Assembly: GCA_017412405.1 (NCBI GenBank)
Contig: JAFPYB010000219.1
Location: 1 to 63,915 of the forward strand
DNA from: Treponema sp.
GTDB lineage: Bacteria > Spirochaetota > Spirochaetia > Treponematales > Treponemataceae
Direction of reading: 5' to 3'
Length of the DNA: 63,915 nt
Below the pieces are notes generated by a model. It was not told the origin of the DNA and did not search any database. It saw only the letters and a program-made list of their open reading frames with translations. How positions within the stretch are numbered: the stretch's first letter is position 1; each line of letters starts with the position of its first letter. Positions 1-63,915 of the stretch are shown piece by piece. The position numbers and the translations under genes are program-made.

Positions 1-30
1 CTCGGCTCTAAAGTTCGGAAATGACTCCGC

Positions 31-97
31 AAGTTTGCGGAGTGTTTGCTTTGCAAAACTCCTGCAAACTTGGCCACTTTTGGCAAAGCCAAAAGTG
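31..97. repeat. REP-like double hairpin
   Basis: Imperfect inverted repeat aagtttgcggag...ctcctgcaaactt (31-71), then GGC and perfect stem CACTTTTGGC-aaa-GCCAAAAGTG (75-97). Confidence 0.6.
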
Positions 98-163
98 CAA
101 ATATAACAAAAAATTATCGCAAAAACACTGTCAAAATCGAATTTTCTCTGCACCTATAAAGAT

Positions 164-427
164 ATGGAAAGAGAAATGCAAAAAACAGCAATACAAAAAG
201 AGATAAAGCAAAAATGGGAAGAACTGACATTCGCAAACAACTTCCTCTTTGAAATAGTTGCCCGGGGCTGCTCCCTTTCTGAAGATGATGTTCGTGAAAT
301 CAAAAAAAGTTGGAGCTTGAAAAGGAAAAAAATCCTTGACACAAATGCTTATTACACCGATACTAACGGTATCATTGTGCATATGCTTTTGCATTGGAAG
401 GCAGTGCAAAAAAAAATTATATCATAA
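164..427 (+). pseudogene. Internally deleted remnant of an Rpn-family (PD-(D/E)XK transposase-like) gene
   Basis: KWEELTFANNFLF resembles the Rpn N-terminal motif and is joined directly to IVARGCSLSEDDVREIKK, which resembles the Rpn C-terminal helix; no nuclease core. Confidence 0.45.
336..364 (+). promoter_or_regulatory. Putative sigma70 promoter of the OMP gene
   Basis: TTGACA (336-341), 17-nt spacer, GATACT (359-364). Confidence 0.4.
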
Positions 428-451
428 AACAGCTACAAAAGGAGTTTACAA

Positions 452-1093
452 ATGAAGAAGATTATCGCGGCGGCGGCCGCATTGTTGATTTCAGGATTCG
501 CGTTCGCACAGGGCTTGACGCTTGAAGTGGGGCCACGGGCAGGGGACGAGCTTAACATCTTCGACTTCAAGAACGGAGATGGGGATGATTACGTAGACGA
601 ACTTGCGGTGCATTCCGGCTTTTCCATCAGCGCCTTTGCCAACATTGGTCTTCCCTTCGTTGACGGGCTTGGCATCCAGCCTGAAGTAGGGTTTCATGTC
701 CATGAAGTGGGATACAAGCCAAAATATGGGGACGAAGACGATACAAAGAGTTTTTACCTCTCCCTTGACATTCCGGTTCTCGTCACATACAAAATCAACG
801 TGACCGAGAGATTCTTCATCCGCCCGGAAGTTGGACCGAAAGTTTCTTTCGTTCTCGGAAAAATCTACGACAAGGATTGGGACAAGATTGACACAGACTT
901 GAAGACACCGTTCAACTTTGGACTTACGGCCGGTGTATGCTTTGGAATCAATGTCGGCCCCGGCGCAATCGTCATTGATGCCCGCTACAACAGGGACTTC
1001 ACAAAAATCATTTTGGATAACAACGCTGAAACCGAAATCGGTTCTGCCCAGTCCATCGAGCTTTCAGTGGGCTACGCATTCAAAATCATGTAG
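452..1093 (+). CDS. Outer-membrane beta-barrel (PorT/OMP_b-brl-like) protein
   Basis: Signal peptide ending AFA, alternating beta strands, QPE and LDIPVL motifs, terminal SVGYAF strand; RBS AAAGGAG. Confidence 0.75.
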   Translation: MKKIIAAAAALLISGFAFAQGLTLEVGPRAGDELNIFDFKNGDGDDYVDELAVHSGFSISAFANIGLPFVDGLGIQPEVGFHVHEVGYKPKYGDEDDTKSFYLSLDIPVLVTYKINVTERFFIRPEVGPKVSFVLGKIYDKDWDKIDTDLKTPFNFGLTAGVCFGINVGPGAIVIDARYNRDFTKIILDNNAETEIGSAQSIELSVGYAFKIM

Positions 1094-1113
1094 CATGGCG
1101 TAAAAGCCATCAG

Positions 1114-1141
1114 CAGGGGACGCGCTCCCCTGTTTTTTTTT
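1114..1141 (+). terminator. Rho-independent terminator
   Basis: CAGGGGA-cgcgc-TCCCCTG followed by a T run. Confidence 0.85.
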
Positions 1142-1346
1142 GCGCCACATCCTATTGGAAAGTGGATTTGGGGCTTCAAAAAATTTTTGGCATATATTCG
1201 TATTTCGTTCTTTTGAAAATATCTAAAATGACATAACGTTCTGGAGAATCAAGATTTTTTGCCGGGGCGGACTTTCTCTACACGCGCAGGGTAGAGGCTT
1301 CTTTTTTTGGGGGAAAACAAACTTCTTCTTTTGGGATGGGCTTTTT

Positions 1347-1658
1347 CTACACGCGAAGCACAGCGCACTCTTTCTTCGGAAAATACGTTTTTCCGGCGCC
1401 CGAGTCGTCCACGAATTCGTTCATGCTCGTCACTTCAAGCGCATTGTCCTCCATCTCCGTGGAGCGGATTATGTTCAAATCGGCGGTGGAAATGTCAGAA
1501 TCCCACTTGAGTTTCTTGAAGCCGTCGTTAATTTCATCGTTGGAAAACGGGAAATTCTTTCCCACACAAATATTGATATACGCCAGCGGGTATGAATCAT
1601 CGGGCAACGCGGAAACGACGACATCGTGAATGTGCTTGTAAATCGATTGTATATCCAT
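1347..1658 (-). CDS. Hypothetical protein
   Basis: ORF with protein-like composition from MDIQSIY; start uncertain, no family recognised. Confidence 0.5.
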   Translation of the reverse strand: MDIQSIYKHIHDVVVSALPDDSYPLAYINICVGKNFPFSNDEINDGFKKLKWDSDISTADLNIIRSTEMEDNALEVTSMNEFVDDSGAGKTYFPKKECAVLRV

Positions 1659-1760
1659 GTTTCTTATTATCGGCAGAAAAAGCCGATTTCTCCATGAGAT
1701 GCAAGTTTTTGCGCCGTTGCCGTGTGCCACACGCCCCACGGCAATATGAGGCCTGGCGGA

Positions 1761-2192
1761 TTAGTTTCCTTTTCCCACAAGGCACATCCACTCCGCCTGG
1801 GCGCAGAGCGTGTCACCGACGAACGCCTTTCCTTCCTGAACCACCATGTTCTTTGAGACGCGCTTGTTCTTGATTTCCATGCGAACAGTGTCGCCCGGGC
1901 GAACCTGATGCTTGAACTTGACGTTGTTCACCGTGGCAAGGAAAAAGAGGCTTCCCTCGTCGAATTTCTTCTGCAGGCTGAGCGCGCTTCCTCCGCCCTG
2001 AGCCATGGCCTCAATGAGAATGACCCCCGGAACCACCGGGTACTGGGGAAAATGCCCCTTGAAGAAAAAATCATCATCCGTGAATTTTCGAGTGCAAACG
2101 CAACCTTCCTCGTCGTACGACTCGATTGTATCGACAAACAAAAACGGTTTCCTGTGCGGCAACAACGATTCAATATCGGTAAAAGCAGCCAT
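1761..2192 (-). CDS. fabZ: 3-hydroxyacyl-ACP dehydratase
   Basis: LPHRKPFLFVD and FFKGHFP..PVVPGVILIEAMAQ motifs. Confidence 0.95.
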   Translation of the reverse strand: MAAFTDIESLLPHRKPFLFVDTIESYDEEGCVCTRKFTDDDFFFKGHFPQYPVVPGVILIEAMAQGGGSALSLQKKFDEGSLFFLATVNNVKFKHQVRPGDTVRMEIKNKRVSKNMVVQEGKAFVGDTLCAQAEWMCLVGKGN

Positions 2193-2351
2193 AAAAATCT
2201 CCTATAAAAACCCCGCGTCAGCGGTCGTGCAGGAGGCACGAAATCGCAGTTTTGCCAACGGCAAAATCTGCACATGATAAAAATTACACGGATGTAATTT
2301 TTATCATGCCTCCTTGAACGTCCAAAAACGACAGACCCTAGTTTACCAAAA

Positions 2352-3683
2352 TTACCCGCTTCCGCCAACACTCAACAAAAAAACGCGGGACGGAGCTGAA
2401 ATTTCCTGCAGGAAGGGAATGGTTCCACGCTTCTCCCGTGGGATTTTTTGCTCGGAAAAATAATGCGCCACCGATTTTGTGCGCCCATTGGAGAACACGA
2501 TTTTGTCCCCGCCAAAAAAAGACCTTATCACGAAGGGAAATGGGACTGGAATCTCAATCATTTTTTCCTCGCCGTAGAACGAGAGGGAAAACGCCTTGAG
2601 CGCGTCCTTGTCGCGAATCAAAAAGTAGAAGCCGCTCTCCACGATTTTTGGGCCGTCTTTCTCCGCAGTGTCTTTTCTTGAGACAAAAATCTTGCGCCCA
2701 CCTGACGCGCGCTCTTCCCACACGCACACACCCGCGCCAAAAACACGGTGTACAGAGCTGTCGTCACGCCAGAACAAAATGGGGCGCACCATGCGGTAGG
2801 AAATGCGCGCCTTTGCATTGACGAGGGAAAAGGCACGAAAAATGAGCCTTCGGCGCACGGCAGCTTTCTGAGAAAAGAACAGTTCCGCGTCCATGCACAC
2901 GCACTCCGCGCCCGCATCCCCCTGAGAGCCACATCGCTCCCAGGAAAGGGCGGCGCACACATCGGAAAAAAAAGCCGCGTCATCCTCGTTTTTTTCCGCA
3001 AGGGAAAGAACTCCGCGCCGCCAGCCGGGGAACAGCTCGTCAAGGCATGGGACAAGCCTGTTCCGCACGCGGTTCCTGTAATAGCTGTTGTCCCCGTTCG
3101 TGGAATCGGTACGCCACGGAACGTTCTGGGCGCGAAGATAGGACTCAATCTCAGGACGCGTCACGGACAAGAGCGGGCGAAAAAACACGCCGCGCCGCCG
3201 GGAGATTGAGCCGTCCACCCCCTGCAAAAACCGCATCAAGACGGTCTCAAGCTGGTCGTTTTGGTTGTGGGCAAGGCAGAAAACATCAAGTTTCTCTTGG
3301 GCTATGAACTCGTCGAACGCTCGGTACCGCTCAAAACGCGCCGCCTCCTCAAGCCCCAGCCCCCGCTCGTCTGCACGGGCGCAAATGCCGCCCTCGGCCA
3401 ACTCCGCGATTTTGCACTGAACGCCAAGCCTGCCGCACAAGTCCCGCACAAAAAAGCAGTCACCATCGCTCTCGCTTCTTTGGCGCATATGATGGTTCAC
3501 CGTGAGAACAAACACGCGCCCGCTGCCGAACAAGTGGACAAGGGACAAAAGCATGGACACAGAGTCCGCGCCGCCGGAAACGCCCGCCCCAATGCGAAGA
3601 GGCATGGCTTTCGTCGGCACAAGGTTCGCGCTGGTGAACGCCTTGAGAACAGTTTCTTCAAATTCCCGAACGATTTTTTCCAT
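2352..3683 (-). CDS. tilS: tRNA(Ile)-lysidine synthetase
   Basis: PP-loop SGGADS, AHNQNDQLET and RNRVR motifs; start placed at MEKIV. Confidence 0.93.
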   Translation of the reverse strand: MEKIVREFEETVLKAFTSANLVPTKAMPLRIGAGVSGGADSVSMLLSLVHLFGSGRVFVLTVNHHMRQRSESDGDCFFVRDLCGRLGVQCKIAELAEGGICARADERGLGLEEAARFERYRAFDEFIAQEKLDVFCLAHNQNDQLETVLMRFLQGVDGSISRRRGVFFRPLLSVTRPEIESYLRAQNVPWRTDSTNGDNSYYRNRVRNRLVPCLDELFPGWRRGVLSLAEKNEDDAAFFSDVCAALSWERCGSQGDAGAECVCMDAELFFSQKAAVRRRLIFRAFSLVNAKARISYRMVRPILFWRDDSSVHRVFGAGVCVWEERASGGRKIFVSRKDTAEKDGPKIVESGFYFLIRDKDALKAFSLSFYGEEKMIEIPVPFPFVIRSFFGGDKIVFSNGRTKSVAHYFSEQKIPREKRGTIPFLQEISAPSRVFLLSVGGSG

Positions 3684-3752
3684 GATGCAAAAAAAAGGCT
3701 TGCCAGGAAACACAGAAGGATTTCCGAGCAAGCCGTCCATCAGCAAAAGCTG

Positions 3753-4307
3753 TTATGAGCGCGGTGGCGCAACGCTGATGACAGAAGCATCAGCCGGAGT
3801 AAGGATTGTAACAGCCTTACCGAGGTCAATGTCTTTTACGTGAAGAACATCGCCGATGTTTACTTTTGAAACATCAACAACGACACGAACAGGAAGGTCT
3901 TTCGGCAATGCGCTCACTCTGATTTCCGGAGTGTGCTTTACCATGAAACCGCCCTTGAGGACACCGGCCGGTGTGCCAGAGTACTGCAATTTGTATGTGC
4001 GAACAACTTTCTTCGTGTTTGTGACAGCAAAGAAATCAGCGTGGAGCACAGAATCCGTCATGATGTCATACTCTGTGTCGCGGATGAACGCATCGCAAGT
4101 TTTTCCGTCAACATTCAATGTAACGAGTGTTGTGGCAGTAATTGAGCGCCATACTTTGTTGAACTCAACCTTGTCCACATCGATTGATGTAGCCTTTCCT
4201 TCCTCGTCGTAAACAACTGCCGGAATACGACCATTTGCGCGAAGCTGCTTTGCAGCCTTTTTTCCTGTCTCACTGCGAACTTTTGCAGTAATAACCATCT
4301 GTTCCAT
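3753..4307 (-). CDS. rplY: 50S ribosomal protein L25 (Ctc form)
   Basis: GKKAAKQLRANGRIPAVVY, HADF and the C-terminal Ctc extension. Confidence 0.95.
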   Translation of the reverse strand: MEQMVITAKVRSETGKKAAKQLRANGRIPAVVYDEEGKATSIDVDKVEFNKVWRSITATTLVTLNVDGKTCDAFIRDTEYDIMTDSVLHADFFAVTNTKKVVRTYKLQYSGTPAGVLKGGFMVKHTPEIRVSALPKDLPVRVVVDVSKVNIGDVLHVKDIDLGKAVTILTPADASVISVAPPRS

Positions 4308-4459
4308 TTTGGACTCCTATTTTTTCTGGAAAAACCTAAGTCTAAAACAAGCGTAAAAGTTAAGGAACTGCCAGCTACCACAAAAAGCGATTAACCAACA
4401 GTTCCATGACAAATTAAGCCACCCCATCGTTCGTCACGCCAGAGCTTTTCCAAATATAG

Positions 4460-4532
4460 CTGGGACGACAGGATTCGAACCTGTGGAATGACGGCACCAA
4501 AAGCCGTTGTCTTACCGCTTGACGACGTCCCA
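4460..4532 (-). tRNA. tRNA-Gln(UUG)
   Basis: Cloverleaf TGGGACG...anticodon loop TTTTGGT...GTTCGAATCC...CGTCCCAG; no encoded CCA. Confidence 0.95.
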
Positions 4533-4542
4533 AAAAATTCAA

Positions 4543-4827
4543 TTACAAATCATCCGCAGAAGCAGATTCCTCGTATTTGCCGGCATTGTAGTCGGCAAGG
4601 ATTCTATCCTGCAGCACAGCACGGAACTCCATGCTGATTGGATGGGCAATGTCCTTGTACTTTCCTTCAGCAGTCTTCCTGCTGGGCATTGCAATGAACA
4701 AACCCGTATCGCTTTCGATAATCTTTACGTTGTGAACAACAAAGCAATCATCAAAAGTAATAGTGACATACGCTTTCAACTTTCCTTCAGCATTTACTTT
4801 CCGAATCCGAAGTTCAGTAATTTCCAT
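4543..4827 (-). CDS. spoVG: SpoVG family nucleic-acid binding protein
   Basis: MEITELRIR...FIAMPSRK...YKDIAHPI. Confidence 0.95.
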   Translation of the reverse strand: MEITELRIRKVNAEGKLKAYVTITFDDCFVVHNVKIIESDTGLFIAMPSRKTAEGKYKDIAHPISMEFRAVLQDRILADYNAGKYEESASADDL

Positions 4828-4830
4828 TTT

Positions 4831-5697
4831 TCAGCTCCCCGAATAATAACAGAATCTCCACTTTTTCTGCAAGCGGTCGAGCGCATTCCTCGCAGAATCA
4901 ATCGACTCAAAAATTCCAAAAACGGTAGCCCCTGAGCCAGACATATCAGCCCATAAAGCTCCTTGATTTTTTAAATCCTGCAACGCGTGTCGAATTGCAG
5001 GATATTTTTCAGTCAAAACAGAAGTAAAGCTATTGATGAATGTCCAATTTTCAACTGATGATGAATAGATACGCTCATATTCATCAAAAAGCGGGCATAC
5101 ATTTTTCATAGAAGCCTTATAGTTTTCATCAACCAAAGAATAAGCCTCTTTAGTCGAGCTGAAAACTTCTGGAAAAATCAAAACAAAATGAAAATCGTGC
5201 CTCGCATTTATTTTCTTCATTACCTCACCACGCCCAGAAACAAGGGATGCCTCATGCACGCCGTTGTGAAGGAAGAAAAAAACATCGCTTCCGACTTTAT
5301 CAGCAACACAATCCGCAAATGCGTCCGTGAGGGAAAAATCAAGAATCTCTGCGATTGCTTTTATAAACGAAGCCGCATCCGAGGAACCGCCTCCAAGCCC
5401 TCCCCCGCTTGGAATGTTTTTTTTCAGCACGACCTCAAACCCCGCATCAATACCAGAAAGCTCACAGAAACGCTCGTAAGCCTTTGTAATCGTGTTTGAC
5501 TGCGGGAGCACCAATGTGTCGCACCGAACGGAACATACATTTTTTTTCTCGGACAGCTTGACGCGAAGCTCGTCGCACACATCAATCGTCTGAAAAATGC
5601 TCTCAATCCGATGATATTCCTCGTTCTCCGCTTTCGGCAAAACATTGAGCCCAATGTTCACTTTCGCAGGGGCGGAAACGACAACATCAAATGACAT
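4831..5697 (-). CDS. ispE: 4-diphosphocytidyl-2-C-methyl-D-erythritol kinase
   Basis: APAKVNIGL, KNIPSGGGLGGGSSDAA, GSDV and MSGSG motifs. Confidence 0.95.
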   Translation of the reverse strand: MSFDVVVSAPAKVNIGLNVLPKAENEEYHRIESIFQTIDVCDELRVKLSEKKNVCSVRCDTLVLPQSNTITKAYERFCELSGIDAGFEVVLKKNIPSGGGLGGGSSDAASFIKAIAEILDFSLTDAFADCVADKVGSDVFFFLHNGVHEASLVSGRGEVMKKINARHDFHFVLIFPEVFSSTKEAYSLVDENYKASMKNVCPLFDEYERIYSSSVENWTFINSFTSVLTEKYPAIRHALQDLKNQGALWADMSGSGATVFGIFESIDSARNALDRLQKKWRFCYYSGS

Positions 5698-5864
5698 AGA
5701 GTTAATTTAATCGATTTTCGCCTTTTTAGTCAATGGCGGGATTGAAAGATGTTCCGAAACTTTCCCCCCCCTTCTCCCAACGGTACAATTGTTTTACAAA
5801 CAAGGGTTTTTGTTCCTAAATTGCGGAAAAATACGACATTTTCTCCAAAATCTCAAAAAAGTTA

Positions 5865-5893
5865 TTGACACTTTGAAAAGAGTGAACTACATT
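5865..5893 (+). promoter_or_regulatory. Sigma70 promoter predicting a leaderless transcript
   Basis: TTGACA (5865-5870), 17-nt spacer, TACATT (5888-5893); ATG begins at 5900. Confidence 0.65.
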
Positions 5894-5899
5894 ACCAAT

Positions 5900-6121
5900 A
5901 TGGATGCGATGAGTTTTGATGATTTTTATGACGACTCGTTGGATGCTGATGACTACAAGTCACCAGACGAATTTGAAAAAACGCCGAATGATTTCCTTGA
6001 CGAATTTGACGATGACATCTACGGCGACATGACGGACACCGACGAAATCGACGATTCCATCGAGTCCGACGAAATCAAGAAAGTAAAAAACGACTTCAAC
6101 TTCTGCGACATCGGCGTATAA
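5900..6121 (+). CDS. Small highly acidic hypothetical protein (73 aa)
   Basis: 28 of 73 residues are Asp/Glu; own promoter; hairpin at about 6166-6194 downstream. Confidence 0.7.
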   Translation: MDAMSFDDFYDDSLDADDYKSPDEFEKTPNDFLDEFDDDIYGDMTDTDEIDDSIESDEIKKVKNDFNFCDIGV

Positions 6122-6208
6122 GCCGTTGTCCAAAAAGCAGGCTCGTTCAAAAACCCACATATTCAGCGGGACACCCGAACATCGTCTGTCCCGCCTTTTC
6201 TCGGCAGC

Positions 6209-6559
6209 TTATTCCGTCACAACTTTTGCGTTGTGCCAGAGTTTTTCAAGCTCGTAGAACTCACGCGCATCCTTGGACATGAGATGAACCACAATCGGGC
6301 CAATATCCACCAGATTCCAGTCGTCCCCGTCCGGCGATTTTTTGTTCGTCAAATGAATCTGCAAATCATTTTCCTTCGTGTAGTCCTTCACCTGCTTCAC
6401 CAATCCCTGCCAGTGCGCAGAGCTGTGGATAGTGGCAATCACAAAAAAATCAGTCCAACTGTTGAGTTCCGAAACGTCAAGGACAACAACATCCTCCGCT
6501 TTTCCGTCCGAAAGAATTGTCGCAATCTCAAGTGCGTTTTCTTTTATTGATTTTTCCAT
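6209..6559 (-). CDS. rsfS: Ribosome silencing factor
   Basis: KAEDVVVLDV, TDFFVIAT, WNLVD...IVVHLM...REFYELEKLW. Confidence 0.95.
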   Translation of the reverse strand: MEKSIKENALEIATILSDGKAEDVVVLDVSELNSWTDFFVIATIHSSAHWQGLVKQVKDYTKENDLQIHLTNKKSPDGDDWNLVDIGPIVVHLMSKDAREFYELEKLWHNAKVVTE

Positions 6560-6574
6560 TTTTTCCTCCTGTCA

Positions 6575-7774
6575 TTATCGTACATATCGGCCGTTAAAAT
6601 CTTTTCCAAGAATTATGGTGAAGTCAGCCGACGTGTTTGCGTCCATGTCCTCGCGGATATTGTCGCATTTTATGAAGTCACCGAGAAGTTTTGCGCTCTC
6701 CTCGTTTCCAATGTGGTCAATTATGACCGTCTTTTCGTATTCGCTTGAATCGGCGTTGTCGTACTCAAGAACATCGTAGTTCGAGCTAAGAAGGCTCCGC
6801 GTCTTTGCTGCAAGCCCCTGCACGTGGGTTCCGTTCAAGATTCTGATTGAATAATTCGTCTTCTCGTCCTGCCCCCTGTCCTTGAGCTGGCGGATGGCGT
6901 GGTTCACCACGTCCTTTATGTACAACCCCTCCTGAAGCGGGAATATGAGCTGCTTTCCGTCAACGGTTCGGTACGTTCCGGTGATTGCCTGGGGAGCCAG
7001 TCGCTCGGGGTCAATCTGCAGAATCTCGTCGAACAACTCCTGCACGTCCGAGCGGGAAAGATTCGTCTGGAACCGCTTTGCAATCTCGCCGAAGGACGAC
7101 TTTGCCTTGAACACGTCCGCATTGCGCGAAATGGCGTTGAAGAAAGCCAGGACAACATTCTGCCGCCTGTCGTCAATGTCGCCCTCGCTCTCGTCCGCCT
7201 CCGAATACATGAGGTACGTGCGAACCTTGTCACCGTCCAAGTTTATCGCGCCGCTGGGCAAAAGCCACCGCTGCCCGTCAACATTCTTGATGTCGATGGG
7301 ATTGGGGATGAACACGCTCATGCCCCCCAGCAAATCGGTGAGCTGGGAAAAATCGTCAAGGCTCATGAGAACGTAGAACGGAATCGGCTGCCCGAGGAGA
7401 TTCTCAATCTCGCTCTTGTACACGCCGATTCCCTTCTCGGAATAAATCGCATCGATTCTGTCGGCGCGGTCAAGGCTTCTCCAAATGCCGCCCGTGTTCC
7501 CCTGAATGTTTATGAGAACGCCGCGCTTGGATATTTCATCAGCGTCGTCCGCACCCTTTTCCGAAGCCGTCAGGTGGTACGACATCAAGACATCGGAAAA
7601 AAGCACCTGATTGTTGTGCTCAAGGACGAAGAGCGTCTTCAGAACGCCTTTCCCTTCGCGGAGGGATGATTTTATCGGGTCTTCCCGGAGCGAGAGGATG
7701 AGCACGGCAATGACCACGATGATGATGAAAAAAATCGAAACGAGAAGGATTCCGCCCTTATTCCGCGCTTTCAT
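6575..7774 (-). CDS. LCP (LytR-CpsA-Psr) family protein with LytR C-terminal domain
   Basis: N-terminal TM helix, DLLGG..V, RRQ and ILNGT...GLA...DFTIILGKDF; conserved position after yqeK. Confidence 0.85.
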   Translation of the reverse strand: MKARNKGGILLVSIFFIIIVVIAVLILSLREDPIKSSLREGKGVLKTLFVLEHNNQVLFSDVLMSYHLTASEKGADDADEISKRGVLINIQGNTGGIWRSLDRADRIDAIYSEKGIGVYKSEIENLLGQPIPFYVLMSLDDFSQLTDLLGGMSVFIPNPIDIKNVDGQRWLLPSGAINLDGDKVRTYLMYSEADESEGDIDDRRQNVVLAFFNAISRNADVFKAKSSFGEIAKRFQTNLSRSDVQELFDEILQIDPERLAPQAITGTYRTVDGKQLIFPLQEGLYIKDVVNHAIRQLKDRGQDEKTNYSIRILNGTHVQGLAAKTRSLLSSNYDVLEYDNADSSEYEKTVIIDHIGNEESAKLLGDFIKCDNIREDMDANTSADFTIILGKDFNGRYVR

Positions 7775-8334
7775 CCCGCAACTCCTTTGCCCAGCCAAGC
7801 GACACGGGGGCAACTGATTTTCCCCGCGACTGCAAATAGTCTATATTTTCCTCCAAAACAGCCCTCGTGATTCCCAGGAGCGTCTTTGAAAATAGATTCG
7901 CCCGATACTCGTCCGTGGACTGCGGCCTGCCAGGCTCTATTTTGTCCGCCACGAAAAGAATTTTTCCCAAGTCGCACAAACCGGGCTTTCCGAACGTGTG
8001 GTTGGCGATTGCCTGAACCACGTCCGCGCCGAAAATGCCGAACTCGCTCCCGATTTTCACCCCTGCGGCGCGACCGTGAAGCAAATCAGGATTCTCCGCC
8101 TCAAGCCCCTCAATGGGCTTTCCGTCCTCTTTTGCCAGCGCGATTTTTTCCTCCGCCGGGATTTCCTTGCAAATGTCGTGCGCGATTCCGGAAATCAGCC
8201 CCAGATTCTCGTCAAGCCCATAGAGCCGGCACATGGAAGCGGCAGTCTCGGCAACACGCACAGAATGTTCATATCGATTTTTTGAAAGATGCTCCTCGGC
8301 ATACTCCCTGATTTTTTCGTAGCATGTCTTGTCA

Positions 8335-8354
<20 letters not shown>
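7758..8354 (-). CDS. yqeK: HD-domain Ap4A hydrolase YqeK
   Basis: RYEHSVRV, HDICKE, LLHG, HT.G and ADKIEPGR; follows nadD. Confidence 0.9.
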
Positions 8355-10160
<1,806 letters not shown>

Positions 10161-10169
10161 CTACAAAAT

Positions 10170-10204
10170 AAAAAAAAGACCAGAAACGACTGTTCCTGGT
10201 CTTT
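10170..10204 (-). terminator. Terminator after rpmA
   Basis: Minus strand AAAGACCAGGAAC-agtc-GTTTCTGGTCTTT plus T run. Confidence 0.75.
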
Positions 10205-10220
10205 CAATCAAACGGAAAAA

Positions 10221-10475
10221 TTACGCCTGAGCCTCAACACCTGCGTATTTTCTGTTGTTCCGCTCGTAGAACTTTACAACTCCGTCTGCTGTTGCAAACA
10301 AGCTGTCATCTCCAGCCAAACGAACATTGTCGCCCGGGAAGATTTTTGTTCCACGCTGTTTTACGATGATTGAACCTGCTGTTACAGTCTGTCCACCATA
10401 TACTTTTACACCCAAGCTTTTTGGGTTTGAATCACGGCCGTTTTTTGCGCCTGAACCGCCCTTACTGCGTCCCAT
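10221..10475 (-). CDS. rpmA: 50S ribosomal protein L27
   Basis: [20 protein letters not shown]. Confidence 0.97.
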
Positions 10476-10490
10476 TCTAAGCCTCCGCTT

Positions 10491-10829
10491 TTAGATTGTT
10501 GTTTCTTCAAACAAAACATGTTCTGGAAATTCCTTGGAAAGCGATTTTAGTCCGTTCCTCAAAAAATCCGAAACACCTTTCGCACGAGATTCCACCATAG
10601 GATTCCCGTTGTCCAACTCCACGAGGAAAGCCAACTTTCCTCTGGAACTCGTATCAGCACTTACTGTAGCAGTTGGGGTCTGTGAAAGAGTCTGCATCGC
10701 CGTTCTCAGCAGTATTGTGATTGCCGAGCACACGATGTCGCCTCCTTTCTTGGAAAAACCTGCGTGTCCGTTAGCTTCGCATTTTTTTATCACGCCGTTT
10801 CTGCCAGAAACCAGAGCCACATTCGTCAT
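10491..10829 (-). CDS. prp: Ribosomal-processing cysteine protease Prp (YsxB family)
   Basis: GHA...G.DIVCSA His/Cys dyad; located between rplU and rpmA. Confidence 0.9.
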   Translation of the reverse strand: MTNVALVSGRNGVIKKCEANGHAGFSKKGGDIVCSAITILLRTAMQTLSQTPTATVSADTSSRGKLAFLVELDNGNPMVESRAKGVSDFLRNGLKSLSKEFPEHVLFEETTI

Positions 10830-10845
10830 GGATTAAAATCCAGTC

Positions 10846-11157
10846 TTAGCCGATGATGTTCTCAACTTTTACAGTTGTGTACTCTTGTCTGTGACCGATG
10901 AAACGGTGATAGTCCTTCTTTGCCTTGTACTTGAAAACGAGAACTTTCTTGTCGCGAATCTCGTCCTCAACAACAACCTGAACCTTTGCGCCACTGACAT
11001 ACGGTGTCCCCACCTTTGCAGAACCATTGTCGCTTACAAGGAGAACTGTATCGATATCGATTTTTGCGCCTTTCTCAGCATCGATTTTGTCAACCTGAAT
11101 AAGGGCATCTTTTTCTGCCTTGTACTGTTTGCCTTTGTATTCAAAAAGTGCGTACAT
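10846..11157 (-). CDS. rplU: 50S ribosomal protein L21
   Basis: MYA...GKQYK, GTPYV and GHRQ.YT. Confidence 0.97.
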   Translation of the reverse strand: MYALFEYKGKQYKAEKDALIQVDKIDAEKGAKIDIDTVLLVSDNGSAKVGTPYVSGAKVQVVVEDEIRDKKVLVFKYKAKKDYHRFIGHRQEYTTVKVENIIG

Positions 11158-11212
11158 AAAAACCTCTTACCGCCGGGAAGTGTAACGGAACTCCAACGAC
11201 TCTAAACAAAAT

Positions 11213-11232
11213 AGGACTTCCGAAGAAGTCCT
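11213..11232 (-). terminator. Hairpin or terminator after tRNA-Lys
   Basis: AGGACTTC-TTCG-GAAGTCCT on the minus strand (cUUCGg loop) followed by ATTTTGTTT. Confidence 0.65.
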
Positions 11233-11237
11233 TGAAC

Positions 11238-11310
11238 TGAGCCACGATGGACTCGAACCATCGACAGCCGCCTTAAAAGGGCGGTGCTCTACCACCTGAG
11301 CTAGTAGCCC
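11238..11310 (-). tRNA. tRNA-Lys(UUU)
   Basis: GGGCTAC TAGCTCAG...loop CTTTTAA...GTTCGAGTCC...GTGGCTCA; no encoded CCA. Confidence 0.95.
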
Positions 11311-11440
11311 ATCCTTTCGTGTTGAAAGTGATAGAAATCATATACGAATATTACAAATGCGTCAAGCGATTTTGCATTTTTATTGCAAAAAACAGTCCGT
11401 TCCAAATTCCAGCCTTTTTTTTGTATAGAAAAGACTTTCA

Positions 11441-14284
11441 TCACTTGGCAAACATTTTCTCAACCTCAGCACGCTTCAGCCGGGCAGCAACACGGGCTGG
11501 AGTCTCGCCGGCCTCATTTTTTGCAACGGGACTCAACTTTCCCAAGGACAGAATGTGCTCCACCACATCTGTGTCGGCGTACTGAGCGGCGTAATGTAGT
11601 ATGGTGTTTTTCTTTTCGTCCGTCTTTGCCGCTCCATACGCCACAATTCCGTCAATGATGCGCCAGTCCTTCGTCTCAAAGGCGCGAACGAGCGGGCAGT
11701 CCCCAGAAAGAGTCCTGGCAAACGGAGAAGCCCCAGCAGAAAGAAGGAACAATGCCGCCACCCGCGACTGGGAAGAAACAGCCCAAAAAAGCGGAGTTTC
11801 CCCAGCATTGTTCGCCGAGTCAAGCAAGAAGCCGCGCTCATGCAGCAGCGACAAAAAAGCGCCATTGACCACATGACGAACAGCTGCATGAACGGCAGTG
11901 TTCCCGTCATCGTCACAGATTCCGCCGTCGCCTCCCAAGACGGAGAGCGACACCAGGGAATCCCGCCTGAGCGACAGGGAAAAAGGCGTGTCACCAGCAT
12001 TGTCATGCGCAAATGGATTTCCGCCCGCGCCACGCACACGAGCAATCAGCTCCGGGGAGGAATGGACGGAGGCCTCGTGGAGGGCAGTCCGCCCCACACT
12101 GTCCTGAACCGACACATCCGCGCCAGAATCAAGAAGAAGGAGGACCACCTCGTCATTCCCAGAGGAAAGAGCTTTCATGAGATTCGTGCGTCCCAGAGAA
12201 TCAACCGTGTTGCAATCCGCCCCAAATGCAATCAAGCTCTGCGCCATTTCCACAGAATTTTTCTCGCACGCCAAGTCCAGTGCCGTCATGCCGTGAGCGT
12301 TCTTGGCGTTCACGTCGCAGCCCAGGGAAACAAGGAATTTTGCCGTCTCCGCCGAGTTCCACCGAACAGCTGCATGGAGCAGCGTGTTCTGTTCATTGTC
12401 TCCGCCGCCTTTCTTGGAATCAAGTTCCGCGCCGTGGCTCAAAAGCAGCTCCAAAGCAGAAACGGAATCTGCTTTAACAGCCGAAAAGAGCGGACTTTCT
12501 CCGGCATTATTCTTTTTTCCTGCTTTTGCTCCGTTTTCAATCAAGTACAAAATCGACTCCAGACATTTCCACTCGGCGGCATAGTGGAGCGGCGTATTCC
12601 CAGAACTGTCGGCGGACAGTATTCGCCCGGGGCGAATGAACCAGTCAAGCATCTCCGCCCCACGCACCAACGCGACCCTGAGCGGCGAATTGTTCAGCTT
12701 GTTAGATGCAAATATGTCGGCATTTTTTGAAAGCAGAAGCTCGCACACATCGCGCCTGTTTTGGGCGGCGGCAACAAGCAGCGCACTGTCTCCGTCATTG
12801 TTCCTTGCGTTCACGTCAAATCCAAGCCCCACCAAATAGGTGATTGCCGAAATCCGCGCTTTTCTTGAGACAGCGACGATGAGCGGAGACGAGCCGTACA
12901 CGTCAGGCCGAGCATCTGCCGCCGTCACCATGAGCCTGAGCATATCGTCACTGGGGGCTGCAAGGGCGAGCGTAAGCGGCGATGAGCCGTGCGAATCATA
13001 CAAATTGCAATCAGCCCCATTCTTCAGATAGAACAAAACATGGTCGCGGTTTTTGTTTGCGACGGCAACTGAAAGCGGCGTAACACCTTGATTGTTTTTC
13101 ACATCAACCAGGGCACCGCTGGAAAGAAAAAATTCCAGGACAGATTTCGGGCAATTGCTGGCTGATGCCACATGGAACACGGTGTTTCCGTCAAAATCAC
13201 CGCGGCGCACATCCGCACCATGCCGAACCAGCATTTCGTAAATGCGGTACTGCTCGTTTCCCGATATTGAAAGCAGGACAGGCGTTTTCCCGTTCTCGCC
13301 CACCGCATTTACATTCGCGCCACGTTCCAAAAGCAGGCGCACCACGTCGCTGTTCCCGCTTCTCACAGCCTCATGCAGCGGCGTATTGTTGTTCTTGTCA
13401 CGAACAGAAAGTATGCTTTCAAGCGACACGTTCGGATTCTCGCGCACAACATACGCCACAATTCCTGTGTGCCCCTGGGTTGCGGCAATGGAAAGCGGCG
13501 TTTGCCCGTCACCAAAGCGAATCATCATGTTCCCGCTTTTTAGGGCATCCTCAAAATACGAAAACGCGCCGCGCACAAGCTCCGAGCCTGCACAGACCAG
13601 CTTTGCCCCAATCCGCACCGAATCGGCGTTCGCCGCATCCTTCCAAGAAAGAGCGAGAGGAATTTGTCCTGCATTGTCCGTGGGCGAAAGCGGCAATTTT
13701 TTTGCGATGTAGTCATCAACGGCAGACTCGTTCCGCGAGCGTGCAATATAATGAAGTATTGTTTGTCCATGTGCATCGACGATGCGGGCAGTCTCGCCAT
13801 TTATCATGCCAGCCATCACGTCCCCGCCTTTTTCAAGCGCAATCTCAATCGCGCTAAGCCCCTCTTCGTCTCTGGCAAAAACGTCATCCCCGATTTTTGA
13901 AAGCACGCTGGCAGCGGCGGCGCAGCGATTGTTCACCGCAATGTGGATTGCCATGTCGCCGCACCTGTTTCGGATTGTCGTATGCGCACCCAGAGAGAGC
14001 AAGTATTCCACCAGCGGAGCGTTATCCATTTCAGCGGCAACATGGAGAACAGTATTTCCAGCAGAATCCACCGAATTCACATTGTCCGAGGTCACCAGTT
14101 CTTTTGCGTGGTCGTACTGGCGGCGGACGATGTAATCCTGCGCCGTGTAGCCGCCTTTTTTCCCGGAGTCGCCCCACCCCCCTTTTCCCGAGCTGACACT
14201 ACTGCCGTACCCTGTCGAAAGACAACTGACAAAAATAAGCGACATAAGCACAATCGGCAATTTTGGCAATCTCAGTTTTTCCAT
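11441..14284 (-). CDS. Large ankyrin-repeat lipoprotein
   Basis: About 20 or more G.TPLH.A-type repeats; lipobox-like IFVSC after a hydrophobic stretch. Confidence 0.9.
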   Translation of the reverse strand: MEKLRLPKLPIVLMSLIFVSCLSTGYGSSVSSGKGGWGDSGKKGGYTAQDYIVRRQYDHAKELVTSDNVNSVDSAGNTVLHVAAEMDNAPLVEYLLSLGAHTTIRNRCGDMAIHIAVNNRCAAAASVLSKIGDDVFARDEEGLSAIEIALEKGGDVMAGMINGETARIVDAHGQTILHYIARSRNESAVDDYIAKKLPLSPTDNAGQIPLALSWKDAANADSVRIGAKLVCAGSELVRGAFSYFEDALKSGNMMIRFGDGQTPLSIAATQGHTGIVAYVVRENPNVSLESILSVRDKNNNTPLHEAVRSGNSDVVRLLLERGANVNAVGENGKTPVLLSISGNEQYRIYEMLVRHGADVRRGDFDGNTVFHVASASNCPKSVLEFFLSSGALVDVKNNQGVTPLSVAVANKNRDHVLFYLKNGADCNLYDSHGSSPLTLALAAPSDDMLRLMVTAADARPDVYGSSPLIVAVSRKARISAITYLVGLGFDVNARNNDGDSALLVAAAQNRRDVCELLLSKNADIFASNKLNNSPLRVALVRGAEMLDWFIRPGRILSADSSGNTPLHYAAEWKCLESILYLIENGAKAGKKNNAGESPLFSAVKADSVSALELLLSHGAELDSKKGGGDNEQNTLLHAAVRWNSAETAKFLVSLGCDVNAKNAHGMTALDLACEKNSVEMAQSLIAFGADCNTVDSLGRTNLMKALSSGNDEVVLLLLDSGADVSVQDSVGRTALHEASVHSSPELIARVRGAGGNPFAHDNAGDTPFSLSLRRDSLVSLSVLGGDGGICDDDGNTAVHAAVRHVVNGAFLSLLHERGFLLDSANNAGETPLFWAVSSQSRVAALFLLSAGASPFARTLSGDCPLVRAFETKDWRIIDGIVAYGAAKTDEKKNTILHYAAQYADTDVVEHILSLGKLSPVAKNEAGETPARVAARLKRAEVEKMFAK

Positions 14285-14328
14285 ACGCTCTCCTGCTCTC
14301 TTTGTTAAACACCCCATACCTTATCGGA

Positions 14329-14781
14329 TTACTTAGACGTGTTTTCCAGATTCGCATGGAGTTTTTCAAGCAAGTACAAAAGGTTCTCTTTCTCCGCCTC
14401 CGAAAAATCTCGATAGGCACAGTCAAGAAGCTCGTTGGAAAGGCTGTGCGTCGTCTCATTGTACGCCCTGCCTTTTTCCGTCAACGAAATCCATCGTTTT
14501 CGGCTGTCAGAATCATCTTTCTCGATTTTTACAAGTTCTGCCTTTTCCAATTTTTTCACCAGCACCGTCGCCGTAGATTTGTCCCGATTGATTTTTTGCG
14601 AAAGCTCCCCCATCGTCAAACGCCCAGACTTTGAAAGGCAGAACAAGATGAATCCGTGGGACGAGACAAAATCAGGAAGTCCTGAGCCGCTCATTTTTCT
14701 CTGCAAAAAATCAGCAGAACACGAATGAATTTTTGATATTAAAGAAAGAACTGAAGAAACTGAATAATTCATCTCACCCAC
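14329..14781 (-). CDS. MarR family transcriptional regulator
   Basis: TMGELS..I.RDKSTAT.LVKKLE, DSR...ISLTEKG. Confidence 0.92.
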   Translation of the reverse strand: MGEMNYSVSSVLSLISKIHSCSADFLQRKMSGSGLPDFVSSHGFILFCLSKSGRLTMGELSQKINRDKSTATVLVKKLEKAELVKIEKDDSDSRKRWISLTEKGRAYNETTHSLSNELLDCAYRDFSEAEKENLLYLLEKLHANLENTSK

Positions 14782-14864
14782 ATGATAGCAAAAAAATCAC
14801 GAAGATACTCACAGGACAAGTTCAAAAATCAACAAATGCAGACACACATTTCCAAAACGCTCAA

Positions 14865-15509
14865 CTAATCCGTTTTCTGCTGAGCAGGTCTAATATACTT
14901 TCCTTTTTTAGTTTTTTCCATGAACGTAAAGCTCGCATAATTCTTGTAAAAATCCGATTCATTTTTGTTGTTTCCAACAAAACCAGTGTCATTGTACAAA
15001 AAGGCGCGTACACAAATCCCCTGATTTTTCTTGTAGAAAAACTCAATTTCCATGTACTTGTAGCCCTCGGCAAACAAAGAATTTGGCGAAACAACAGACA
15101 CAAAAGACCCCATATCTGCATTGAACGTTTTTTTAACAACAAGTTCTTTGTAATTTCCGCGCTTGTCAACATGCAACCGTGTTCCGGCAAGATTCATCAA
15201 CACAAGAGCCTCGTACATCGTAACGCTCGCTTTCTCATTCACCCCAGTTTCCTTGAAGAGAAGATACCGAACTTCACCATCATGACCATTGAACGTTGCC
15301 CGGTACGCACGGTTCACGCCCTCATTCCGCAAAGCTTCCCCCACGTCGGCGTTAAGTTCAAATGCCGGAAGCTGGCGATAGAGGACTTCAAACGCCTCGT
15401 CATCGTTGGACGGCTCAAAATTGAGCGAGACAATATCTGCACTGGCAAAATGCGCTGCGCCCAAAAGCACGAGGAGCATGGGCGCAACTTTTCTGAGAAA
15501 AAGATTCAT
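14865..15509 (-). CDS. Secreted hypothetical protein, paralog B
   Basis: Signal peptide ending ASA; colinear similarity to 15513..16145. Confidence 0.8.
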   Translation of the reverse strand: MNLFLRKVAPMLLVLLGAAHFASADIVSLNFEPSNDDEAFEVLYRQLPAFELNADVGEALRNEGVNRAYRATFNGHDGEVRYLLFKETGVNEKASVTMYEALVLMNLAGTRLHVDKRGNYKELVVKKTFNADMGSFVSVVSPNSLFAEGYKYMEIEFFYKKNQGICVRAFLYNDTGFVGNNKNESDFYKNYASFTFMEKTKKGKYIRPAQQKTD

Positions 15510-15512
15510 ACT

Positions 15513-16145
15513 TTATTTTACAGCACGTTTTATGTACTTTCCAGCCTTATCTTTTTCCATGAACTTGAATGATTTGTAATATTTGGCCCAATCAGATTTT
15601 GTGTCAAACTGACCATCTTTTATCCCAAAAAATTCAGGCTCATTGAACAGCGTTGTACGCACGCAAAGCCCCTGCCCCTTCTTGTAAAAACATTCCACGC
15701 TGGCAAACAGATAGCCGCCGGCAAATCGCGACTGGGGGTTCATTATGAAATAGCTCAACCCAGAAGTTCCATTGAAATTATTCGCAACATCCGACTCACT
15801 GAATGCATTCTGCCCCTTCACACAACTGGGTTCTCCCGCAATATTGAGCGCAATCGTATATGCGTATGATGAAATCGAGAAATCAGTGTTTTTCCCCGTT
15901 TCCTTGAAAAGCGAATACCGGATTTCTCCCTCACAGCCGTTGAAAGTTGCCTTGAACGCCTGATTCACACCCACTTCCTGCTGATTTTCATCAGGAACAT
16001 CATATATTTCAAACGACGGGAATTTATAATACATAACATCGAATTCTTCTTCCGACCGGGTTGGCTCAAAATTCGTCGAAGCAATCTTTGCCGAGGCAAC
16101 ACCCATGCACACAAAAAACATCAATAAACCAAAAACTTTTTTCAT
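15513..16145 (-). CDS. Secreted hypothetical protein, paralog A
   Basis: Signal peptide; shares NFEP, ATFNG..GE.RY.LFKETG, FYKK.QG.CVR and FMEK.K.GKYI with its neighbour. Confidence 0.8.
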   Translation of the reverse strand: MKKVFGLLMFFVCMGVASAKIASTNFEPTRSEEEFDVMYYKFPSFEIYDVPDENQQEVGVNQAFKATFNGCEGEIRYSLFKETGKNTDFSISSYAYTIALNIAGEPSCVKGQNAFSESDVANNFNGTSGLSYFIMNPQSRFAGGYLFASVECFYKKGQGLCVRTTLFNEPEFFGIKDGQFDTKSDWAKYYKSFKFMEKDKAGKYIKRAVK

Positions 16146-16373
16146 AAAACATCTTCTCCTATTTTTTGATTTTCGCAGTATAGCAAAAATGATTCTTAAA
16201 ATAATATTAATTCCATCAAAAAAACTTTTTTTTCAAAATCGAAAAATCCATGGTGGAGTTTTTGGAGAAAAACACCGTCATTTTTCGCACAGAAGTGAGG
16301 AAGTGCCGATTGACACGCCCGAAAGAAACAAGCGTTTTCCAAACACTTCCGTGACAAATTGCCCAGATTGCTG

Positions 16374-17685
16374 CTAAGCATTTTTGCTTTTGCCTTTACC
16401 AGTATTATTGACGTGTTCGGCAAAAGCCTTATTAACAGCCCGGCTCCGTCTCCAATCGTTAATAATTTCAATTCCAGTGCGAAACTCTTTCTTTTCATTT
16501 CGATAAATGATATCCATTCGATCGATTGTACTCATCGGAACAGCAACTCGACCGCCCACCTTTATCCAACCAACCTCACCGCGCATAGAGTCTGGACGGA
16601 TATCGTAATCATTCACTGATGTTCCTTTTATGTACACATACGTTTGACCATCTCTCTCAAGAGTTTCGCCCGTCAATGTAACAAAATGATAATTATACCC
16701 AGTGATTACATCTTTATCGTCTTTTTTCGCAGAGTATGCAACTTGCGCAACAATAACAACATCAATTTCTTTTTCTACCTGCTCTTGTATAATGCTCGTG
16801 ATAATGCTTTCTTTCGTCGATGTGGCCTGCCCAAACATCGCAATTTCACTCTTTTGTTTGCTGGCAACTATTTCGTCGATTGATATATCATCACTTCTAG
16901 ATCCAAATAGTGTTTCATACGTGAAACCAAAACCATTGTACAAAGCCTTAAAATCAATATTTGCACCTTCAAAATACTCTTCGCACTCGTTTATGTCTTT
17001 TGGTGTCACCGTACTATATGTCAATGCCGACACAACCTGAGCCACCGCCGTCACAGCACAACCCTCCTGGCTCATAAGCTTTTCTGACCCTCCAATATGA
17101 TCATTTCCCCACCTGGAATCGTTCATGAACTGCTCGGTTGTTTCCACAACCCACAATCCATTAGGATCCACATAGCTCACAGGATTTCCCATGCAGTACG
17201 AATACCAGTTCGTCCCGTCCCGAATCGGGTCTTCCGAGGAAAAACGACCGAGCGCACAAGAATAGTCGCGGAAGCCAAAATCGTATAGACCAGTCCGAGC
17301 GTCGTACCGCTTGCCGACAAAGCCGAACGAAGCGCTTCCACCGCCCAGAGGAGAGCCGAACACGTCGAAATCATATGATTCCACAAGCCCGTTTTCCCCG
17401 CAAGCCGCCGAAACCGAAGACAGCGAATCTGTCATGAGCGCGCATGAAAAGTAGCCGTCAGCCCCAGAGCCAAGCCGAGTGAGCGACACAGGAACACATT
17501 CTGATGAGCGGGGGATATAGACCGGCACATTCGCCGAGTCCGCGCTTTGCCGGGTCTGGCTTCGGCTGGAAGGAGACTGGGCGGCTCCTGTTCGCCCCGA
17601 AAGCAATTCGTCCCCAGAATCCATGCCTGAGCTGCGCAAATACCTGAACTCTGGAACAGCCCCCGAGCGAGAGGCGCGGACGGCT
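16374..17685 (-). pseudogene. 5'-truncated Rhs protein: Rhs-associated core plus C39-like peptidase tip
   Basis: YDFDVFG, FVGKRYD..TGLYDFGFRDY, GRFSSEDPIRDG.NWY.YC..NP..YVDPNGL; tip has D.RW...GCAVTAVA...HFV; no YD-repeat body or convincing start. Confidence 0.8.
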
Positions 17686-18061
17686 CGCTCGTCAGGACGG
17701 AGGGCGAAACGGAATTGTCGCTTGCAACACGGAACAAGCGCGTGTCGCTCCAATCTCCGTTCGTCGCGTCGAATGCGCTCGCCCTATCCAAAAGAACAAG
17801 AATGGTGTTGCCGGCCGAAAGGAAGGAGCGGGCCTCCTCCATTTCGTTCAAGTCCGAAATGGCTGCGCTTTCCAGATTGTTGTCCGCCGCCATGTACACG
17901 ATGAATGTCCATTCCGCGTTCCCAGATGATTCAGGCTCGGGCTTTGGCGCTTTTACCGCCCCGCCGGAAGACGGCTCGTCAAAAAGCGCGGAGCAAGATG
18001 CCCCCACAAAGGCAAAAATCACAAGCACAAGAGCGGCGGCGTACAGGAACCTAGTCTTCAT
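17432..18061 (-). pseudogene. Truncated clostripain-family (C11) peptidase lipoprotein
   Basis: Lipobox VGASC, WTFIVYMAADNNLE...DLNEME...LLDR; similarity lost after about 17685, catalytic His/Cys absent. Confidence 0.8.
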
Positions 18062-18515
18062 GGGCAGTTCCTTCGCTCGCGGCGTGCATTCCGAACGGAT
18101 CCGACCACTCAGAACCGTCCGCATAGGAAATTTTTTTCACATAGAAAAAATCAAGAATGAAAGTTTCCTTCGGAACACGCGACAGATACGAGTCCAAGCT
18201 CACGCAAAAATCAGCCTTCGTCTGGGCAGGGATTGGCGCATCGAACCGCTTCACAATGCAGTTCGAGCCGATGAACGGGTTCTGGCCGTCGCTGTCGTAC
18301 ACCAAAAAACTCACCGTGAACGAGGAAATATCCTTCGCGCTGTCGTTGTACAGCGTGAAATTTGCGCCCGCAAAATCGTATGCGCCTGTCTTTTCGCCAA
18401 TTTCCACGCTGTTTTCCGCCACAATGTAAGGACAGTCGATTATGTCCATAGACGAGCAGGAAGTTGCGACAAAAAGCGAAATCACCAAAAACAAAAGCGT
18501 AAAAAGTCGAATCAT
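18051..18515 (-). CDS. Hypothetical lipoprotein
   Basis: Lipobox VATSC; overlaps both neighbours; beta-rich sequence. Confidence 0.75.
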   Translation of the reverse strand: MIRLFTLLFLVISLFVATSCSSMDIIDCPYIVAENSVEIGEKTGAYDFAGANFTLYNDSAKDISSFTVSFLVYDSDGQNPFIGSNCIVKRFDAPIPAQTKADFCVSLDSYLSRVPKETFILDFFYVKKISYADGSEWSDPFGMHAASEGTAHED

Positions 18516-19060
18516 CGTGCTGTTTCCTCCGTCCGTTTTTCACCAACCATGTCAAAAATCTGCTGCTTCTTCCGCTCGCTGGGATTTTTGCAGTAGGACA
18601 CTAATTTTTCATAGAACAAAAAGCTTTTTTCGCCCCGGTTGTACTTGCTCTCTTTTTGAAGCATTTTCTCAGCCTCCTTGAACTGCCCGTCACGAATCAG
18701 CTCCTCCACTTTCGCGTACACGCTGGAAATCGGCTCAATCTGCGCCGTGAAAATCCGCCTTCTGTCCTTGAACGACACAGTTTGCTCAAAGGAACTCCAG
18801 CCTTTTCCGCCTCCAGAAACTCTGTAAGTTCCGGCTTTCAATTCGGGAATCAGGAACATTCCGTTTATGCCAGTGACAGCGGAATGAACAGCCCCAAAAT
18901 CAATGTGGTAATTTTCAACGGCCTCTCCGTGTGGGCCGCAAATTCGCCCAGTACAGGCAGCCGTTCCCTCAAACTTTGTGGATCTGCATGAATTCAATGC
19001 AAGAAATGCCAGAACAAATGCCCATATCGATATGTGCCATGATACTGTCTTACTGCGCAC
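18512..19060 (-). CDS. Lipoprotein with carboxypeptidase-regulatory-like domain and helical tail
   Basis: GTG start with GGAGG RBS, lipobox LNSC, T..NG.F.IPELKAGTY.V pattern. Confidence 0.7.
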   Translation of the reverse strand: MRSKTVSWHISIWAFVLAFLALNSCRSTKFEGTAACTGRICGPHGEAVENYHIDFGAVHSAVTGINGMFLIPELKAGTYRVSGGGKGWSSFEQTVSFKDRRRIFTAQIEPISSVYAKVEELIRDGQFKEAEKMLQKESKYNRGEKSFLFYEKLVSYCKNPSERKKQQIFDMVGEKRTEETAR

Positions 19061-20330
19061 GTTCTTCCTCCATCTTGATTTTTCCGTCATTCGATTTGTA
19101 ATAGGTGAACACCCGCCCGTCCTTTGCCACGATTGAGCCAAGCCGATTGCCCTCCATGCTCCTTCTGTGCGGGGCAATCGTATACACCGCCGCGCCAGCT
19201 TTTTTCTCCGAAGGGCGTGTCTGAGGCTCCTCGGGGACATTGAACCGGCACAACACAGGCGCATACTGTGCGCACACCGAAAGCGGAGTCATGGCTTCGT
19301 CCTCAGTAGAAGACGAGCCGCTGGAGAACGACACCTTGACTGCCGCATAGTGCGCACCGTTTTCCACGCGGATTGATTTTTCTCTCAAGCCGTGGGCACG
19401 GGAGCACGCCGCCAAAATCCCAAGCGCGCTGGAAAAATTTTCTCCGCTGCACAAAAATGAAATCGAGCATGAATCTTCCGCCACCTGCTCGCCCAAAATG
19501 GCGCACCCGGCAGAAAGAAGCCCTGTGCGCACGGCGGGAACGAAACTCTTTCCCTCAGGTCTTTTGCCATAAGCCCACAGGGAGTTCGCCGAGTCTCCAA
19601 CCGCAAGAAGACCTCCGTGGTGGCTTTTGTCATATCCGCCGTATCCAGAAAGCTCAGAAAGCTCGGCGCGACGAATTTTCAGCCCGTCGTTGTGAATCGT
19701 AAAATTCGGCTCCCCGTTTTTGTACGAAACCTGACAGTATTTTGCCCCAGCTATCTCTTCGCTCGGGCAGCCGGACACATCGAATTCGCACACATTCCCA
19801 CTCCATTCCATTGAATTGATTCTTCCGCCGTTCTTGCTCACGGACGAAAACACGAGAGTGAATAATTCATGAGGTGCCAAAAACACATAATCCTCCTTTG
19901 CGCACTCAGCCTGAGACGATAAAAGCCGATTTTCCTCCACGCCGGAAACAGGCAGCCTTGCCTTCGTTCCCATGTGCCATCCAACAGCCGCCCCTGCCAA
20001 CAGCACGCACACAATGCCAAGTTTCACGAAATCTTCTTTTTTCCGAAAAACACACCGATTTCCGTGTCCCTCCAAGAACAGCCGCCGCGACGGGAACTTG
20101 TTCCGATACTCAAAAAGCTTCGCCTTTTCCATGACCACAACTTCCGCAAAAAGATTCCGATGTTTCATCTGCACTTTCGTGTCAAAGCAATTCGACGACG
20201 AAAAGCAGGGATGGTGCTTTTCAAGCTCCCTCAGCAAAAAATTCCGCCCATTCCGCCTTGAAAGCGACCGAAGCGAAATCGGAATCGAATACAACTCGTA
20301 ATCATTCTGTTTCACAAATACTTTTTTCAT
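19050..20330 (-). CDS. Bitopic membrane protein, candidate GspL/M- or PilMN-like alignment subunit
   Basis: One TM segment (LGIVCVLLAGAAVGW), GAGGTG RBS, position after the pseudopilins; family assignment is positional only. Confidence 0.55.
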   Translation of the reverse strand: MKKVFVKQNDYELYSIPISLRSLSRRNGRNFLLRELEKHHPCFSSSNCFDTKVQMKHRNLFAEVVVMEKAKLFEYRNKFPSRRLFLEGHGNRCVFRKKEDFVKLGIVCVLLAGAAVGWHMGTKARLPVSGVEENRLLSSQAECAKEDYVFLAPHELFTLVFSSVSKNGGRINSMEWSGNVCEFDVSGCPSEEIAGAKYCQVSYKNGEPNFTIHNDGLKIRRAELSELSGYGGYDKSHHGGLLAVGDSANSLWAYGKRPEGKSFVPAVRTGLLSAGCAILGEQVAEDSCSISFLCSGENFSSALGILAACSRAHGLREKSIRVENGAHYAAVKVSFSSGSSSTEDEAMTPLSVCAQYAPVLCRFNVPEEPQTRPSEKKAGAAVYTIAPHRRSMEGNRLGSIVAKDGRVFTYYKSNDGKIKMEEERAQ

Positions 20331-20331
20331 G

Positions 20332-20674
20332 TCACCTCTTGTTTTCATTGAGCGCATACGCCTCTTTCCCGTCCCATTCGACTTTCCACAGCGCACGCGC
20401 ATCCTTGACCCCGATTTTTTTCACGCAGATTGATGAAAGACCACATTCTGCGCGGCACAATCCCAGCCATTGAGAAAAATCGCTTTCACACACGTTCGCT
20501 TTTTTTTCCGCACAGCTGGCAAAACGACTCTGCAATGAACATATCCCTGTGCATAATCCGCTCGTTCATGTCGTTCACGGTTTTAAGCCTTGCGACCGGC
20601 TTTGCCATCTGCACGAACAAAGCCGAAAAAAGCGGCAGGACAATCATCAACGCCAGCACTTCACCAAGTTTCAA
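20332..20674 (-). pseudogene. Minor pilin-like gene split at an A8 run
   Basis: N-terminus with Glu5 and hydrophobic helix (KLGEVLALMIVL); deleting one A at 20500-20507 fuses the two ORFs into 113 aa. Confidence 0.6.
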
Positions 20675-20918
20675 AGTCGATTTCTCCCCTGTTTTCCCAT
20701 TCAGATTTTATATGCGCCGTGGACGAATCAAGCTCCGCATAAAACCGGCTGGATTTTTTCTCGATGACCTGCCGCCTTGTGCGCTCAAACTGCGCCCAGC
20801 CCACCATCAGCCCACTTGCCACGAACATGACCAAAAGAGCAGAGCAGAGGGAAAATCCCGCATCCCATCTGCCGCCCGCCATTTTTTTTGGGTCAATCCC
20901 GCCACGAAACAATGTCAT
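20661..20918 (-). CDS. Minor pseudopilin-like protein
   Basis: Class III signal AG|FSLCSALLVMFVASGL lacking Glu5; GGAGG RBS. Confidence 0.6.
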   Translation of the reverse strand: MTLFRGGIDPKKMAGGRWDAGFSLCSALLVMFVASGLMVGWAQFERTRRQVIEKKSSRFYAELDSSTAHIKSEWENRGEIDFETW

Positions 20919-21408
20919 TCTCGCCTCCCCGCACACAATCTTCCCCGGCGCACACAATGGCGAACGAAAGTCCATCCGGCACATCGACAGGCATGAGTGC
21001 GCTCCCCTGCCTGAAGTATTCGTAGGGCGTTCCCCACGGGTCCACGGGAACAGTCCTGTCCGTGTACGGCCCGTTCCACCCCGCGGGAACAGGAGCAAGC
21101 AGGGGCTTTTCCCACAATGCCCCAAGCCCCTGCTCGTCCGTGGGAAACACGCCGCAATCCACATAGTACGAATTGAGCGCGACTTTGAACGCCTCAATCT
21201 GGTTCCTTGCCGACACAACACGGGCCTTCTTCACAAGACGATTGACCGCCACCCCGACCTGCGAGGCGAGAATTGCCGTCACAACAAGGACGGCAAGGGT
21301 CTCAACAAAGGTGAATCCGCCATCCGCCCCATCGTTCGGGCGGTTTCCCCTATTTCGCTTTTTCAAGCCTCCAGCATATGCTTTGATTTTTTGAATCATC
21401 TTCCTCAT
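20893..21408 (-). CDS. gspG: Type II secretion major pseudopilin
   Basis: G|FTFVETL, ALNSYYVDCG.FPT.EQGL.AL, W.GPY and VP.DPWG.PY.Y. Confidence 0.9.
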   Translation of the reverse strand: MRKMIQKIKAYAGGLKKRNRGNRPNDGADGGFTFVETLAVLVVTAILASQVGVAVNRLVKKARVVSARNQIEAFKVALNSYYVDCGVFPTDEQGLGALWEKPLLAPVPAGWNGPYTDRTVPVDPWGTPYEYFRQGSALMPVDVPDGLSFAIVCAGEDCVRGGENDIVSWRD

Positions 21409-21431
21409 ACAAATCCTCGTTTTTCGCATAA

Positions 21432-22341
21432 TCACAAAAAGTCCATGCCGCCTGTCACAAATGGAAGCACGATGTCTTTCAGCAAAAGCACAAAATACAC
21501 TGCCGCCGCGCACATCAAAAGCGGCTGCTCAATGGCGACAGCCGCCGCCTTGAGCCGTTCCCGTTGTCTGGCACACCTCCAAATGAGATGAAACAATACG
21601 CGCGGCAGCTGGAAATCGCGCTTCGGAAAGGCACACGGAAAACACATCGCTCACAACCCCACCTGCGCTGATTCCCGCGCTCATTCTGGAAAATGCCCGC
21701 GCCACCCGCTTTTGCCCTCCCACAGCAGCCCCGGCAGAATCAATCGCCTGAACAAGCGGCACGCCACAATCCGTCAAAAACGAAAGCGCATTCAGCATTT
21801 CAACAAGCGCACTCCTCCCCATGATTTTTGAGAAAACCACCGCCAGCACAAGAACGAATAGCGCAAAAAACGCGACGGCCATTCCAATGCTTTTCCATGC
21901 AGCAGAGCGATACATCTCCAGCCTCTCCCCAGAAAAAAGCGAGCCACCCACTGTGTTCATGAGAAACACGCTCGCCCCGAACGCCAAGACAGCCACGCAA
22001 AGCGGGTACAAAAGTGCCGCCCAGAACTGCTCACGCGCCTTTTTTGAAGCGGCTAGCGCTTTTTCCAAATGCGACATAATCCCACACAGATTTCCGTTCT
22101 CCTCGGAAAGCGCGACAAACGACGCATACCACTCGGGAAAACGCATTGCCGTTGCACTGGAAAACGCGAAGGAAAGGCTGCTTCCCCCAAGCAGCGCGTC
22201 TTTCGCCTCCCCCGCAGCCCTACGCACCCGAAGGGAAAGGCGCGTGTTCTCTTGAATGAGCGAAAGTGCCTTTCCAGCAGGAATCCCCGCCCCCACACAA
22301 TCCGAAAAACTCCTGGTAAACTCAGCCAGCTCTTTTTTCAT
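21432..22341 (-). pseudogene. gspF: T2SS/T4P inner-membrane platform protein, frameshifted near the 3' end
   Basis: Two T2SSF-like repeats (GIP..AL, EENGNL, ALLYP); last TM AIEQPLLM...IVLP lies in another frame after about 21565. Confidence 0.75.
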
Positions 22342-23635
22342 CAACGCCTCCGTCACATGGAATGCATTCCCCACGAATCAACTCATCGAACACGTTCCGC
22401 GCCACCTCCCCATGCTCAAGGCGCACACTGTCGAACATATCGCGTCCGGCAGAAAAAACCTCAGCCACAAGGCGATTCCCGTCCACAAGCCGCTGGGACA
22501 CAATTCCCCGCAGCACGGAAAAAAGCTCGTTCCAACCGCAGCCCAAATCGGTCAGCCGCAGCATAGTCTCGTAAAAGCCCGATGTATGCACGGTGGCAAT
22601 CACCAGATGCCCGGTGAGGGCGGCGCGAATCACTGTCTGCGCCGTCGTCTCGTCCCTAATCTCGCCAACAAAAATCACGTCCGGGTCTTGCCGGAACACG
22701 CGCCGCAAACATTCTGCAAAGCCCATGCCTATTCCGTCGTTCACCGCAATCTGGGTGATTTCAGGGAGCACATACTCAACGGGATCCTCAATCGTGATGA
22801 TTTTTTTCCCGCTCTCCCCAGAGCTGCCTCCCATGCGCCCTATTTCCACAAGCAAACTTGCAGCCGTGGTGGACTTTCCGCTTCCCGTCGGACCTGAAAT
22901 CAAAATCAAGCCGTTCTCGTTTTGAGCCATCGATTCAAGAGCCGAAAGCTGCCGCCCGGAAAAACCAAGCCGCGAAAGCTCCAGCGGCAGGCGCATTGGG
23001 TCAAGGAGCCGCAACACCGCCGATTCGCTTTCCTCAAAGGACACGGACGGCACGATTGAAGAGCGGACGAACACGGCGCATTGACCCCCGCCACGGAACA
23101 CGAACGCCCCGTCTTGGGCACGCCTCTTCTCCATCACGTTGAGCTTTGAAAGGACTTTTATCCTCCGTACAAGCTCCACATGCCGCTCCCTGGAAAGCGC
23201 AAGCACAGTCCGCATCCTGCCGCCCACACGGAAGCGTATGCGCGTCTCCTCAATGTGAACATCAGTCGCCCCCGCGCCCACAGCCTCTTTCAACACCGAG
23301 TCCAAAAGCTGCACCGTGTCCTTCACATAGGAATCAAGCGCGTTTTTTCCCGCCTCCCCATGGATTTCTTCCGCACTTCCCTGGCTCTTGCCCCATTCCC
23401 CGCTGGAGCCGTACTGTCGCACCACCGCCCGCTGGAACTCCTCCTCGCCCACCTGCCTGAACGAAACATTCCCATGCCCGCCGTTCCGCCTGAAAAACCG
23501 CTCGCAGGATTTTTCAAGCCGTGAGCGCACCTGAGCATCAATGCCGCGCACGGAGCCGAACACAATATCCGTCCCGTGGCTTTCCAGCACAACAACATCA
23601 TTGAATATCGAAAAACTGCTTGAAAGCGAAAACAT
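22322..23635 (-). CDS. gspE: T2SS/T4P assembly ATPase
   Basis: TDVHIE, QDG, Walker A GPTGSGKS, TIEDPVE, RQDPDVI.VGEIRD and TGHLVIATVH. Confidence 0.92.
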   Translation of the reverse strand: MFSLSSSFSIFNDVVVLESHGTDIVFGSVRGIDAQVRSRLEKSCERFFRRNGGHGNVSFRQVGEEEFQRAVVRQYGSSGEWGKSQGSAEEIHGEAGKNALDSYVKDTVQLLDSVLKEAVGAGATDVHIEETRIRFRVGGRMRTVLALSRERHVELVRRIKVLSKLNVMEKRRAQDGAFVFRGGGQCAVFVRSSIVPSVSFEESESAVLRLLDPMRLPLELSRLGFSGRQLSALESMAQNENGLILISGPTGSGKSTTAASLLVEIGRMGGSSGESGKKIITIEDPVEYVLPEITQIAVNDGIGMGFAECLRRVFRQDPDVIFVGEIRDETTAQTVIRAALTGHLVIATVHTSGFYETMLRLTDLGCGWNELFSVLRGIVSQRLVDGNRLVAEVFSAGRDMFDSVRLEHGEVARNVFDELIRGECIPCDGGVDEKRAG

Positions 23636-23638
23636 GAT

Positions 23639-25636
23639 TCAGCTCCCCACAAATTCCCGAACAAGCTGGCGGGCGTGCGGCAAAAAATCATCCGCCCCGT
23701 CACTCTGGCCAAAAATCTCAGCCGACGGAACAAGGTAAATCACCAGCTCCGTCTTTTCCGACGATTTTGATTTTGCCTTGAACAAGTTGCCAAGCAGAGG
23801 AATACGAGAAAGAATCGGTGTCCTAGAAACAGCCTCCGTCTCTTCGTTTTGGATAAGTCCGCTCAAAATGACAGGCTCCCCGGACTTTGCCCGCACTTCG
23901 GTCGTAATCACTTTCTCGCTGGAAGGCGGCGGGTTTCCTGTCTTAGAACTCAAATCAGTCCCCTGCCGCGACACGCTGGCGGTGATTTTGCTCGTAATCA
24001 TGCCGTCGCCCGTCACAATACCGGTCACTTCAAGCTTCAATCCAGAAACGATTTCCTTCGTCACGCCTGAGTAGATTGGCTCGCCCGTCTCAGGGTCAAG
24101 ATTGTTGTCCCGATAGCGGTATGTGTTCGTGTTCTGGAAATTGATGGTGCTCCCGCTCACTCCGTTCAGCGTGGTGTCGGCAAAGACTTTTGCCTTGTTC
24201 CCGGTGATTGCGGCCTGCAGCTCCGCCGCAAAATTCAGCCCGAACACTCCCACCACATCAAGATTCAAGTCAAGGACACTCCCCACCGTAGTGGAAACAG
24301 CCGTCCTGTCGCCAAGCTTCATGCGGTCAATGCGGAAATTGGGCCGCCACTCGCTGCCGTCCGTCGTCTGGTACTGCATGATAAGCACATCGTAGCTCAC
24401 GCGGGAAACAGGGCGGTCGAACTCGTCCATGCGGCAAAGCAAATGCTCATATGCGGCATCCGTTCCAGTAAAGTAAAAGCTGTCTCCGCGCCCGGAATCC
24501 GTTATTTCAGATTTGTTCACGAATGGCGGAAGATTCGCAAGGAAGTCTTTTGTGCGAACGTATTTGAGCTGAACAAGGTGCGACTCGTTCCGCACGTCAG
24601 ACTGGGCGACAAATGCCAAAAGCTCCGCCGATTTTTCATCATCGCTCAAATACAAGAATTTTCCGCCCTCGTTCACGCTTATAGTCTCAATCTCTGGAAA
24701 ACGCCGCGCACAAAGCGAAAGAAACGCCGATGTGGAAAGATGCTTGAGGCAACATTCCCGCCATGATTTTCCTTTCTCGCCCATGAGACGCTTGTTCTTC
24801 GACGGCACAATGTAGTAGATTCCGTCGGACAGGACGCACTCCGCGTTCGCCTGTGCGCACAGCGTCTGGAGCGTCCTGTCAAAATCTTTTCCCGCAAACG
24901 AGGCTCGGAGGATTTTTGTGTCCGTCTGCGCGGAAAAACAGAATTCTTTTCCAGCCAGCGCACTGAGCTTTTCGCACACAAGGGACAAAGGCGCGTTTTG
25001 GATATTGCACCTAAAAAGCTCTTTCCCTCCGTTTTCTTCTATAAATATGTCGATTTTTCCACCAACTGCTCCGTCAAGCGACCGAGATGAAACCCTGGCA
25101 ACATGGTAGCGCGTGGGATTTTCCTTTTTCAGCTCAAAGCCCGCGCACAACCCCGCAATCCGCCTGAAAATCTCCTCGCAGTCGCACATTCCCGTGTGGA
25201 TGCTCACCTTTACCGATGGAAGACTCTCATAAGTCACACACAAGCCGCTTTTCACCGCCATCTTCTCAAAAAGCTGGAACGGCGTAACATCGTATCCGTC
25301 AAGGGAATAAAGCCCATTTTCTCCCTGCACGATTTTGATTCTGCTCACCGTCCACCGATTTTCGCTTTTTTCCACATAAAGCCGCGCCGATTTCAAGAAC
25401 GCATCGAAGGTGTCGTCAAAATCATCGCCCGTGGAACGGAAGTCGGTCTTCCCCGAAACAGTGTCGTCGTGGGAAATCGGTATTCCCTTGAACAATGATA
25501 TGGAATAAAGAATCTCGCCGATGTCTCGGTCAACGAACTCGAAGGATTCCCCGCCAAGCGGAAGCAACCATGCGCACAAAAAGAAGGAGTGCGCCATCAA
25601 AGAAAACAATTTTTTCATGTCCTTTTTCTCCCACAT
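23639..25636 (-). CDS. gspD: Secretin (GspD/PilQ family)
   Basis: Signal peptide; C-terminal GEP.ILSGLI...TPILSRIPLLGNLFK...TELVIYLVP secretin signature. Confidence 0.9.
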   Translation of the reverse strand: MWEKKDMKKLFSLMAHSFFLCAWLLPLGGESFEFVDRDIGEILYSISLFKGIPISHDDTVSGKTDFRSTGDDFDDTFDAFLKSARLYVEKSENRWTVSRIKIVQGENGLYSLDGYDVTPFQLFEKMAVKSGLCVTYESLPSVKVSIHTGMCDCEEIFRRIAGLCAGFELKKENPTRYHVARVSSRSLDGAVGGKIDIFIEENGGKELFRCNIQNAPLSLVCEKLSALAGKEFCFSAQTDTKILRASFAGKDFDRTLQTLCAQANAECVLSDGIYYIVPSKNKRLMGEKGKSWRECCLKHLSTSAFLSLCARRFPEIETISVNEGGKFLYLSDDEKSAELLAFVAQSDVRNESHLVQLKYVRTKDFLANLPPFVNKSEITDSGRGDSFYFTGTDAAYEHLLCRMDEFDRPVSRVSYDVLIMQYQTTDGSEWRPNFRIDRMKLGDRTAVSTTVGSVLDLNLDVVGVFGLNFAAELQAAITGNKAKVFADTTLNGVSGSTINFQNTNTYRYRDNNLDPETGEPIYSGVTKEIVSGLKLEVTGIVTGDGMITSKITASVSRQGTDLSSKTGNPPPSSEKVITTEVRAKSGEPVILSGLIQNEETEAVSRTPILSRIPLLGNLFKAKSKSSEKTELVIYLVPSAEIFGQSDGADDFLPHARQLVREFVGS

Positions 25637-25831
25637 ATAAAGGGGCAGAGAATTTTCAAATTTGACAGCGAAAATTTATAATTTTTTGTTATATTTTGAT
25701 TTTTCATCGATTTTTTTGACTCGGCTTCATCAAGTTTTTTTCACTGACGTTATTGACAAACATATCTTTATGTTTTAAGGTTCTATATTGTGTTTATGTG
25801 CACACATATCTTTGAGAGGAGTCATTTAAAA

Positions 25832-26542
25832 ATGAAAAAAATCATTGCTACAATAGCAACTCTTTTTGCAGCAACTTCATTACTTACGGCAGAATTGCCA
25901 TCAGTTATACAAGAGCGCGATCTTACAGTTGGAGGCAGAATCGGTCTCGGTCTCAACTTCTTCGACTTCAACTGTGGCGGCGATGTGGGAGAAGACATCA
26001 AGCTCATGCCTGGCTTCGGACTCAATGCTTTTGCCAATATGCCAATCTCAACGCTCGCAACGCTTCCGGAGTACCTGGAGCCGCTGGGAGTTCAGGTTGA
26101 ATTGGGACTCCACGTTCACAACATCGCAACAAACGACAAAAAAGACGAGGATGCAAAAGGCCACTACTTCACTCTGGACATTCCAATCCTTGCAACATAC
26201 AAGCTCGATGTGAACGACATGATTTCCGTCACACCGCTTCTCGGACCCAAGTTCTCATTCACATTGGGAAAAGTTTACAACGACGGATACCTTCTTGATG
26301 ACTTCGCACTCAAATCACCGTTCAACTTCGGCATTGAAGTTGGCGCAACAGCAGCAATCAACATCATCGGACCGGGACAGATTCTCGTGGACATCAGATA
26401 CAACAGAGATTTCACAAAAATGACTGGAGACGGCGAGTTCAAAGACGCTTCCAAAAATACTTTTGACGACCCAGTGCTTGGTTCCGGTCAGTCAATCGAC
26501 ATTTCAGTGGGCTACCAGATGAAACTGAACGATTTGTTCTAA
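25832..26542 (+). CDS. Outer-membrane beta-barrel protein, paralog of 452..1093
   Basis: Shared LDIP.L.TYK, GPK.SF.LGK, PFNFG, RYNRDFTK and SVGY motifs; GAGGAG RBS. Confidence 0.78.
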   Translation: MKKIIATIATLFAATSLLTAELPSVIQERDLTVGGRIGLGLNFFDFNCGGDVGEDIKLMPGFGLNAFANMPISTLATLPEYLEPLGVQVELGLHVHNIATNDKKDEDAKGHYFTLDIPILATYKLDVNDMISVTPLLGPKFSFTLGKVYNDGYLLDDFALKSPFNFGIEVGATAAINIIGPGQILVDIRYNRDFTKMTGDGEFKDASKNTFDDPVLGSGQSIDISVGYQMKLNDLF

Positions 26543-26629
26543 GATTTCGCCCATGCAGGCTCTCTAGGTTTTCAGCCTGCTGGTCAGCACATTGCAAAAA
26601 TCCAGCTTGCATCTGATTGAACCATCTGG

Positions 26630-26662
26630 AAAACAGGATTCACGACGAATCCTGTTTTTTTT
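26630..26662 (+). terminator. Rho-independent terminator
   Basis: AAAACAGGATTC-acgac-GAATCCTGTTTT plus T run. Confidence 0.75.
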
Positions 26663-26698
26663 GTCACTTCGTTTTGCACATGAGCCGAAAATCAAATC

Positions 26699-28297
26699 AT
26701 GAAAAAGACAGCCTTTTTTTCAGTTTTGCTTGCATCGTTTTTTTTATCCAAGCCCCTTTTCTCCCAGAGCGTGGAGCTGGTCTACAACGGCTCAAAAAGC
26801 TATTCCCTGACAGAACGCACCGATTTGCGAAAATACGAGAACGGAAAATACATCGGCATGACAAAGCGCGAAGTCCATTCGTTCATAAACACCACCGATT
26901 CCTACGACACAACGCCGCGCTATGCACGGGACAGCTGGTTCGACGGAAATTTCTACGTCGTGGAGGAGCGCAAGAACAATTCGCTCAACAAAATCGACGG
27001 CATTTACGACTCCATTCCATCCGTGTTCCACATTGCGCCCAACGGCGAGCTTACCATGTACGAGGATCACGGCTTTCCAAGCTTCAGGAGCTTTCCGGCG
27101 TTTCCGTCCAGGAAAGTGAGCGTGGGCGACACATGGACAGCCCAGGCGGAGCGCGCCGTGGATCCCAAAAGCGACGGAAACCTCACCAGGCTCAAAATCG
27201 AAGTGCGCTACACGCTGGAAGGCGAGACGGTTCTGGACGGGCAGGAAGTCTACAAGATAACGGCACTGTGGCAGACGCTCTACGGCATGAGCTGGAAGGA
27301 CGCGAAGGGAGACCCGAACCTGCTCAAGGCACGGGGCGGGCACAAGGCGAACATCATGGTTCTCAAAAAAACAGGCGAGCCGATTCTTGTGGTGGACACC
27401 GTGGACGAAACATTCGTCTACCGCGACAAGACCGAAATCAACTACAAAGGCACTATATCGCTTTTCATAAAATATCCTCCGCGCATGGATTCTGACAAAA
27501 TCATCGCCGCCCTCTCGGACATTGCCACAGTGAAAAAAGGCGGTGCAAAACCAATGGGCGGTGGAAGCACAGGCTCTATCACGTCCACAAAGGCGAACAG
27601 GGACTCAAAAAAGAAAAATGCCGACGGAAGCGGGGATAAAAAATCAGCAGACAAGGACGCTGGCAAAACCGATGATTCACCATCCGCCGAAAGCAAAGCC
27701 TCTTCCGCAAAGCCTGGAACTGACGAGTCCTCGCCAAAAACGGCGGGCGACAGCGGAACAACGGGCAAGGACGAGGAGAACTCGGCAAAAAATCGGCACA
27801 AAAAAACAGGTTCCGGCAAAGACGGCAGGGAAGCGCAAGACGAAGAAAACGCGCCGGTGTCGGTGTTCGGCATTGACGAGGAGAACGCTGCCGCCATGGA
27901 AATCCAGTTCACGGCAGCCAAGAACGACATGATTGTGGAGGAGACTTCCGCCGGAATACGCCTCACCGTGCAGAACGTGCAGTTTCAGGCCGACAGCGCG
28001 GAACTCATGCTCGGCGCGGAAGGAAACCGCCTGGACGAAATTGCCCGCGTCCTCAAGATGGCCGGAAACTCCCAGATTCTCATAGAGGGGCACACCGCGT
28101 CAACCGGGCGGCCGGCGGGGGAACTTTCCCTTTCCCAGGAGCGGGCGAGAAAAATCGCGAACGAGCTTGTGAGCCGCGGCATCCAAAAAGAGAACATAAT
28201 CGTGCGCGGCTGGGGCGGAACAAAGCCAATCGCGCCGAACACGAACAATGCGGGAAAAGCGCTGAACCGTCGTGTAGAAATAACGATTTTGCAATAG
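26699..28297 (+). CDS. OmpA-family peptidoglycan-binding protein
   Basis: C-terminal F..DSA.L, IEGHTA, LSQERA and NRRVEITIL; long charged low-complexity linker. Confidence 0.88.
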   Translation: MKKTAFFSVLLASFFLSKPLFSQSVELVYNGSKSYSLTERTDLRKYENGKYIGMTKREVHSFINTTDSYDTTPRYARDSWFDGNFYVVEERKNNSLNKIDGIYDSIPSVFHIAPNGELTMYEDHGFPSFRSFPAFPSRKVSVGDTWTAQAERAVDPKSDGNLTRLKIEVRYTLEGETVLDGQEVYKITALWQTLYGMSWKDAKGDPNLLKARGGHKANIMVLKKTGEPILVVDTVDETFVYRDKTEINYKGTISLFIKYPPRMDSDKIIAALSDIATVKKGGAKPMGGGSTGSITSTKANRDSKKKNADGSGDKKSADKDAGKTDDSPSAESKASSAKPGTDESSPKTAGDSGTTGKDEENSAKNRHKKTGSGKDGREAQDEENAPVSVFGIDEENAAAMEIQFTAAKNDMIVEETSAGIRLTVQNVQFQADSAELMLGAEGNRLDEIARVLKMAGNSQILIEGHTASTGRPAGELSLSQERARKIANELVSRGIQKENIIVRGWGGTKPIAPNTNNAGKALNRRVEITILQ

Positions 28298-28306
28298 AAT
28301 GATTAT

Positions 28307-29896
28307 ATGGAAACTTACATCAACATAAAAGACTGCCGCGTGGAAGACCTCAAATCCACGCCAATACAAAAATTTTCGTTCACGCTGGAAGAAAACCAGG
28401 CGTGGCTCGTCATAGGCCCAAACGGAGGCGGAAAGGCCGACTTCGTAAAGGCGCTGGCAGGGCAGAAGCGCATCACAAAAAACGATTCTTCCTCCGTGTA
28501 CGAAAACGAGTTCGCAAACAGCACGGAAGTAGTCTCGCTGGAAGTCGCGGCGCGATTGATTGAGGAAGAGCGCGAGCTTGACGAGAGCGAATACATGGAC
28601 AGAATCGACGAGGGACGCACAGGCAGAAGGTTCATCGCGGAGGTTTTGGGCGGTCCCGACGCGAAACACAGGAACATTCCGCTCCCGCCAATCGCGTCCC
28701 GCCTTGAGACGCTCCCTGAAGTAAAGCTCTGCGGCGTGGAAAAAATCCTTGACCGCGGGCTAAAATTCATGTCCACGGGAGAAATCCGCCGCACGCTTTT
28801 GTGCCGTGCGCTCCTTTCCAAGAAAAAGCTCCTTGTCCTGAGCGACCCCTTTGCGGGATTGGATGCCCAGAGCCGCGCGATTCTCCTTGAATTTTTCCAG
28901 ACGATTGCAGGAAAATCCGCATACCCAAAAATCATTCTTTCAATGGAGCGGTACACCGAAATCCCGGAGACCATCACACACGTCATCGAATTCAAGAGCG
29001 GAGCCGTCACCTTTGAGGGAACGAAAGCCGAATACGAAGATGAGCTGAAAAAGCGGGACGAAGAAAAGAAAGCCATGCGCCAGGCTGAAAAATCCGCATT
29101 CATGGACGAGCTTAACGCGATTTCAAAAGAAACAGAGACGCTAAAGGCAAAAGTGAACGCCGAAACGGACTGGCAGGACAAGGAAGAAAAGCCTGCGCTG
29201 ATTGAAATGAACGGCGTTAACGTGGGCTGGGACGGGAAAAAAGTCCTTGCGGATTTCTCGTGGACAGTCCGAGCGAACGAGCATTGGCTGATTCGCGGCC
29301 CCAACGGAAGCGGAAAGACAACGCTCCTTGAGCTAATCACCGGCGATAACCACCAAGTCTTTGCCAATGACGTGCGCCTCTTCGGGAAAAAGCGCGGCAC
29401 GGGCGAGACGATTTGGGACATCAAGCGGAACCTGGGCATTGTAAGCTACCGCCTCCATGTTGAATACAGAATGCTCGGCGGCACAGACCTTGAAGCCGTC
29501 ATCATCTCGGGCTTCAAGGACTCCATCGGGCTTTACGAGCAGCGCACGGAACTTGAAGTCTCGGCGGCGCGAAGATGGCTACGGCTTGCGGGCTTTGAGG
29601 GGCGGGAGCATGAGTCCTTCGGGAACCTGAGCTACGGCGAGCAGCGGGCAATTCTCATCATCCGCGCGGCGGTAAAATCGCCAAAGCTGCTCATTTTGGA
29701 CGAGCCGTGCCACGGACTTGACGAGAACTACAGGCAGAAAATCCTCGATCTCTTGGAGCAGGTTGCAGAGACTGGAACAACCACGCTCCTCCATGTGACC
29801 CACGACCCCACGGAGGCACTGGAATGCGAGAGACACATTCTGGAGCTGCGCCCAGGCGAAAACCCGATGTACAAGATAGAGACATTGGACCTGTAA
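28307..29896 (+). CDS. Double-NBD ABC ATPase, ModF-like
   Basis: GPNGGGKA and GPNGSGKT Walker A motifs, STGE and LSYGEQR signatures, ILDEP. Confidence 0.88.
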   Translation: METYINIKDCRVEDLKSTPIQKFSFTLEENQAWLVIGPNGGGKADFVKALAGQKRITKNDSSSVYENEFANSTEVVSLEVAARLIEEERELDESEYMDRIDEGRTGRRFIAEVLGGPDAKHRNIPLPPIASRLETLPEVKLCGVEKILDRGLKFMSTGEIRRTLLCRALLSKKKLLVLSDPFAGLDAQSRAILLEFFQTIAGKSAYPKIILSMERYTEIPETITHVIEFKSGAVTFEGTKAEYEDELKKRDEEKKAMRQAEKSAFMDELNAISKETETLKAKVNAETDWQDKEEKPALIEMNGVNVGWDGKKVLADFSWTVRANEHWLIRGPNGSGKTTLLELITGDNHQVFANDVRLFGKKRGTGETIWDIKRNLGIVSYRLHVEYRMLGGTDLEAVIISGFKDSIGLYEQRTELEVSAARRWLRLAGFEGREHESFGNLSYGEQRAILIIRAAVKSPKLLILDEPCHGLDENYRQKILDLLEQVAETGTTTLLHVTHDPTEALECERHILELRPGENPMYKIETLDL

Positions 29897-29898
29897 GG

Positions 29899-30007
29899 GG
29901 CTGTCCTGGAAGCAAGTGTCATGCTGATCCTGAATCAAGTTCGGAATGACAGTTTCAGCATCTACGCCATCTATAGCGTTGAGATTCCGAAACGAGTTCG
30001 GAATGAC
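29899..30007 (-). repeat. 109-bp dispersed palindromic repeat (GTCAT...ATGAC type), copy 1
   Basis: Reverse complement aligns without gaps to 48646..48754. Confidence 0.85.
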
Positions 30008-30128
30008 AGAGCTGACTGAACTTTTAGACAGCCCCGAGCACGTCCATTCTGAAAAATGCCGGCTCTCCGTGCAGGCAGATTCATAAGAACGTAAAGCCCA
30101 TACTGCTTCACACCGATAATCAAGGATA

Positions 30129-31286
30129 GTGATGAAAAGTATTTTTTCGATTTTTAAAAGCATCTACCAAAGGGTAAGCATCTCAAACGAAGAATTCAGC
30201 GTGGCAAAAGAGGAAATAACGACGATGAACAGGAACGCAGTGCTAGTGCTATCGTTCCTATGCACAATCCTATTCATCATCCTCTGCATCCTTTCCGTAA
30301 TCACTGACGAACACACATTCCGTAACAACACGTTCCTTTACGGGTTCGTCTCCCTGTTCTCCCTGGCGATTTTTGCCATCGTCTTTTTCATAAAAAAAAC
30401 ACCGCGATACCACATCGTCATAAAAATCGCGATGTACACATTCATGACGGCGATTTTTTTCTATTCGATTTTCATTGGCGTGTACCGTCTCCAAAAAAAC
30501 TACGCCGTCTCGTTTTTCGTGCTCCAGTTCGCCACCCCGATTTTTTTCATCGACCGCGCCCGAAAAATGTGCCTGTTCACATTCATCATGACAGTGATTT
30601 TCTCTGCGCTCTCCTTCAGGACAAAGGCCCCGGAGCTTGCGAGCATGGACATAATCAACGCGGCGTGTTTATTCCCGTTGAGCCTTTTTTCCAGCGTCTA
30701 CCTGTCAAAACTGAAAATACATCAGTTCAACTTGTCGCGCCTAATCGCTGTGGAGCGCGACACCGACGGATTGACCGGGCTTTTGAACAAGACGGCTCTC
30801 ACCCGCAAGGTGTCGGATGCGCTCGAAAAGACAGGGAAAGGCATACTGATGATTCTCGACTGCGACAACTTCAAGGGGATAAACGACAATTTCGGACACG
30901 ACATCGGCGACTACGTGCTCAAAGAAATCAGTTTCCATGTGAAAAACATTTTCCGTGAGTACGAGATTTCAGGCAGATTCGGTGGGGACGAATTCATCGT
31001 CTTCATTCCCGGGACGGACGATGTTCAGTACGGGCGGGCAAAGGCAAAGTATCTCCTTGAAAAAATCAATACGTCCATTTTCCTCCCGGAAAAAACGTCG
31101 TCAATCGCACAGAACGCGGAGGTGAGCATCGGCATTGCCGTTGGGAGCGGGGAGCATATTTCCTTCGGAAGCCTCTTCAAGTGCGCGGACAACGCGCTCT
31201 ACGAGGCAAAGAGCATGGGAAAGAACCGCGTCGTTGTGGCGCAGGATTTGCTGAGTTTCGTGCAGGACGAAAAAGACACCGACTGA
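30129..31286 (+). CDS. Membrane-bound diguanylate cyclase
   Basis: About six TM helices, D.LTGLLN, FKGINDNFGH, RFGGDEF, AD.ALYEAK. Confidence 0.92.
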   Translation: MMKSIFSIFKSIYQRVSISNEEFSVAKEEITTMNRNAVLVLSFLCTILFIILCILSVITDEHTFRNNTFLYGFVSLFSLAIFAIVFFIKKTPRYHIVIKIAMYTFMTAIFFYSIFIGVYRLQKNYAVSFFVLQFATPIFFIDRARKMCLFTFIMTVIFSALSFRTKAPELASMDIINAACLFPLSLFSSVYLSKLKIHQFNLSRLIAVERDTDGLTGLLNKTALTRKVSDALEKTGKGILMILDCDNFKGINDNFGHDIGDYVLKEISFHVKNIFREYEISGRFGGDEFIVFIPGTDDVQYGRAKAKYLLEKINTSIFLPEKTSSIAQNAEVSIGIAVGSGEHISFGSLFKCADNALYEAKSMGKNRVVVAQDLLSFVQDEKDTD

Positions 31287-31296
31287 CCGCCGACCG

Positions 31297-31788
31297 CTAC
31301 GCCGTCTCAAGCACCAAGTCGCAGGCTGCGGCATCGGTGGCTTTCACCAAATCTGCGGGAGAAAGGGCAATCTGCTCTCCCCTCATTCCAGCGGAAATGT
31401 AGATTTTTTCGTGCAAAAATGCGCTTTCGTCGATAAACGTGGGGAATTTCTTCTTCATGCCCAAAGGCGAGCAACCGCCGCGCACATAGCCCGTGAGCGC
31501 CAAAAGCTCCTCCGGCTTCACAGGCGATATTTCCTTTGCGCCGCACGCAGTCCGGGCTTTTTTCAGGTTGATTTCATGGAGCGCGCACTGGCAGAAGACA
31601 AAAATCTGCTTTGACTCGCTCCTCATGACGATTGTCTTGTACACGCACTCGGTCGGGATTCCAAGCTTCTCGGCGGTCTTTTCCGCAGCCCCGCGGGCAA
31701 GCTCATGCTCCCCGTCATCGTCGTAGGAAAGCACCTCGTACTTGATTTTCAGCCCGTCCAAGATGCGCATGGCGTTTGTTTTCTTCAT
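31297..31788 (-). CDS. ybaK: Cys-tRNA(Pro) deacylase
   Basis: KKTNAMRILD, VYKTIV, TGYVRGGCSPLG and SAG.RG. Confidence 0.93.
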   Translation of the reverse strand: MKKTNAMRILDGLKIKYEVLSYDDDGEHELARGAAEKTAEKLGIPTECVYKTIVMRSESKQIFVFCQCALHEINLKKARTACGAKEISPVKPEELLALTGYVRGGCSPLGMKKKFPTFIDESAFLHEKIYISAGMRGEQIALSPADLVKATDAAACDLVLETA

Positions 31789-31807
31789 ATAAACACTCCC
31801 CCTTTCA

Positions 31808-32095
31808 TCAGTCAAATTTCGGGTGGAAGATTTTCCCGCCCGATTCGCCCATCGTCGTCGCCACCACATCATCCTCGTCCTTGAAGTGAGTCTTGACAGT
31901 CATCTCGGATTTTATCTGGTCCAGGGTGTGGTCAAAGGCGAACAAAATCTGCTGGAGCACGCGAACCACGTTTGAATCCGCGTCCTTGCACTCCGAAAGC
32001 CGCTGGCAGGTGTCGTACATTGTAATATACGCGTTGTTGAGCTTGATGTAATCTTCATTGTACACATCGACTTTTGTAAGATTCTTCTGTTTCAT
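31808..32095 (-). CDS. Hypothetical helical protein
   Basis: 95-aa ORF with GAGG RBS between tsaD and ybaK. Confidence 0.7.
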   Translation of the reverse strand: MKQKNLTKVDVYNEDYIKLNNAYITMYDTCQRLSECKDADSNVVRVLQQILFAFDHTLDQIKSEMTVKTHFKDEDDVVATTMGESGGKIFHPKFD

Positions 32096-32134
32096 AAAAC
32101 AACCTCGTGATAATCAAACTGTTCTGCGCCCGGG

Positions 32135-33172
32135 TTACCGCCGCCCGAACGCCTCAAGATTGGCAAGCCCCCGCTTGAACTCCCTGATTCTTGCCTCTGC
32201 CGTGGTGTCCCAGCCGCTCCTCTCGCCGCGCTTCAAGAAATGGTACGCAACGCCTGCAATCATGGCGCCGTTGTCGCCGCACAATTTTAGCGGCGGGAAA
32301 ATGCAGGTGATGTCCTTGCGCTCCGCAAGAAGGGAGCGAAGGCGGGAATTTGCGGCAACACCGCCTCCCGCAACGACAGTGCGAAGCCCCGTGTCCTCCA
32401 CGGCGCGGAACAAGCGGCTTGTGAGCGTGCGGCACGCCGTCTCCTGGAACGCGGCGCAAATGTTCTCGTTCGTCTTCTCGAACCCTTTGTTCAAAAACAT
32501 ATCGGCTTGGTGAATGACAGCCGTTTTTAGTCCGGAGAAGGACACATCGTAGCGGTGTTCCCCCTTGTCCAGCTTTGGAACCGGAAAACTGAACGAGGCG
32601 GCGTTCCCGCTTTTTGCAAGGCGGTCAACAACAACGCCGCCGGGGTAGCCCAGCCCGTAGAATTTTGAAACCTTGTTGAACGCCTCCCCCACAGAGTCGT
32701 CGATTGTGGTTCCCAGCACCTCAAGGTCGTCAAAATCGTTCACTTTCGCGATGATTGAGTGCCCCCCCGAGACGAGAAGCCCCAGATAGGGATAGGAAAT
32801 GTCGTTCTCAAGATGGGCAGCGTACATATGACCGAGCATATGGTTCACGGCGTAGAACGGTTTTCCAAGCGACCACGCCAGCGTTTTTCCGAACGTCAGC
32901 CCCACAAGCAGGGAACCCATCAGCCCTGGACGGTTCGTGGCAGCAACAGCGTCTATCTCGTCCGGGCGGAGCGATGCTTCGGAAAGAGCCTGCCGCACCA
33001 CCGGCAGAATCCACTCGGCGTGCTTGCGGGACGCGATTTCCGGCACAACGCCCTTGTAGACTTGATGGAACGGAATCTGCGTGGCAACCACATTGCTCAA
33101 GATTTTCTTTCCGTCCTCAACAATTGCGCAGGCAGTCTCGTCACAGCTGGATTCTATACCAAGAACTTTCAT
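32135..33172 (-). CDS. tsaD: tRNA threonylcarbamoyltransferase
   Basis: LGIESSCDET, GVVPEIASRKH, H..GH, VSGGH, SFSGLKT, GGVAAN and DNGAMI. Confidence 0.97.
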   Translation of the reverse strand: MKVLGIESSCDETACAIVEDGKKILSNVVATQIPFHQVYKGVVPEIASRKHAEWILPVVRQALSEASLRPDEIDAVAATNRPGLMGSLLVGLTFGKTLAWSLGKPFYAVNHMLGHMYAAHLENDISYPYLGLLVSGGHSIIAKVNDFDDLEVLGTTIDDSVGEAFNKVSKFYGLGYPGGVVVDRLAKSGNAASFSFPVPKLDKGEHRYDVSFSGLKTAVIHQADMFLNKGFEKTNENICAAFQETACRTLTSRLFRAVEDTGLRTVVAGGGVAANSRLRSLLAERKDITCIFPPLKLCGDNGAMIAGVAYHFLKRGERSGWDTTAEARIREFKRGLANLEAFGRR

Positions 33173-33428
33173 ATTTTCCCCATATCGATAGCAAAATTAC
33201 AGTTATAGGCGTTGGGAAAAATGGCGGCAAACCGCGCGTTTTCCCAACAAGTCCATTCAATTCTATGATTTTTTCCGAAATCTCTCAATAAACTTTACAA
33301 TGAGTTTCAATCGTGCAAAGTTTGAAGTTTCATAGTATACTGTTTTTTGTGGAAACTTTTCTCGCTTCCACAAAAACGAAATAATCACGCGCCGAAAATC
33401 ATGGAGTTTTCGGCGAAAAGAGGTCAAA

Positions 33429-34247
33429 ATGAAAAAAACACTTCTGGCATTACTTGCATCAAGCCTCATCGCATTCTCTACGATGGGCTGTCTCTCAACA
33501 TCATCAACGACTTCCGCAGGAAGCGTGGGCGCAGACAGGCAACAGCTCATGCTCTTTTCCGAGGAGGACATGGAGACAAGCGCGAACGAATCATACGCAC
33601 AAATCATTGCGGAAGCAAAAAAAGCAGGCACGCTCAACGTGAATGCTGCGACTACGAACCGCGTCCAGACAATCGCAAAGCGGCTCATCGCGCAGACAGG
33701 CTCATTCCGCGAGGACGCGCTGAAATGGGACTGGCAGGTGAACGTCATCACCGAGGACACGGTGAACGCATGGTGCATGGCAGGCGGAAAAATCGTCGTA
33801 TACACGGGAATCATCGAATACTTGAACTTGACCGACGGCGAGCTTGCCGCAGTCATGGGACACGAAATCTCCCACGCCCTCCGCGAGCACAGCCGCGAGC
33901 AGGCAAGCAGCAGCGCGCTCACCAGCGTCGGTACATCAGTGCTCTCACAGCTTGCAGGATTCGGGACTGTGGGAACAACGGCAGTCCAGCTTGCCGCCGA
34001 ATACTGCCTCACGCTCCCATTCTCCAGAAAGCATGAGACGGAGGCCGACAACGTGGGAACAGAACTCATGGCACGCGCAGGCTACGACCCCAACGAGGCT
34101 GTCTCAATCTGGAAAAAGATGTCCGCGCTCACAACATCAAGCACACCGGAAATTCTTAGCACGCACCCGTCCAACGAAAGCCGAATCAAGAATCTCACGG
34201 AGATTGCAAAAAAAGTCTACCCGCTCTACGAGGCAGCAAACAAATAA
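33429..34247 (+). CDS. M48 family zinc metallopeptidase lipoprotein
   Basis: NAWCMAGGKI, HEISH, FSR.HE.EAD and STHPS; lipobox TMGC. Confidence 0.92.
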   Translation: MKKTLLALLASSLIAFSTMGCLSTSSTTSAGSVGADRQQLMLFSEEDMETSANESYAQIIAEAKKAGTLNVNAATTNRVQTIAKRLIAQTGSFREDALKWDWQVNVITEDTVNAWCMAGGKIVVYTGIIEYLNLTDGELAAVMGHEISHALREHSREQASSSALTSVGTSVLSQLAGFGTVGTTAVQLAAEYCLTLPFSRKHETEADNVGTELMARAGYDPNEAVSIWKKMSALTTSSTPEILSTHPSNESRIKNLTEIAKKVYPLYEAANK

Positions 34248-34269
34248 GCGGCCAAAAAGCAAATTGGAC

Positions 34270-34300
34270 CGGTTCGGAACGACGGTGGTTTTCCGAACCG
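34270..34300. terminator. Hairpin between convergent genes
   Basis: CGGTTCGGAA-11 nt-TTCCGAACCG. Confidence 0.5.
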
Positions 34301-34302
34301 CT

Positions 34303-35382
34303 TCACTCCAGCTCGCTGGGGGTCTTGAACGTGTACCCGGCTTTTTCCAAGTACGGGTACATTTCGGCCAAAAGCCGGGGGAGAATGTGTGCGCTTTTGT
34401 CAACATGGGCAATGACCACCGCCCTTCCGTGGCGGTTCGCGTAATCCAGCGTCTCAAAAAGCCGCTCAATCATTTTTTCCCGGCTCACATCGTTGTCGAT
34501 GTAGGGTCCTTCCTTCTCCCAAATCCGCATTCCACGGGCAAACGCCGCATTCACGGCCTGCGTTCGGGAAGTCGTCCTTGAATCAAGAAAATACACGCCC
34601 TCGTCGCGGCATACGTCAAGCACATACCCGATTTTCTCGTAATCGGCCGTTATGAGCGACCCTTCGTGATTGTTCATCCCCTTCACGCCCGCGCCCAGTT
34701 CAGAAAGATTCTCCCGAACCACGCGGTAGATTTCGTCTTTTTCCATGCCGCCCAAAACAGCCCCCTCGCCGGGGTCAAGACGCTCGTTCATCGCCTGCAT
34801 GGGCTGGTGCAGAATAAGCTCCTTTCCGCCCGCGCGAACAACTTCCGCGCACTCCCGCGTCTGGGGAAGACGGGGGAGAACCGCAATCGTGAGGGGGAAC
34901 GGAAGGCTTGCGTACAGCTTTGTTCGCGCCGCGCTCTGCCCTGCGTCGTCAATGACAAGCACAATCGTGGCGCCTGACACCGCCTGTGGCACGGAAAAAA
35001 GCGGGGCTGCCGGAACAGGCTCTTTTTCCACAGCTTTTTCAGCAAGGCGATTTTTTTCTTTTTCGCCACCGCCCTGCGTCTCTTGATTTTTCATCGGCCC
35101 AGAATGCCCGAGCGGAGCCTTTGCCTTACCGCCGACATCTTTTTCCCCATCGTCCCGTCCATCGTTTTTCGACGGCGGCATTTTCTCCACTTTTTCCGTG
35201 GAAGAAGGCTCTTCAATTAAAGAACGCCCGTTACGCACAGAGCTGAACAAAATTGCAAGCACACAAGCCAAACAGACTGCCACGGTGAATGCGTAAAGTT
35301 TTCCCAGCGGCAGGTTGATTTTTTTCGATTTTGATTTTTTTGCCTGTTTCGATTTTTTGCGTGATTTTTTTGATGTGGCCAT
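34303..35382 (-). CDS. Divergent polysaccharide deacetylase family protein
   Basis: VIDDAG, T.AVLP, LHQPM, NNHEGS and FLDSRT; N-terminal TM. Confidence 0.9.
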   Translation of the reverse strand: MATSKKSRKKSKQAKKSKSKKINLPLGKLYAFTVAVCLACVLAILFSSVRNGRSLIEEPSSTEKVEKMPPSKNDGRDDGEKDVGGKAKAPLGHSGPMKNQETQGGGEKEKNRLAEKAVEKEPVPAAPLFSVPQAVSGATIVLVIDDAGQSAARTKLYASLPFPLTIAVLPRLPQTRECAEVVRAGGKELILHQPMQAMNERLDPGEGAVLGGMEKDEIYRVVRENLSELGAGVKGMNNHEGSLITADYEKIGYVLDVCRDEGVYFLDSRTTSRTQAVNAAFARGMRIWEKEGPYIDNDVSREKMIERLFETLDYANRHGRAVVIAHVDKSAHILPRLLAEMYPYLEKAGYTFKTPSELE

Positions 35383-35434
35383 ACTACCCGTTCAAATATC
35401 GGTCAATTTTCCGGCAGAAATAAGTTGGAGCCGC

Positions 35435-35495
35435 GAAGCGAATCTTATAGAAGTTCGCAAAACGAATCTTATAGAAGTTCGCAAAGCGAATCTTC
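35435..35495. repeat. 24-bp tandem repeat x2.5 of a REP-like hairpin
   Basis: Units (a/g)aa(a/g)cgaatcttatagaagttcgc; GAAGTTCGC...GCGAATCTTC also occurs at 45834 and 45957. Confidence 0.8.
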
Positions 35496-35633
35496 GATAT
35501 ACATCTCGACATAGTGACAAATCTTCATTTCTGTGATATTTTTCTAAAGTCTTTTTGTTTTGAGCCGAGGCTCGCAGAGACACGCTCGGGAACTTGGTTT
35601 CCGAACTTTTTTATTTTCAGGAATTCCCTTTTT

Positions 35634-35993
35634 ATGGAAAACAACAGAAAATACGAACGATTTGAGGATTTCGGGCGGATTGAATGTTTTGACATCTGCC
35701 CGTTTCCAGGAACATTGAACGACATAAGCCAAACAGGAATGAAAGTCACGTTCAACTCCTTTGTCACAATCGAGATGGAGGAAGAATACAAGGTCACGGT
35801 GCGCATTCCAAAATGCTACTTTTCCGCCATTGAGCTTGTCGTCACACCAGTGTGGGCTTACGAACATAACGGAACATATCAAATCGGATTTTCAATCCTC
35901 CATTCTGCGGGGGCAACATACCTTGCCGAATACTTGCGGAACCTCCAGCATGAAAAAGAAGCGGAGCTTGAGGACACAGAAATCTTTGCCTAG
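35634..35993 (+). CDS. PilZ domain c-di-GMP receptor
   Basis: RxxxR (RKYER) and DxSxxG (DISQTG) motifs. Confidence 0.85.
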   Translation: MENNRKYERFEDFGRIECFDICPFPGTLNDISQTGMKVTFNSFVTIEMEEEYKVTVRIPKCYFSAIELVVTPVWAYEHNGTYQIGFSILHSAGATYLAEYLRNLQHEKEAELEDTEIFA

Positions 35994-35995
35994 CC

Positions 35996-37030
35996 ATGAA
36001 TCATGAATTTTTGGGCGGAACGGCGTTTCTTGCGTTTCCCGACATGAAAAACCTTCTCGTCTCGGAACTTGCCCGCCGTTTTTCCTACGGAGCCGTGGAA
36101 AATGCGCCTACAATAGACGGAACGTCCTTCCAGCTGGGAGAGGCGCGGTGGTACGGCGATTTGCTCTACTGCCCGGACTTTGTTCCCCAAAACGACAGCC
36201 ACGGCTCGCCTGTTCTCCCCTACTGGGCGCGGACAGCCATGCTCTCGCCAAAGCTCGTGCATTTTTCCTCCATTGGAGAAGCCGCCGGCACACTCCGCGC
36301 CATCCAGCGGAACTGGGCACCATACCAGTACCAGCTTTTCAGAAGGGCATCCCTAATACAAGACAAACTTCCCCACATAAACTTGAAGGCGCGGAAATTC
36401 CCCACACAAGTCCCCGCAACGCCAATGGGCTTGTACACGCTCACCGACGCGAACACGATGATTGTGAGCGAAGAGACAAATTCGCCTCTTCCTGCGGGAA
36501 AAATCGAGTTCGAGGAAGACCACGAGAATCCGCCCAGCCGCGCGTACCTAAAGCTTGAGGAGAGCCTCACGCTTTTTTCCACATTTTTCGGCTCCCCACT
36601 TCCCAAAGAGGGCGACAAGTGCTTTGAGGCGGGCGCGTGTCCAGGCGGCTGGACGTATGTGCTAAGGCTCTTGGGCGCGGACGTGCTGGCAGTTGACCGC
36701 GCGGAACTTGCCCCGAGCCTCATGGCGGACAAGCACGTGACGTTCCGTGCCCACGACGCGTTCACGCTGAAACCTGAGGACATTGAGAGGGACTTCGGCA
36801 AAATCGACTGGCTTTTCTCCGACGTGATATGCTACCCGGAACGGCTCTACGAGTGGATTATGATGTGGATTGCATCAAAAAAAGTGCGGAACATAATCTG
36901 TACCATAAAAATGCAGGGCGAAATCGACTGGGAGCTAATCAAAAAATTCTCGCAAATAGAAAATTCAAGAATCGTGCATTTGAACTACAACAAGCACGAG
37001 CTTACCATAATGATTCGGCGGTCCGAATGA
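35996..37030 (+). CDS. SAM-dependent RNA methyltransferase, RlmM/FtsJ-like
   Basis: PPSRAYLKLEE, GACPGGWT, SDV and TIK (K-D-K-E fold). Confidence 0.85.
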   Translation: MNHEFLGGTAFLAFPDMKNLLVSELARRFSYGAVENAPTIDGTSFQLGEARWYGDLLYCPDFVPQNDSHGSPVLPYWARTAMLSPKLVHFSSIGEAAGTLRAIQRNWAPYQYQLFRRASLIQDKLPHINLKARKFPTQVPATPMGLYTLTDANTMIVSEETNSPLPAGKIEFEEDHENPPSRAYLKLEESLTLFSTFFGSPLPKEGDKCFEAGACPGGWTYVLRLLGADVLAVDRAELAPSLMADKHVTFRAHDAFTLKPEDIERDFGKIDWLFSDVICYPERLYEWIMMWIASKKVRNIICTIKMQGEIDWELIKKFSQIENSRIVHLNYNKHELTIMIRRSE

Positions 37031-38310
37031 TAAAACGCTCGGGATACGCGGACTTGCCGCTCCACACGGGAATTGTCCCCAAGTGGCTCGCCGACCGCAT
37101 GATGATTCTCGGCACACAAATAGTCGAGTCAATCCTTCTCAACTACGGAAAAAAGGAAGTGCTCACCCGCCTTTCAGACCCGCTGTGGTTCCAGAGCTTT
37201 GGCGCGGTGCTGGGCATGGACTGGCATTCAAGCGGAATCACCACCAGCGTCATGTACGCCTTAAAGCGCGGCCTGAACCCGAGGGCCGGGGAGCTGGGGC
37301 TTTTTGTATGCGGCGGGCGCGGAAAATATTCCAGGCGCACCCCCGAAGAGCTTCTTCTTCTTTCAGATTCGGCGGGGCTTGACGGAACGAGCCTGGTGAA
37401 TGCCAGCAAGCTCTGCGCCAAAGTTGACAACACGGCAGTCCAAGACGGATTCCAGCTGTACATGCACAATTTTGTCCTTTCAAGCGAAGGCGACTGGACC
37501 GTTGTGCAGCAGGGCATGAACACCACAGCGCGGACTGCCAGAAGATACCACTGGTCAAGCGAAAACGTGCGCTCTTTTGTGGACAGCCCCCACACCGCGG
37601 TAACGGGCGAGAACCAGGGAAAAATATTGAATCTCACCGACACTGCCGCAAGACAGACGCGGGGAACAATCCTGTCCTTGAGCCGGGAAAACCCCGACCG
37701 CATTATTCGGGAAATAGCGAAGATTTCCGGACAGGACTACGCCCGCCAGCTTGAGTTCGATTTTGGCGGCGGAGATGGCGAAGAGAACCTTCCCAAAGCG
37801 CAGCCCACAGTCCCCGTGGAGATTCGGAGCGACAGGAACCTCATCATGCCTGCCCACCACGACGTGCGCGCCGAGGACGTTGACCTAAAGCGGCTGGGCG
37901 CGGTTCTTGCCACCGCATACGAGGCCGACAACAAGGATTTCCAGTCGCTTCTTCTCACGCCGGGCTTGGGGCCGCGAACGCTCCAGAGCCTCACATTGGT
38001 AAGCGAGGTCATGTACGGGACGCCGTCGCGCTTTTCAGACCCTGCGCGGTTCTCCTTTGCCCACGGAGGAAAGGACGGCCATCCCTTCCCCGTTCCGTGC
38101 CGAATCTACGACGAGTCAATCCGCATTCTGGGGGACGCAATCGAAAAATCCAAGCTCGGCTACAACGACAAGTCACAGTGCCTGAGCCGCCTCCACAAGA
38201 CGCAGCTCCAAATTGAGGCGCACTGCGACCCGCAGGCGGATTTTGACGCGACGCTGGCGCGGGAAAAAGCGCACTCAAAGGAATGGGGCGGGCGCACCTG
38301 CATGGACTAG
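37027..38310 (+). CDS. DUF763 family protein
   Basis: ADLPLH.G.VP.WL, MDWHSSGITT, QDGFQLY.H and FAHGGKDG.PFPV. Confidence 0.85.
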   Translation: MIKRSGYADLPLHTGIVPKWLADRMMILGTQIVESILLNYGKKEVLTRLSDPLWFQSFGAVLGMDWHSSGITTSVMYALKRGLNPRAGELGLFVCGGRGKYSRRTPEELLLLSDSAGLDGTSLVNASKLCAKVDNTAVQDGFQLYMHNFVLSSEGDWTVVQQGMNTTARTARRYHWSSENVRSFVDSPHTAVTGENQGKILNLTDTAARQTRGTILSLSRENPDRIIREIAKISGQDYARQLEFDFGGGDGEENLPKAQPTVPVEIRSDRNLIMPAHHDVRAEDVDLKRLGAVLATAYEADNKDFQSLLLTPGLGPRTLQSLTLVSEVMYGTPSRFSDPARFSFAHGGKDGHPFPVPCRIYDESIRILGDAIEKSKLGYNDKSQCLSRLHKTQLQIEAHCDPQADFDATLAREKAHSKEWGGRTCMD

Positions 38311-38431
38311 GGGAACTGACTCTTGACCACTTATCAAAAATCATTATTCGTATCATAATTTCATAAAGTTGCCGATTTGCACAGCACATTCAAGGCAACG
38401 CCGCCAACGCGGAGTTTTTAGGAGGAACACA

Positions 38432-40285
38432 ATGAATTTAAAACGAACGATTTTTTCCCTGATTGTGTCGCTGGGGATTTGTGCCGCAGCATTTTGTGAC
38501 ACATCGGTGTACCGGGGCAAATCCGAGCTGAACTGGAGCCAGAACATCACGGTGAGTGCAGCGCGATTCGATTCGGTAACGCAGGGAACAACCCTCAGCT
38601 TCAACGTCACCAAGACAAAAAGCGAATACCAGAACATAAAAATCTATGCGCCCACACAAAACGGCTGGAAGGAGCTGAACGCGGGAACTCTCTCCAATGC
38701 GTCGTACACGGGCGCAATCGTGCCGCGCTTCTCGTCCCAGACGGTGACGGTGACGTACACGCTCACGAAAGACGATGCGGAGAACCTAAAGCAGTTCGGG
38801 CTGGTGGTGCATGGCTACGGCGCACAGCTCAACACAATCACGCTCTCCACGAGCCAGGCGGCAGCCGCGCTTTCAGAGGAGCTGCTTTTTTCCGGCAGCA
38901 AGGACTTCACGAGCTGGAGCCAGAACATCATCGTTCCGTCGTCAAAACTTTCAGGCGCACAGAACGGAAGCAAAATCAGCGTGACCATGAAAAAATCGGC
39001 AAGCGCGAACAAATACCAGAACTTGAAGCTGTATGCCGCAAAGAATTCGGGCTGGCAGGAGCTTACAGGCGGCAGCCTTGAGAACGCAATCTACGCAAAC
39101 GTCATTGTCCCCAGCTTTGCCACAAGCGAAATCACCATGACATATGCACTCACATCGTCCAACGCGGAGGCAATCCGAGCGAACGACCTTGTCCTCCAGG
39201 GCTACGGAATAGTAATCACCGGCGTGTCCCTTCTGGGCGGCTCATCGCAGCCTGTGGCCGCCGCCACACAGCCCCAGGCACCGAACACGAGCACGGGCGG
39301 CGTACAGACAACCGAGCAGGCGAAAACCGGCACAAAATCGACTCCAACCGTTGCCCAGGGAACGCCATTCCAGCGGCACGGAAAGCTCCATGTCACAGGC
39401 GCGTACCTCATGGACAGCCACAACGAAAAAGTGCAGCTCTACGGACTCAGCACCCACGGAATCAACTTTGGAAACGATTTTTCGAGATATGTGGACGAGC
39501 AGGCATTCAGGACGGTTCGGGACGACTGGAACACGAACTGCATCCGCCTTGTGCTCTACCCAGGCGACTACAACGGCTACTCGAACGGCGGGAACAAGGC
39601 GCAGCTCAAAAAAATCATAGAGAACGGCATTGAGTACGCCACGAATCTTGGAATGTACGTCATCGTTGACTGGCACGTACACAACTTCAATCCGAACAAC
39701 CAATGGAAGAGCGACGCAAAGACGTTCCTCTCGGAGATTTCAAAAAAATACGCCAAATACGACAACGTGCTGTACGAAATATGCAACGAGCCGACAGGCT
39801 CATCGTGGGCTTCGTCCCTCAAGCCCTACGCGCAGGAAATCATTCCGGCAATCCGGGCCAACGCCCCCGACTCCGTAATCATCGTGGGAACGAACACATG
39901 GTCGCAGGACATAGAAGAGCCGCTGGCAAACCCGCTTTCGTTCAAGAACGTCATGTACACGTTCCACTTCTACGCCAACACGCACACCGATTCCTACCGA
40001 AACCGCGTGCAGAACTGCATTGAGCGCGGACTTCCGGTGTTCGTCACGGAGTTCGGGACGTGCGACGCAAGCGGAAACGGCGGATTCAACCCCAGCGAGA
40101 GCAGGAAATGGTTCGATTTGTGCAAGAAGTACAACATCAGCCACATGAACTGGAGCCTTTCAAGCAAGGCAGAGACGGCAAGCGTCATCCAGCCGTGGTG
40201 CCAAAAGACATCCGATTGGAGCGAGTCAGATTTGTCCGAGTCTGGAAGATTGGTGCGGGAGCATTTCAGGACGCTTTCGCAATAG
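38432..40285 (+). CDS. Secreted GH5 endoglucanase with duplicated N-terminal module
   Basis: GLSTHG, IVDWH, YEICNEP (acid/base), HFYA and VTEFG (nucleophile); P/T/Q-rich linker. Confidence 0.92.
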   Translation: MNLKRTIFSLIVSLGICAAAFCDTSVYRGKSELNWSQNITVSAARFDSVTQGTTLSFNVTKTKSEYQNIKIYAPTQNGWKELNAGTLSNASYTGAIVPRFSSQTVTVTYTLTKDDAENLKQFGLVVHGYGAQLNTITLSTSQAAAALSEELLFSGSKDFTSWSQNIIVPSSKLSGAQNGSKISVTMKKSASANKYQNLKLYAAKNSGWQELTGGSLENAIYANVIVPSFATSEITMTYALTSSNAEAIRANDLVLQGYGIVITGVSLLGGSSQPVAAATQPQAPNTSTGGVQTTEQAKTGTKSTPTVAQGTPFQRHGKLHVTGAYLMDSHNEKVQLYGLSTHGINFGNDFSRYVDEQAFRTVRDDWNTNCIRLVLYPGDYNGYSNGGNKAQLKKIIENGIEYATNLGMYVIVDWHVHNFNPNNQWKSDAKTFLSEISKKYAKYDNVLYEICNEPTGSSWASSLKPYAQEIIPAIRANAPDSVIIVGTNTWSQDIEEPLANPLSFKNVMYTFHFYANTHTDSYRNRVQNCIERGLPVFVTEFGTCDASGNGGFNPSESRKWFDLCKKYNISHMNWSLSSKAETASVIQPWCQKTSDWSESDLSESGRLVREHFRTLSQ

Positions 40286-40286
40286 C

Positions 40287-40319
40287 AAAAAAAAGACGGC
40301 TGGGAAACCACCCCAGCCG
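40287..40319 (-). terminator. Terminator between cellulase and hisF
   Basis: CGGCTGGG-7 nt-CCCAGCCG with A8 on the + strand (T run on the minus strand). Confidence 0.75.
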
Positions 40320-40343
40320 CATTGTTTTCCATTCGTTTTCTTC

Positions 40344-41108
40344 CTAAAGCCTAACTGGCACACCGCTTCTGGAAAGCTCTTCCTTGATTCCGCCCACCGT
40401 GTAGCCCATGGAATGAACCATGCTGGCAATAAGCGCCGCATCAGCCTTTCCTTCCGTCAAAACATCGGCAAGGTGCGCGGGGGTTCCGCCACCGCCGGAA
40501 GCGATGACCGGCACAGGAACGCGCTCGGAAATCATCTTTGTGAGCGAAAGCTCGTAGCCGTTCCTCATACCGTCGGCATCAATCGAGTTCAGCACGATTT
40601 CACCCGCGCCAAGCTCCACAGCCTTTTCTGCCCAAGAAAGCGCGTCAAGCTCCGTCTTTACGCGGCCGCCGTTGATGTAGACGCGGTAGCCGCTGGGGGC
40701 AGACTCGTCCTTCTTTGCGTCCATGCCCAAGACAATGCACTGGTTTCCGAACACCCGCGCCCCATCGGCTATGAGCCGGGGATTTTTGACCGCCTGGGAG
40801 TTCAGGCTGATTTTTTCCGCGCCCGCAAGGATGGTGGAGCGTATGTCGTCAAGGGAACCGATTCCTCCGCCCACGCAGAACGGAATGAACACTTGGCGGG
40901 CAACGCCGGCAATCAAGTCAAGGATTGGCCCGCGCCCACGGGCGCTTGCCATGATGTCGTAGAACACAAGCTCATCAACGCCCTGCTCATAGTACATTTT
41001 TGCCATTTCAACCGGGTCGCCGATGTCAACATTGTTCTGGAATTTCACGCCTTTTGTGGTGCGTCCGTCTTTCACATCAAGACAGACAATAATTCGCTTT
41101 TTTATCAT
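40344..41108 (-). CDS. hisF: Imidazole glycerol phosphate synthase cyclase subunit
   Basis: RII.CLDV, DELVFYDI, VGGGI, GAGEI.LNSIDADG and VIASGG. Confidence 0.96.
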   Translation of the reverse strand: MIKKRIIVCLDVKDGRTTKGVKFQNNVDIGDPVEMAKMYYEQGVDELVFYDIMASARGRGPILDLIAGVARQVFIPFCVGGGIGSLDDIRSTILAGAEKISLNSQAVKNPRLIADGARVFGNQCIVLGMDAKKDESAPSGYRVYINGGRVKTELDALSWAEKAVELGAGEIVLNSIDADGMRNGYELSLTKMISERVPVPVIASGGGGTPAHLADVLTEGKADAALIASMVHSMGYTVGGIKEELSRSGVPVRL

Positions 41109-41109
41109 G

Positions 41110-41754
41110 TCAGTTTCCCTTCAAATCGTCCCGGACAAAATTCTCCAGAATTTTCAGCCCCCACCTGCCAGATTTTTCCGGGTGGAACTGGAACGCCGTC
41201 ACGCTTCCCTGGGAAACACAGGCCGGAACGCGGCAGCCGTAATCAACAGCAGCCTTGATGATTTTTTCGTCATCCGGCTGAATGAGGTACGAATGAACAA
41301 AATAAAAATCCTTGTTCTCCGGGATTCCGTCAAAAAGCGGACTTGAGCCGTTCATGTATGAAAGATTGTTCCAGCCAATCTGGGGAATTTTAAGCCCCGC
41401 CGCCACGCTTTTTTCGTCGTGCCACACGGCAGAAAAATGCCTGATTTTTCCGTGGAGCAATCCCAGGCACTCCACGTTTCCTTCCTCCGAATAGTCGAAG
41501 ACAATCTGGGACCCCAGGCATATTCCCACCAGCGGCTTTTGGGACAAAGCCCACTCTTTGAGGAACACGTCAAAGCCGCTTTCCTTGAGCTGGGCCATGG
41601 CATACGCCGCATCCCCCACGCCCGGGAAAATGAGCCGGTCGCAGGACTCCAAGTCTTTGGGCGACTTTGAGAGAATGAACGGTGCGCCCAGCGCAGAAAG
41701 CGCACGCTCCACGCTTTTTATGTTACCCGCGTTGTAATCAACAATTCCTGTCAT
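41110..41754 (-). CDS. hisH: Imidazole glycerol phosphate synthase glutaminase subunit
   Basis: FPGVG, GICLG, YFVHSY and QFHPEKS. Confidence 0.96.
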   Translation of the reverse strand: MTGIVDYNAGNIKSVERALSALGAPFILSKSPKDLESCDRLIFPGVGDAAYAMAQLKESGFDVFLKEWALSQKPLVGICLGSQIVFDYSEEGNVECLGLLHGKIRHFSAVWHDEKSVAAGLKIPQIGWNNLSYMNGSSPLFDGIPENKDFYFVHSYLIQPDDEKIIKAAVDYGCRVPACVSQGSVTAFQFHPEKSGRWGLKILENFVRDDLKGN

Positions 41755-41764
41755 ACTTGTACCA

Positions 41765-42694
41765 TCATTTTGGCGGACGCGCGTATTTTTTGTTTTTCTT
41801 CAAGATTTTTTCCGTGGGCATTTTTATGTCGTCCCGCACAAACGAAGCGAACACGGAATCCTCGGCCTTAACGGCCACAACAACGTCGTAAGCCACCATA
41901 GCCGCGCCGTAGTAGTTCAAGTGCGTGTTGTCGATGGTGTCTGCCTCCTTCATCTTCTGTGCGTGGAATTTTGCCGTTGCCGCGCTGGAAAGGCCTTCAT
42001 ACCGCTCCTTCGTGATTTTTGTCAAATCGACAACAAGGGTGTCGGTCTCTTTTCCAAGCTCAATGATTGCCTGGGCGTAGTTTCCGCCCTTGAATCCGTC
42101 GGAGTCGGCAGTAATGTGAACCGTAGAGCCGCTGTATGTGCCGTTGGGAGAGCGGCGGACAATGGGAGTGCAGAGAATCGGCGTTGCGTTCCTGTCCTTT
42201 GCGAGCTTGACGTATTTTTCGTAAAGCACATTCTTGAACGAGCCTTCTGTCTCCTTGGAGCCGTTGGGGTTTGTGTACCGCTTTTCCTCGCACTTCTCGT
42301 CATTGTGACCAAAGCCGATGATGATGTAGTCGCCCTCGCGGATATTGTCCACCAGCGTGGCATAGTTTTTTTCCGAGAGGAAGCTCTTTGATGAGCGTCC
42401 TGACATGGCAAGGTTGAACACGGTGATTTTGCTCGCGTCAAGGTAGTCTGGAAGCCTTGTTCCGTAGCCGTAGCGAGGATAGAAATAATTGTCGTTGAAC
42501 GCGCTCAGTGTGGAATCACCCACCACAAAAAGGCGGGGACCTTCCACGTTGGGAATCTCGGAAATAGGGACGACTTTCTCAACTTTCTCGTTCGCCACAG
42601 TCGCAGCATCCAGCCTGCTTGCCTTCTGACCTGAAGCAACAGCCGCACACCCCACGGCAACAGCCGCGGCAAGAATAAGAACCTTTTTCATCAT
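41765..42694 (-). CDS. Secreted SGNH esterase, rhamnogalacturonan acetylesterase (CE12)-like
   Basis: GDST, N.AMSGRSSKSF, GFGHND and DNTH. Confidence 0.88.
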   Translation of the reverse strand: MMKKVLILAAAVAVGCAAVASGQKASRLDAATVANEKVEKVVPISEIPNVEGPRLFVVGDSTLSAFNDNYFYPRYGYGTRLPDYLDASKITVFNLAMSGRSSKSFLSEKNYATLVDNIREGDYIIIGFGHNDEKCEEKRYTNPNGSKETEGSFKNVLYEKYVKLAKDRNATPILCTPIVRRSPNGTYSGSTVHITADSDGFKGGNYAQAIIELGKETDTLVVDLTKITKERYEGLSSAATAKFHAQKMKEADTIDNTHLNYYGAAMVAYDVVVAVKAEDSVFASFVRDDIKMPTEKILKKNKKYARPPK

Positions 42695-43713
42695 TTTATT
42701 GCCTCACGCATTTTTGCAATTAAATCTTCGCCATAGATTGTGGCGAACGTATCCATGACAGTGTTGGTCGCAGCCGCGAATTCCTTCAAATTGGGCGTAG
42801 TGATTGTCATTCCGGCTTCCTTGAGCTTATCCACATATGATTCAGTCTGAGCCTTCACGAGCTGGCGATCCAAATCCTGCGCTTTTTTTGCCGCATCGAG
42901 CAAAATCTTCTGGCTTTCCGCGTCAAAGCTGTCCCACAAGCCTTTCCTGATGACCAGGGGCATTGCATCGTAGCTGTGGTTCGTAATCGCAAGATATTTC
43001 TGCTCCTCGAACAACTTGTTGTTGAAGATGACGGGAATTGGGTTTTCCTGGGAATCGAACAAGCCGTCCGTCAACGCCTGCTTGAGTTTCGTGAAGTCGT
43101 AGGGCTTCGGGTTTGCGCCCAAAGTAGACATTGTTTCCATGACAATCTGGTTCGGCGGCGTTCTGATGTTCAATCCTTTCATGTCCGCCACGGATTTTAC
43201 CGGCTTGTTCGTGGTTGTCACGCAGCGGAAGCCGTTGTCATAGTGGGAGAGAACGACCATGTTGAACTCGGCCATCGTCTTGTTCACTTCCTTGATTATG
43301 CCGCTGTCCATGAAACGCCACGCCGACTCAAAATCAGAGAACAGGAACGGAAGCGCGGAGATTCCGATTTTTGTCGCATAGACGGCAAAATTTCCTGCGC
43401 TTGAAACAGTCATGTCAACGGAACCTGCGATGATGCCTGAAATCAAGTCAGCATCGCTTCCCAAGTTTCCGTCCGGATGAATGTCGATGATGATTGCACC
43501 GTCTGAATTTTTCTCGACCTCATCCTTGAACAACTTGGACGCCACGCCGCGCGGGTCTTCCATGTTCGTGGAAAAGCCAAGCTTAATCGTGACAGGTGTT
43601 TTTTCCTTCACCTCAACCTGACTCTCAGCCCCATTCTTCTGTTTTTGTCTGCATCCACAAAACGAAAAAAGAAGAAGCGCACAAATTGCAGAAGATACGA
43701 TTCTTTTAGCCAT
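42691..43713 (-). CDS. TRAP substrate-binding lipoprotein (DctP family)
   Basis: LPFLF, NGFR, D.KGL.IR and D.QENP motifs; lipobox-like SFCGC. Confidence 0.9.
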   Translation of the reverse strand: MAKRIVSSAICALLLFSFCGCRQKQKNGAESQVEVKEKTPVTIKLGFSTNMEDPRGVASKLFKDEVEKNSDGAIIIDIHPDGNLGSDADLISGIIAGSVDMTVSSAGNFAVYATKIGISALPFLFSDFESAWRFMDSGIIKEVNKTMAEFNMVVLSHYDNGFRCVTTTNKPVKSVADMKGLNIRTPPNQIVMETMSTLGANPKPYDFTKLKQALTDGLFDSQENPIPVIFNNKLFEEQKYLAITNHSYDAMPLVIRKGLWDSFDAESQKILLDAAKKAQDLDRQLVKAQTESYVDKLKEAGMTITTPNLKEFAAATNTVMDTFATIYGEDLIAKMREAIK

Positions 43714-45571
43714 AAACAGATTCTCCTACCTCTTTCATATTATTTTCATCAAAAATGGCAAAATTGTTCTTGCCATTCTCCTTCACATAATACAACGCGG
43801 AATCAGCGCGATGGAACAGCTCCTTGTACGTGGTGGCCTGGGCCGGGAACAGCGAGATTCCAATGCTGGACGTGACATGAACCTGCACGTCCCCGCTGGA
43901 ATACGTCTCGTGCATGATGTCCTTCAGGATATGCGCCTTCTCAAAGATGATTTCCATGACTTGCTCTTCCTCCATGGACTGGGGGAGAGCAAGGAACACG
44001 CAGAATTCGTCTCCGCCAATGCGCCCGATGAAATCACGCTCGGAAAAGACAAGATTCAGCTTGTTCGCCGCATCGCAAATGGCCGTGTCCCCGGCGCTGT
44101 GCCCGATTTTGTCGTTCACCTGCTTGAAGTTGTCCAAGTCAACCATATAGAATGCCCCCACGCCGCCCTCTTCGGATTTGAGGAACTCGGTGACGCGCTT
44201 TTCCATGAAAGTCTTGTTGAGCAACCCGGACAACAAATCGGTTTCTGCCATTTCCTTGAGCTGCTGCTCGTGAACCACCTGCTCGTTCACGTTGGTGATG
44301 TTCCCGATGAGCTTGACCGGGTTCTTCTCCTTGTCGTACACCACCGTGCTGGTAAAGCGGTACCACACATAATCGCCTCCGCACAAAACGCGCACTTCGC
44401 ACGAATAGTTCTTTTCACCAGAACTGATGAACTGCTCAAGATAAGTGCGAAGATGCCTCTCCGACTCGTGCAGCTTCTTCTCGATAAGACCAAAATCAGA
44501 AAGAGGAAGGCTGCGCAAGTTCCGACCGAACAGGAACGTTGAGTTGCCCGTGAACTCGATGACTTTCTTCTCAAAGTCGTACTCGTAGATGAGGGTTTGG
44601 TTCGTCTGCGTGGAGACGGCATAGCGCACGTTGTCCTTCTCGATTTTCTCGTTCTGCTTGATGAGCGAGTACATGAACAGGGAGAATGCAAGGAAGGCGA
44701 GGAACACCACGACGATGAGAGCCACCGTGAGCGCGACGATTTTATGGTGCTGAGTGTTGACGTAATCGGCAGTGACCATGGAAAGAACGTACCAGTCGTT
44801 CATGTTGACCGGCGTGTAGACAAGAATGCGCGCCTCGTCATTGATTTTGTAGCTCACGCTGTCGGTCTTGTTCGCCTTGATGTTGTTCCTGATGGTGTTC
44901 AGCTGGAATGTGGAAAGGGCGCTCTTTTCCGCAAGGAACGAAAGCCAGTTCTCGTCAAAGCACAGCCTGCGCTTGCTCTTGCTCCCCACAAGGATGCGCC
45001 CAGTGCTGTCAACAAGGAACGAATATCCGCTTCCGCTGAACGTGTCCACTGAGAAGATGTTGTCAAGAATCGAATAGGAGAATGTGCCGGTGATGACACC
45101 GACAACCTTCTGCTTTTGGAAAATGGGCACGGCAAGGGTGAGGACCTTTTCGCCGTCCTCGTCGATGAGAATGTTTGACGATACTTGTGCCGTCCCCTGC
45201 ATGGCCTTTCGGAAATAATCGGTCATGAAGATGTTGCCCGACGATTTTCCGTCGGAATTCAGCGTCATACCGGTGGAATTTGCCACGGCTATGCGCTTGA
45301 ACTCGCCAACGCCTTTTGTGGCCATGATTGCCCGCTTTATCTCGTTGTAATCGTCCATGTCGATGTCGATAAAATACCGCGCCTGGCTCTCCAGCATGAA
45401 AAGCTGGTCATTCAACTTGACCTTGAACGTTCCTGCATACAAGATTGCCGTTTCCTCAAGAAAAGCGGACGAATTATTGTAAACGGTGGAGCTTATGCGC
45501 CTCTGAAAAACAAAGAACGAGAATCCAATAACCGCAAGCAGAACAATTATGAAAACCAACCGACGTTTCAT
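43706..45571 (-). CDS. Diguanylate cyclase with Cache-like periplasmic and PAS-like domains
   Basis: TM-periplasmic (DYF.KAM.G, AVPI)-TM, PAS-like segment, RIGGDEF. Confidence 0.92.
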   Translation of the reverse strand: MKRRLVFIIVLLAVIGFSFFVFQRRISSTVYNNSSAFLEETAILYAGTFKVKLNDQLFMLESQARYFIDIDMDDYNEIKRAIMATKGVGEFKRIAVANSTGMTLNSDGKSSGNIFMTDYFRKAMQGTAQVSSNILIDEDGEKVLTLAVPIFQKQKVVGVITGTFSYSILDNIFSVDTFSGSGYSFLVDSTGRILVGSKSKRRLCFDENWLSFLAEKSALSTFQLNTIRNNIKANKTDSVSYKINDEARILVYTPVNMNDWYVLSMVTADYVNTQHHKIVALTVALIVVVFLAFLAFSLFMYSLIKQNEKIEKDNVRYAVSTQTNQTLIYEYDFEKKVIEFTGNSTFLFGRNLRSLPLSDFGLIEKKLHESERHLRTYLEQFISSGEKNYSCEVRVLCGGDYVWYRFTSTVVYDKEKNPVKLIGNITNVNEQVVHEQQLKEMAETDLLSGLLNKTFMEKRVTEFLKSEEGGVGAFYMVDLDNFKQVNDKIGHSAGDTAICDAANKLNLVFSERDFIGRIGGDEFCVFLALPQSMEEEQVMEIIFEKAHILKDIMHETYSSGDVQVHVTSSIGISLFPAQATTYKELFHRADSALYYVKENGKNNFAIFDENNMKEVGESVYG

Positions 45572-45751
45572 ATGTTACCCCTCAACCACTATTCAAAGTT
45601 ATCATTTTAACCCACAAATTTCTATTCGTCAAATTCAAACCGCACCTTAACATCTTAAACGCCCGGAAAAAATGTCATTCAAACCGCGCTCACTTGCGTT
45701 CGCTCCGCCGGAAAATGCCCCCCCCGTGTCAGACTGTTTGGTTCGACTCCG

Positions 45752-45981
45752 CCCGAGAGAGCAACACGTTCCAAGCCAAGAACCCATTGCTCCCCAGAAC
45801 GCGCCCGCGAGTTTTGCGAAGCAAAATCTCGCAGAAGTTCGCCGTAGGCGAATCTTCCAAGTTCGCCCCAGCCCCGAGAAAGCAATGCGTCCCAAATCCA
45901 AGAACTTACTGCTCCCCAGAACGCGCCCGCGAGTTTTGCGAAGCAAAATCTCGCGAGAAGTTCGCCGTTAGGCGAATCTTC
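45752..45981. repeat. Tandem pair of about 107-bp units, each with two hairpins
   Basis: Units 45752-45857 and 45873-45981 share tgctccccagaacgcgcccgcgagttttgcgaagcaaaatctcgc and gaagttcgccgt(t)aggcgaatcttc. Confidence 0.85.
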
Positions 45982-46061
45982 ATGATTCTCACACTTCGGA
46001 GAAAATGATACACTAAAAGCCGTCATTTTCATTACCAATAGGACACATTCAGGAGAAAATT

Positions 46062-48602
46062 ATGTACCCATTCCAAACGATTGAGCCGAAATGGCAGAAA
46101 TATTGGGCGGACAACAAGACGTTCCGCGCCGTAGAAGACGAAAGCGTTCCGAAGGAAAAACGCCGCTACGTTTTGGACATGTTCCCCTACCCGTCGGGCG
46201 CGGGCCTGCACGTGGGCCATCCAGAGGGCTACACTGCCACGGACATATACTCGCGCTACCTGCGCATGAACGGCTACAACGTCCTGCACCCCATGGGCTA
46301 CGACGCTTTCGGGCTTCCTGCGGAGAACTACGCCATAAAGACGGGAACGCACCCCGCAGAAACCACCTTCAAGAACATTGCGCATTTTTCCGAGCAGATA
46401 AAGGCCCTGGGATTCAGCTACGACTGGGACCGCGAAATCAAGACCTGCACGCCCGACTACTACAAGTGGACACAGTGGATTTTCCTCCAGCTCTACAAGA
46501 AGGGGCTGGCATACGAAGCGGAGACGCCGATAAACTGGTGTCCGTCCTGCATGACGGGCCTTGCCAACGAGGAAGTGAAAGAAGGTCACTGCGACCGCTG
46601 CGGCGCACAAGTGACCCACAAGGTCATACGCCAGTGGATTTTGAAGATTACCGCATATGCAGACCGACTCATCGAAGATTTGGACGGACTGGACTGGCCG
46701 GAGAGCGTAAAGGCCATGCAGCGCAACTGGATTGGACGGAGCGAGGGAGCGGAAGTCGATTTTTCCATCGCGGACAAGGACGGAAAGCCCACCGGCGACA
46801 AGCTCACGGTATACACCACTCGATGCGACACGCTTTTTGGCGCAACGTACATGGTAGTCTCTCCGGAACACCCTCTCATCGAAAAGCTCACGACGACCGA
46901 GCAGAAGGAAGCCGTGGAGAAATACCGGGAGGAGGCCGCAAAAAAGAGCGACCTTGAGCGCACAGACCTTGCCAAGACGAAGACGGGCGTTTTCTCAGGA
47001 AGCTACGCCGTGAACCCGGTGAACGGAAAGTGCATTCCAATCTGGGTGGCAGACTATGTTTTGATTTCATACGGAACCGGAGCAATCATGGCGGTTCCAG
47101 CCCACGGCACCCGCGACTGGGAATTTGCCAAGAAATTCGGTCTTCCCATAATCGAAGTCCTGAAAAGCGAAGTCGATGTTCAGAATGAGGCTTGGACACA
47201 GGACGGAATCCATGTGAACTCGGAATTCTTGGACGGATTGAACAAGAAGGACGCAATCGCAAAAATGCTTTCGTTCCTCGAAGAGAAGAAAATCGGGAAG
47301 AAGGCCGTGAACTACAAGCTGCGCGACTGGGTTTTCAGCCGCCAGCGGTACTGGGGGGAGCCGATTCCCCTCGTCCACTGCCCCAAGTGCGGCACCGTGC
47401 CGGTTCCAGAAAACGAGCTTCCGCTGGAACTCCCAGCGGTCAAGACATACCAGCCAACAGGAACCGGGGAGTCGCCCCTTGCAGGCATAGACTCGTGGGT
47501 GAACTGCAAATGCCCGAAATGCGGCGGAAACGCACGGCGCGAGACAAACACAATGCCCCAGTGGGCAGGTTCGTGCTGGTACTATCTGCGCTACATTGAC
47601 CCTGCGAACGAACTTTCGTTCTGCGACAAGAAAAAAGAATCGTACTGGATGCCCGTGGATTTGTACGTTGGCGGCGCGGAACATGCCGTCCTGCACCTGC
47701 TCTACGCGCGGTTCTGGCACAAAGTCCTCTACGACTGCGGCGTTGTCTCCACAAAAGAGCCGTTCCAGCGTCTCATAAACCAGGGAATGATTACGTCCTT
47801 CGCGTTCCAGAGAAAGACCAAATCCCTGGTGGCGGTGGATGCCGTGGAAGAGCGCGACGGAAAATACTACGCAAAGGACGACGGCGAGGAGCTTGAGCGG
47901 GTTGTGGCAAAAATGTCAAAATCCCTCAAGAACGTTGTGAACCCGGACGAGATGATTCAGGCATACGGCGCGGACAGCGTGCGCATGTACGAAATGTTCA
48001 TGGGGCCTTTCACAGTCTCAAAGCCCTGGGACACACAGGGGCTTGTGGGTATCAACAGATTCCTTGACAAAGTGTGGAAAGTCTCGGAAAAGCCGATGGC
48101 GGACGTGGACATCACGGGAAAGCTGGACAAGGACTTGGCCGCGCTCAGAAAAACATACGCAAAGACCGTGAAAAAAGTGAGCGAGGACACGGCGAACCTG
48201 GATTTCAACGTGGCAATCAGCCAGATGATGATTTTCATAAACGAAGCGTCCAAGCTGGACTCCATCCCGAAAGCGATGTGGGAAGGATTCGTGCTGCTCC
48301 TCTCCCCATACGCGCCGCATCTGGGCGTGGAACTGTGGCAGAAGCTCGGCCACGACAAGACCAACGCCTACGAGAAGTGGCCGGTGTTCAGCGAGGAGTT
48401 CTGCAAGGAAGATTCCAAAGAATTCGTCGTGATGATCAACGGAAAGCTCCGCGCAAAATTCGACGCAAGCCCGGACGCGGATTCCGCCACCCTTGAAAAG
48501 ATGGCGCGGGAAACCGAGGGCTTCAAGAAGTTCACGGAAGGAAAAACCGTGGCAAAAATCATCGTCGTTCCGGGAAAGCTCGTGAACGTGGTGGTAAAGT
48601 AA
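46062..48602 (+). CDS. leuS: Leucine--tRNA ligase
   Basis: MFPYPSG.GLHVGH, SRQRYWG.PIP, GGAEHA and KMSKS. Confidence 0.98.
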
Positions 48603-48645
48603 AATAAAAGTAAATCAAGCCGAAACGAGTCCTAGATGACACACC

Positions 48646-48754
48646 GTCATGTTAAACTTGTTTCGGCATCTCGACGCTGCAGATAGCGTAGATGCTGAAA
48701 CTGTCATCCTGAACTTGATTCAGGATCAGCATGACACTTGCTTCTAGGCCAGCC
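48646..48754 (+). repeat. 109-bp dispersed palindromic repeat, copy 2
   Basis: Matches the reverse complement of 29899..30007. Confidence 0.85.
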
Positions 48755-48780
48755 ACTTTTTTATGGGTCATCCACAAAAG

Positions 48781-48804
48781 CCGCGCAAAAATTTGCGCAA
48801 GCGT
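48781..48804 (+). repeat. 24-bp direct repeat, left
   Basis: ccgcgcaaaaatttgcgcaagcgt, identical at 51952..51975. Confidence 0.85.
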
Positions 48805-48834
48805 TGTAGTGGAAGCAGAATTTTTTCCAATGTG

Positions 48835-49179
48835 CTACCCTTTTATAATCAATTCATCGATTGCGTCATTTATTTTCTTTTGGATTTCGTCACCAAGTCT
48901 TTGTCTCAGTTTTTTCAGCTCCGCATTGCGCAAGTACATTTGATTTTTTTCTCCATTCTCGCTGAAATCGTGATCGATAAAAAGCGAAGCAACAGGAATC
49001 TGAAAAATCTCCGCCATGTTTTCTATTTTTTCAAGGGACATTCCTCTTTGCCCAGATTCCACAAGCGTCAAAAATGACGGCGTAAGCTCCAATACATCGG
49101 CAAGATACACCTGCGTCCATCCACGCGAAGTTCTCAGTCTGCGAATATTGTTGCCAAGAATTTTCTTTATCTGCCCCAT
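48835..49179 (-). CDS. XRE-family HTH regulator
   Basis: LGNNIRRLR..RGWTQ..LA...VESG.R. Confidence 0.9.
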   Translation of the reverse strand: MGQIKKILGNNIRRLRTSRGWTQVYLADVLELTPSFLTLVESGQRGMSLEKIENMAEIFQIPVASLFIDHDFSENGEKNQMYLRNAELKKLRQRLGDEIQKKINDAIDELIIKG

Positions 49180-49212
49180 AGAACTATACTATTACGGAAA
49201 GTTTGCCCCCTA

Positions 49213-49240
49213 TTGACTTTGCGTAACATCTTGTTATTAT
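49213..49240 (+). promoter_or_regulatory. Putative promoter of the acetylation cassette
   Basis: TTGACT, 16-nt spacer, TATTAT preceded by TGn. Confidence 0.45.
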
Positions 49241-49290
49241 TAAAGTAAATTTTTCACTAACTAAAAGTAATATTTACACAAGGAAAAAAT

Positions 49291-50496
49291 ATGGAATATG
49301 AAACACACAAAAAAAAATCGATTAAAAAGGCTTTTGTTTTTCTGCCTTTTATTTTGGTTGTCTACAATCCCTTGTTCTTAAAAACTATCCAAAAACTGGG
49401 ATTAACAACACACTCTTTTCAAGGCTCTTTAATCGGATATACAGATTACAACGCAAAACCGCAATTTTCCAAAAAAAACTACGCAAGTGGCACTTTTCAA
49501 CGAGATTTTGAAAAATGGCTTCCCGAGCATATATGTTTTCGAAGCTACTACATCCGATTTTACAATCAAATCTGTTTTTCCTTGTTCAGGCAGAACAACC
49601 GAGTTCTTGGAAAGCACAACAATATTTTCGAGAGCGTTTACATAGAAACGGAATGTGGACTTCAACCGACCAGCGATTTTAGGGATGCCAAGAATTATAA
49701 GATGATGGAAGAGTATGTGGAACATCTTGAGCACATTCAAAAAAAACTTGAGAAAATAGGCAAACATCTTATCTTTTACAATACACCGTCAAAGGCAACG
49801 GTCAACTACAATGACATTCCGCTTAAATTTCGTCTAAAAAAAGATGCGGACTATATTCCACCGTATGTTTACCTGAAAGGACTGCTGAAAAAGACGGGCA
49901 TTCCATATCTTGATTCACGCGATTTTTTTTCGACAGACGGAATCCCCGACTTCTACCCAACAGGAATCCATTGGGCACGGCCGATAGAGCAGAGGATGTC
50001 AAAAGCGCTCGTTGAAAAAATGGAGGAAATCTCCGGAAAAAAATTCCCCGAAATCATGCTTCATAAAATGAAATCCTCAGAAAAACCATTTTGGAGGGAT
50101 GCCGATGTGTTCAACTTATCAAACACAATGATGGAACCAAGAGGAACATACTTTGAATATGAATCGGAATTTTCGGTTGCGGATGATTGCACTGTTCCAG
50201 TGTATTTGCTGCAGGGCGGCTCGTTTGCGGAAGGGTTTTATTACAAGGATTATGAGCATTTCAAAGAAAATTCCTACAACATTTTTTACAACAGGGTTCT
50301 ACGCAACGATTCCCAGCTTCATGGATACAGGCAGTTTTCTTCATGGGAAGAAATCGATTTTGCGGCAATTCTTGAAAACATTGAATTTGTCATCATCGAG
50401 CAGAATGAAGCCGTCATTCCCTCTTTTTCAGATGGATTCGTGGCATATTTTGACTCATTTTTGACTTCATACATCGAACAAAAAGGAGCATTGTAA
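49291..50496 (+). CDS. AlgJ/AlgX-like periplasmic O-acetyltransferase
   Basis: GTFQ..FE.W, PSKA and HW motifs; N-terminal anchor; translationally coupled to the MBOAT gene. Confidence 0.7.
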   Translation: MEYETHKKKSIKKAFVFLPFILVVYNPLFLKTIQKLGLTTHSFQGSLIGYTDYNAKPQFSKKNYASGTFQRDFEKWLPEHICFRSYYIRFYNQICFSLFRQNNRVLGKHNNIFESVYIETECGLQPTSDFRDAKNYKMMEEYVEHLEHIQKKLEKIGKHLIFYNTPSKATVNYNDIPLKFRLKKDADYIPPYVYLKGLLKKTGIPYLDSRDFFSTDGIPDFYPTGIHWARPIEQRMSKALVEKMEEISGKKFPEIMLHKMKSSEKPFWRDADVFNLSNTMMEPRGTYFEYESEFSVADDCTVPVYLLQGGSFAEGFYYKDYEHFKENSYNIFYNRVLRNDSQLHGYRQFSSWEEIDFAAILENIEFVIIEQNEAVIPSFSDGFVAYFDSFLTSYIEQKGAL

Positions 50497-51881
50497 TGGT
50501 ATTCAGTTCCACAATTTTCTTGTTTGCATTTCTTCCAGCAGTCCTCGCAGTTTATTATATAATCAATCCAAAATACCAGAATGTATGTTTGCTTTTTTCG
50601 TCTTTGTTCTTTTATTCGTGGGGCGAACCAAAAAAAATCCTCGTCATGCTTTTTTCGATATTTTTGAACTATTGCGCCGCGTTTTTCATCGACACGTTCC
50701 ACAAAAAGCGTCTTCTCCAAAATTCGATTTTTGTTGCTGCCGTTTTGTGCAATATCGGAATTCTCTTTTTCTTCAAATATATTGATTTTTTCATTCAGAA
50801 TGTCAATTTCATAATCCATAGCAATATACCGAAGACAAATATCGCGATGCCCATCGGAATTTCGTTCTTCACTTTCCAAAGTCTTTCGTATGTGATTGAT
50901 GTGAAGCGAAAAAAAGTCACAGTGCAGAAAAATCCGCTCGACTTGGGATTGTACATTTCGTTTTTTCCACAACTGATTGCAGGTCCAATCGTACGCTACA
51001 TCGACATAAACCAGCAACTGCACGTTAGGCATACTGGAATCCAGGAATTCAGCGAAGGTTGTTCACGGTTCATGGCAGGATTTTCGAAAAAAATTCTCCT
51101 TGCAGATCAACTTGCCCCATACATCGACACAATTTTTGCACAAAACGGGATTTCCGCACCGTCAGCATGGTTCGGTCTCATTGCATACACACTACAAATC
51201 TACTTTGATTTTTCGGGATATTCAGACATGGCAATCGGGTTGGGAAAAATGTTCGGTTTCGATTTTCCGGAGAATTTTGACTATCCATACATCGCAAAAT
51301 CCGTAAAAGAATTCTGGCGAAGATGGCATATTTCGCTTTCGCATTGGTTTCGGGATTACGTGTACATCCCGCTCGGCGGAAGCCGGCACGGCACGATGCG
51401 CACATATATCAATCTGCTTGTCGTATGGGGATTGACAGGATTTTGGCATGGCGCAAGCTGGAATTTCATTTTTTGGGGATTGTATTATTTCGCTTTTCTC
51501 GCGCTGGAGCGGTTTTGGTGGAAAAAAATACTTTCAAAACTGCCCACCGCTGTTCAGCATTTTTACACAATATCCGTTGTTTCAATAGGCTGGCTTTTGT
51601 TCCGCGCGGAAGGACCAAGAGCCGTCATAAAATATGCGAGAAGTCTTTTTAGGCTTTCTAGCTCAATGTGGGTGGACTTTGTGTACATAATCGACAGAAA
51701 ATGCATTTTCTTCGTCTTGCTCGGAATAATATTCTCAATACCGACAAAACAATTTCTCTTATCAAGAATAGGAAGAAAAAGCGATAGCGTACACAATTGC
51801 CTTCTGTTCACCACATTTGTGGTGGCAATCGCTTTTTTGCTTGGAACTGGATTTTCACCTTTCCTGTATTTTCGGTTCTAG
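50496..51881 (+). CDS. MBOAT O-acyltransferase (AlgI/PatA/DltB family)
   Basis: PIGISFFTF, FFPQLIAGPI, DFSGYSDMAIG, FWRRWHISLS and GFWHGA. Confidence 0.95.
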   Translation: MVFSSTIFLFAFLPAVLAVYYIINPKYQNVCLLFSSLFFYSWGEPKKILVMLFSIFLNYCAAFFIDTFHKKRLLQNSIFVAAVLCNIGILFFFKYIDFFIQNVNFIIHSNIPKTNIAMPIGISFFTFQSLSYVIDVKRKKVTVQKNPLDLGLYISFFPQLIAGPIVRYIDINQQLHVRHTGIQEFSEGCSRFMAGFSKKILLADQLAPYIDTIFAQNGISAPSAWFGLIAYTLQIYFDFSGYSDMAIGLGKMFGFDFPENFDYPYIAKSVKEFWRRWHISLSHWFRDYVYIPLGGSRHGTMRTYINLLVVWGLTGFWHGASWNFIFWGLYYFAFLALERFWWKKILSKLPTAVQHFYTISVVSIGWLLFRAEGPRAVIKYARSLFRLSSSMWVDFVYIIDRKCIFFVLLGIIFSIPTKQFLLSRIGRKSDSVHNCLLFTTFVVAIAFLLGTGFSPFLYFRF

Positions 51882-51951
51882 GCAGCACATTTTGCAGGAT
51901 GTTTTTTTCGGGCAACGGACAAACCTCCCGTCCGTCACCCGCTTGAAAGAA

Positions 51952-51975
51952 CCGCGCAAAAATTTGCGCAAGCGT
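51952..51975 (+). repeat. 24-bp direct repeat, right
   Basis: Identical to 48781..48804. Confidence 0.85.
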
Positions 51976-51977
51976 GG

Positions 51978-53735
51978 CTATATTGTGAATTTGTTTATTT
52001 CCGCCACAAGGTTCTTCGCGTTGGCGGAAAGCTCCTCGCTCATGGCGGCAAGCTCCTCGGACGCGCTGGCGTTCTGCTGGACGACAGTATCAAGCTGCAC
52101 GATTGCCTGGCTCACTTGGCTTGCGCCCTCATCCTGCTCCTTGCATGCAGTGGAAATGCCGCTGATAAGCTCCGCCGTCTTCTGAATCTCGGGGACCACA
52201 CCGCTGATTTTGTCCCCCGCATCCTGGGCCACGGCAAGAGTCCGCTCCGCAACCTCCATGATTGCGGCGGCATCTGTCTGACACCGCTCGGCAAGTTTCC
52301 GAACTTCGCTTGCGACAACGGCGAATCCCTTTCCGGCCTCGCCGGCCCGCGCCGCCTCGATTGCCGCATTGAGCGCAAGAAGGTTCGTCTGCTTGGCAAT
52401 GTCCCCGATGACGACGATTTTCTCGGAAATCTCCTGCACCGCCTGAAGCGACTCGTTCACCGCGCTTCCGCCTTCGGTAAGGCGCACGGAGGATGAGCTG
52501 GCAATCTGCCCTGTCTTGAGCGCGTTCTCGGCAGTCTGGCGGATATTGGACGCCATCTCCTCCATTGTCGCGCTCATCTCCTCGGAACTTGCGGCCTGCT
52601 CGCTGGCACCGCTTGAAATCGACATGGAGGAGGCGGAAATCTGGTCGCTCTCCAAAAGCACTTCGTTTGCCGTGTCCCTGACTTTCCTCATCAAATCCTG
52701 CAGAATCTTGATGAACGCATTAACGTTGGAACCAAGATCCGCAAATTCATCATGACCTTTCACGGGGATTCGGTACGTCAAATCGGCGTGTCCCGACGCA
52801 AGGTTTCGCACGGCTCCGCGCACCACATCCAGCGGGCGGATGACTTTTGAGAACAAAAGCCCCACGAACACGAAAAGAATCAAAACCGTAGATATGGCGA
52901 TGATGACGGTGAGAGGCCTAAAAATCGCCTGCGATACAAGGGATGCCACCTGGAGCGGCTTTCCGATGTACAATGTCGTGAGGAACTTTCCGTTCACATC
53001 GTAGAACGGGAAATAATAGGAAATGTTCGGGACGCCGCCGATTATGTTGATTAAGAGCGTGTCCTTGCCAAGTTCCGCATTGTCGATTACGAAATGGTCG
53101 GCAATCTCGGTTCCGTCCATTCCCTCAATGCTGGTGGCGGCTCTCGTGTAGCCGTCAAAAATCGTGACATTGCAATGGATGTAGGAAGAAAGTCGATTCA
53201 CAAAACCGTCGGAAGAAGCGGAGGCCTTTGCAACAATAGCACCGAATGGAACACCATCGTGCTCAAGGGGCAACGCCACAAGCGCGTAGATTTTTGCGCC
53301 AGTCTTCACGAACGTAGTCGTTTTCGTTCCCTCAAGCGCACTGTGCACAAAATCGTTCGCCACGACAGAGCCGTATTTTTTTGGCGAAATTTGGCTCCCG
53401 TTCCGGTTGAAGACAACTATGGTCTCGGCCTCGGAGGACTGGAGACACCCCTTGCACACGTTGTCAACAAACCATGCCGGAAGTTCCCCCTCGGTCATCT
53501 GCTCGTTCTCAAGAGCATCCTTTGGAAAATACAGGGATTTGTCCAAGCGTTCCAGAAGAAGATTCATCTCCATGAGAAACGTCTGGGAGAATTCCTTGGT
53601 GTCGCTTTCAAAAAATTTTATTAGCCCGGAATTGAGCTGCGTCCTGACAGTAACAAAAATAACTCCTGCATACACAACAATGATGATACCCAAAAGAACA
53701 GAAATTATTTTTGTTATAGAAATACTTTTCTTCAT
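51978..53735 (-). CDS. Methyl-accepting chemotaxis protein
   Basis: TM-Cache-like-TM-HAMP, [27 protein letters not shown]. Confidence 0.96.
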
Positions 53736-53821
53736 GTCGTTTCCTCAAAACTTACTTTTATTATTCTAACCGCATTTCCAATATTTTGCACGAAAATTTG
53801 AATCTGCAACAATCAGCAATA

Positions 53822-55132
53822 TCAGGCAAAAATCGATTTCATTGTGCGAAGAACATCTTCCGTGCATGAAGCATACGGCCGCCCCAACTCCACGGGACTG
53901 AGCGCGGCTGAAACAAAGTCTGGCATATCGGGAGACTCGCCAAGGCAATGGCGTATGAAATCGGACGAAAGCGCGGGATGGTCCCGCATAATCAGCACCA
54001 CGCTCGCCTCGTCCTCGTCGGTAAGCTCCTCCTTCGCCTTGAGCGCGGCATATGCAAGGGACGTGTTCTTGTCCGCATAAACGCCGTACTTGGAGAAAAG
54101 CTCCTGGCACGCCGAAACGGCAGCCGCCTCGTCCACGTCTGCGGGGAACACGAAATTTTTGAGCATGAGCGACTCCGTGCGGAATATGTCTTCAAGCCGC
54201 TCCAAATTCGACGGGGAGGCGGGATCAACTTTGTCCCTGTTTTCAAGGGACACGATGCTGTCCATAATCTGGCAGTTTCCGTGCATGTCAAGCTTGATTT
54301 CGTCAGTCATGGGGATTATGAATCCGTTGAGCGGAAGATAGACCTTCCAGCTGTAAAGACCCGCCACCAAGTTGGAGTAGTTTCCGGGGGCAAGGCTGTA
54401 GAAAATGTCCCCTGACACCTGCTTTTTCAGGCGGGAGAAGGCATACGGATAGAAGAACGACTGGGGAATGAGCCGCCCGATGTTCGCAGTGTTGGCGACG
54501 GTGAGGTGGAGCGATTCAACGAGGGAGCGCTCAGAAAAAATCTGGCGCACGATGTTGTGGCAGTCTTTTTCCGTGCCGTCTATTTCTATTGGAAGAATGT
54601 TTCCGCCGTTCCACACATAATCGCGCTCCTCAAGACCGCGAACCATGCCCTTTGGATAGAGGAGCACGCCCTTCAACCGCTTTTTTCCGCGAATGGCGCG
54701 GGCAAGGGATGCCCCCAGCTCGCCGATTGTAGCGTCAAGAAACACGGCGTTCTCGTTTTTGAGCGTGAGAATCGTCTCAAGGCAGTTCACAAGGAAAAAA
54801 ATGCCGAAATCCTTGTGGCTCCCAGTGGGCGTGTGAAACAGCTCCGGAGAGAAAAGCCTGTCATCCAGCTTCTTGAACGAAGGCTCAAAGCTGAACGCTT
54901 TGGTGGCCATTGTTTCGCATATGATTGGGGAAAATTCGTCTTTCAGGAACGCGCTGGTCAGTGCGCCCGCAATCGAAGAAAATGTGGTCTTTTCGTCCGT
55001 GTACAATATCCAGCGGCGTTTGTCCTCAAAATCCTCGGGAACATACAGCCCGCCGTCAGCGGGAATGCAGTCCCGAACCGCTTTCTCAAATGATACGATA
55101 TTGCCGGAATCTCGTGTTGAAATAAATTTCAT
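53822..55132 (-). CDS. thrC: Threonine synthase-like PLP enzyme (divergent)
   Basis: MKFISTR, DGGLYVP, ELFH.PT..KD, AN..NIGRL and SNLERL. Confidence 0.75.
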   Translation of the reverse strand: MKFISTRDSGNIVSFEKAVRDCIPADGGLYVPEDFEDKRRWILYTDEKTTFSSIAGALTSAFLKDEFSPIICETMATKAFSFEPSFKKLDDRLFSPELFHTPTGSHKDFGIFFLVNCLETILTLKNENAVFLDATIGELGASLARAIRGKKRLKGVLLYPKGMVRGLEERDYVWNGGNILPIEIDGTEKDCHNIVRQIFSERSLVESLHLTVANTANIGRLIPQSFFYPYAFSRLKKQVSGDIFYSLAPGNYSNLVAGLYSWKVYLPLNGFIIPMTDEIKLDMHGNCQIMDSIVSLENRDKVDPASPSNLERLEDIFRTESLMLKNFVFPADVDEAAAVSACQELFSKYGVYADKNTSLAYAALKAKEELTDEDEASVVLIMRDHPALSSDFIRHCLGESPDMPDFVSAALSPVELGRPYASCTEDVLRTMKSIFA

Positions 55133-55216
55133 ACCGATATTTTACCGATTTTGGCGGCACATGGAAAGTTAAAAAATCGATAAAAACAGACTTGCCCACC
55201 AAACCCGCCAAAGACC

Positions 55217-55426
55217 TGCGGCTAGTCCAAAGATTGGGATTTGAGAGCAACTTTATCTTTTCTGCTTGTTCTGGTAGCTTGCCTTGATGAACTCTGCGGT
55301 TGCTCGCTCCTTGCTCGCAACCCTCCGAGTTCGCTGCGCCGCATCCGTGCGGCTAGTCAAAAGCTCGGGCTTTGAGAGCAAATTTATTTCTTCTTTTTGT
55401 TTTGGTAGCTTGCCTTGATGAACTCT
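55217..55426 (-). repeat. 79-bp imperfect direct repeat of the pyrG 3' end
   Basis: Copies 55217-55295 and 55348-55426, 69/79 identical by manual alignment. Confidence 0.88.
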
Positions 55427-56994
55427 CGGAAAAGAGGGCCGGCTTTGTTTGGGCGGGACTTGAATTCCGGGTGGAACTGGCCGCCAACCATCCACGGGTG
55501 GTTCGGCACCTCCACGATTTCAACCAGGTTACGCTCCGGGTTCACGCCTGCAATGACAAGACCCATCTTCTCAAAGTCTGCGCGGTACTCGTTGTTGAAT
55601 TCGTAGCGATGGCGATGGCGTTCCCAGATTGTCTCAGACTTGTACGCCTCCATCGTCTTTGTTCCCGCCTTGACCGTGCACTCGAATTTTCCGAGCCTGA
55701 GCGTGCCGCCCAAGATTTTTCCAGTCTGGTCAGGCATGAGGGCTATGACAGGATGGGTTGTGTCCTTGTTCATCTCGCTTGAGTGGGCATCAGCCCAGCC
55801 CAGGACATTCCGAGCATACTCTATGACAATAATCTGCATTCCCAGGCAAATGCCAAAATACGGAACATCGTTCACACGGGCATATTTTGCCGCGTTCACC
55901 ATGCCTTCCACGCCACGAGTCCCGAATCCGCCCGGCACGATGATTCCATCCGCGCCCTTGAGCTTGACGTACGTCGTCTTATCGTCCTTCAGCTCCTCCG
56001 CGTCAATCCATTGGATTTCAACCCCCACCTCATTGGCGATACCGCCGTGGATGAGGCTTTCCACCACAGAAAGATACGCATCGTGCAAATCCACATATTT
56101 TCCCACTAGGGCGATTTTTACCGTGTCCTTCGGATTGTGGAAAACATCAACCATCTTAGACCATTCAGAAAGCTCCGTGGGAGCCGTCGTAATGCCAAGC
56201 ACCTTGCACACAGCATCCCCCATATGCTCGCTCTCAAGCTGGAGCGGCACTTCGTAGATTGAGCGCGCCGTGGTGTTCTGTATAACGCAGTCCGTGTCAA
56301 CATTGCAGAAAAGGGCCAGCTTTTCCCTCGTGGTGCGGTCGATTGGCACATCGCAGCGGAGCATGAGGATGTTCGGCTGGATTCCAAGCTCCTGCAGCTC
56401 CTTCACCGAATGTTGCGTAGGTTTTGTCTTTATTTCGTGGGCTTTCTCCATGTACGGAACCAGGGTCAGATGCACATAGCAGCAGTTCTCCTCGCCCACA
56501 CGATATTTTATCTGCCTGATTGCCTCAATGAACGGAAGGGATTCAATATCGCCCACCGTACCGCCGATTTCCGTGATGATGATGTCCGCCTTCGTCTCCT
56601 CCGTGGAAAGAAGCATACGGCGAAGAATTTCTTCCGTGACGTTCGGAATGACCTGAACAGTTCCGCCGTTGTATCCGCCTTCCCGCTCCCGCTGGAGGAC
56701 GGTCATGTAGACGCGTCCGCTCGTAGTGTTGGAGGTTTGGCTGAGCGTTGCGTCGGTGAACCGCTCGTAGTGCCCCAAATCCAAGTCCGTCTCAGCGCCG
56801 TCGTCCGTCACGAACACCTCGCCGTGCTGGAATGGGTTCATTGTGCCGGGGTCAATGTTCAAGTACGGATCGAACTTCTGGTTCACGACCTTGAGTCCTC
56901 GTGATTTCAAAATCAATCCAACGGAAGCCGCCGCGATTCCTTTTCCGAGACCAGAAACAACTCCACCTGTAATAAAAATGTACTTTGTAGCCAT
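55384..56994 (-). CDS. pyrG: CTP synthase
   Basis: TGGVVSGLGKG, DPYLN.DPGTM, PGGFG.RG, GICLGMQ and QFHPEF. Confidence 0.98.
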   Translation of the reverse strand: MATKYIFITGGVVSGLGKGIAAASVGLILKSRGLKVVNQKFDPYLNIDPGTMNPFQHGEVFVTDDGAETDLDLGHYERFTDATLSQTSNTTSGRVYMTVLQREREGGYNGGTVQVIPNVTEEILRRMLLSTEETKADIIITEIGGTVGDIESLPFIEAIRQIKYRVGEENCCYVHLTLVPYMEKAHEIKTKPTQHSVKELQELGIQPNILMLRCDVPIDRTTREKLALFCNVDTDCVIQNTTARSIYEVPLQLESEHMGDAVCKVLGITTAPTELSEWSKMVDVFHNPKDTVKIALVGKYVDLHDAYLSVVESLIHGGIANEVGVEIQWIDAEELKDDKTTYVKLKGADGIIVPGGFGTRGVEGMVNAAKYARVNDVPYFGICLGMQIIVIEYARNVLGWADAHSSEMNKDTTHPVIALMPDQTGKILGGTLRLGKFECTVKAGTKTMEAYKSETIWERHRHRYEFNNEYRADFEKMGLVIAGVNPERNLVEIVEVPNHPWMVGGQFHPEFKSRPNKAGPLFREFIKASYQNKKKK

Positions 56995-57015
56995 AAAAAA
57001 CCCTAAGCAGTCGAA

Positions 57016-57050
57016 AATAAAAAAGACCTAAACGAATAATCGTTCAGGTC
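57016..57050 (-). terminator. Terminator after tRNA-Asn
   Basis: Minus strand GACCTGAACGA-ttat-TCGTTTAGGTC plus T run. Confidence 0.7.
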
Positions 57051-57059
57051 CTACATAAG

Positions 57060-57132
57060 CGACCCCTGCTGGGCTTGAACCAGCGACACACGGATTAACA
57101 GTCCGTTGCTCTACCGACTGAGCTAAGGGATC
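57060..57132 (-). tRNA. tRNA-Asn(GUU)
   Basis: GATCCCT TAGCTCAG...loop CTGTTAA...GTTCAAGCCC...AGGGGTCG; no encoded CCA. Confidence 0.95.
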
Positions 57133-57279
57133 ATCGACAAGCGATGTATATATATTATTTTTTTCACCAAAAAAGGTCAAGTAGTTTTCACCGATTTTTT
57201 TATTTTTTCTGCTTTTTTCATCTCCCAAGAAAGTTTCGCATCTACGCCGCGGCGGGCGGCACCCGCTTGGACGCGCTGC

Positions 57280-57388
57280 CACATCGACCGGAGCGGTAGC
57301 GGAATGGAGAGACCTGGCCAGCTTTGGCTTTTTGTTCCGGCTCGGGTAGATTTCTCGACGCGCTTGCGCTTTGCTTGCTCGGAATGAC
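57280..57388. repeat. Degenerate GTCAT-type palindromic repeat pair
   Basis: Inverted units catcgaccggagcg...ggagagacct and agatttctcgac...gctcggaatgac. Confidence 0.5.
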
Positions 57389-57550
57389 AGGGCCAGGGCG
57401 AGCCAAGAGCCGAGATTTGCAAAAAATTCTTTAAAAAACACCTTGAAAAGCTTAACATTACGTGTGTCACAATGTAAAATAGAGACATTATATTTGACTG
57501 ACGGCTTGTTTTCCGCGTTTCGCCGTCTTAAAAAAAAAACGGAGGTTTTT

Positions 57551-59998
57551 ATGAAAAAATCGCTTCTCATTCTAAAACTTGTGTCCGCGCTGTTTGCGGC
57601 GGGGATTTTTTATTCATGCGACTCCGGCGGCGGCGGCGGCGGAAGCTCGGGGGGGGGTAATTCCAATAGCTCAGGCTCCACGAGCATAAGCATAACGATT
57701 CCGTCTGCAACATCTTCTTCCTCTGACATTAATCTTCTGGGCGATTTTGGCATTGATGACACGAAGGATTTCTGCTACGAGATTTACTTCAAGAAAGGCA
57801 CAAAGGAAATCGCACGAAAAGAAGGCACGCCAGGCAAAACTGTCACTTTCGACAATGTGACATACGACACCTATGATTTTTTCCTTGACATATATGTTGA
57901 CTCGAACAAAATTACGAAGCTTAACACACTGGATGTCCTGAACAAAACTGTCTCCGCGAGCAACAACACCGTGACTTTTCCTGACATGAGCACAAGCACC
58001 TACAAAAATTGGTACTTCGTGAAGAATGTGGATGATCTTACTAGAGCTTTGAGCAAAATTGACGAGGATAGTTCGTATAATGCGAGCAACACGGCAATAT
58101 TGTGTCTTCTTGCAACCATAGAGGATCCTAGAGCGGATAGCGTAAAAGGGAACTCCGCGATTCAGTTAGTTGAGAACGGCTATTCGTTTGCGGCGCACCT
58201 GTACACGGTTACGCTTCCGTCGGATTTGCCCGCTGGCTGTTCCGTGACGACAAACAACGCGGACAACAAGTTCGCGGAGAATGTCACAGTCACGCTCACG
58301 GTAACGGCGGGGACGGGCTACAAATTCAAGTCTATTAGCTACGGGGTGGCTGGCTCCGCATCTCAAAACGACCCGACTGAGGGTGAGGCGGGAGTTACTT
58401 ATACTTTCCCAATGCCTTCGAACGATGTAAGGGTTTCTGCCAGGTTTATTCCCGTTTACACGATTACATACAATCTGAATGGGGGTGGGCCTGCAGTTGG
58501 CTCTGACTTTGAAAGCACTGCTCGGTATACGGAAGAGAACTTTGATGATGACGGAGTTTATGCGCTTCCTACGAGAGATAAAATTTCCAAAACTGGATAT
58601 CTTTTCTACGGCTGGTATACGGAATCGGATTTCTCGGGAGACAAAGTTGAGCAAATTGTTAGTGAGGATATAGGAAACAAAACATTCCACGCGCGGTGGA
58701 TAGACTCGATTTATGTAAAGGCTGGCGAAAGTTCCAGCAATGACGGACTTACCGCAGATACGGCTGTAGGAACGCTTGCGGCTGCGATAACAAAAATCAA
58801 TGATACTGCAACTGAACTTGAAGTAGATAACTTTGATTGGAAAATCCAGGTTTTAAGCGATTTGTTAACCACACAAGATATGAGCGCATCAATGGTCAGT
58901 GCGAATAAAATCATGGTTGAGGGAAACAGTCACACTCTTGATGGTTCTGGTGGTACTGACAGTGTTCTAAAAATAATAAATACTCCAATTCCTATAACTA
59001 TAAAGAACCTAAAGATAACAGGTGGAAGTAGGGATTATAATGGCTCTGGCCTTTATGTTTCTGGTAACAATGTGGATGTAACTCTTGGCGAGGGGGCGAA
59101 AGTAACTGGAAATGGTAACAGCGGTACTAATTCTGCTCCTATGGGCGGCGGAGTTTATGTAATTGGTGCGACATTTACCGTTGCAAGCGGGGCTGAGATT
59201 ACGAACAATAACTGCACGGGGACGGATAGTTTTGGGATGGTTGACGGCTGTGGCGGCGGAATTCTCTATAGAAATGGCTCTACAGTCAAGGTTTTTGGCA
59301 AGGTGAGCGGAAATATTGATGCGGCAAATGCTGATATCTGCGCATTTTCTACTTATGCGAGTCCAAATGAAGCTGGAACTTTGACTTTGGGTGAGGGCGC
59401 GGAAGTTGGAAAAATTAATTTGACTTGGGAAAACACGATTAATGTAAGCGGTGCGCCAGCTTCCTCATCGATAGCCGTGGAAATCGATCCTGACTACTGC
59501 ACTTCTGGGTGGCAAGTCTTGACTGGAGATATAGCGACAATCGGGGCTAATTACACAAAATTCACCATTACTAATACGGGCTTGTACAACAAGATTGGAA
59601 GCGAAGGAAAACTTGTGGCAAAGGATGTGGACAAATTCACATTGGCAGATTTTAATGCATTGACATTCCAGCCCGATGCTATCCCTTCTAAAGCATTTAA
59701 TAATAACGCAGATATACTTAACAAGGTAATAGTATACAAACCGATAACCGCACTTGACACATATATGGTTATGAAAGTTACTGATTTGAACTCGACTAGT
59801 CAATTTAGTGGAACTGCCGTGTTGTACAATACATTAACCGGAATCAAGCAACCTTTTACGATTACGAATCAATCTTATATAAACCTTATAACAGGTGGTA
59901 CTGATGATGGATTTGTTACTACCACTGCCTCGTATTTTGCTACGGAATCATCAGGAGGTGTTACTTTTTATAACACAGAATATTCCATTTTGGAGTAA
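57551..59998 (+). CDS. Surface lipoprotein with InlB-B-like repeats and a beta-helix-like region
   Basis: GGAGG RBS, lipobox FYSC, G/S tether, YTITYNLNGG...GY.FYGWY...ARW repeat, GGGVYV-type motifs. Confidence 0.85.
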   Translation: MKKSLLILKLVSALFAAGIFYSCDSGGGGGGSSGGGNSNSSGSTSISITIPSATSSSSDINLLGDFGIDDTKDFCYEIYFKKGTKEIARKEGTPGKTVTFDNVTYDTYDFFLDIYVDSNKITKLNTLDVLNKTVSASNNTVTFPDMSTSTYKNWYFVKNVDDLTRALSKIDEDSSYNASNTAILCLLATIEDPRADSVKGNSAIQLVENGYSFAAHLYTVTLPSDLPAGCSVTTNNADNKFAENVTVTLTVTAGTGYKFKSISYGVAGSASQNDPTEGEAGVTYTFPMPSNDVRVSARFIPVYTITYNLNGGGPAVGSDFESTARYTEENFDDDGVYALPTRDKISKTGYLFYGWYTESDFSGDKVEQIVSEDIGNKTFHARWIDSIYVKAGESSSNDGLTADTAVGTLAAAITKINDTATELEVDNFDWKIQVLSDLLTTQDMSASMVSANKIMVEGNSHTLDGSGGTDSVLKIINTPIPITIKNLKITGGSRDYNGSGLYVSGNNVDVTLGEGAKVTGNGNSGTNSAPMGGGVYVIGATFTVASGAEITNNNCTGTDSFGMVDGCGGGILYRNGSTVKVFGKVSGNIDAANADICAFSTYASPNEAGTLTLGEGAEVGKINLTWENTINVSGAPASSSIAVEIDPDYCTSGWQVLTGDIATIGANYTKFTITNTGLYNKIGSEGKLVAKDVDKFTLADFNALTFQPDAIPSKAFNNNADILNKVIVYKPITALDTYMVMKVTDLNSTSQFSGTAVLYNTLTGIKQPFTITNQSYINLITGGTDDGFVTTTASYFATESSGGVTFYNTEYSILE

Positions 59999-60148
59999 TT
60001 TTTCGGGGGGGGCGCACAAACGGCAAGGTGTGGGTGCTCCTCGGAATGATTCTGAGCTTGGAACGAAGCCAGAATTTGGACTGGTCGGAGCCTGCTTGCA
60101 AGCAATTCGTTCTGGGGGTTGGAACTCAGAGCTAACTCGGGTTTGGTC

Positions 60149-60495
60149 GGGCTGCCCCTCAGAATTGTTCTAAGCTCAGAACTGATTGCCAGTTCGGGCT
60201 GAGTCGCGTGGCGCGTTCCCAAACAAACAATCCGACACAAAAAAATGCGCGTGCGCAGGTTCGCACCGCCAAACTCGTTCTGTGCGTGCGAACCAATTTG
60301 CAACGCAAATTGGTGAGACAAATACCACTTACGCACAGTCACGAAGTTTGAGCGGGGCGGTTCTGCGTAGAGCGTATTTTTTTTGCGACTTGGGGCTGAT
60401 TTGTTCTGGGCTGCCCCTCAGATTGATTCTAAAACTCAGAACAGATTGCCAGCTCTGGCTGAGTCGCGGGGGCATTCCCAGCCAGCAATCCGCCA
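60149..60495. repeat. About 88-bp imperfect direct repeats
   Basis: gggctgcccctcaga...ctcagaac.gattgccag...ggctgagtcgcg...caatccg.ca at 60149 and 60408; weaker copy near 60032. Confidence 0.75.
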
Positions 60496-60505
60496 TCGCC
60501 AATTA

Positions 60506-60514
60506 TGGTATAAT
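60506..60514 (+). promoter_or_regulatory. Extended -10 promoter
   Basis: TGGTATAAT (perfect TGn-TATAAT), ending 9 nt before ATG 60524. Confidence 0.6.
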
Positions 60515-60523
60515 ATGCAATGT

Positions 60524-62350
60524 ATGGAACAAAACACAATCAAAGAAACAAAGACCAGGATTTTTGATATACACTGTCCATCCTGTGGCGCGCCCGCATA
60601 TTATGACATCAAGTCTCATGTGTATAAATGCCGTTATTGCAGCGGCAAAGTCGGGGTGGACGAAGCAATAAAAGCCAATCAGGGATTCCGCTCGATTCAG
60701 AAGCAGAAAATGCACGAAGCCCTCGGTCATTTTGAGCTTGAAAAAGGCGAGTGCACTGGCTGCGGAGCGGAAGTTATCTTTGACAAGGGCGATGCAATCG
60801 CGCATTGTGCTTTTTGCGGGCGGGAGCTTGTGCGCGGGGAGTTCCTTAAACTCAAGGATATTCCCGAGCTTATCATTCCGTTCTCAATCACGAAAGATGA
60901 AGCGCGCGACATTCTTTCTGAGTGGTGCAAGAAAAATCATTTAAAAAAAGAAGCCCGAGAGCTTCTAAAAAATGCCGGTAAGATTACAGGCTGTTATCTT
61001 CCGTATGAACTTGTGAAAGGTCCGGTCTACTGCTTTGTCTCGCGCGTTGAGGACGGAAACAGCTACGAGTGCGACGGCTATGTTGACGGAATCTTCGTAA
61101 ACTGCTCCAAAAATCTTGATAACATGCTTTTGGACGGAATGGAGCCGTATAATCTTGATGAAATCACTGGATTCGATTTTGCGTACATTGCAGGTCATCA
61201 GGTGAAGGTAGCAGACATCACAGGCGAAGAACTGAGCCGGCGAATCGGCGGAGAGGTCAGCGAAGCCTACCGTCCTTTGGTTCAGAAAACGCTTGAAACA
61301 AAAGTCGTCGATGTGGATGTAGGAACTTGCGGTGTAGTACGGATGCCAGTCCTTCTCCCTGCTTATTACATTTCGTTCGGAAAATACATGGCGGCTGTGA
61401 ACGGGCAGACCGGCAAGGTGAGCGTTCGCGCAATCATGGATTCCCATTACTACATCATGCCGTGGTGGATTCGGGCCACTCTTTCGACGAATATTGCGAT
61501 GGGAAGCATAATGCTCGGCATGAAGATTTTTGGCGCAGAGAACGATTTGGTAATAGGCGCCGGCCTTGCTCTCTGGGCTTTCTTTACTGTCGTGATGCTT
61601 TGCGCATACAGCGACAAAAGGCAGAAGTGGTTCAGGGTAAAGCGGAATCCGAGAATTTTTACTTCAAGGGGCGGGCCTTATGTCAGGGAGGCTGGACCAA
61701 ACGGCAGTTTGAAAAACGGAAAACTTGTCCAGTCTGATACCGAGCTAAAAAAGCCAGAGATTCTAAAGCCCGTGTTCGTCATGGATATAGACGGAAAGGA
61801 AACGCCCGTAATCATCAAGTTCACAGCTTTTTTCCGTATGCTGCAGATGCTTGGCTTGGCTGCGGTCGTGCTGTTCTTCCCTGTAATCATCGCCCTGTTC
61901 ATCAACAGATTCAATTTCTCCCAGATTTGGTTTGGCGGTTCTGCCGTGTGGTTCTGCATTACAATACCGCTAATCCCAGTATTCCTTGTAAAATACGGAA
62001 GAATCGAACTGTATGACCATCCGTGGATATACATAATCAAGGAAAACGGGCGGAAAAAGCGGTACAAGAACAAGAAAAAGCTGAACCTTATGTTAGAATT
62101 GTGTATACTATTCGGAATTTACCCAAAGAACTATTATGAGAACCAGTGGCTTGAAAAATATGGCAAAAAAGCTAGTTCAAAGAAAAAAAAGAAGTACTCC
62201 GGCGACTACAAAGTTTCTGGCAAGCAGAAAAAAGAGCTTGCAATGGCAATACTGAAGCTGTTTTTCAAGCCGCCCGTATGCTTCGGCGTGTGGGCAGGAA
62301 TCGCAATTTTCTGCGGAATGGTCTATCTGACGGCATTCGGAATTGAGTGA
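60524..62350 (+). CDS. Double zinc-ribbon membrane protein
   Basis: CPSC, CRYC, CTGC and CAFC pairs; VNGQTGKV motif; several C-terminal TM helices. Confidence 0.8.
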   Translation: MEQNTIKETKTRIFDIHCPSCGAPAYYDIKSHVYKCRYCSGKVGVDEAIKANQGFRSIQKQKMHEALGHFELEKGECTGCGAEVIFDKGDAIAHCAFCGRELVRGEFLKLKDIPELIIPFSITKDEARDILSEWCKKNHLKKEARELLKNAGKITGCYLPYELVKGPVYCFVSRVEDGNSYECDGYVDGIFVNCSKNLDNMLLDGMEPYNLDEITGFDFAYIAGHQVKVADITGEELSRRIGGEVSEAYRPLVQKTLETKVVDVDVGTCGVVRMPVLLPAYYISFGKYMAAVNGQTGKVSVRAIMDSHYYIMPWWIRATLSTNIAMGSIMLGMKIFGAENDLVIGAGLALWAFFTVVMLCAYSDKRQKWFRVKRNPRIFTSRGGPYVREAGPNGSLKNGKLVQSDTELKKPEILKPVFVMDIDGKETPVIIKFTAFFRMLQMLGLAAVVLFFPVIIALFINRFNFSQIWFGGSAVWFCITIPLIPVFLVKYGRIELYDHPWIYIIKENGRKKRYKNKKKLNLMLELCILFGIYPKNYYENQWLEKYGKKASSKKKKKYSGDYKVSGKQKKELAMAILKLFFKPPVCFGVWAGIAIFCGMVYLTAFGIE

Positions 62351-62354
62351 GGAT

Positions 62355-62384
62355 GGTTTCGATACGCTTCGCTACTCAACCACC
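62355..62384. repeat. REP-like hairpin
   Basis: ggtttcgatacGCTTCGCtactcaaccacc, carrying GCGAAGC on the minus strand. Confidence 0.5.
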
Positions 62385-62461
62385 GAAAAATTTGCTGACA
62401 AAACCTTCTTTTTGAATTAAAATTATCCTCACATTTATACAAATACTATAGGAGAAATTCT

Positions 62462-63745
62462 ATGAAAAAGTCAAATGTATTGTGGGTGGGGTACTTTAGT
62501 ATAGTCTTTCTCCTGTCATCCATCCTTTTCGCCTGCTCGGGCGGAACAAATTATGTCGGAGGCTCTTCGTCCAGCGAAGGCTCTTCATCAGAAACTACCT
62601 ACACGATAACGATTTCAGACTCAATCACGAACGGCACAGTTACCGCAAGCAAGACAAAAGCTGAGGCCGGCGAGGAAATCACGCTCACGGTAACGCCATC
62701 GGACGGCTACGCTCCGGACACGCTCACCGTAAAGGATGCGGGCGGAGCAGATGTGACCGTGACGGCCAACAAGTTCACAATGCCAGCCAAGAATGTGACT
62801 GTCTCGGCTGTGTTCAAGGTTGCCACGGTGACATACTCGGTCACTGTTGACGGCGCGATTACAGGCGGAGCGGTGGGTTCGGACAAGACGACTGGCGTTT
62901 CCGCTGGCGAAACCGTGACGCTCACGATAACGCGAGACGGCGGAAAAGTGCTTGACGCGCTCACGGTCAAGGACGCTTCCAACAACGCGGTCGCAACGAC
63001 GGCTGTTGTTGCTGGTACTACATACACTTTCACGATGCCAGAAAGCAATGTGAGCGTTACGGCGACATTCAAGGCAATACTCGGGTCAAAGGTCTCGCCC
63101 GACGCGGTTGGCGACATAGTGTTCAATGACGGAAGCGCGGAGGCTTACAGCGACAGCCTTACGCTCACCACAGAGCAGATTGCTGGAGCTGTTGCGGTAA
63201 TCTTTGACGCGGCTAGCAAGAAGGGCGTTGGATTGAGGCAGGGAACGAGCAAGGCATGGGCGGCTACTAGCACGCCAGGCTACACCACGAACATATCTAC
63301 GCTCGCCACCACGAAGGACAGCGGAAGTACTCCAGCTGATGCCGTATTCTCTGGGGCTGGGGCGACGGACGGAAGCGGAAGCCTTGCGAAGTTCAGGACA
63401 GCCGTGGGAGTTGCAGACGGAACTGCACTTAGCTCAACTGACTACCCTGCATGGGCATTCGTGGAGAGCTACGCAACAACCGCGAGTCTTACAGGCCCTT
63501 ACGCGAGTGGCTGGTATATGCCGAGCATAGCGGAGCTTTGCAAGCTGTATCAGGCGAAAACCGATGTGAATAATTCACTAAACAAAATTACAGGTGCTAC
63601 ACAATTGTCTACTAGTGTGTATTGGTCGTCCAGTCAGGACGAATCATCCAGGCTCAGCGCGTGGTACGTCTATTTCGGGTCGGGCGATCTCGACATCGTC
63701 AACAAGGACTATACGAGTTCGGTCTGCGCTGTCCGGGCTTTTTAA
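62462..63745 (+). CDS. Surface lipoprotein with two divergent InlB-B-like repeats and a C-terminal DUF1566/C-type-lectin-like domain
   Basis: Lipobox LFAC; two ...FTMP..NV.V.A.FK repeats; GWYMPSIAEL, YWSSS...AW...F..G...VCAVRAF. Confidence 0.88.
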   Translation: MKKSNVLWVGYFSIVFLLSSILFACSGGTNYVGGSSSSEGSSSETTYTITISDSITNGTVTASKTKAEAGEEITLTVTPSDGYAPDTLTVKDAGGADVTVTANKFTMPAKNVTVSAVFKVATVTYSVTVDGAITGGAVGSDKTTGVSAGETVTLTITRDGGKVLDALTVKDASNNAVATTAVVAGTTYTFTMPESNVSVTATFKAILGSKVSPDAVGDIVFNDGSAEAYSDSLTLTTEQIAGAVAVIFDAASKKGVGLRQGTSKAWAATSTPGYTTNISTLATTKDSGSTPADAVFSGAGATDGSGSLAKFRTAVGVADGTALSSTDYPAWAFVESYATTASLTGPYASGWYMPSIAELCKLYQAKTDVNNSLNKITGATQLSTSVYWSSSQDESSRLSAWYVYFGSGDLDIVNKDYTSSVCAVRAF

Positions 63746-63761
63746 CTAGCAGAATGCCTCG

Positions 63762-63810
63762 CACAAACGGCAAAGCCGTTTGTGGCCACCTTGCCGCTAG
63801 CGGCAAGGTG
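63762..63810. repeat. Double perfect hairpin
   Basis: CACAAACGGC-aaa-GCCGTTTGTG then the 24-bp palindrome CACCTTGCCGCTAGCGGCAAGGTG. Confidence 0.85.
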
Positions 63811-63915
63811 CTTATTCTTTTTTCAAATCTTCAAGACGCTCGAAAAATTGTGCAACAGTAATTATTTCCACATCTTCAAATTGTTTCAAATCAAGCAAAT
63901 CATTATCACCGCTTA

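Follow-up and report, generated by a model that had tools for sequence, protein, structure and literature searches.

The single precedent that we found for T2SS-dependent export of an Rhs protein is Bcn-A of Xanthomonas perforans, described in the accessible text of one report as a 1,398-aa Rhs/WapA-like bacteriocin whose supernatant activity is abolished in a secretin (xpsD) mutant and whose immunity gene lies within the cluster (PMC7259588). The treponeme proteins analysed here resemble it as candidate Gram-negative Rhs-type antibacterials that would depend on a T2SS secretin. Bcn-A differs in using the general Xps T2SS rather than a machine co-encoded with the toxin, and the accessible text mentions no C11 peptidase in its cluster. 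On a broader scale, the main text of Zhang et al. (2012; PMC3482391) defines 'T2SS/Sec-dependent' and 'TcdB/TcaC' classes of polymorphic toxins. It includes signal-peptide RHS toxins, a signal peptide-SpvB-propeller class that extends to spirochaetes and often carries ZU5, and a papain-type tip, Tox-PL-C39. In its table, signature neighbour genes are missing for the Sec class and limited to TcdB for the SpvB class, and the word 'secretin' is absent from that text; in treponemes, members of both classes share an operon with a secretin. Bacterial teneurin-like proteins likewise combine a YD shell and a Sec signal with a toxic tip, and come with immunity genes; in the accessible sections of that study the authors saw no obvious delivery machinery, while the treponeme loci co-encode a candidate machine (PMC13018210).

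Rhs effectors delivered by the T6SS (PDB 7q97, 8h8a, 8qjb) share with the treponeme proteins a DUF6531 start, a YD core, the DPxG motif, a variable tip and a downstream gene. The treponeme Rhs have a larger core and begin with a Sec signal peptide where the T6SS effectors have an N-terminus that binds PAAR/VgrG, and 60 of 61 genomes have no T6SS sheath. With the classical T2SS (Gsp/Pul/Xcp; PMC6668835, accessible portions) the treponeme type has in common a secretin, one assembly ATPase, a platform protein, a GspG-type pseudopilin and a prepilin peptidase. It is set apart by a divergent short GspF (~310 aa), by having no recognisable GspC (no match was found for this operon type), by extra lipoproteins, a C11 peptidase and a cargo gene within the operon, and by a motor-less derivative.

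We analysed a 63,915-nucleotide stretch of a Treponema sp. contig (the window) and propose, with a probability of roughly 0.72, that it holds the damaged remains of an operon conserved among treponemes, whose T2SS-like machine is encoded alongside an Rhs with a signal peptide and is the likely exporter, by way of its secretin, of this predicted antibacterial toxin. A co-encoded, dedicated secretin-Rhs export system was not found described in a literature search that left most subscription journals outside its scope. 'Treponema' is absent from the readable supplements of Denise et al. (2019); their large detected-systems file (probably S6) or the Zhang supplement may list such loci.

The operon lies on the minus strand at 14865..25636, and the gene order and tight packing that the original prediction had described for its T2SS-like run are borne out by the sequence. 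It opens with an intact secretin of 665 aa (23639..25636; PF00263, 97 bits, E 1e-27), which scores under the GspD-specific cut-off of the NCBIfam profiles and whose structure model resembles the secretins InvG, PulD, GspD and PilQ in a fold search. The assembly ATPase (22322..23635; PF00437, T2SSE, 246 bits, E 4e-73) is GspE/PilB-like: its top NCBIfam model is GspE, with a score under that model's cut-off, and it is the sole GspE-profile match in the 79% complete assembly. It is followed by a frameshifted inner-membrane platform gene, gspF (21432..22341; PF00482, T2SSF, E 5e-22), and by the major pseudopilin GspG (20893..21408), which has a class III signal (G↓FTFVE) and scores 94.4 bits with TIGR01710, above that model's cut-off of 88.85. 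Candidates for the minor pseudopilins GspH-K are two small pilin-like genes. Neither has a family match, and their relatives give weak N_methyl matches. Small pilin-like protein 1 (20661..20882, ~73 aa) found no family in the profile search and has a homologue in locus L082; protein 2 (20332..20674) is frameshifted, as judged by split alignment to the same locus. The bitopic protein at 19050..20330, present in all long type A loci, is a candidate GspL/PilN-like assembly factor. Its Atlas leads are PilN (0.83) and GspL (0.82), both below 0.9, it aligns with its type B counterpart at an hhalign probability of 87.6, and relatives give PilN and T2SSM matches below cut-off. No prepilin peptidase is recognisable in the window, as originally stated; the genome does encode one elsewhere (G000:C32, PF01478 just above cut-off), and in many relatives this gene directly precedes the secretin.

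Downstream lie two lipoproteins: LP1 (18512..19060), a beta-sandwich with TPR in its relatives, and LP2 (18051..18515), which has a DUF5780-like Ig fold and travels with the C11 gene. The C11 (clostripain-family) lipoprotein itself is an N-terminal fragment (17683..18061) that covers positions 1-49 of the 359 in the Peptidase_C11 profile. It adjoins an Rhs remnant (16374..17682; TIGR03696, 69.7 bits) made up of the core end with its DPxG motif, followed by a 260-aa tip (16377-17156) modelled as a papain fold with Cys and His. The tip model has a pLDDT of 88 and matches papain folds with Z up to 11.2 in a fold search; compared with the PDB by sequence, the tip family gave nothing meaningful. 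Two secreted proteins end the run: S1 (15513..16145) and its paralogue S2 (14865..15509; 43% identical), the second of which is a predicted second immunity protein. Genes of the S1 family follow related tips in two other loci (L031, L203), and S1 is predicted to be a periplasmic immunity protein.

Compared with locus L031, the window is missing ~6.2 kb. At a 9-base overlap (17683..17691), the deletion joins the first ~125 codons of C11 to what is left of the Rhs core, its final ~90 codons. An assembly artefact was rejected as its cause, since contigs of two runs of the same study, X1 (possibly the source of the window) and X2, span the junction; X4 and X6, runs of two other studies, depart on both sides of it. 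The C11 peptidase lipoprotein and the Rhs core with variable tip of the original prediction thus survive in part: the first retains its N-terminal family match and has lost its catalytic part with the His/Cys dyad, and the second keeps the tip and a core cut to those last ~90 codons. Two of the machine genes announced there, gspF and the second pilin-like gene, are present and frameshifted. The gspF lesion lies near 21553 and puts the last segment out of frame in a split alignment to L082, where gspF is one frame; here X1 and X2 agree with the window and X4, the one run that gives other-study coverage, departs from it. The lesion in pilin-like protein 2 lies at ~20500; at 20500 the window has one base more than X4 and X6. 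With toxin, protease and two machine genes broken, the window copy is, as read from its sequence, non-functional. The strain that lost its Rhs also has two machine genes broken, a co-decay seen in one lineage.

The possibility that the adjacency was created by the local deletion was rejected, because intact relatives keep C11 and a full Rhs next to the machine. The C11 gene stands alongside in 55 of 56 loci with enough flank, and Rhs lies beside the operon on either side in 48 of the 56 (downstream in 46), so that the original concern over intact operons lacking these neighbours did not materialise. Rhs occurs in 26/28 secretin-positive and 3/32 secretin-negative relatives and, family-wide, in 58/63 secretin-positive versus 28/83 secretin-negative genomes, counts that include kin and are thus not independent. 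Thirty listed Rhs frames reach 1,800 aa or more; 21 of these have a secretin no more than 25 kb away, and 26 belong to secretin-positive genomes. Where the Rhs has moved away from a C11 operon, it was found elsewhere in the genome in all five genomes checked. Operon-type C11 is present in 14/60 genomes, every one secretin-positive (12 of these built the model). Against this association, three genomes have full-length Rhs frames and no secretin match: G118 (a single contig with two such frames), G386 and G410 (fragmented, with 9% contamination).

Intact relatives encode Rhs of ~2,000 aa, which match PF05593 and PF20148 and have variable tips. By a crude rule, 45 of 47 Rhs carry a Sec-like signal peptide; their N-termini contain long, low-complexity linkers, and no conserved N-terminal domain was found ahead of GDPV. 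PAAR gave no match in eight full-length DUF6531-Rhs, and neither the VgrG OB-fold nor TssC was found in the 79% complete genome of the window. The separation of these Rhs from T6SS cargo, part of the original prediction, holds in the intact proteins, which have a signal peptide in place of PAAR, and agrees with the occurrence of the sheath protein TssC in 1 of 61 genomes. The tips are diverse (38 tips in 17 clusters). Several are cell-wall hydrolases, with matches over cut-off to M23, NlpC/P60 and Amidase_2, and exported genes are located behind tips.

The accessory genes change with the type of Rhs. In relatives of the window's type, C11 matches clostripain (E 1e-40) and retains the catalytic Cys in 12/12 and the His in 11/12 (the exception being L042); some C11 carry InlB B-repeat stalks. 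In a second architecture (type B), the secretin is accompanied by a ZU5-SpvB Rhs and no C11. LP2 and C11 go with DUF6531-Rhs, and a barrel protein with two other lipoproteins goes with ZU5-SpvB-Rhs; by hhalign, LP2 and C11 have no detectable relation to the type B lipoproteins. The type B Rhs contains a signal peptide, ZU5, SpvB and propeller repeats, and ZU5 was found in 0/5 Rhs of the window's type. ZU5-bearing Rhs have no operon C11 and C11-linked Rhs have no ZU5; one locus (L055) is exceptional in having a DUF6531-Rhs and no C11 in its operon. This mutual exclusion among Rhs types is indirect support for the operon C11 as a candidate Rhs maturase, the role originally proposed for it; no conserved Arg/Lys cut site was found in the Rhs N-termini. 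LP1 is the sole accessory family common to all three architectures (LP1 versus LP1b, hhalign probability 99.7) and is a candidate pilotin. The architectures cluster on a quick version of the secretin tree.

The third architecture is motor-less: seven genomes retain the secretin and Rhs; GspG was not found in them, GspE is missing from the locus, and the sources place the secretin of this form in T. denticola. We tentatively suggest, at somewhat less than even odds, that an export pathway for toxins, built on a secretin and able to take interchangeable cargo modules, has been overlooked in treponemes. Oral and skin treponemes would have lost its type II motor entirely, and an Rhs cage of 3,300 aa would leave the cell by means of just a 400-aa secretin, the barrel protein, three lipoproteins and a membrane protein with a coiled coil.

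In the route that we propose for the intact operon, Sec would bring the Rhs (~2,000 aa) to the periplasm, where it would fold as a beta-cage around its self-cleaved tip while the periplasmic immunity protein would shield the producer. A pseudopilus of GspE, GspF and GspG would then drive the cage out by way of the secretin, for which LP1 may be the pilotin. The C11 lipoprotein probably cleaves the variable N-terminal segment, which would release or mature the cage; in the second type the built-in ZU5 domain would take over this job. The tip would finally hit the cell wall or periplasm of competitor bacteria, by an entry route that the model leaves unexplained.

The predicted dedication of the machine to Rhs export is well supported by its genomic context. 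An alternative reading is a general-purpose spirochaete T2SS that exports many large surface proteins, with Rhs as one cargo encoded nearby by chance. T2SS are recorded in Spirochaetes in the accessible portions of Denise et al. (2019; PMC6668835), and in family f19 a canonical secretin is present in 45/45 genomes and Rhs in 35/45, the two not being adjacent in the inspected rows. The same secretin clade as in our operon also occurs without Rhs (G051, G141, G104) or adjoins other large, cargo-like exported proteins, such as an alpha-1,3-glucanase (L064) and Ig-rich giants (L049, L057, L208), and the machine is therefore not Rhs-only across the phylum. Within the family, however, the patchy presence of the secretin tracks Rhs (58/63), accessory genes switch with the Rhs type, and the machine decays together with the toxin (one lineage); we thus consider a general-purpose role unlikely.

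The low-complexity linkers, the lipoprotein partners and the stalks on some C11 would also suit an Rhs that is not released but stays exposed, at the surface of the cell or at the tip of a filament, and serves in adhesion or in killing by contact, and YD proteins of T. denticola have been interpreted as possible adhesins (PMC3747143, accessible text). The major pilin is of GspG type, though, no PilT-like paralogue was found in the 79% complete genome (one GspE-profile match), and display would require the secretin as well, which together leave this alternative with a small probability. Smaller still is that of a locus for DNA uptake or for another type IV filament, on which an unrelated toxin cassette hitch-hikes. 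The secretin and ATPase do score under all T2SS-specific cut-offs and also match PilQ, HofQ and ComGA models; yet the secretin is tied separately to two unrelated Rhs classes, it is retained with Rhs in cassettes that have neither pilin nor ATPase, and in 5/5 checked genomes the Rhs that moved away from its C11 operon is still encoded elsewhere.

Export through the co-encoded secretin would give signal-peptide Rhs toxins a concrete outer-membrane route, a step treated as default or unknown in the accessible text of prior papers. On sequence grounds, many gut and oral treponemes pair a T2SS-like operon with a giant signal-peptide Rhs and likely export it without a T6SS, which suggests that rumen, gut, oral and skin treponemes compete with neighbours in this way. 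Motor-less export, if true, would add a secretion system of a new kind, one free of a motor, and would inform how secretins work. Cultured carriers of the operon exist. A 2021 genome survey reported T. ruminis, in its accessible text, as having neither a complete secretion system nor RHS/YD repeats (PMC8049484); in contrast, the complete genome of T. ruminis contains the operon as well as an Rhs frame of 1,931 aa.

Gene calls and family searches bore out the gene run of the original prediction, which extends on the minus strand from 25636 to 14865. The searches place a secretin first, then GspE, GspF, GspG, two small pilin-like genes, a bitopic protein and two lipoproteins; the last part holds the start of a C11 (clostripain-family) peptidase, the end of an Rhs protein and two paralogous secreted proteins, S1 and S2. 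The loci with names closest to the window's are from Treponema. The window's genome, a 79%-complete, 2.3 Mb assembly, has a single GspE-profile match, and the window's Rhs core is its sole one over cut-off. No TssC (T6SS sheath) was found by profile search of this 79%-complete genome, and a VgrG search extended to the whole assembly what had been noticed for the window, likewise without a match. The lack of a recognisable prepilin peptidase holds for the window and not for the genome, where contig C32 carries one. A stand-alone second C11 peptidase of 807 aa is also encoded in this genome (L060:8082-10502, G000:C57). Upstream of the secretin, at 25790-28297, lie a divergent outer-membrane barrel (TDE1717-like) and an OmpA-domain protein; at 11441-14781 are a MarR regulator and a 958-aa ankyrin-repeat lipoprotein, both unmatched in the relatives' operon loci.

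The secretin-C11-Rhs system is real and conserved. A secretin-alignment scan of GTDB confirmed 229 stretches, of which the best 80 were used; 24 loci with less than 9.5 kb downstream were left out and 56 remained. The locus profiles were derived from related loci, some of which are duplicated among the best 80. In this neighbourhood check, proposed with the original prediction, intact operons among the best 80 of 229 carry C11 in 55/56 loci and Rhs downstream in 46/56 or on either side in 48/56. Five of the eight loci without adjacent Rhs were opened, and all five genomes have Rhs cores elsewhere, in four of them within frames of 1,802-2,142 aa. Cultured carriers are T. ruminis RU1 (Rhs frame of 1,931 aa), T. 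bryantii NK4A124 (1,968 aa) and Treponema sp. JC4 (2,027 aa). Rhs proteins of this type (type A) contain DUF6531 and RHS repeats, with a GDPV motif invariant in 33/33 after a variable segment of ~120-340 aa. A Sec-like signal peptide was found in 45 of 47 Rhs proteins with a rough rule based on charge and hydrophobicity rather than SignalP. The operon C11 is a lipoprotein with the catalytic Cys in 12/12 and His in 11/12; it is a putative Rhs maturase, a role to which we give an even chance. At loci L213, L214, L217 and L194 the C11 of the operon is 700-1,050 aa long and bears InlB B-repeat stalks. The second minor pilin (L033:6036-6365 and equivalents) often begins M-K/R-F/L-T/S-E/D and may need no prepilin peptidase, since no leader precedes its hydrophobic helix.

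The window's own copy of the operon is broken. Similarity to intact C11 ends at 17684 and similarity to Rhs starts at ~17440, with ~6.2 kb absent from this stretch relative to the related locus L031. The junction is spanned by contigs of sequencing runs X1 and X2, which belong to one study, X1 being possibly the source. Two further studies supply X4 and X6, whose contigs diverge from the window at 17683 and 17691, with a 9-base overlap. Both gspF and the second pilin-like gene are frameshifted relative to the closest relative, L082; at 20500 X4 and X6 are one base shorter than the window, and at 21553 X4 diverges, X6 having no cover there. On these comparisons, which use unphased contigs, toxin and protease are gone from a strain of the window's species, and its machine bears two lesions; this is a single lineage.

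Judging from gene content, we put the probability that Rhs export depends on the secretin at roughly 0.7. In a set of 60 relatives, 26/28 genomes with a secretin and 3/32 without one have Rhs cores over cut-off; among 146 family genomes, each at least 95% complete, the figures are 58/63 versus 28/83. These are plain genome counts and are given without a p-value, because kin are not independent. The 150 matches listed, out of 372, include 30 Rhs frames of at least 1,800 aa, and 21 of these lie within 25 kb of a secretin. Five family genomes have a secretin but lack Rhs: in G315 an Rhs is truncated by a contig end, in G350 and G369 cargo is absent up to the contig ends, G361 is a decayed remnant and G338 has a different giant protein. 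Of the 28 Rhs-positive, secretin-negative genomes, loci were opened in 12, and in nine of these the stretches fetched held nothing but short cassettes. The other three (G118, on one contig, G386 and G410) have full-length Rhs frames, which argues against strict dependence. In G118 (locus L162) a full-length type B Rhs stands with LP1b, the type B counterpart of the first operon lipoprotein, and one lipoprotein, two other genes replacing the secretin and barrel genes. A search of 61 treponemal genomes for TssC gave a single match, at G055:C4:42378-43265.

Secretin-dependent Rhs activity has an experimental precedent in Bcn-A, a Xanthomonas perforans Rhs-type bacteriocin; this too is an Rhs protein but uses a general T2SS, according to the available part of that report (PMC7259588). 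The accessible text of Zhang et al. (PMC3482391) describes a signal-peptide Rhs class without signature neighbours. YD proteins of T. denticola, among them TDE1558 with its 3,320 aa, are noted as possible adhesins in the part available of PMC3747143, and a microarray table gives TDE1558-1563 as changing together. A treponeme survey, in its available portion, lists T. ruminis without a complete secretion system and without RHS/YD repeats (PMC8049484); further background is in excerpts of PMC6668835, PMC7586716 and PMC13018210. Full-text literature searches returned no co-encoded secretin-Rhs system, in keeping with the earlier belief that none had been characterised in spirochaetes, with two key supplements, outside the search, that may list these loci. 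The system is apparently an undescribed variant of T2SS-type export.

In a second form, type B, secretins of the same clade are accompanied by a membrane protein with a coiled coil, a protein that resembles a beta-barrel, two different lipoproteins and an Rhs that reaches ~3,400 aa and has SpvB, FG-GAP and TcdB_midN domains; C11 is absent from type B loci. ZU5 matched 9/10 type B N-termini (four over cut-off) versus 0/5 of type A. An HFTDM motif is invariant in 8/8 aligned type B N-termini, HF-S/T being presumably the ZU5 cut site. An N-terminal ZU5 is a releasing autopeptidase according to the portion available of Zhang et al. (PMC3482391). In the most likely route, Rhs would be exported by Sec into the periplasm, where its cage would fold; the pseudopilus would drive the cage through the secretin, the N-terminus would be released by C11 in type A and by ZU5 in type B, and the cell wall of rivals would be attacked.

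In seven genomes (G273, G238, G291, G194, G331, G325, G326; five are single contigs) the secretin-Rhs locus lacks ATPase, platform and pilin genes but retains those for LP1b, the coiled-coil protein, the barrel, the lipoproteins, a 400-aa secretin and the Rhs. The spirochaete GspG profile matched 0/7, versus all three controls, and PF00437 exceeded cut-off once, in an 87-bit, 331-aa frame of G325 distant from the locus. The Rhs of G326 is fragmented and the barrel genes of G331 contain stops. Named sources of the 400-aa secretin are T. denticola, T. putidum and T. pedis. In a quick tree of 61 secretins a single branch (100) holds this motor-less group, possibly a new class; the C11 type falls inside one 26-row branch (97). 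The cassettes (L177:1899-16859, L069, L067, L178, L179, L180, L181, L226) run LP1b, coiled-coil protein, barrel, lipoprotein, 400-aa secretin, lipoprotein and a ZU5-SpvB Rhs of 3,200-3,300 aa, which is in fragments in L180 and L226; behind the Rhs come orphan tip cassettes. Locus L047 (G016:C75) is intermediate, with a 534-aa shortened secretin and a type B cassette without motor genes; at another place its genome encodes a full type A machine.

The variable C-terminal tips of 38 Rhs proteins fell into 17 clusters. Pfam matches over cut-off were M23, NlpC/P60, Amidase_2 and DUF4329, those below it YkuD-like, C39-like and a second NlpC/P60, and 26 of the 38 tips had no match. The window tip belongs to the largest cluster (15/38), in which a Cys and a His are invariant. 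Its confident model (pLDDT 88) matched papain-fold peptidases in a structure search, among them staphopain, pseudomurein endoisopeptidase and C39 domains, with a weaker match to BtaeB, a T6SS effector of Bacteroides. This suggests a papain fold, a likeness that alone does not fix the substrate. The next gene behind the tip has a hydrophobic N-terminus in 29/34 cases, some being probably unrelated neighbours, and S1-family genes lie behind related tips in L031 and L203. We infer a fit with periplasm-acting toxins paired with periplasmic immunity. A candidate immunity family, marked by a PF25302 F5/8-type domain, follows YkuD-like and related tips (L037:2989-3882, L182, L187, L191).

More distant phylum members have the same secretin clade without Rhs or adjoining other large exported proteins, so a T2SS-like machine of broader use in spirochaetes has probably become specialised for Rhs export at the level of the family. 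In family f19 canonical secretins occur in 45/45 genomes and Rhs in 35/45, not adjacent in the rows inspected; in family f24 both are at 0/34. Ig/TIG-rich exported proteins of 1,800-2,600+ aa beside this secretin (L049:14070-20003, L057, L208:12119-19999) make a third cargo-like class, and at L064 an alpha-1,3-glucanase takes their place. Three genomes of the distant family f18 (L062, L063, L072) carry this secretin clade plus a canonical secretin.
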